Part shown: in pieces, positions 1 to 5,089 of the stretch | Layout: the number at the start of each line of letters is the position of its first letter | Position numbering within the stretch: the first letter of the stretch is position 1 | DNA from: a virus | Lineage: Duplodnaviria; Heunggongvirae; Uroviricota; Caudoviricetes | Direction: 5' to 3' (one strand) | DNA length: 5,089 nucleotides | IMG/VR virus record: IMGVR_UViG_2534682001_000016 | Position numbers and translations under genes: made by a program | The notes under the pieces: generated by a model | Database searches by the model: none | What the model saw: only the letters and a program-made list of their open reading frames with translations | Told to the model about the DNA's origin: nothing

Positions 1-121
1 CAATCTTTGGGGCAATGGAACAAATTGCCGCCCACTGTGAGTCATATTCATCCTGACTTTCCAGAACCATACGAATCGCCCGCTGACGGACTTCGGGGGA
101 AAAACGAGTATTTTTAGTCAT
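1..121 (-). CDS. IS3-family transposase OrfA (helix-turn-helix N-terminal part), 5' partial in window: start codon at 119-121 on the minus strand, continues beyond position 1
   Basis: Minus-strand translation from the ATG (complement of 119-121) gives [40 protein letters not shown], 40 codons. This matches the remembered N-terminus of IS629/IS1203-type OrfA. A purine-rich AGAGG lies a few nt upstream on the minus strand. Not in the supplied ORF track because it is under the length cutoff and truncated. Confidence 0.85.
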
Positions 122-175
122 CCTGTTTACCTCTTTCTCAGGGAGTTTAGTCTCCAGGATTTCCGGGGCGGTTCA
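1..175 (-). mobile_element. Terminal portion of an IS3-family insertion sequence (IS629/IS1203-like), truncated by the window edge; element terminus at about position 175
   Basis: Seen in sequence: the reverse complement of 121-175 reads TGAACCGCCCCGGAAATCCTGGAGACTAAACTCCCTGAGAAAGAGGTAAACAGG followed by ATG. It begins with the 5'-TG characteristic of IS3-family ends and leads straight into an OrfA-type transposase N-terminus. Established knowledge (from memory, not searched): IS629-type elements end in TGAACCGCCCCGG and encode OrfA starting [15 protein letters not shown]. The exact boundary (175) is inferred from the TG terminus. Confidence 0.8.
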
Positions 176-178
176 TTT

Positions 179-202
179 GCCCCGGTTATCCGGGGCTTTT
201 TT
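179..202 (+). terminator. Putative intrinsic (rho-independent) terminator-like hairpin: GCCCCGG / TTAT loop / CCGGGGC followed by TTTTTT
   Basis: Seen in sequence: perfect 7-bp GC-rich inverted repeat at 179-185 and 190-196 with a 4-nt loop, followed immediately by six T at 197-202 on the + strand. Function is inferred from the structure only. Confidence 0.5.
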
Positions 203-215
203 GCAGGTGGAGAAC

Positions 216-605
216 ATGATGTTTCTGAAACAGGGCACGTTTAATTATGAAAAGCAGTCCGTGGTGCTCAGTGAGCTGTCCGGGCTGCAGAGAATTGAAT
301 ATCTGGCGTTTGTTCAGCAGCGAACGGCAAAGTTTGATGCCGAAGAGGGAGAACTGCCGGAGGCTGAACGACAGATTGCTTTTCTGCGGATGGGGATGGA
401 TATCAATGCTTGGCTGGTTTCCCGCTCACTGTGGAATGCGGAACAGTCTCAGGATGTTGAGACGCTTTGCGCATCCGTTATTACAACATGGTCGTATGAT
501 GCCCTGGGAGCGGGGGCGGAGATGGTTCTGTCGCTGAGCGGTATGGGAGCCATTGAGAATGCCGGGGATTTGGAGCATGAGGTGCTGACGCCGGAAAAGT
601 CCTGA
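216..605 (+). CDS. G: Tail assembly chaperone, lambda gpG homolog
   Basis: ORF-track frame 177-605, which opens on TTG; the first ATGs are the tandem pair at 216 and 219. A Shine-Dalgarno-like AGGTGGAG sits at 205-212, so 219 has the better spacing and 216 is the longest ATG start. Product begins MMFLKQGTFNYEKQSVVLSELSGLQRIEYLAF, resembling lambda gpG (which starts MFLK). Stop TGA at 603-605. Position immediately upstream of a T-frame ORF and the tape measure gene matches the conserved G/GT/H arrangement. Confidence 0.88.
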   Translation: MMFLKQGTFNYEKQSVVLSELSGLQRIEYLAFVQQRTAKFDAEEGELPEAERQIAFLRMGMDINAWLVSRSLWNAEQSQDVETLCASVITTWSYDALGAGAEMVLSLSGMGAIENAGDLEHEVLTPEKS

Positions 606-943
606 CGCGGGAAATGCAGTTTGTCATGCGGCTTGCCCGGGAGTTCCGGCGGGCAGACTGGCGGCGGATGCTGTCGGAAATGTCGGCCACTGAGCTTGGT
701 GAGTGGGGCGATTATTTCCGGATGCAGAGCTTCAGTGATGTGTGGATGGATGCGCAGTTTGCCTCGCTGAAGGCATTGATCGTGAGAATGGTGTCCGGTA
801 GCAGTGATGCTGCGGTGGCTGATTTCAGCCTTTTACCGGAAGAGAACGGGATACCGGAGCGAACGGACGAAGAACTGATGCATCTTGGGGAAGGTATTTC
901 CGGAGGTGTGCGTTATGGACCAGATAGCCAACCTGGTCATTGA
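216..943 (+). CDS. T: Tail assembly chaperone fusion protein gpG-T, made by programmed -1 ribosomal frameshift near 593-599; the T part has no independent start requirement
   Basis: Seen in sequence: the G frame (codons start at positions divisible by 3) ends with ACG CCG GAA AAG TCC TGA at 588-605. The -1 frame is open from 581 (preceded by TGA at 578-580) through the stop TGA at 941-943, so the open overlap is 581-602. Candidate slippery heptamer G GAA AAG at 593-599. Established knowledge: lambda makes gpGT by a -1 shift at G GGA AAG near the end of G (Levin, Hendrix and Casjens), and this is conserved across long-tailed phages. The ORF-track entry 614-943 is the T-frame segment from its first internal Met. 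Confidence 0.72.
593..599 (+). promoter_or_regulatory. Candidate -1 programmed frameshift slippery site (G GAA AAG) for G-T synthesis
   Basis: Seen in sequence at 593-599, inside the only window (581-602) where both the G frame and the T frame are open. It differs from the lambda heptamer GGGAAAG by one base (GGAAAAG). The A-site AAG to AAA re-pairing is canonical; the P-site GAA to GGA re-pairing needs a G:U pair at the middle position. Confidence 0.55.
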
Positions 944-3900
944 TTTGGGGATTGATGCGGCAGAGTTTAAAAATGAAATTCCCCGTATCAAAAACCTTCT
1001 GAATGGTGCAGCCAGCGATGCAGAACGGTCTTCTGCCCGTATGCAGCGTTTTATGGAGCGTCAGACTCAGGCCGCCCGGCAGACAATGCAGGCGGCTTCT
1101 TCGGCTGCAACAGCCGCATCCGTCCATGCGCAGACGGTGGAGAAGAGCGCACAGGCTCATGAACGCATGGCCCGCGAGGTGGAGCAAACCCGCCAGCGTA
1201 TGGAGGCACTGAGCCAGAAAATGCGCGAGGAACAGGCGCAGGCCATGGCTCTGGCGGAGGCTCAGGATAAAGCGGCTGCTGCGTTTTATCGTCAGATTGA
1301 CAGTGTGAAACAGGCCGGTGCGGGGCTGCAGGAATTACAGCGTATTCAGCAACAGATCCGACAGGCCAGAAACAGTGGCGGGATTGGTCAGCAGGATTAT
1401 CTGGCGCTGATTTCTGAGGTTACGGCGAAAACCCGTGTTCTTACACAGGCTGAGGAAGAGGCTACCCGACAGAAAGTGGCGTTTATCCGTCAGCTTAAAG
1501 AGCAGGCAACCCGCCAGAATCTTTCTTCTTCTGAGTTGCTTCGTGCTAAGGCTGCCCAGCTGGGGGTAAGCAGTGCTGCAGAAGTGTATATCCGCAAAAT
1601 GGAGCAGGCAGGAAAAGCCACGCATTCGCTGGGTCTGAAAAGTGCAGCAGCCCGTCAGGAGATAGGCGTTCTGATAGGTGAACTGGCCCGCGGCAATTTA
1701 GGTGCGCTGAGGGGATCCGGAATAACGCTGGCTAACCGTGCCGGGTGGATAGACACACTGATGTCACCGAAAGGCATGATGCCAGGAGCGGTTATTGGCG
1801 GTATTGCCGCGGCTGTCTATGGTCTGGGTAAAGCCTGGTATGACGGTCAGAAGGAGGGGGAAGAATTTAACCGCCAGCTGTCGCTGACGGGGCATTATGC
1901 CGGAGTCACTGCCGGGCAGCTGTGGACGCTCAGTCGTGCTATTTCCGGGAATGGTATCACGCAACATGCTGCAGCCGGTGCGCTGGCTCAGGTGGTGGGG
2001 AGTGGTGCATTTCGTGGAAACGATATCGGTATGGTGGCGAGAGCTGCCGCACAGATGGAGCGATCGGTTGGCCAGTCGGTCAGCGATACCATAAATCAGT
2101 TTAAGCGGCTGAAGGATGATCCTGTAAATGCCGCGAAGGCTCTGGACAATGAGCTGCATTTTCTTACTGCCACTCAGCTTGAGCAGATACGCGTCCTTGG
2201 GGAGCAGGGGCGGTCCAGTGATGCTGCACGGATAGCCATGTCTGCACTGGCAGAGGAAACCGGTCGGCGTACTGCGGATATTGATAATAACCTCAATGCG
2301 CTTGGCAGTACGCTGAAGTATCTGTCTGATTTGTGGAGTCGTTTCTGGGATGCGGCCATGAATATTGGTCGTGAAGACTCGCTGGATGAACAGATTGCCG
2401 CTTTACAGGAGAAAGTGTCGCGGGCGAAAAGACTCCCCTGGACGGCATCATCTTCTCAGGTTGAATACGATCAGCAGCGTCTTAACGATCTTCAGGAGAA
2501 AAAACGCCAGAAGGATTTGCAGGATGCAAAAGAGCAGGCAGAGCGGAATTATCAGGAGCAACAGAAACGCCGTAATGCTGAAAATGCTGCACTGAACCGG
2601 ATGAATGAAACGGAAGCAGCACGACATCAGCGTGAAATAGCGCGTATTAATGCCATGCAGTACGCCGATCAGGCTGTCAGGGATGCGGCGATACAACGTG
2701 AAAATGAACGTTACGAGAAAGCCCTGGCATCCGGTAAGAAAAAAACACGCGAAACCCGTAATGATGAGGCCACCCGGTTATTGCTGCAGTACAGTCAGCA
2801 ACAGGCACAGGTGGAAGGACAGATTGCTGCTGCCAGACAGTCAGCAGGCATTGCCACGGAAAGGATGACAGAAGCGCGTAAACAGCTTCTGGCTCTGCAG
2901 CAGCGCATCAGCGACCTGGACGGGAAAAAACTGACGGCAGATGAAAAGAGTGTGCTGGCCCGTAAAGATGAACTGATTCAGGCACTGACGCTGCTGGATG
3001 TAAAACAGCAGGAGCTTCAGAAACAGACGGCACTCAACGAGCTGAAGAAAAAAACAATTCAGCTGACCAGTCAACTGGCTGAAGAAGAGCGCGCTCAGCG
3101 TCAGCAACATGACCTGGATATCGCCACGGTGGGTATGGGTGATCAGCAGCGACAGCGATATCAGGTACAACTGAGTCTTCGCCAGAAATACCAGCAACAG
3201 CTGGAGCAGTTGAGGCGGGATAGTGAGCAGAAAGGGACATATAACACGGATGACTACAGAAAGGCCGAGCAGGCGCTGACGGAGAGCCTGAACCGACAAC
3301 TGAATGAGAATCGCCGTTACTGGCAACAGCTTGAAGTTGTACAGGGTAACTGGAAAAACGGAGTCCTGCGTGCATTTCAGGATTTTACCGTGGATGCAGA
3401 TAATACGGCAGAAACAGCAGAACAGGTGTTCTCGTCAGCCTTCAGCAACATGGGAAATGGCCTGGCAACTTTTGTCACTACCGGCAAACTCAATTTCAAA
3501 TCCTTCACCTCTTCTGTGCTGTCAGATATGGCGAAAATCCTGGCGCAGGCAACCATGATGAAATCGATAAAAGGGATTGGCAGTGTACTGGGATTTGATC
3601 TCAGCAGCCTTTCCCTGAATGCCAATGGGGGGATTTATCAGTCTGCTGATTTGAGTCGTTACAGTGGCACGGTGGTTAACCGTCCGACGTTTTTTGCTTT
3701 TGCAAAAGGCGCGGGTGTGATGGGGGAAGCGGGACCTGAAGCCATTCTGCCATTGCGTCGTGGTGCTGACGGTAAGCTGGGGGTTGTGGCGGATATTGGG
3801 GGTTCAGGTATGGCGATGTTTTCCCCGCAGTACAACATCGAGATCAATAACGATGGCACGAACGGGCAGATAGGTCCGGCTGCCCTGAAGGCGGTTTATG

Positions 3901-3980
3901 ACCTCGGGAAAAAAGCGGCAGCGGACTTTATGCAACAGCAGGCCCGTGATGGTGGTCGGTTAAGTGGAGCATATCGGTAA
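915..3980 (+). CDS. H: Tail tape measure protein (tail length determinant), lambda gpH homolog, about 1021 aa
   Basis: ORF-track frame 885-3980, which opens on TTG; the first ATG is at 915, preceded by GGAGG at 902-906 with 8-nt spacing. N-terminus MDQIANLVIDLGIDAAEFKNE resembles lambda gpH (remembered as MAEPVGDLVVDLSLDAARFDEQ). The C-terminus EINNDGTNGQIGPAALKAVYD...RDGGRLSGAYR is near-identical to the remembered lambda gpH C-terminus. Long Ala/Gln/Arg/Glu-rich predicted coiled-coil body typical of tape measure proteins. Overlaps the end of the T frame by 29 nt. Stop TAA at 3978-3980. Confidence 0.95.
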   Translation: MDQIANLVIDLGIDAAEFKNEIPRIKNLLNGAASDAERSSARMQRFMERQTQAARQTMQAASSAATAASVHAQTVEKSAQAHERMAREVEQTRQRMEALSQKMREEQAQAMALAEAQDKAAAAFYRQIDSVKQAGAGLQELQRIQQQIRQARNSGGIGQQDYLALISEVTAKTRVLTQAEEEATRQKVAFIRQLKEQATRQNLSSSELLRAKAAQLGVSSAAEVYIRKMEQAGKATHSLGLKSAAARQEIGVLIGELARGNLGALRGSGITLANRAGWIDTLMSPKGMMPGAVIGGIAAAVYGLGKAWYDGQKEGEEFNRQLSLTGHYAGVTAGQLWTLSRAISGNGITQHAAAGALAQVVGSGAFRGNDIGMVARAAAQMERSVGQSVSDTINQFKRLKDDPVNAAKALDNELHFLTATQLEQIRVLGEQGRSSDAARIAMSALAEETGRRTADIDNNLNALGSTLKYLSDLWSRFWDAAMNIGREDSLDEQIAALQEKVSRAKRLPWTASSSQVEYDQQRLNDLQEKKRQKDLQDAKEQAERNYQEQQKRRNAENAALNRMNETEAARHQREIARINAMQYADQAVRDAAIQRENERYEKALASGKKKTRETRNDEATRLLLQYSQQQAQVEGQIAAARQSAGIATERMTEARKQLLALQQRISDLDGKKLTADEKSVLARKDELIQALTLLDVKQQELQKQTALNELKKKTIQLTSQLAEEERAQRQQHDLDIATVGMGDQQRQRYQVQLSLRQKYQQQLEQLRRDSEQKGTYNTDDYRKAEQALTESLNRQLNENRRYWQQLEVVQGNWKNGVLRAFQDFTVDADNTAETAEQVFSSAFSNMGNGLATFVTTGKLNFKSFTSSVLSDMAKILAQATMMKSIKGIGSVLGFDLSSLSLNANGGIYQSADLSRYSGTVVNRPTFFAFAKGAGVMGEAGPEAILPLRRGADGKLGVVADIGGSGMAMFSPQYNIEINNDGTNGQIGPAALKAVYDLGKKAAADFMQQQARDGGRLSGAYR

Positions 3981-4309
3981 TGGAGACGTTTCACTGGAAA
4001 GTGCGCCCGGATATGAATGTGGTATCAGAGCCGAAAGTGGTGACAGTGAAGCTGGGCGATGGTTATGAACAGCGTCGTGCGGCGGGACTGAATAACCAGT
4101 TGTCGACTTACAGCGTGACGATACGTGTTCGTAAATGTGAACACCCATCTTTAAAAGCCTTTCTGGAACGGCACGGTGGCGTCCGTGCATTTCAGTGGAC
4201 GCCACCTTATGACTGGAAACCGATCAGGGTGGTTTGTCGTAAATGGTCGGCAAGCGTGGGGGCGCTGTGGGTAACCATAACGGCAGATTTTGAACAGGTC
4301 GTGGCATAG
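3980..4309 (+). CDS. M: Minor tail protein, lambda gpM homolog (tail tip assembly)
   Basis: 109-aa ORF starting METFHWKVRPDMNVVSEPK and ending ADFEQVVA. It matches the remembered lambda gpM (MKTFRWKVKPGM ... WTPPY ... EFEQVV), including the conserved GDGYEQR and WTPPYDWK motifs. The ATG overlaps the H stop in a TAATG arrangement at 3978-3982. Stop TAG at 4307-4309. Confidence 0.93.
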   Translation: METFHWKVRPDMNVVSEPKVVTVKLGDGYEQRRAAGLNNQLSTYSVTIRVRKCEHPSLKAFLERHGGVRAFQWTPPYDWKPIRVVCRKWSASVGALWVTITADFEQVVA

Positions 4310-4318
4310 GAGGCTCTG

Positions 4319-5017
4319 ATGCAGGATATTCCACAGGAAACACATCATGAGACGACACGCCTCACTCAGTCAGCCCAGGCGGTGCTCTGGGAAATCGATC
4401 TGACAGAGGTCGGTGGTGAACGTTATTTTTTCTGTAATGAGCAGAACGAAAAAGGTGAGCCGGTTACCTGGCAGGGGCGGCAGTATCAGGCATACCCCAT
4501 TCAGGGGACGGGATTTGAACTGAACGGCAAGGGCAGTTCTGCCCGTCCGACACTGACGGTTTCTAACCTGCACGGCATGGTCACGGGGATGGCGGAAGAC
4601 CTGCAGAGTCTGGTCGGCGGAACGGTGGTCCGGCGTAAGGTTTACGCCCGTTTTCTGGATGCGGTGAACTTCGTCAACGGAAACAGCGACGCCGATCCGG
4701 AGCAGGAGGTGATCAGCCGCTGGCGCATTGAGCAGTGCAGCGAACTGAGCGCGGTGAGTGCCTCTTTTGTACTGTCCACGCCGACGGAAACGGACGGCGC
4801 TGTTTTTCCGGGACGTATCATGCTGGCCAACACCTGCACCTGGACCTATCGCGGCGATGAGTGCGGTTATCACGGTCCGGCGGTCGCGGATGAATATGAC
4901 CAGCCAACGTCCGATATCACGAAGGATAAATGCAGCAAATGCCTGAGCGGTTGTAAGTTCCGCAATAACGTCGGCAACTTTGGCGGCTTCCTTTCCATTA
5001 ACAAACTTTCGCAGTAA
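4319..5017 (+). CDS. L: Minor tail protein, lambda gpL homolog (tail tip; C-terminal Cys-rich iron-sulfur cluster region)
   Basis: 232-aa ORF with a strong Shine-Dalgarno AGGAGG at 4308-4313, 5 nt before the ATG at 4319. Position after M and before K matches lambda order. C-terminal segment contains five cysteines (TCTW, ECGY, KCSKC, SGCK), consistent with the cysteine-rich region that binds an Fe-S cluster in lambda gpL-type proteins. Stop TAA at 5015-5017. Confidence 0.93.
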   Translation: MQDIPQETHHETTRLTQSAQAVLWEIDLTEVGGERYFFCNEQNEKGEPVTWQGRQYQAYPIQGTGFELNGKGSSARPTLTVSNLHGMVTGMAEDLQSLVGGTVVRRKVYARFLDAVNFVNGNSDADPEQEVISRWRIEQCSELSAVSASFVLSTPTETDGAVFPGRIMLANTCTWTYRGDECGYHGPAVADEYDQPTSDITKDKCSKCLSGCKFRNNVGNFGGFLSINKLSQ

Positions 5018-5022
5018 ATCCC

Positions 5023-5089
5023 ATGACACAGACAGAATCAGCGATTCTGGCGCACGCCCGGCGATGTGCGCCAGCGGAGTCGTGCGGCT
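5023..5089 (+). CDS. K: Minor tail protein, lambda gpK homolog (tail tip assembly; MPN/JAB plus NlpC/P60-type protein), 3' partial: first 22 codons only
   Basis: ATG at 5023 gives MTQTESAILAHARRCAPAESCG, which matches the remembered N-terminus of lambda gpK essentially residue for residue. The ORF runs off the right edge. Not in the ORF track because it is truncated. Confidence 0.85.
   Translation, partial: MTQTESAILAHARRCAPAESCG

Follow-up and report, generated by a model that had tools for sequence, protein, structure and literature searches.

A probable recent, clean insertion of IS629 in the V-G tail-gene spacer of an already-cryptic Sp3-type prophage of Escherichia coli O157:H7 PA11

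The 5,089-bp stretch of viral DNA analyzed here (the window) opens inside one end of an insertion sequence. The best explanation of the whole is, with near certainty, a recent and clean insertion of IS629 into the spacer between the tail genes V and G of an already-cryptic Sp3-type prophage of Escherichia coli O157:H7 PA11, with a likely neutral outcome. The entire window matches the PA11 chromosome (NZ_CP145942.1, positions 5018416-5023504) with 0 mismatches, which bears out the enterohaemorrhagic E. coli background that an earlier, sequence-only reading of this DNA had guessed. In a megablast search of 5,426 complete E. coli genomes, window positions 1-900 gave a single full-length 100% match, PA11; the remaining top matches began at window base 173, in prophage Sp3 of strain Sakai and its counterparts. 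The counterpart of Sp3 in EDL933 is CP-933M. In the sequence of events that we propose, a complete IS629 jumped into the V-G spacer of an Sp3/CP-933M-type lambda-like prophage, duplicating TTT and leaving its orfA-proximal end at window positions 1-175; the prophage was cryptic already when the element arrived. The PA11 sequence, its IS annotation included, is already in RefSeq, and the finding is in this sense an ordinary and known one.

Window positions 1-175 (minus strand, 0 mismatches to PA11) are the left 175 bp of a complete IS629/IS1203 copy. The full element occupies positions 10866-12175 of the PA11 locus (L001) and is exactly 1310 bp long, its remainder lying outside the window, upstream of 1-175. 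The terminal repeat IRL, TGAACCGCCCCGGAAATCCTGGAGA, covers 151-175 on the minus strand, and 22 of its 25 positions agree with the other end. The reverse complement of window 163-175 reads TGAACCGCCCCGG, with the element terminus at base 175; TGAACCGCCCCGG is present at both ends of the element, whose termini are of the TG...CA type within imperfect inverted repeats (22/25). The first 40 codons of orfA, encoding the HTH transposase subunit, lie at 1-121 on the minus strand by translation; they start at an ATG at 121-119 and run off the left edge. The terminus at about 175, the OrfA start at 121 and the direction of reading away from G, all given in the sequence-only reading, proved exact, and the agreement goes far beyond what chance would give. 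Outside the window, the full orfA (L001 12121-11795, 108 aa; Pfam HTH_Tnp_1, E = 2.4e-12) and orfB (L001 11798-10908, 296 aa; Pfam rve, E = 9.3e-28, and HTH_21, E = 3.7e-18) are both intact. They stand in 0 and -1 phases (start offset 323 nt) and overlap at an A6 run, GGAAAAAATGATG. PGAP annotates the pair as one transposase of an 'IS3-like element IS1203 family' (L001 10908-12121, minus strand), with a predicted programmed frameshift and AL1L pseudoknot.

The earlier assignment to the IS3 family, IS629 type, agrees with this annotation and with the matches of the element, 100% identical along all 1310 bp, in E. coli (many chromosomes and plasmids) and Salmonella (one plasmid). The name itself was given by proxy, through 100% identity to copies that PGAP calls IS1203 family, and IS1203 is an isoform of IS629 (PMC3271280). 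The features that define the IS3 family are all found here: a length of about 1.2-1.5 kb, the characteristic ends, two overlapping ORFs, HTH and DDE domains and a duplication of 3-4 bp. In length, ends, ORF phases, the OrfB DDE (rve) domain and the 3-bp duplication, the element is like IS629/IS1203 of EHEC O157:H7 and Shigella; among complete genomes only the site of the insertion is new, and we see no difference in the element itself. A Shigella flexneri plasmid copy of IS629 is 95.6% identical to the PA11 element, which is consistent with the 4-5% divergence between IS629 sub-types, of which an IS1203-like sub-type I has been described for O157:H7 (PMC3271280). The PA11 copy is complete and apparently active, and its transposase genes are intact. 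No evidence speaks against the identity or the anatomy assigned to it.

The manner of insertion can be read from a comparison with the IS-free Sp3 of Sakai, in which the uninterrupted V-G spacer measures 60 bp (TAA-CAGGACGATACTCATCATTTGCCCCGGTTATCCGGGGCTTTTTTGCAGGTGGAGAAC-ATG). To the left of the IS, 10,865 bp of PA11 align ungapped and with 0 mismatches to Sakai Sp3, ending at position 12006 of the Sakai locus (L002); to the right, 4,914 bp align with 0 mismatches, starting at 12004. The two flanks thus have 3 bp in common, TTT; this is the target-site duplication, its left copy at L001 10863-10865 and its right copy, placed by mapping of the Sakai flanks, at window positions 176-178. At the empty site, both of Sakai and of phage Ayreon, TTT occurs once, and in PA11 it stands on both sides of the IS; target duplications of IS629 are 3-4 bp long (PMC3271280). 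A 3-bp overlap of identical flanks is the signature of simple transposition, and by this alignment the event is a simple transposition of IS629 into the 60-bp spacer, with no deletion or rearrangement. The gene order annotated by PGAP in PA11 is V (L001 10102-10845), the IS1203-family transposase and then G (L001 12219). V is the tail tube gene (Pfam Phage_TTP_12, E = 1.2e-66) and ends 20 bp upstream of the far IS end, and the terminase, the portal, the protease/capsid fusion, Z, U and V are all present upstream of the IS.

The sequence-only reading had put the IS end about 40 bp upstream of G (the distance to the two G ATGs, at 216 and 219, is 40-43 bp) and had left two possibilities, a clean insertion between V and G or the deletion or rearrangement of the upstream structural genes. 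The leftward extension that it proposed yielded a second IS end 1310 bp upstream, the TTT duplication and an intact V; positions 1-175 are indeed an IS end rather than native phage sequence. Colinear, identical flanks and the duplication select the clean insertion. Under the second possibility a deletion or rearrangement would have its boundary at the IS, V and the head genes would be missing or moved, and the prophage would be defective for that reason. IS629-mediated deletions are known in O157 (PMC9943667), and of the 47 IS629 copies that four O157 genomes carry, just 21 have matching duplications (PMC3271280). Here, however, V lies 20 bp from the other IS end, with U, Z, the head genes and the terminase directly upstream; the 10,865 bp on that side are colinear with and identical to Sakai Sp3; and the 3-bp duplication is perfect. 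Identical flanks that overlap by TTT refute this reading, to which we give a negligible probability. A 1.3-kb IS now separates the tail genes from what lies upstream, and V and the head genes are otherwise contiguous with them. It might also be argued that the IS was placed here by misassembly of a multi-copy repeat and that the true PA11 locus is empty. The junction is known from a single assembly, and IS629 is multi-copy in each O157 genome. Yet each of the two junctions is exact, the length of the element is 1310 bp to the base, and the flanking 3-bp duplication is single-copy at the empty site; mis-joined repeats would not yield an exact duplication, which makes misassembly very unlikely.

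The junction is rare. With a 160-bp query centered on it and at least 80% coverage, it was found in one of the 5,426 complete E. coli genomes, PA11. Among the matches listed for these genomes there was no same-site insertion in the opposite orientation, and the exact 29-nt junction had 0 matches in IMG/VR. About 1,830 genomes carry the G/T region with no adjoining IS, the V-G spacer itself having been read as empty in Sakai only. One genome with the junction against some 1,830 without an adjoining IS indicates an insertion that is recent and strain-specific and that appears, on this survey, to be private to PA11.

The state of the prophage bears on what the insertion could have changed. As in Sakai, where Sp3 adjoins ybhC, the PA11 prophage is a neighbor of this gene. 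In both strains the integrase carries a frameshift; a truncated bet directly abuts ninE, of the ninE-ninG genes (positions 5614-6497 of a second PA11 locus, L131); the N, cI, cro, O and P genes are absent; and the portal gene is in two pieces (L001 4872-6453 in PA11, L002 6013-7594 in Sakai), a defect of morphogenesis. The lysis genes, the terminase, the tail genes and Q (L131 9585-10274) are intact, Q in both strains. Every PA11 lesion either falls within Sakai-identical sequence or is annotated alike in Sakai. Asadulghani et al. described Sp3 as being without repressor, anti-repressor and replication functions and as defective in integrase, recombination and portal, and in experiments with Sakai the prophage showed no circularization, replication or packaging (PMC2669165). 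As these lesions are common to the IS-free Sakai Sp3, the defects predate the IS: by this comparison, the prophage is cryptic through defects that are older than the IS and unrelated to it. The earlier suspicion of a defective prophage was thus right as to the state and wrong as to the cause, which is neither the IS nor an adjacent deletion. PA11 and Sakai are identical over 15.8 kb on the IS flanks and share gene order, pseudogenes and the ybhC neighbor; they differ in that Sakai has no IS in the V-G spacer. Just beyond the tail fiber genes lies a type III effector gene, nleB2 (L001 24279-24900), with which the cryptic prophage still carries a virulence gene.

To the right of the junction, all on the plus strand, the window holds the tail genes in the lambda-type order that continues from V, namely G-T-H-M-L-K. 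The Shine-Dalgarno-like GGTGGAG of G, at 206-212 by our reading of the sequence, was spared by the insertion, and G keeps this ribosome-binding site as its own. G itself, the tail assembly chaperone (219-605 by PGAP; Pfam Phage_TAC_2, the lambda G family, E = 1.7e-39), has ATGs at 216 and 219 that open a 128-aa ORF, the PGAP start being 219. Frame analysis places the T frame at 581-943 (Pfam Phage_tail_T, E = 3.9e-15), in -1 phase to G, as a candidate G-T frameshift product; the two frames overlap, and a frameshift is predicted. No canonical XXXYYYZ heptamer occurs in the G/T overlap (window 581-605), and the only candidate -1 slip site there is GGAAAAG at 593-599 (CCG GAA AAG), which is read from sequence and differs from GGGAAAG, the G-T slip site of lambda. 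The tape measure gene H follows at 915-3980 (PGAP; Pfam TMP_2 and Tape_meas_lam_C). A mechanical ORF call starts H at a TTG at 885, inside T, whereas PGAP starts it at 915. The minor tail genes M (3980-4309; Pfam Phage_min_tail, E = 1e-39) and L (4319-5017; Pfam Phage_tail_L, E = 1.1e-99) come next, and the window end cuts K, a C40 peptidase gene of which the 5' end lies at 5023-5089 (ATG at 5023; PGAP CDS L001 17023-17766).

Between the TTT copy and G lies a native terminator-like hairpin (179-202, plus strand), identified by a terminator scan and by folding: the arms GCCCCGG and CCGGGGC enclose TTAT and are followed by T6. It has 7 G-C pairs and a UUAU loop, folds with -16 to -18 kcal/mol and is the sole terminator-like site that the scan returned in the first kilobase of the window. 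The hairpin is conserved: in the active phage Ayreon, depositors have annotated the identical sequence as 'terminator', and the features given for mEp460 include a terminator too. The V-G hairpin may fix the proportion of V to the tail genes that follow. The earlier assumption that the late tail operon is normally one long transcript needs amending in this respect, as the hairpin already punctuates the V-G gap in intact relatives. The IS ends 3 bp upstream of the hairpin, and in a transcript that reads through the IS a different pairing is predicted, in both the MFE and the centroid structures: an alternative hairpin at 163-185 (plus strand), in which CCGGGGCGG (163-171) pairs with UUGCCCCGG (177-185) with a predicted pair probability of about 1.0. 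The terminator stem, at the same level of thermodynamic prediction, has a probability of 0.994 at the empty site and of at most 0.003 with the IS. The IS terminal repeat would, in this model, sequester the left arm of the terminator in read-through RNA; this may well be coincidence.

The arm GCCCCGG is identical to part of the terminal repeat of the IS, and IS911 is said to target IR-like sequences. One might thus suppose that the site was not hit at random, that the new junction turns the native V-G terminator into a hairpin that no longer terminates, and that the IS end acts as a built-in antiterminator, offsetting the polarity of the IS itself. We consider this improbable. We collected 113 distinct, unbiased IS629 IRL flanks from IMG/VR and compared their first 30 nt with a control segment at 61-90 nt. 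Across the 113 flanks, neither the folding energy (means of -3.4 kcal/mol in the first 30 nt and -3.6 kcal/mol in the control, p = 0.64) nor the best match to the terminal repeat (6.56 and 6.67 of 13, p = 0.35) differed. A general preference of IS629 for hairpins or IR-like targets was rejected on this lack of enrichment, and the null result agrees with the description of IS629 as having no recognizable target specificity (PMC3271280). The same flanks have weak base biases beside IRL: 44% carry T at +2, and 53% carry G at +5. The sequence CCGGTTATC occurs within 15 nt of IRL in the window and at two unrelated IS629 insertions (L005 and L007); this likeness is probably selection bias, since the BLAST matches were chosen for their similarity to the query. 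Prophages and prophage-like elements contain 62% of IS629 copies (PMC3271280).

What the insertion does to expression was considered from the signals at hand. We found no sigma-70-like promoter that faces outward from the IS end toward G, and no strong intrinsic terminator within the IS on the tail-operon strand, where there is just a weak 5-bp stem (L001 10875-10887). In lambda, Q-modified polymerase resists terminators. By analogy, any late transcript made by Q-modified polymerase would be expected to run across the IS, and if this polymerase reads the late operon, the 1.3-kb separation of V from G would not in itself mean that transcription stops there. The 1.3 kb of IS RNA, antisense and untranslated, would probably expose unmodified polymerase to Rho-type polarity. 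A functional insertion could take one of two forms: it could be polar and so disconnect G-T-H-M-L-K-I-J from V and the head genes, or it could abolish the V-G terminator through pairing of the IS terminal repeat with the left arm, with a change in tail-gene dosage in either case. In favor of such an effect are the untranslated antisense IS that adds 1.3 kb between V and G, the lack of a sigma-70-like outward promoter toward G and the predicted loss of the terminator stem in read-through RNA. We nonetheless regard it as rather unlikely. In lambda, terminators are ignored by Q-modified polymerase; the re-pairing is a thermodynamic prediction; and the prophage has no immunity or replication genes, no working integrase and no intact portal, Sp3 being inert in Sakai. 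In an inert prophage, a change in tail-gene dosage would have no obvious phenotype. For the same reason, the prophage being inert already, the insertion is in all likelihood a passenger that is neutral to selection. Neutrality, Q read-through and polarity are inferred here from general lambda and IS biology.

Comparable intergenic insertions of IS629 are well documented in prophages of O157. In Sp5 an intergenic IS629 lies upstream of the lysis genes (PMC2669165), and phiPA8 has an intergenic IS629 insertion as well (PMC10810198). Both are like the PA11 case in that IS629 occupies non-coding spacer DNA of a lambdoid prophage and leaves the coding sequences whole; they differ in being inducible Stx phages, in which function can be scored, whereas the PA11 prophage is cryptic. 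Another likeness is to lambda r32, in which polarity of an IS2 insertion is reportedly suppressed by antitermination: there, too, an IS lies in a non-coding part of an operon read by an antitermination-modified polymerase. In lambda r32 this involves N and the early operon, and in PA11 it would involve Q and the late operon.

The head and tail modules of the PA11 prophage adjoin each other but for the IS, and the insertion has little wider importance. The predicted re-pairing suggests that the terminal repeat of an IS may rewire an adjoining intrinsic terminator through chance complementarity. Polymorphism in IS629 insertion sites regularly contributes to strain diversity in O157:H7 and is exploited for typing, and the PA11 insertion could serve as a marker of its strain.

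Follow-up and report, generated by a model that had tools for sequence, protein, structure and literature searches.

A G+C-rich stem-loop with a run of T residues directly after it (positions 179-202) lies between an insertion sequence (IS) and the tail gene G in the prophage analyzed here. This element is probably a resident intrinsic terminator-type stem-loop of mEp460/cdtI/Ayreon-type prophages that punctuates the late operon between genes V and G and is read through by Q-modified RNA polymerase; on the same reading, an IS inserted beside it, and the motif that the IS end shares with the stem is coincidental.

Location of the hairpin

The window (the whole 5,089-nt stretch of DNA that we analyzed) is contained at 100% identity in the chromosome of E. 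coli PA11 (NZ_CP145942.1). The part from position 176 rightward belongs to a lambdoid prophage and is its tail module (G, T, the tape-measure gene H, M, and L). The features relevant to the hairpin are as follows.

1-175, minus strand: IRL (left) end of IS629/IS1203, IS3 family, based on the PA11 annotation and comparison with the empty site
121-119, minus strand: start codon of the IS orfA
about 151-175: terminal inverted repeat of the IS; the minus strand reads TGAACCGCCCCGGAAATCCTGGAGA
163-171, plus strand: IS-internal CCGGGGCGG, within the terminal repeat and able to pair with 177-185 in rightward transcripts
176-178: 3-bp target-site duplication TTT, based on both junctions compared with the empty site
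179-196, plus strand: phage-borne hairpin GCCCCGG-TTAT-CCGGGGC, based on folding and identical in uninterrupted relatives
197-202, plus strand: T6 tract directly 3' of the stem, the U-tract of the putative terminator
206-212, plus strand: GGTGGAG, read from the sequence as a putative Shine-Dalgarno-like site for G
219-605, plus strand: tail assembly chaperone gene G, with ATG at 219 in the RefSeq annotation
614-943: gene T, in the -1 frame relative to G

The Ayreon annotation puts the start of G one codon earlier, at 216, and the GGTGGAG begins 4 nt past the T-run. The short gap between G (219-605) and T (614-943), with T in the -1 frame, is the layout expected for the G/G-T programmed frameshift, which is conserved in lambdoid tail chaperones.

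Boundary of the IS

In the PA11 genome, the region to the left is annotated as "IS3-like element IS1203 family transposase"; IS1203 is an isoform of IS629. The other IS junction in PA11 passes from ...TCATTT into TGAACCGCCCCGGG, and the window-side junction passes from ...CCGGGGCGGTTCA into TTTGCCCC. Reduced to the bases at the break, the left junction is ...tcaTTT followed by TGAACC and the right junction is GGTTCA followed by TTTgcccc, whereas the empty site reads ...tcaTTTgcccc. Based on these two junctions and the empty site, the IS copy occupies positions 4866-6175 of the PA11 locus (L004), a length of 1310 bp. Its last base is window position 175, and the TTT duplication (176-178) abuts the first base of the stem. 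The transposase genes of this copy face away from G.

With IS629/IS1203 of the IS3 family, the PA11 copy shares the length of 1310 bp, the terminal TGAACCGCCCCGG...CA, the 3-bp duplication, and the orfA/orfB arrangement with programmed frameshift; we saw no unusual features in it. Rump et al. 2011 (PMC3271280) described IS629 duplications of 3-4 bp. The insertion is strain-specific, as the window's IS-phage junction occurs in one of 5426 complete genomes, that of PA11.

The hairpin is present where the IS is not. Phage Ayreon (MF807953) is 100% identical to the window over 176-900, and mEp460 and E. coli FORC_044 are near-identical. In all three, the order is the V stop codon TAA, 20 nt, the hairpin, T6, 13-16 nt, and the G start; the V-G gap that contains the hairpin is 57 nt. 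The hairpin reads GCCCCGGTTATCCGGGGC in Ayreon and FORC_044 and TTATTCGGGGC, one base off, in mEp460. Using a 400-bp probe centered on the hairpin, we found the V-G junction uninterrupted in 1835 of the 1838 E. coli records that hold it, and the identical hairpin stands at empty sites in Ayreon, FORC_044, and >1800 other E. coli records. This comparison with uninterrupted V-G regions establishes that the hairpin pre-dates the IS, in line with one of the three readings offered in the original prediction, a pre-existing phage terminator; the hairpin and its T-run (179-202) are a resident phage feature and not a part of the IS.

The converse suggestion, that the hairpin is a component of the IS and the true boundary lies near 196, has only the shared CCGGGGC motif in its favor and is untenable: the hairpin lies outside the terminal inverted repeats, it occurs without the IS in the phages and genomes just listed, and the other end of the PA11 copy starts with TGAACCGCCCCGG right after TTT, which gives 1310 bp and a 3-bp duplication.

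Structure of the hairpin

The motif CCGGGGC occurs at exactly three sites in the window: 163-169 (plus strand), 179-185 (minus strand; GCCCCGG on the plus strand), and 190-196 (plus strand). The original prediction had the two hairpin arms exactly right but placed the IS copy at 164-170, one base off. When the whole window was dinucleotide-shuffled 200 times, 11 of the shuffles had at least three matches to the motif (mean 0.79), and the count by itself is only mildly unusual.

Folding recovered the perfect 7-bp stem, TTAT loop, and T6 tail that had been read from the letters, with 7 G:C pairs at 179-196 and T6 at 197-202. As RNA, the hairpin at 179-196 has a minimum free energy (MFE) of -16.2 kcal/mol, accounts for 0.99 of the ensemble, and has a z score of -3.3; none of 200 shuffles folded as well. 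Of the terminator-like sites in the window, this one is top-ranked, and no other has 7 G:C pairs. Intrinsic terminators have a G+C-rich stem of about 5-14 bp and a loop of 3-8 nt, and here these are 7 bp and 4 nt. A U-rich tract lies directly 3' of the stem on the transcribed strand (T6, 197-202), and in the uninterrupted relatives the stem begins 20 nt past the V stop codon on the same strand as the late genes. On the minus strand, the hairpin has no T-run downstream of it, so it is directional, for rightward transcription.

A search of positions 1-1000 against Rfam returned no family at its gathering score; the best match was MicA, with 28.1 bits against a threshold of 41. The T-run is the common end point of the sub-threshold matches (99-203), which are to MicA and three Burkholderia sRNA families and reflect a generic likeness to sRNA terminator hairpins, not family membership.

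Late-operon context

Two GenBank phage records already annotate the element as a terminator: MF807953 (Ayreon, 8742-8782) and JQ182728 (mEp460, 8751-8774). The Ayreon sequence is identical to that of the window, and the mEp460 sequence differs by one base (C190T, giving a G.U pair). The window copy differs from both in being abutted by IS629, and the two annotations are computational predictions. In mEp460, a second "rho-independent terminator" is annotated inside T, upstream of the tape-measure gene (L002 2142-2159, equivalent to about 817-834 in the window); our simple terminator scan of the window flagged no plus-strand site at about 817-834. The literature that we found on terminators after major tail genes of lambdoid phages held general statements and nothing on this element; a paper on SPP1 (PMC6316719) is one source of such general statements.

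In 8.7 kb of the uninterrupted prophage of FORC_044 (L003), the two clearest plus-strand terminator-like sites were a post-capsid site and the V-G site, and each lies in the intergenic gap behind the gene for one of the two most abundant virion proteins (capsid and V). The post-capsid site consists of GGCCCGTAAGGGCT followed by T7, 24 nt past the prohead protease/capsid fusion gene (L003 1587-1600), and a further hairpin, CAGCCCCTGAACGGGGCTG, lies 19 nt beyond it (L003 1619-1637). Ayreon also annotates the GGCCCGTAAGGGCT post-capsid hairpin as a terminator. Its record lists plus-strand terminators after capsid, V, I, J, and lom, and it also has a terminator behind the gene for antitermination protein Q, the customary layout of late control in lambdoid phages.

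Ayreon is an isolated phage (recorded host, E. coli K-12) that carries the exact V-G sequence. Because the hairpin in this phage lies upstream of essential tail genes, polymerase must pass it. The original prediction had held that, if the hairpin terminates, the tail genes depend on antitermination or on an unseen promoter. The first of these fits a viable phage that has both the exact hairpin and an annotated Q gene. As to the second, we found no promoter-like sites between the hairpin and G, where there is no room for a promoter. We also dropped an outward-facing IS promoter as a source of G transcripts: the G-facing end is IRL, beside orfA, and positions 1-400 contain no plus-strand promoter-like site.

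In lambda, tR' and the terminators downstream of it in the late operon are read through by Q-modified RNA polymerase. The V-G element resembles these lambdoid late-operon terminators in its G+C-rich stem, short loop, and immediate T-run, and the phage whose operon contains it encodes an annotated Q antiterminator. Lambda itself, however, has no V-G hairpin (its gap is 15 nt), and termination and Q read-through at the window site are predicted.

From the sequence features, the genomic context, and general knowledge of lambdoid late transcription, we infer termination between V and G, read-through under Q, and an effect on the ratio of V to G. The V-G hairpin would be one of several that punctuate the phage late operon after the genes of the most abundant virion proteins. 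Polymerase that lacks the Q modification would stop or pause there, which would keep stray transcription from the tail genes in the lysogen and, with the stem, would give V-containing mRNA a stable, protected 3' end. Polymerase that started at the late promoter and carried the Q modification would read through into G, T, H, M, L, and the genes beyond. Overall, V message would then exceed G/T/H message. Insulation of G from unmodified polymerase arriving from the left, which was among the original suggestions, is a plausible candidate role.

Conservation across relatives

We found no V-G hairpin in lambda, phi80, mEp043, a Stx2a phage, CP-1639, PhiR12_2, a Klebsiella phage, or an Enterobacter phage, in which the gaps are 10-20 nt. 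The hairpin is therefore dispensable for the V-G gene order in general, because lambda, phi80, mEp043, the Stx phages, and others manage without it.

Among the 80 closest IMG/VR loci, the G protein is 99-100% identical; a scan of genome contigs with a two-sequence G alignment returned 8 loci. The E. coli, Salmonella Gifsy-1, and Citrobacter groups share 54-57% G protein identity. Salmonella Gifsy-1 and 53 other IMG/VR contigs of the same type have GCCCCGGTTCCGGGGC and then TTCTATGG at the site, and the Citrobacter group has GCCCCG(G/A)(C/T)TCCGGGGC and then TTTG or TTGG. In an alignment of 13 representatives of the three lineages, the GCCCCG and CGGGGC arms are invariant, whereas the loop, flanks, and T-tract vary. 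After the stem, the E. coli relatives have T5-T7, the Gifsy-1 group has TTCTAT, and the Citrobacter group has TTTG/TTGG; the last two are weak as U-tracts. A hand-coded score of the d'Aubenton-Carafa type was 55 for the E. coli version versus 10-17 for the Gifsy-1 and Citrobacter versions. Together with the E. coli T5-T7 versions, the homologues in Gifsy-1 (L206) and Citrobacter-type contigs (L221, L276-L281) make up a strong-to-weak T-tract series on one conserved stem.

Within the E. coli group, C190T (mEp460) and loss of C196 give G.U pairs in plus-strand RNA; G185A, C190G, and C191A fall within the two loop-adjacent pairs, and there is also one loop change. No compensatory double change was seen, and the six core pairs, invariant in the 13 representatives, carry no signal on pairing. 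Because the stem core never varies, there is no covariation support for RNA pairing over DNA conservation. The support that the relatives offer is instead a contrast in conservation, between the stem and its neighboring bases, across three host genera.

Possible roles in termination and mRNA stability

Stem-loops after highly expressed genes include intercistronic stabilizer hairpins, such as the REP/BIME elements in malE-malF, and terminators that follow genes for major structural proteins (T7 T-phi, for example). The V-G element is likewise a stable stem-loop after a high-output gene and before low-output genes. Unlike REP/BIME elements, however, it does not have a REP sequence, is single-copy in the phage, and has a canonical T-run in the E. 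coli lineage. We rejected a REP-like unit, as the Ayreon genome (44.7 kb) has a single copy of the 18-nt hairpin. Across E. coli genomes, the copy number of the hairpin probe tracks the prophage (median, one place per genome).

A different division of labor is possible, although we think it unlikely: the conserved role of the stem-loop might be intercistronic mRNA stability, through a block to 3'-to-5' exonucleases after downstream cleavage, rather than termination, and the T-run would be secondary. V-containing message would then outlive G/T/H message, as it does with REP and other intercistronic hairpins. The weak T-tracts in Salmonella (TTCTAT) and Citrobacter (TTTGCG) point in this direction, as they imply that the conserved function may be other than termination. 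Also consistent with a stabilizing role are the invariance of the stem core in three lineages beside a variable T-tract, the drop in the hand-coded terminator score from 55 to 10-17 in the Gifsy-1 and Citrobacter versions, and the position after the gene of the most abundant tail protein, with a comparable hairpin after the capsid gene. The E. coli version nevertheless has all the sequence features of a canonical intrinsic terminator, including the immediate T-run. Termination and RNA stabilization are not mutually exclusive roles.

That the hairpin is a functionless chance palindrome in a non-coding gap is very improbable: many lambdoid phages do lack it, but no shuffled sequence folded as well, the stem is invariant in the E. 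coli, Salmonella, and Citrobacter versions while nearby intergenic bases diverge, and similar hairpins follow other late genes.

Insertion of IS629 beside the hairpin

The original prediction had raised both the possibility that the hairpin served as the insertion target and the possibility that the shared motif is coincidental. We compared the flanks of other IS629 copies, using exact-match IMG/VR scans for each IS629 end; these yielded distinct flanks from other insertions, 113 at IRL and 145 at IRR. Windows 150-1500 nt away served as controls, and hairpins were scored within 45 nt of the IS end. Neither class of hairpin was enriched: terminator-like hairpins occurred in 2.7% of IRL and 3.4% of IRR flanks (controls, 4.3% and 3.3%), and G+C-rich hairpins in 3.5% and 6.9% (controls, 6.5% and 5.6%). 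Flanks and controls did not differ in the folding energy of their first 30 nt (p = 0.28 for IRL, 0.99 for IRR). Words of at least 7 bases common to the flank and the IS end were present in 2.7% of the 113 IRL flanks versus 3.9% of controls, and none of the 113 other IRL flanks had an 8-mer in common with the IS end. With no enrichment of hairpins or shared words in 258 other distinct flanks, the proposal of the hairpin as a target is not supported, and the shared motif is best seen as coincidence.

In a slightly larger set of the census (114 IRL and 146 IRR flanks), we observed a weak symmetric bias of the form 5'-C-N-(3-bp duplication)-N-G-3'. G occurs at outward position 5 in 53% of IRL and 55% of IRR flanks and is depleted at position 4 (10-12%). 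The bias went undetected in an earlier survey of 21-47 sites (PMC3271280). The PA11 site fits it on the V side only.

At the PA11 site, the 8-mer TCCGGGGC occurs both in the IS end and in the flank, within 30 nt of the junction. Only 0.6% of control windows had such a match, which makes chance a slightly strained account of the 8-mer at this single site. The target TCATTTGCCCCGG and the IS terminus TGAACCGCCCCGG match in register at 9 of 13 positions, including the 7-bp core. Guided insertion, in which the transposase took TCATTTGCCCCGG as a mimic of TGAACCGCCCCGG or recognized the palindrome, could account for this match, for the exact 8-nt word, and for the position of the IS flush with the base of the stem. 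IS911 transposase without OrfA reportedly inserts beside end-like sequences, a result attributed to Loot et al. in 2002. Some IS3-family members also target palindromic units, namely IS1397 and ISKpn1, which target REP units (PMC1525189). The PA11 insertion resembles theirs in family and in its position beside a palindrome, but their transposases prefer the REP family, whereas IS629 has no hairpin preference across the 258 flanks and inserted outside the stem.

We nonetheless regard guided insertion as improbable. In addition to the absence from the other flanks of any enrichment of hairpins, terminators, or words of at least 7 bases, and of any 8-mer among the 113 IRL flanks, 1835 of the 1838 records have an intact V-G junction, although 4016 of 5426 genomes contain IS629-type ends. 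The geometry is unlike that of a circle-junction surrogate end, as 3 bp, not 9, separate the core from the IS tip. The half-fit to the weak C-N-(duplication)-N-G pattern is enough for an ordinary insertion, and Rump et al. 2011 (PMC3271280), who compared 25-bp flanks, saw no target pattern for IS629. We dropped the V-G gap as a candidate IS hot spot, given that at most 3 of the 1838 junctions are interrupted. The adjacency of the IS to the hairpin and the motif that they share are most likely coincidence.

Predicted effect of the insertion on PA11 transcripts

The IS end can pair with the central arm, as originally noted, and this pairing is predicted to be the stronger one. In the MFE fold of 155-205 (-25.6 kcal/mol), 163-171 (CCGGGGCGG) pairs with 177-185 (UUGCCCCGG) and 157-160 pairs with 188-191; the 163-171/177-185 helix is 9 bp long, including two G.U pairs. 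We estimated the probability of the terminator stem by equilibrium folding of transcripts with their 3' end at the T-run; it was about 1.0 in the uninterrupted context and 0.52, 0, 0, and 0.29 with 20, 40, 80, and 150 nt of the IS upstream, respectively. The probability is lower because CCGGGGCGG of the IS end pairs with UUGCCCCGG. In RNA made rightward across the IS, the IS-end copy would take the 5' arm, and the terminator stem would tend not to form; these folding models thus predict an antiterminator-like competition in PA11 transcripts.

It is conceivable, but quite unlikely, that the 8-nt identity is the trace of a rare end-mimic (surrogate end) insertion and that the junction is a built-in antiterminator, in which CCGGGGCGG of the IS end sequesters the 5' arm of the V-G terminator. 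If so, the PA11 tail genes would escape the polar effect expected from an IS beside a terminator.

Implications

For a resident hairpin with a chance IS neighbor, the consequences are chiefly ones of annotation, beyond which the result matters little. Position 175 is fixed as the IS629 boundary, with TTT duplicated, the suggested targeting of such hairpins by IS629 is removed, and the hairpin takes its place as a resident, annotated terminator-type element in the late operon of mEp460/cdtI/Gifsy-1-type tail modules. The conserved stem and variable T-tract in E. coli, Salmonella, and Citrobacter prophages make up a natural series for setting termination against RNA stabilization.

What the first reader, a model, noticed from the sequence alone, without database searches (positions are those of the whole stretch)
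581..605. G-T programmed frameshift is conserved but the slippery heptamer is GGAAAAG, not the lambda GGGAAAG
The frame relationship is exactly as expected for a -1 shift, and the only region where both frames are open is 581-602. The best candidate site there is G GAA AAG at 593-599. The A-site shift (AAG to AAA) is canonical, but the P-site codon GAA must re-pair to GGA, needing a G:U pair at the central anticodon position. This may set a different frameshift efficiency, and so a different G to GT ratio, which in lambda is about 30 to 1 and matters for tail assembly. No stable downstream stem-loop is obvious by eye, as in lambda.
Basis: partly seen in the sequence, partly recalled or inferred. 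Interest (0 to 1): 0.45.

Follow-up and report, generated by a model that had tools for sequence, protein, structure and literature searches.

The report
Known variant phage tail frameshift site
The window holds the ordinary G-T tail-chaperone frameshift site of a common E. coli prophage, and its GGAAAAG slip sequence is a widespread variant already annotated in phage N15, not a new one.

Summary
G (216/219-605) ends at TGA 603-605. The T frame is -1 and is open only from 581. The sole in-phase slip motif in the 22-nt overlap is G_GAA_AAG at 593-599.

The window is an E. coli PA11 prophage of the mEp460/cdtI/Ayreon type. A near-identical G-T region occurs in 1848 of 5426 complete E. coli genomes.

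At the exactly homologous, gaplessly aligned position, GGAAAAG is also found in N15, phi80, HK225, mEp213, mEp237, Gifsy-1 and a Providencia phage. The N15 GenBank record annotates it as the "slippery sequence for -1 translational frameshift". Lambda-type relatives have GGGAAAG, VT1-Sakai has AAAAAAG, and Vibrio phages have CCCAAAA.

In a heptamer-blind IMG/VR sample, GGAAAAG (52 loci) was as frequent as GGGAAAG (54) and spread over more lineages. Its synonymous positions 1, 4 and 7 are fixed (13/14, 14/14, 14/14 clusters), while neighbouring synonymous sites vary freely. The ATG at 614 is not conserved (2/21 clusters), which argues against independent T translation.

Efficiency is untested in vivo. 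In vitro, G GAA AAG is much less slippery than G GGA AAG. The window has no convincing downstream hairpin but has an SD-like GAGGTG 8 nt upstream.

Verdict: real, ordinary, already known.

The parts
216..605 (+). Gene G, tail assembly chaperone (0 frame). ATG at 216 and 219; PGAP starts at 219, giving 128 aa.
   Evidence: ORF list; PGAP annotation 'phage tail assembly chaperone G' in the identical PA11 record; Pfam PF06894 E=7.8e-39.
579..584 (+). SD-like GAGGTG, 8 nt upstream of the heptamer (GAGG is 11 nt before heptamer base 2). Candidate upstream stimulator.
   Evidence: It meets the Sharma et al. 2014 SD rule. Duplex with the anti-SD is -9.2 kcal/mol, the second strongest site in 216-900; dnaX AGGGAG gives -7.0 by the same calculation. 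GAGG[T/C]G is kept in 86/86 close relatives. A function is only inferred.
578..580 (+). TGA in the -1 (T) frame. It sets the upstream limit of the overlap in which a shift can be productive.
   Evidence: Frame translations.
593..599 (+). Slip site G_GAA_AAG (P-site GAA, A-site AAG; after the -1 shift GGA, AAA).
   Evidence: It is the only in-phase slip motif in the overlap. The same heptamer lies in the same column in N15, where it is annotated as the slippery sequence, and in phi80, HK225, mEp213, mEp237, Gifsy-1, mEp460 and a Providencia phage. Synonymous positions 1, 4 and 7 are fixed in 13/14, 14/14 and 14/14 clusters.
603..605 (+). TGA stop of G (context TGAC), one sense codon after the heptamer.
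599..943 (+). T segment, read in the -1 frame from GTC 599. The predicted gpGT is 241/242 aa with junction ...LTPEK|VLTREMQF...
   Evidence: Translation; Pfam PF06223 on fusion residues 157-231. The -1 peptide GK[VA]L..E..F..LAREF.R.DWR is conserved from the heptamer onward in all relatives.
614..616 (+). ATG used by PGAP and GenBank annotators as the start of a separate T gene. It is probably just an internal Met of gpGT.
   Evidence: There is no usable SD: GGGAA abuts the ATG. The homologous codon is ATG in only 2 of 21 clusters and is otherwise CTG, CTT, ATT, AGG, CGC, CGT or AAG. Some lineages have no -1-frame start codon within 66 nt of the heptamer.
915..3980 (+). Tape measure gene H (context). 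With G and T it gives the canonical gene order.
   Evidence: PGAP annotation of the identical record; ORF list.

Best explanation
This is the programmed -1 ribosomal frameshift site of a lambda-type tail assembly chaperone gene pair. Most ribosomes read G through ...CCG GAA AAG TCC and stop at TGA 603-605, giving gpG. A minority slip back one base when GAA and AAG occupy the P and A sites. tRNA-Lys (mnm5s2UUU) re-pairs from AAG to AAA. tRNA-Glu (mnm5s2UUC) re-pairs from GAA to GGA with Watson-Crick pairs at codon positions 1 and 3 and G:U at position 2. Translation then continues in the T frame from GTC 599 to 943, giving gpGT (...TPEK-VLTREMQF...). The G part of gpGT binds the tape measure protein and the T part recruits the major tail protein, as in lambda. 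Shown here: the frame geometry, the homology, the positional identity with the lambda and N15 slip sites, and purifying selection on the heptamer's synonymous bases. Inferred: that tRNA-Glu re-pairing contributes (from the fixed G at position 1); that efficiency is at or below lambda's roughly 4% unless stimulated; and that the SD-like GAGGTG 8 nt upstream may act as a stimulator, since no convincing downstream hairpin is present.
For: Geometry. Homology: Pfam G and T domains, and the lambda GT alignment is in register at the junction. Gene order V-G-T-H-M-L in identical and related records. The heptamer column is shared by 18 phages with GGAAAAG, GGGAAAG, AAAAAAG or CCCAAAA, all offering Lys AAR in the A site. 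N15's GGAAAAG is annotated as the slippery sequence, and the Gifsy-1 and HK225 records describe T as the frameshift part. The blind IMG/VR sample gave 52 GGAAAAG and 54 GGGAAAG loci. Flanking synonymous sites vary (at most 6/14 clusters share a base), while heptamer positions 1, 4 and 7 are fixed at 13/14, 14/14 and 14/14. This holds even though the preceding codon is CCG, GCG, CTG or TTG, and AAG is the minor Lys codon (0.24-0.35). The exact junction is 100% identical in phage Ayreon, whose record lists E. coli K12 as host, and GGAAAAG is kept in 86/86 close relatives. Non-canonical G_GA-type P-site re-pairing and A_AAG slippage are documented.
Against: No protein, ribosome-profiling or reporter data exist for this sequence. 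In a purified E. coli system G GAA AAG gave mainly 0-frame product. A_AAG alone is barely shifty without a stimulator (about 0.15%). No convincing stimulator is demonstrated in the window: downstream folding gives z of -0.4 to -1.6. The SD-like element is only modestly unexpected. In this particular prophage an IS1203 sits just upstream of G, so expression here may be disturbed.
Confidence: 0.85

Rival explanations
1. Same frameshift, different mechanics. Only tRNA-Lys slips on A_AAG (tetramer or NNA_AAG hexamer type, as at CGA_AAG in IS1222 and B. subtilis cdd). tRNA-Glu does not re-pair, and the leading G is irrelevant.
For: A_AAG is the most shift-prone tetramer in E. coli. NNA_AAG hexamer sites are used naturally. 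[quoted passage not shown] One IMG/VR locus has A_GAA_AAG (L176).
Against: Position 1 is G in 13/14 diverged clusters across four different preceding codons (CCG, GCG, CTG, TTG), while other synonymous sites vary. In every other heptamer class of the family, position 1 also matches the P-site re-pairing rule. tRNA-Glu carries a restricted-wobble mnm5s2U34; such tRNAs are, from memory of Licznar et al. 2003 (not readable here), the poor class for hexamer shifting.
Confidence: 0.15
2. T is made on its own from ATG 614, for example by termination-reinitiation after TGA 603-605, as current PGAP and GenBank annotations imply. No G-T fusion is needed.
For: The ATG lies 8 nt after the G stop and is kept in the close relatives. 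Public records annotate T as a separate CDS from this ATG.
Against: There is no SD at a usable distance. The ATG is present in only 2/21 clusters, and several lineages have no start codon within 66 nt. The -1 frame peptide upstream of this codon (GK[VA]L..E) is conserved. The -1 frame opens only 12 nt before the heptamer. In lambda, T is made only as gpGT (review).
Confidence: 0.05
3. The site is a decaying remnant. This copy sits in a defective prophage with an IS inserted upstream, and the G-to-A difference from lambda is a disabling mutation.
For: IS1203 is inserted between V and G in this copy. In vitro the variant is weakly slippery.
Against: The identical junction is present in sequenced phage genomes: Ayreon at 100%, mEp460, cdtI, Tritos and phi458, and the same heptamer is in N15, phi80 and HK225. 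Those phages being viable is my own knowledge, not a tool result. GGAAAAG is fixed across many diverged lineages.
Confidence: 0.02

Closest known systems
Phage N15 genes 14/15 (GenBank AF064539), -1 frameshift at GGAAAAG
   Same: Identical heptamer, in the same phase and the same alignment column. Same G and T protein families and same V-G-T-H gene order. The record marks the heptamer as 'slippery sequence for -1 translational frameshift'.
   Different: About 36% protein identity. In N15 the G stop is 5 codons after the heptamer, and a predicted 75-nt branched hairpin (-41 kcal/mol, z -4.3) starts 6 nt downstream. The window has a stop after 1 codon, no such hairpin, and an SD-like GAGGTG upstream.
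Phage lambda G / G-T frameshift at G_GGA_AAG (Levin et al. 1993; about 4%, G:GT about 30:1)
   Same: Homologous proteins (38% over the fusion). The site is at the homologous position. Same A-site event (AAG to AAA by tRNA-Lys mnm5s2UUU) and same role in tail assembly.
   Different: The P-site codon is GGA (tRNA-Gly, fully cognate re-pairing to GGG) in lambda and GAA (tRNA-Glu, G:U at position 2) here. In the window both slipping tRNAs carry mnm5s2U34. Lambda has a predicted downstream hairpin that the window lacks.
NNA_AAG hexanucleotide / A_AAG tetranucleotide -1 sites (IS1222 G_CGA_AAG, B. subtilis cdd A_CGA_AAG, IS3 C_CA(A)_AAG)
   Same: Shift driven by tRNA-Lys AAG to AAA, with a P-site codon that cannot re-pair perfectly.
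   Different: Here the P-site tRNA can still form 2 Watson-Crick pairs and 1 G:U pair in the -1 frame. The first base is under selection, so the site behaves as an imperfect heptamer rather than a hexamer.
Viral heptamers with X_XX = G_GA (G_GAU_UUY of insect-specific flaviviruses, dianthoviruses and mesoniviruses) and the actinophage G_GGG_GAA and 'twofour' motif classes in PRFect
   Same: The same kind of departure from XXX: a GA-codon tRNA re-pairing to GG with a G:U pair.
   Different: Different hosts, tRNAs and A-site codons. In G_GGG_GAA the GAA-to-GGA re-pairing is on the second (3') codon of the heptamer, not the first as here.

Membership tests
Lambda-type G/GT tail assembly chaperone frameshift (Xu, Hendrix & Duda 2004 class) | Two ORFs between the major tail protein gene and the tape measure gene | tested here: met
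   G and T lie directly upstream of H in the window. The order V-G-T-H is seen in the identical PA11 record and in Ayreon, mEp460, Gifsy-1 and N15. In PA11 an IS separates V from G.
Lambda-type G/GT tail assembly chaperone frameshift (Xu, Hendrix & Duda 2004 class) | The second ORF is in the -1 frame, overlaps the 3' end of the first, and lacks its own conserved start | tested here: met
   The overlap is 581-602. ATG 614 is conserved in only 2/21 clusters.
Lambda-type G/GT tail assembly chaperone frameshift (Xu, Hendrix & Duda 2004 class) | Sequence homology to lambda gpG and gpT | tested here: met
   PF06894 E=7.8e-39 and PF06223 E=2e-14. 38% identity to lambda GT, aligned in register.
Lambda-type G/GT tail assembly chaperone frameshift (Xu, Hendrix & Duda 2004 class) | A conserved slip motif in the overlap, in the phase of the upstream ORF | tested here: met
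   G_GAA_AAG is in phase, and its synonymous sites are fixed across 14 clusters.
Lambda-type G/GT tail assembly chaperone frameshift (Xu, Hendrix & Duda 2004 class) | A fusion protein gpGT is actually made, at a low fixed ratio to gpG | not testable with these tools
   It needs a western blot, mass spectrometry or a reporter assay. No data were found in the searchable literature.
Canonical X_XXY_YYZ slippery heptamer | XXX are three identical bases, so the P-site tRNA re-pairs with at most a wobble-position mismatch | tested here: not met
   XXX is GGA. P-site re-pairing needs G:U at the middle position. The YYZ part (A_AAG) is canonical.
SD-stimulated -1 frameshift (dnaX / IS911 type) | An SD-like sequence 6-17 nt before base 2 of the motif (Sharma et al. 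2014 rule) | tested here: met
   GAGG has spacer 11 and AGGTG spacer 9. Duplex with the anti-SD is -9.2 kcal/mol.
SD-stimulated -1 frameshift (dnaX / IS911 type) | The SD-like element is conserved beyond chance and raises frameshifting | tested here: inconclusive
   It is kept in 86/86 close relatives. It is present in 6/13 GGAAAAG clusters against a background of about 0.18 (my binomial estimate is about 0.02). However, it arises simply from Glu-GAG followed by a Val or Ala codon, and it is absent in N15, phi80 and the Providencia type. Function was not tested.
Hairpin/pseudoknot-stimulated -1 frameshift (IS3 family type) | A stable structure starting 4-10 nt after the motif, more stable than its context | tested here: not met
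   The best rule-conforming hairpin in the window is 32 nt at 9.2 kcal/mol (0.29 kcal/mol per nt). z is -0.4 to -1.05 against shuffles and -1.6 against synonymous recodings. There is no family-wide consensus structure and no Rfam hit.

The most novel reading that the evidence does not exclude
GGAAAAG is intrinsically a poor slip site: it gives almost no shift in a purified system. The family may therefore rely on cis stimulators that have gone unremarked. One candidate is a conserved branched hairpin of about 70-75 nt starting 6-9 nt downstream in lambda, N15 and phi80-type phages. The other is an upstream SD-like element 9-11 nt from the site in the window/Gifsy-1 lineage. If so, the G:GT ratio would be set by two interchangeable architectures. 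In the GGAAAAG phages it would also be doubly sensitive to host mnm5s2U34 thiolation, because both slipping tRNAs (Glu and Lys) carry that modification.
Probability: 0.2. Interest if true: 0.5.

Novelty: already known. Interest (0 to 1): 0.15.

Why it matters
It matters mainly for annotation. PGAP and most depositors annotate T here as a free-standing gene starting at ATG 614, in a prophage module present in about a third of complete E. coli genomes. The comparative evidence says the real product is a G-T fusion made at GGAAAAG. A smaller scientific point remains open. A heptamer that biochemists use as a 'less slippery' control is, in nature, the commonest G-T slip site of this phage family. 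Measuring its in vivo efficiency and finding what, if anything, boosts it would say how tightly the G:GT ratio is really constrained.

Tried and rejected
1. The search for related loci with the fusion protein or the window+lambda alignment returned only near-identical copies. Diversity came instead from tblastn on phage records and a heptamer-blind DNA pattern scan.
2. A family-wide downstream RNA structure: RNAalifold found none (-3.4 kcal/mol). Rfam gave nothing at the junction.
3. A clean split between 'hairpin lineages without SD' and 'SD lineages without hairpin': the counts lean that way. With 21 non-independent clusters it is not significant by my estimate, so I do not claim it.
4. An 8-bp helix CGCCGGAA (589-596) / UUCCGGCG (644-651) appears in the MFE fold. 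I rejected it as a stimulator because it contains the slip site and must be melted when the ribosome is there.
5. RNA polymerase slippage: rejected, because the A run is only 4 long.
6. Other slip sites in 581-602: none.
7. Literature: no paper in the searchable library discusses GGAAAAG in phage tails. Licznar 2003, Xu 2004 and Xu 2013 could not be opened. Statements about them rest on reviews or on memory, and are marked as such.

Full report
WHAT IS THERE. The window matches the E. coli PA11 chromosome at 100%. It is the tail-assembly module of a lambdoid prophage of the mEp460/cdtI/Ayreon type. The region 173-1000 is 100% identical to phage Ayreon and 97.6-99.6% identical to 16 other sequenced phage records. 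A match occurs in 1848 of 5426 complete E. coli genomes. PGAP annotates G (window 219-605), T (614-943), tape measure H (915-3980), M (3980-4309) and L (4319-5017).

THE OBSERVATION. G reads ...GAG GTG CTG ACG CCG GAA AAG TCC TGA, with the stop at 603-605. The -1 frame has a TGA at 578-580 and is open from 581 to 943. The two frames therefore overlap only at 581-602. In G's phase the only slip-type motif in this stretch is G_GAA_AAG at 593-599. The heptamer by itself is not rare: 2 copies in the window against 0.91 expected. What matters is its phase, its place in a 22-nt overlap, and its conservation.

IS IT THE G-T FRAMESHIFT? Reading through the site gives a 241/242-aa protein that carries Pfam Phage_TAC_2 (E=7.8e-39) followed by Phage_tail_T (E=2e-14). 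It aligns with lambda gpGT at 38% identity, with PEK|V opposite lambda's AGK|V.

I collected 18 diverse phage junctions by tblastn. From the heptamer onward they align without a single gap in my positional extraction.
- The heptamer column holds GGAAAAG in the window, mEp460, Gifsy-1, Providencia PSTCR8lys, mEp213, phi80, an Enterobacter phage, HK225, N15 and mEp237.
- It holds GGGAAAG in lambda and three PhiR phages, AAAAAAG in VT1-Sakai and an Stx1 phage, and CCCAAAA in two Vibrio phages.
- All of these put a Lys AAR codon in the A site.
- The -1 frame peptide GK[VA]L..E..F..LAREF.R.DWR..ML is conserved from the heptamer itself, that is, upstream of the window's ATG 614.

The codon homologous to that ATG is ATG in only 2 of 21 clusters at 90% identity. 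Elsewhere it is CTG, CTT, ATT, AGG, CGC, CGT or AAG. Some lineages (phi80/mEp213, Providencia, L153) have no -1-frame start codon within 66 nt of the heptamer. The window's ATG has no SD at a workable distance. Independent translation of T is therefore not the conserved mechanism.

IS GGAAAAG UNUSUAL? No. The N15 GenBank record marks its GGAAAAG as 'slippery sequence for -1 translational frameshift' (sequence checked). The Gifsy-1 and HK225 records describe their T ORFs as the frameshift half.

To count variants without bias, I scanned IMG/VR with a 21-base pattern made only of invariant T-domain positions downstream of the heptamer.
- Among 118 loci the heptamer column held GGGAAAG 54 times, GGAAAAG 52 times, AAAAAAG 8 times and CCCAAAA twice. 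There was one A_GAA_AAG and one A_GGA_AAG.
- After clustering at 90% together with the phage records, GGAAAAG occupies 13 of 21 clusters and GGGAAAG only 2. It is the more widely spread form.
- All 86 close relatives fetched earlier have it.

SELECTION ON THE HEPTAMER. In the 14 GAAAAG clusters, the third-codon positions of the six codons upstream are free: no base exceeds 6/14. Heptamer position 1 is G in 13/14, position 4 is A in 14/14, and position 7 is G in 14/14.
- Positions 1 and 4 are synonymous in G and are not decoded in the T frame, so coding cannot explain them.
- The codon supplying position 1 is CCG, GCG, CTG or TTG.
- AAG is the minor Lys codon (0.24 in E. coli, 0.35 in lambda).
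- The fixed G at position 1 is the evidence that tRNA-Glu re-pairing to GGA matters. The site thus behaves as an imperfect heptamer, not just as an A_AAG tetramer.

MECHANISM AND EFFICIENCY. E. coli tRNA-Lys, tRNA-Glu and tRNA-Gln all carry mnm5s2U34, so both slipping tRNAs here do. Several published points bear on efficiency.
- A_AAG is the best tetramer, but it is barely above background without a stimulator (about 0.15%) and reaches 5.6% with the IS3 pseudoknot. G_GGA_AAG is among the three best heptamers.
- Departures such as X_XX = G_GA are documented in several viruses. PRFect lists 'twofour'-type motifs and discusses GAA-to-GGA re-pairing through G:U.
- Most directly, Peng et al. 2019 used AUG GAA AAG as their 'less slippery' control next to AUG GGA AAG. 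With wild-type EF-G it gave mainly 0-frame product at all EF-G concentrations.
- Lambda keeps the 0 frame about 96% of the time, and the G:GT ratio of about 30:1 matters for tail assembly.

No in vivo number for GGAAAAG was found.

STIMULATORS. I applied the published rules of Sharma et al..
- Upstream, the window has an SD-like GAGG/AGGTG at spacers 11 and 9. Its predicted duplex with the anti-SD is -9.2 kcal/mol, the second strongest in 216-900; dnaX AGGGAG gives -7.0 by the same calculation.
- Such elements occur in 6 of 13 GGAAAAG clusters against a per-position background of about 0.18. This is suggestive only, and here the element follows simply from Glu-GAG followed by Val-GTG.
- Downstream, the window has only a weak rule-conforming hairpin (32 nt, 9.2 kcal/mol).
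- Its folding energy is not unusual: z is -0.4 to -1.05 against dinucleotide shuffles and -1.6 against synonymous recodings.
- No structure is shared by the whole family, and Rfam has nothing at the junction.

A SIDE RESULT. Lambda, N15, phi80, mEp213, HK225 and Sakai-type sequences do fold into a 69-75-nt branched hairpin that begins 6-9 nt after the heptamer.
- It is worth -27 to -46 kcal/mol.
- z is -3.2 to -4.3 against shuffles and -2.3 to -4.1 against synonymous recodings for N15, phi80, lambda, L153 and L208; the Sakai-type sequence gave only -1.6.
- 89.5% of cells are paired, against 23-42% in slid controls. One pair covaries perfectly (GC in 11 sequences, AU in 10).
- The covariation probably reflects few evolutionary events, and the region is protein-coding, so this is a lead and not a demonstration.
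- It does mean that 'no stem-loop, as in lambda' is true of the window but doubtful for lambda.

VERDICT. The finding is real and correctly read. It describes a known, widespread variant of a textbook recoding site. The only open questions are quantitative: how efficient GGAAAAG is in vivo, and whether an SD-like element or a hairpin assists it.

Noticed in passing
window 1-175 (minus strand; transposase start codon at 119-121): This is the left end of an IS3-family IS1203/IS629 copy inserted in the V-G intergenic spacer. PGAP calls it 'IS3-like element IS1203 family transposase, programmed frameshift'. Among the 30 rows listed from the E. coli search, only PA11 matched window 150-172; nearly all the others align from 173. 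The insertion may be polar on, or drive, G-T-H expression in this prophage.
   Followed up: partly
window 179-196: A terminator-like hairpin GCCCCGG-TTAT-CCGGGGC followed by TTTTTT lies just upstream of G. The equivalent feature is annotated as a terminator or stem-loop between V and G in the mEp460, Ayreon, N15 and HK225 records.
   Followed up: no
L004 (lambda) 617-697; L099 (N15) 809-889; L098 (phi80) 815-895: A 69-75-nt branched hairpin is predicted to start 6-9 nt after the slip site in lambda, N15, phi80, mEp213, HK225 and Sakai-type relatives. It is significantly more stable than shuffles and, for most of those tested, than synonymous recodings, and it has one perfectly covarying pair. 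It is absent from the window lineage. It is a possible unrecognised stimulator of the lambda-type G-T frameshift. I could not check the primary lambda paper.
   Followed up: partly
window 600-605 and homologous positions in L092, L094, L124, L138, L153, L162, L167, L175, L201, L208: In 13 of 21 clusters the G stop codon lies 0 or 1 codon after the heptamer, and TGA, TAG and TAA are all used. In lambda, N15 and Sakai types it lies 5 codons after. In the Providencia type, G_GAA_AAG is followed directly by TAG, a classic 'shifty stop' arrangement. Whether stop proximity affects shifting is unknown.
   Followed up: no
L176 and L177 (IMG/VR contigs 2648501177_000013 and 2703718809_000019): Two relatives have A instead of G at heptamer position 1: A_GAA_AAG in an N15-like context and A_GGA_AAG in a lambda-like context. 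They could be natural tests of the importance of position 1, or decayed prophages.
   Followed up: no
window 614-943, and the same ORF in public records: PGAP/RefSeq and most GenBank depositors annotate T as an independent CDS, with starts that differ between records: ATG 614 here and in mEp460, but a later start in Ayreon. No ribosomal-slippage join is given, so this family's GT fusion is systematically missing from protein databases.
   Followed up: partly
window 589-596 with 644-651: A perfect 8-bp complementarity, CGCCGGAA / TTCCGGCG, joins the 5' half of the slip site to the T-frame 'EFRR' codons (MFE fold). By my own reading of the aligned sequences (not a tool result), Gifsy-1 and some class-B relatives keep it. 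It would be melted by a ribosome at the site, so it is probably incidental.
   Followed up: no

Follow-up and report, generated by a model that had tools for sequence, protein, structure and literature searches.

Tape measure proteins (TMPs) vary in length, and the link between this variation and tail length is textbook knowledge. The ruler principle that underlies it was reportedly derived from deletion experiments, by Katsura and Hendrix in 1984 and by Katsura in 1987 (both cited in PMC12617516). The stretch of phage DNA examined here, hereafter the window, comprises 5,089 nucleotides and encodes a TMP that is substantially longer than gpH of phage lambda. This raises the question of where the additional residues are located, whether they represent an expanded low-complexity sequence or something else, and whether they would lengthen the tail.

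Identity of the tape measure gene and its surroundings

The TMP gene (915..3980, + strand) specifies a protein of 1021 amino acids of the lambda gpH family, as judged from the open reading frame map, BLASTP, Pfam, NCBIfam and RefSeq. Its reading frame begins with an ATG at position 915 and ends with a stop codon at 3978-3980, and a GGAGG sequence is present at 902-906 with a spacer of 8 nucleotides. The window is 100% identical to a locus of E. coli O157:H7 strain PA11 that represents a lambdoid tail module, and RefSeq places the start of the gene in this locus at the same ATG (product WP_000371994.1). Indeed, the TMP is already known, as RefSeq and numerous phage records contain an annotation of it.

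Family membership is supported by three profile matches well above their cut-offs. These are the Pfam domain TMP_2 (PF06791) at residues 228-426 with 167.4 bits versus a gathering cut-off of 30.2, the Pfam domain Tape_meas_lam_C (PF09718) at residues 811-885 with 78.3 bits versus a cut-off of 23, and the NCBIfam model TIGR01541 at residues 656-981 with 284.4 bits versus a cut-off of 104.75. In addition, Pfam detected TMP_4 at residues 616-693, and the PHROGs family phrog_24 matched the full-length TMP, residues 22-269 corresponding to profile positions 41-300. Residues 986-1016 match the C-terminal gpH chain of PDB entry 9e7m (E 1.8e-5) and thus have, by sequence, the character of the tip-binding peptide (gpI/gpL region). 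Residues 1-322, the part of the protein that was modelled and tested, have the predicted character of a largely helical, coiled-coil rod.

The position of the gene is also of the lambda type, namely after a G/T pair with a -1 frameshift and before M and L. The tail assembly chaperone gene G (219..605, + strand) was identified from the open reading frame map and RefSeq gpG. It is accompanied by the sequence GGAAAAG (593..599, + strand), which is likely the -1 slippery heptamer for the G-T fusion, the same heptamer being annotated as the slippery site in the N15 record. The T reading frame (614..943, + strand; open reading frame map and RefSeq) is open, is shifted by -1 relative to G, and overlaps the TMP start with its end. 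Downstream, the start of the gene for a gpM-like tail tip protein (3980..4309, + strand) overlaps the TMP stop and is followed by the gene for a gpL-like minor tail protein (4319..5017, + strand). Both were assigned from the open reading frame map, phage matches and RefSeq.

The additional residues form one block close to the N-terminus

With 1021 residues versus 853 in lambda gpH, the TMP is 168 residues longer. BLASTP aligned TMP residues 2-56 with gpH residues 3-57 (33% identity, E 4e-8) and TMP residues 287-1021 with gpH residues 106-853 (E 1e-51). An equivalent N-terminal alignment was obtained with N15 gp16, where TMP residues 4-56 correspond to N15 residues 6-58. According to Pfam, TMP_2 starts at residue 228 in the TMP and at residue 54 in gpH, where it covers residues 54-256 (an offset of +174), and Tape_meas_lam_C is located at 811-885 in the TMP and at 627-701 in gpH (+184). 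At the C-termini, the difference between the two proteins is +168.

In the multiple alignment, a single clean block of the TMP, residues 58-238 (1086..1628, + strand), is missing from lambda and N15, and the length differences outside this block are small. The block is further characterised by structure prediction with AlphaFold2, by periodicity and by homologue searches, as described below. It is preceded by a conserved N-terminus, residues 1-57 (915..1085, + strand), that BLASTP and the multiple alignment show to be common to lambda gpH and N15 gp16. The presence of about 181 residues between this conserved N-terminus and TMP_2 places the protein in the long-N-terminus subclass of the mEp460, cdtI, Gifsy and phi80 type. 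Further downstream, both BLASTP and the multiple alignment identify the hydrophobic segment MMPGAVIGGIAAAVYGLGKAWY (residues 287-308; 1773..1838, + strand), which lies within the TMP stretch aligned to gpH 106-142, as the counterpart of the putative transmembrane stretch of gpH. The latter, gpH 116-140, is a predicted hydrophobic or transmembrane segment (PMC12617516).

These results agree with the original prediction that the TMP exceeds gpH by about 170 residues, that both ends of the protein and the hydrophobic segment align with gpH, and that the extra length is concentrated near the N-terminus rather than being spread evenly. The predicted layout of a conserved N-terminus followed by an insert is also correct, but the conserved part comprises about 56 residues according to BLASTP and not 20. 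Likewise, the block does lie inside the interval 975-1700 that had been proposed for the insert, but the multiple alignment shows this interval to be too wide.

Composition, predicted structure and domain content of the block

Ala, Gln, Arg and Glu together make up 50% of residues 21-262 and 53% of residues 57-227, versus 39% of the whole TMP. The entropy in 40-residue windows is low (3.06-3.3 bits) at residues 41-140. Over residues 15-154, the hydrophobicity power at a period of 3.5 residues was 149, versus a 95th percentile of 34 for shuffled sequences, and no significant 3.5-residue hydrophobicity periodicity was found in residues 159-238. AlphaFold2, which received residues 1-322 as a single sequence and gave pLDDT values of about 60-92 over residues 20-230, predicted one helix from residue 15 to 154, followed by helices at 159-200, 205-216 and 219-238. 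The predicted helices, together with the periodicity over residues 15-154 and its absence over residues 159-238, indicate that roughly the first 100 residues of the block (58-154) extend a continuous heptad coiled coil, and that residues 159-238 form shorter helices that are not heptad-regular.

Some mycobacteriophage and T5-type TMPs carry embedded enzymatic domains with peptidoglycan hydrolase or peptidase motifs. We found no embedded hydrolase or peptidase domain in the present TMP with Pfam, NCBIfam or PHROGs; the whole protein matched nothing except TMP families in these three collections, and no domain in the N-terminal segment exceeded the curated cut-offs of Pfam and NCBIfam. The possibility of a hidden domain in the block was dismissed as well, since Pfam matches up to an E-value of 10 and the matches in NCBIfam and PHROGs consisted of sub-threshold helical noise, such as Lipoprotein_6 (E 0.014-0.025) and SMC (E 0.018), and otherwise of TMP fragment families. 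Thus, the predicted enrichment in Ala, Gln, Arg and Glu, the predicted coiled-coil character, as judged from the periodicity over residues 15-154 and the AlphaFold2 helices, and the predicted lack of an enzymatic motif were all confirmed.

Overlapping genes were considered separately. Two minus-strand open reading frames (825-1187 and 1335-1625) and one plus-strand open reading frame (1003-1212) had no family matches and were rejected as candidates. No structured RNA was detected in the window at the Rfam gathering thresholds.

Conservation and distribution of the block

A search of 1.84 billion cluster representatives retrieved 76 clusters (50% identity). Their representatives include 28 proteins that reach 900 amino acids or more and span 909-1168 amino acids, and in 24 of these the block measures 181-202 amino acids, at identities from 62% down to 27%. 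With the block alone as the query, 38 phage records were found. The identity of the block is 97-99% in the mEp460 group, 62-68% in Fels-1 and Gifsy-1/2, and 46-51% in phi80, mEp043/213, LLS and phages of Klebsiella, Enterobacter and Aeromonas. Aeromonas pAEv1818 is among the carriers of the block. FYRQID, QQDYLALIS and SELLRAKAAQLGVSSAAEVYIRK are the most conserved motifs of the block. The strongest conservation was observed for SELLRAKAAQLGVSSAAEVYIRK (residues 205-228; 1527..1598, + strand), with majority-residue values of 0.64-0.80 among 29 long-form sequences, and this motif is recognisable also in T1 gp38 and mEp043.

The start of the TMP_2 match in Pfam (profile position 2) lies at residue 54 or 55 of the lambda and N15 proteins, at 194 in T1, and at 228 in both the window TMP and Gifsy-1; for phi80 and mEp043, the match to TMP_2 was partial, so that the start was not read. 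The distance from TMP_2 to Tape_meas_lam_C is 562-583 amino acids in lambda, N15, T1, the window TMP and Gifsy-1. The similarity in length and sequence across distant phages shows that the block is an old, length-conserved module which, as judged by homology, is common to phi80, Gifsy-1/2, Fels-1, mEp043/213, mEp460 and, in a diverged form, T1. In the comparison of seven TMPs, the short class consists of lambda and N15.

Altogether, it is probable that the gene encodes a normal lambda-family TMP of a 'long N-terminus' class, in which an old, length-conserved alpha-helical module of 181 residues, lacking in lambda and N15, is placed between the first 57 or so residues and the TMP_2 core, and in which this module would lengthen the tail through the ruler effect.

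Length polymorphism among E. coli homologues

Homologues from E. coli with at least 88% identity were grouped into 120 clusters, 90 of which contain proteins of 1020-1021 amino acids. Eight distinct internal indels of at least 10 residues were observed, and six of them fell within residues 57-246, a segment that represents 19% of the TMP (binomial P of about 8e-4, or 3e-3 without the insertion). These six comprise five deletions (59-69, 85-110, 196-229, 200-246 and 216-238) and one insertion of 11 residues at 96. The natural in-frame deletions range from 11 to 47 residues, and TMP forms of 974, 987, 995, 998 and 1010 amino acids occur. The predicted length polymorphism of the insert is thus supported in part, by the clustering of indels in this segment among close E. 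coli homologues. It is conceivable, though we regard it as rather doubtful, that the in-frame deletion forms are a functional allelic series that would amount to standing variation in tail length among the lambdoid phages of E. coli. In that case, the block might serve as an evolvable ruler 'spacer', and the region of the conserved SELLRAKAAQLGVS motif might have a separate role.

Would the block lengthen the tail?

The lambda tail consists of 32 rings, and its length is usually quoted as about 150 nm. In phage T1, a TMP of 957 amino acids is associated with about 34 rings, each adding a rise of about 42 Å, from which we computed a scaling of 0.149 nm per residue. For the window TMP, scaling from lambda gives an estimate of 38 rings, scaling from T1 gives 36, and the two-point slope gives 35. 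It is thus plausible that the corresponding tail would be longer than that of lambda by 10 to 20%, with 35-38 rings versus 32, the 'one-fifth' of the original prediction being the upper bound. By the ruler mechanism, the module would add about 25 nm of rod at the head-proximal end, which corresponds to 3-6 additional rings of the tail tube. Both the extended arrangement of the module within the tube and its effect on tail length are inferred from these considerations. In tail structures, the N-terminal part of these TMPs is nowhere resolved (PMC12617516 for lambda).

Alternatively, the block could mainly be a functional module that contributes little or no tail length. It might be a surface to which the G/GT chaperones or the tail terminator end dock, or it might extend the conduit across the envelope that is proposed to arise, after ejection, from the N-terminal portion of TMPs. 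We consider this unlikely, but several observations point in this direction. Firstly, the motifs and the length of the block are kept down to 27% identity, which suggests more than the constraints on a spacer. Secondly, the N-terminal part of the T1 protein exceeds that of lambda by about 140 residues, yet T1 gains only about 2 rings. This gain is small and, therefore, N-terminal length may not convert fully into tube length. Thirdly, a hexamer model of lambda gpH* 1-319 was fitted into the density of the periplasmic channel (PMC12617516). Lastly, the tails of Ayreon were reported to be about 120 nm long, a rough figure that is the sole published value for a phage with this TMP (PMC5764929). 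Being smaller than the approximately 150 nm of lambda, this value conflicts with the prediction of a longer tail, but it carries little weight because the genome announcement reports no internal standard. In a literature search, we found no tail lengths for phi80, cdtI, mEp460 or the Gifsy phages, and numbers were available just for Ayreon and T1.

On the other hand, the 0.149 nm per residue of T1 fits a fully extended helix that includes the N-terminal extension. Moreover, natural in-frame deletions that remove 11-47 residues leave the reading frame intact, and to that extent are tolerated, and they are enriched in the segment, which fits a length spacer better than a precise interaction domain. 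The lack of any detected domain in the segment in Pfam and NCBIfam points the same way. We therefore favour the view that the block is predominantly part of the ruler.

The block is not a recent expansion

The second alternative is that the extra length arose in this lineage by a recent expansion of low-complexity or repeated sequence, through slippage or duplication. The 53% content of Ala, Gln, Arg and Glu, the entropy of 3.06-3.3 bits at residues 41-140 and the clustering of indels in the segment among close relatives would be compatible with such an origin. However, Tandem Repeats Finder detected no tandem repeats in the DNA, direct repeats were limited to two-copy matches of 10-22 nucleotides as expected by chance, and a self-BLAST of the block versus the whole TMP gave nothing below an E-value of 0.6, hence no internal protein similarity. 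In addition, the sequence and length of the block are conserved across distant phages. With empty repeat searches and a length that is kept in 24 of the 28 representatives, a recent expansion is refuted, and we assign it a very low probability. For the same reasons, namely the lack of repeats in the DNA and the protein, the conserved motifs and the conserved length of 181-202 residues, the 'expanded low-complexity' insert of the original prediction did not hold up. A conserved helical N-terminal module that is absent from lambda is the more apt description.

Genomic context of the window

The first bases of the window do not belong to the tail module. Positions 1..175 (- strand) represent the left end of IS1203/IS629, comprising its terminal inverted repeat and the first part of orfA, in line with RefSeq. 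This element separates the major tail gene from G, and matches of the window to phages start only at base 173. In strain PA11, the prophage has a split portal gene, carries IS1203 at this site, and is followed downstream by nleB2-nleC-nleH1-1-nleD, a layout that we take to match Sp3/CP-933K. Sp3 has no repressor or replication functions and a disrupted integrase, and it shows no circularisation, replication or packaging (PMC2669165). Given the Sp3-type defects and the IS element upstream of G, particles from this exact locus are unlikely. The prophage is of the defective Sp3/CP-933K type, with an IS element just upstream of G, and the TMP probably makes no tails here. In other O157:H7 genomes, an IS element was observed inside the TMP gene itself. 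Of 5426 complete E. coli genomes, 1816, about a third, contain a site that accounts for 80% or more of the window.

The least probable idea of all is that the extra length is an artefact, caused by an incorrectly chosen start codon, the fusion of genes or the decay of a defective prophage. It might be raised because the host prophage is defective and contains many IS elements, and because a TTG at 885 would add 10 residues. It is refuted, since independent phage genomes have the identical architecture: a 98%-identical TMP of 1021 amino acids is found in the plaque-forming phage Ayreon and in mEp460. Furthermore, when translation starts at the ATG at 915, the N-terminus matches those of lambda, N15, phi80 and Gifsy-1 at every aligned position without offset, and a good Shine-Dalgarno sequence precedes this ATG.

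Comparison with known systems

The existence of such a TMP is already known biology and in itself matters little. The recognition that its extra length is a discrete, conserved and non-repetitive helical module, and that lambda belongs to the short class, is nevertheless a useful correction to the earlier view. The block also offers a convenient place to examine how N-terminal ruler length is converted into tube rings.

The closest known systems are phages with nearly the same module. From base 173 onwards, the window shows 96.8-98.8% DNA identity to phages vB_EcoS-569R4, Ayreon, mEp460, Tritos and cdtI. The mEp460, Ayreon, cdtI and Tritos phages have the gene order G-T-TMP-M-L of the window and DNA identities of 96.8-98.7% over positions 173-5089 (98.7% for Ayreon). 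The TMP of mEp460, gp13 (YP_007112087), has 1021 amino acids as does the window TMP, with 98.3% protein identity and zero gaps, and Ayreon and cdtI likewise encode this TMP at 98% identity. All four phages are viable. The window differs from them by few substitutions, and by the fact that its gene is part of a defective prophage of O157:H7, in which IS1203 lies upstream of G.

The TMPs of phi80 (1045 amino acids), Gifsy-1 (1031 amino acids), mEp043/mEp213 (1086 amino acids), Gifsy-2 and Fels-1 have the same block at the same position, with identities within the block of 48% for phi80 and mEp043/213 and of 62-68% for the Salmonella prophages, whereas their central and C-terminal regions have diverged. 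The mEp043 TMP appears in the multiple alignment as a mosaic in which the long block is followed by a lambda-like stretch.

Lambda gpH (853 amino acids; PDB 8iyk and 9e7m) shares with the window TMP the TMP_2 and Tape_meas_lam_C domains, the first 56 or so residues, the hydrophobic segment and the tip-binding peptide at the C-terminus, and the spacing from TMP_2 to Tape_meas_lam_C is similar (573 versus 583 amino acids). By contrast, gpH has no TMP_4 match and hence only two of the three Pfam domains of the window TMP, it lacks the 181-residue block, and its overall identity to the TMP is just 26%. In the multiple alignment, gpH also has a stretch of about 23 residues that is replaced in the window TMP.

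Lastly, the virulent phage T1 belongs to the Drexlerviridae. Its gp38 (957 amino acids; PDB 9l9p) resembles the window TMP in having 193 residues before TMP_2 and the motif ELxxLKAAELGxS, but differs in the first half of the block, where the similarity is weak. The tail tip of T1 is lambda-like, and its tube was measured at about 34 rings.

Length variation and mosaicism in the tape measure gene

Comparison of near-identical E. coli tape measure proteins (TMPs) revealed that 6 of 8 distinct in-frame indels, which range in size from 11 to 47 residues, fall within TMP residues 57-246 (window 1086-1652). Since this segment represents 19% of the protein, indels are enriched in it. In a few relatives (cluster representatives P0173, P0183, P0193 and P0194; total length 1064-1168 aa), an even longer region of 273-335 residues is present where the 181-residue N-terminal block sits in the window TMP. 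The highest conservation in the N-terminal third of the TMP is found at the motif SELLRAKAAQLGVSSAAEVYIRK (window 1527-1598, TMP residues 205-228), which the window TMP has in common with T1 gp38 and the mEp043 TMP.

The mEp043 TMP (L004, 1086 aa) contains the long N-terminal block together with the lambda/N15/T1-type stretch MLPAQFTD...QQGGQ..DSFGG, whereas the Gifsy-1, phi80 and window TMPs have another sequence in its place. The mEp043 TMP is a case of mosaicism inside the tape measure gene.

Insertion element and prophage setting

Window positions 1-175 represent the end of an IS1203/IS629 element on the minus strand, with the terminal inverted repeat TGAACCGCCCCGG... ending at 175 and orfA starting at 138 and reading downward on the same strand. 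The first base with phage matches is 173, and the insertion separates the major tail gene from G. Several other O157:H7 genomes carry this same IS1203 within the tape measure gene, past approximately residue 482, where it breaks the gene into two pseudogenes; the example is from the same prophage in E. coli strain 61_150228 (L011, 3731-4944). IS1203 has inserted at different sites within this prophage lineage.

In strain PA11 (L010), the portal gene of the prophage around the window is split, and nleB2, nleC, nleH1-1 and nleD, which encode type III effectors, follow the tail fibre genes. This prophage is defective and of the Sp3/CP-933K type. Sp3 reportedly fails to excise, to replicate and to be packaged (PMC2669165).

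The G-T frameshift

The heptamer GGAAAAG (window 593-599) precedes the stop codon of G by 4 bases, and reading in the -1 frame stays open into T. The programmed G-T frameshift appears to be intact in the window. The same heptamer is annotated as the slippery site in the N15 record, whereas that of lambda is GGGAAAG.
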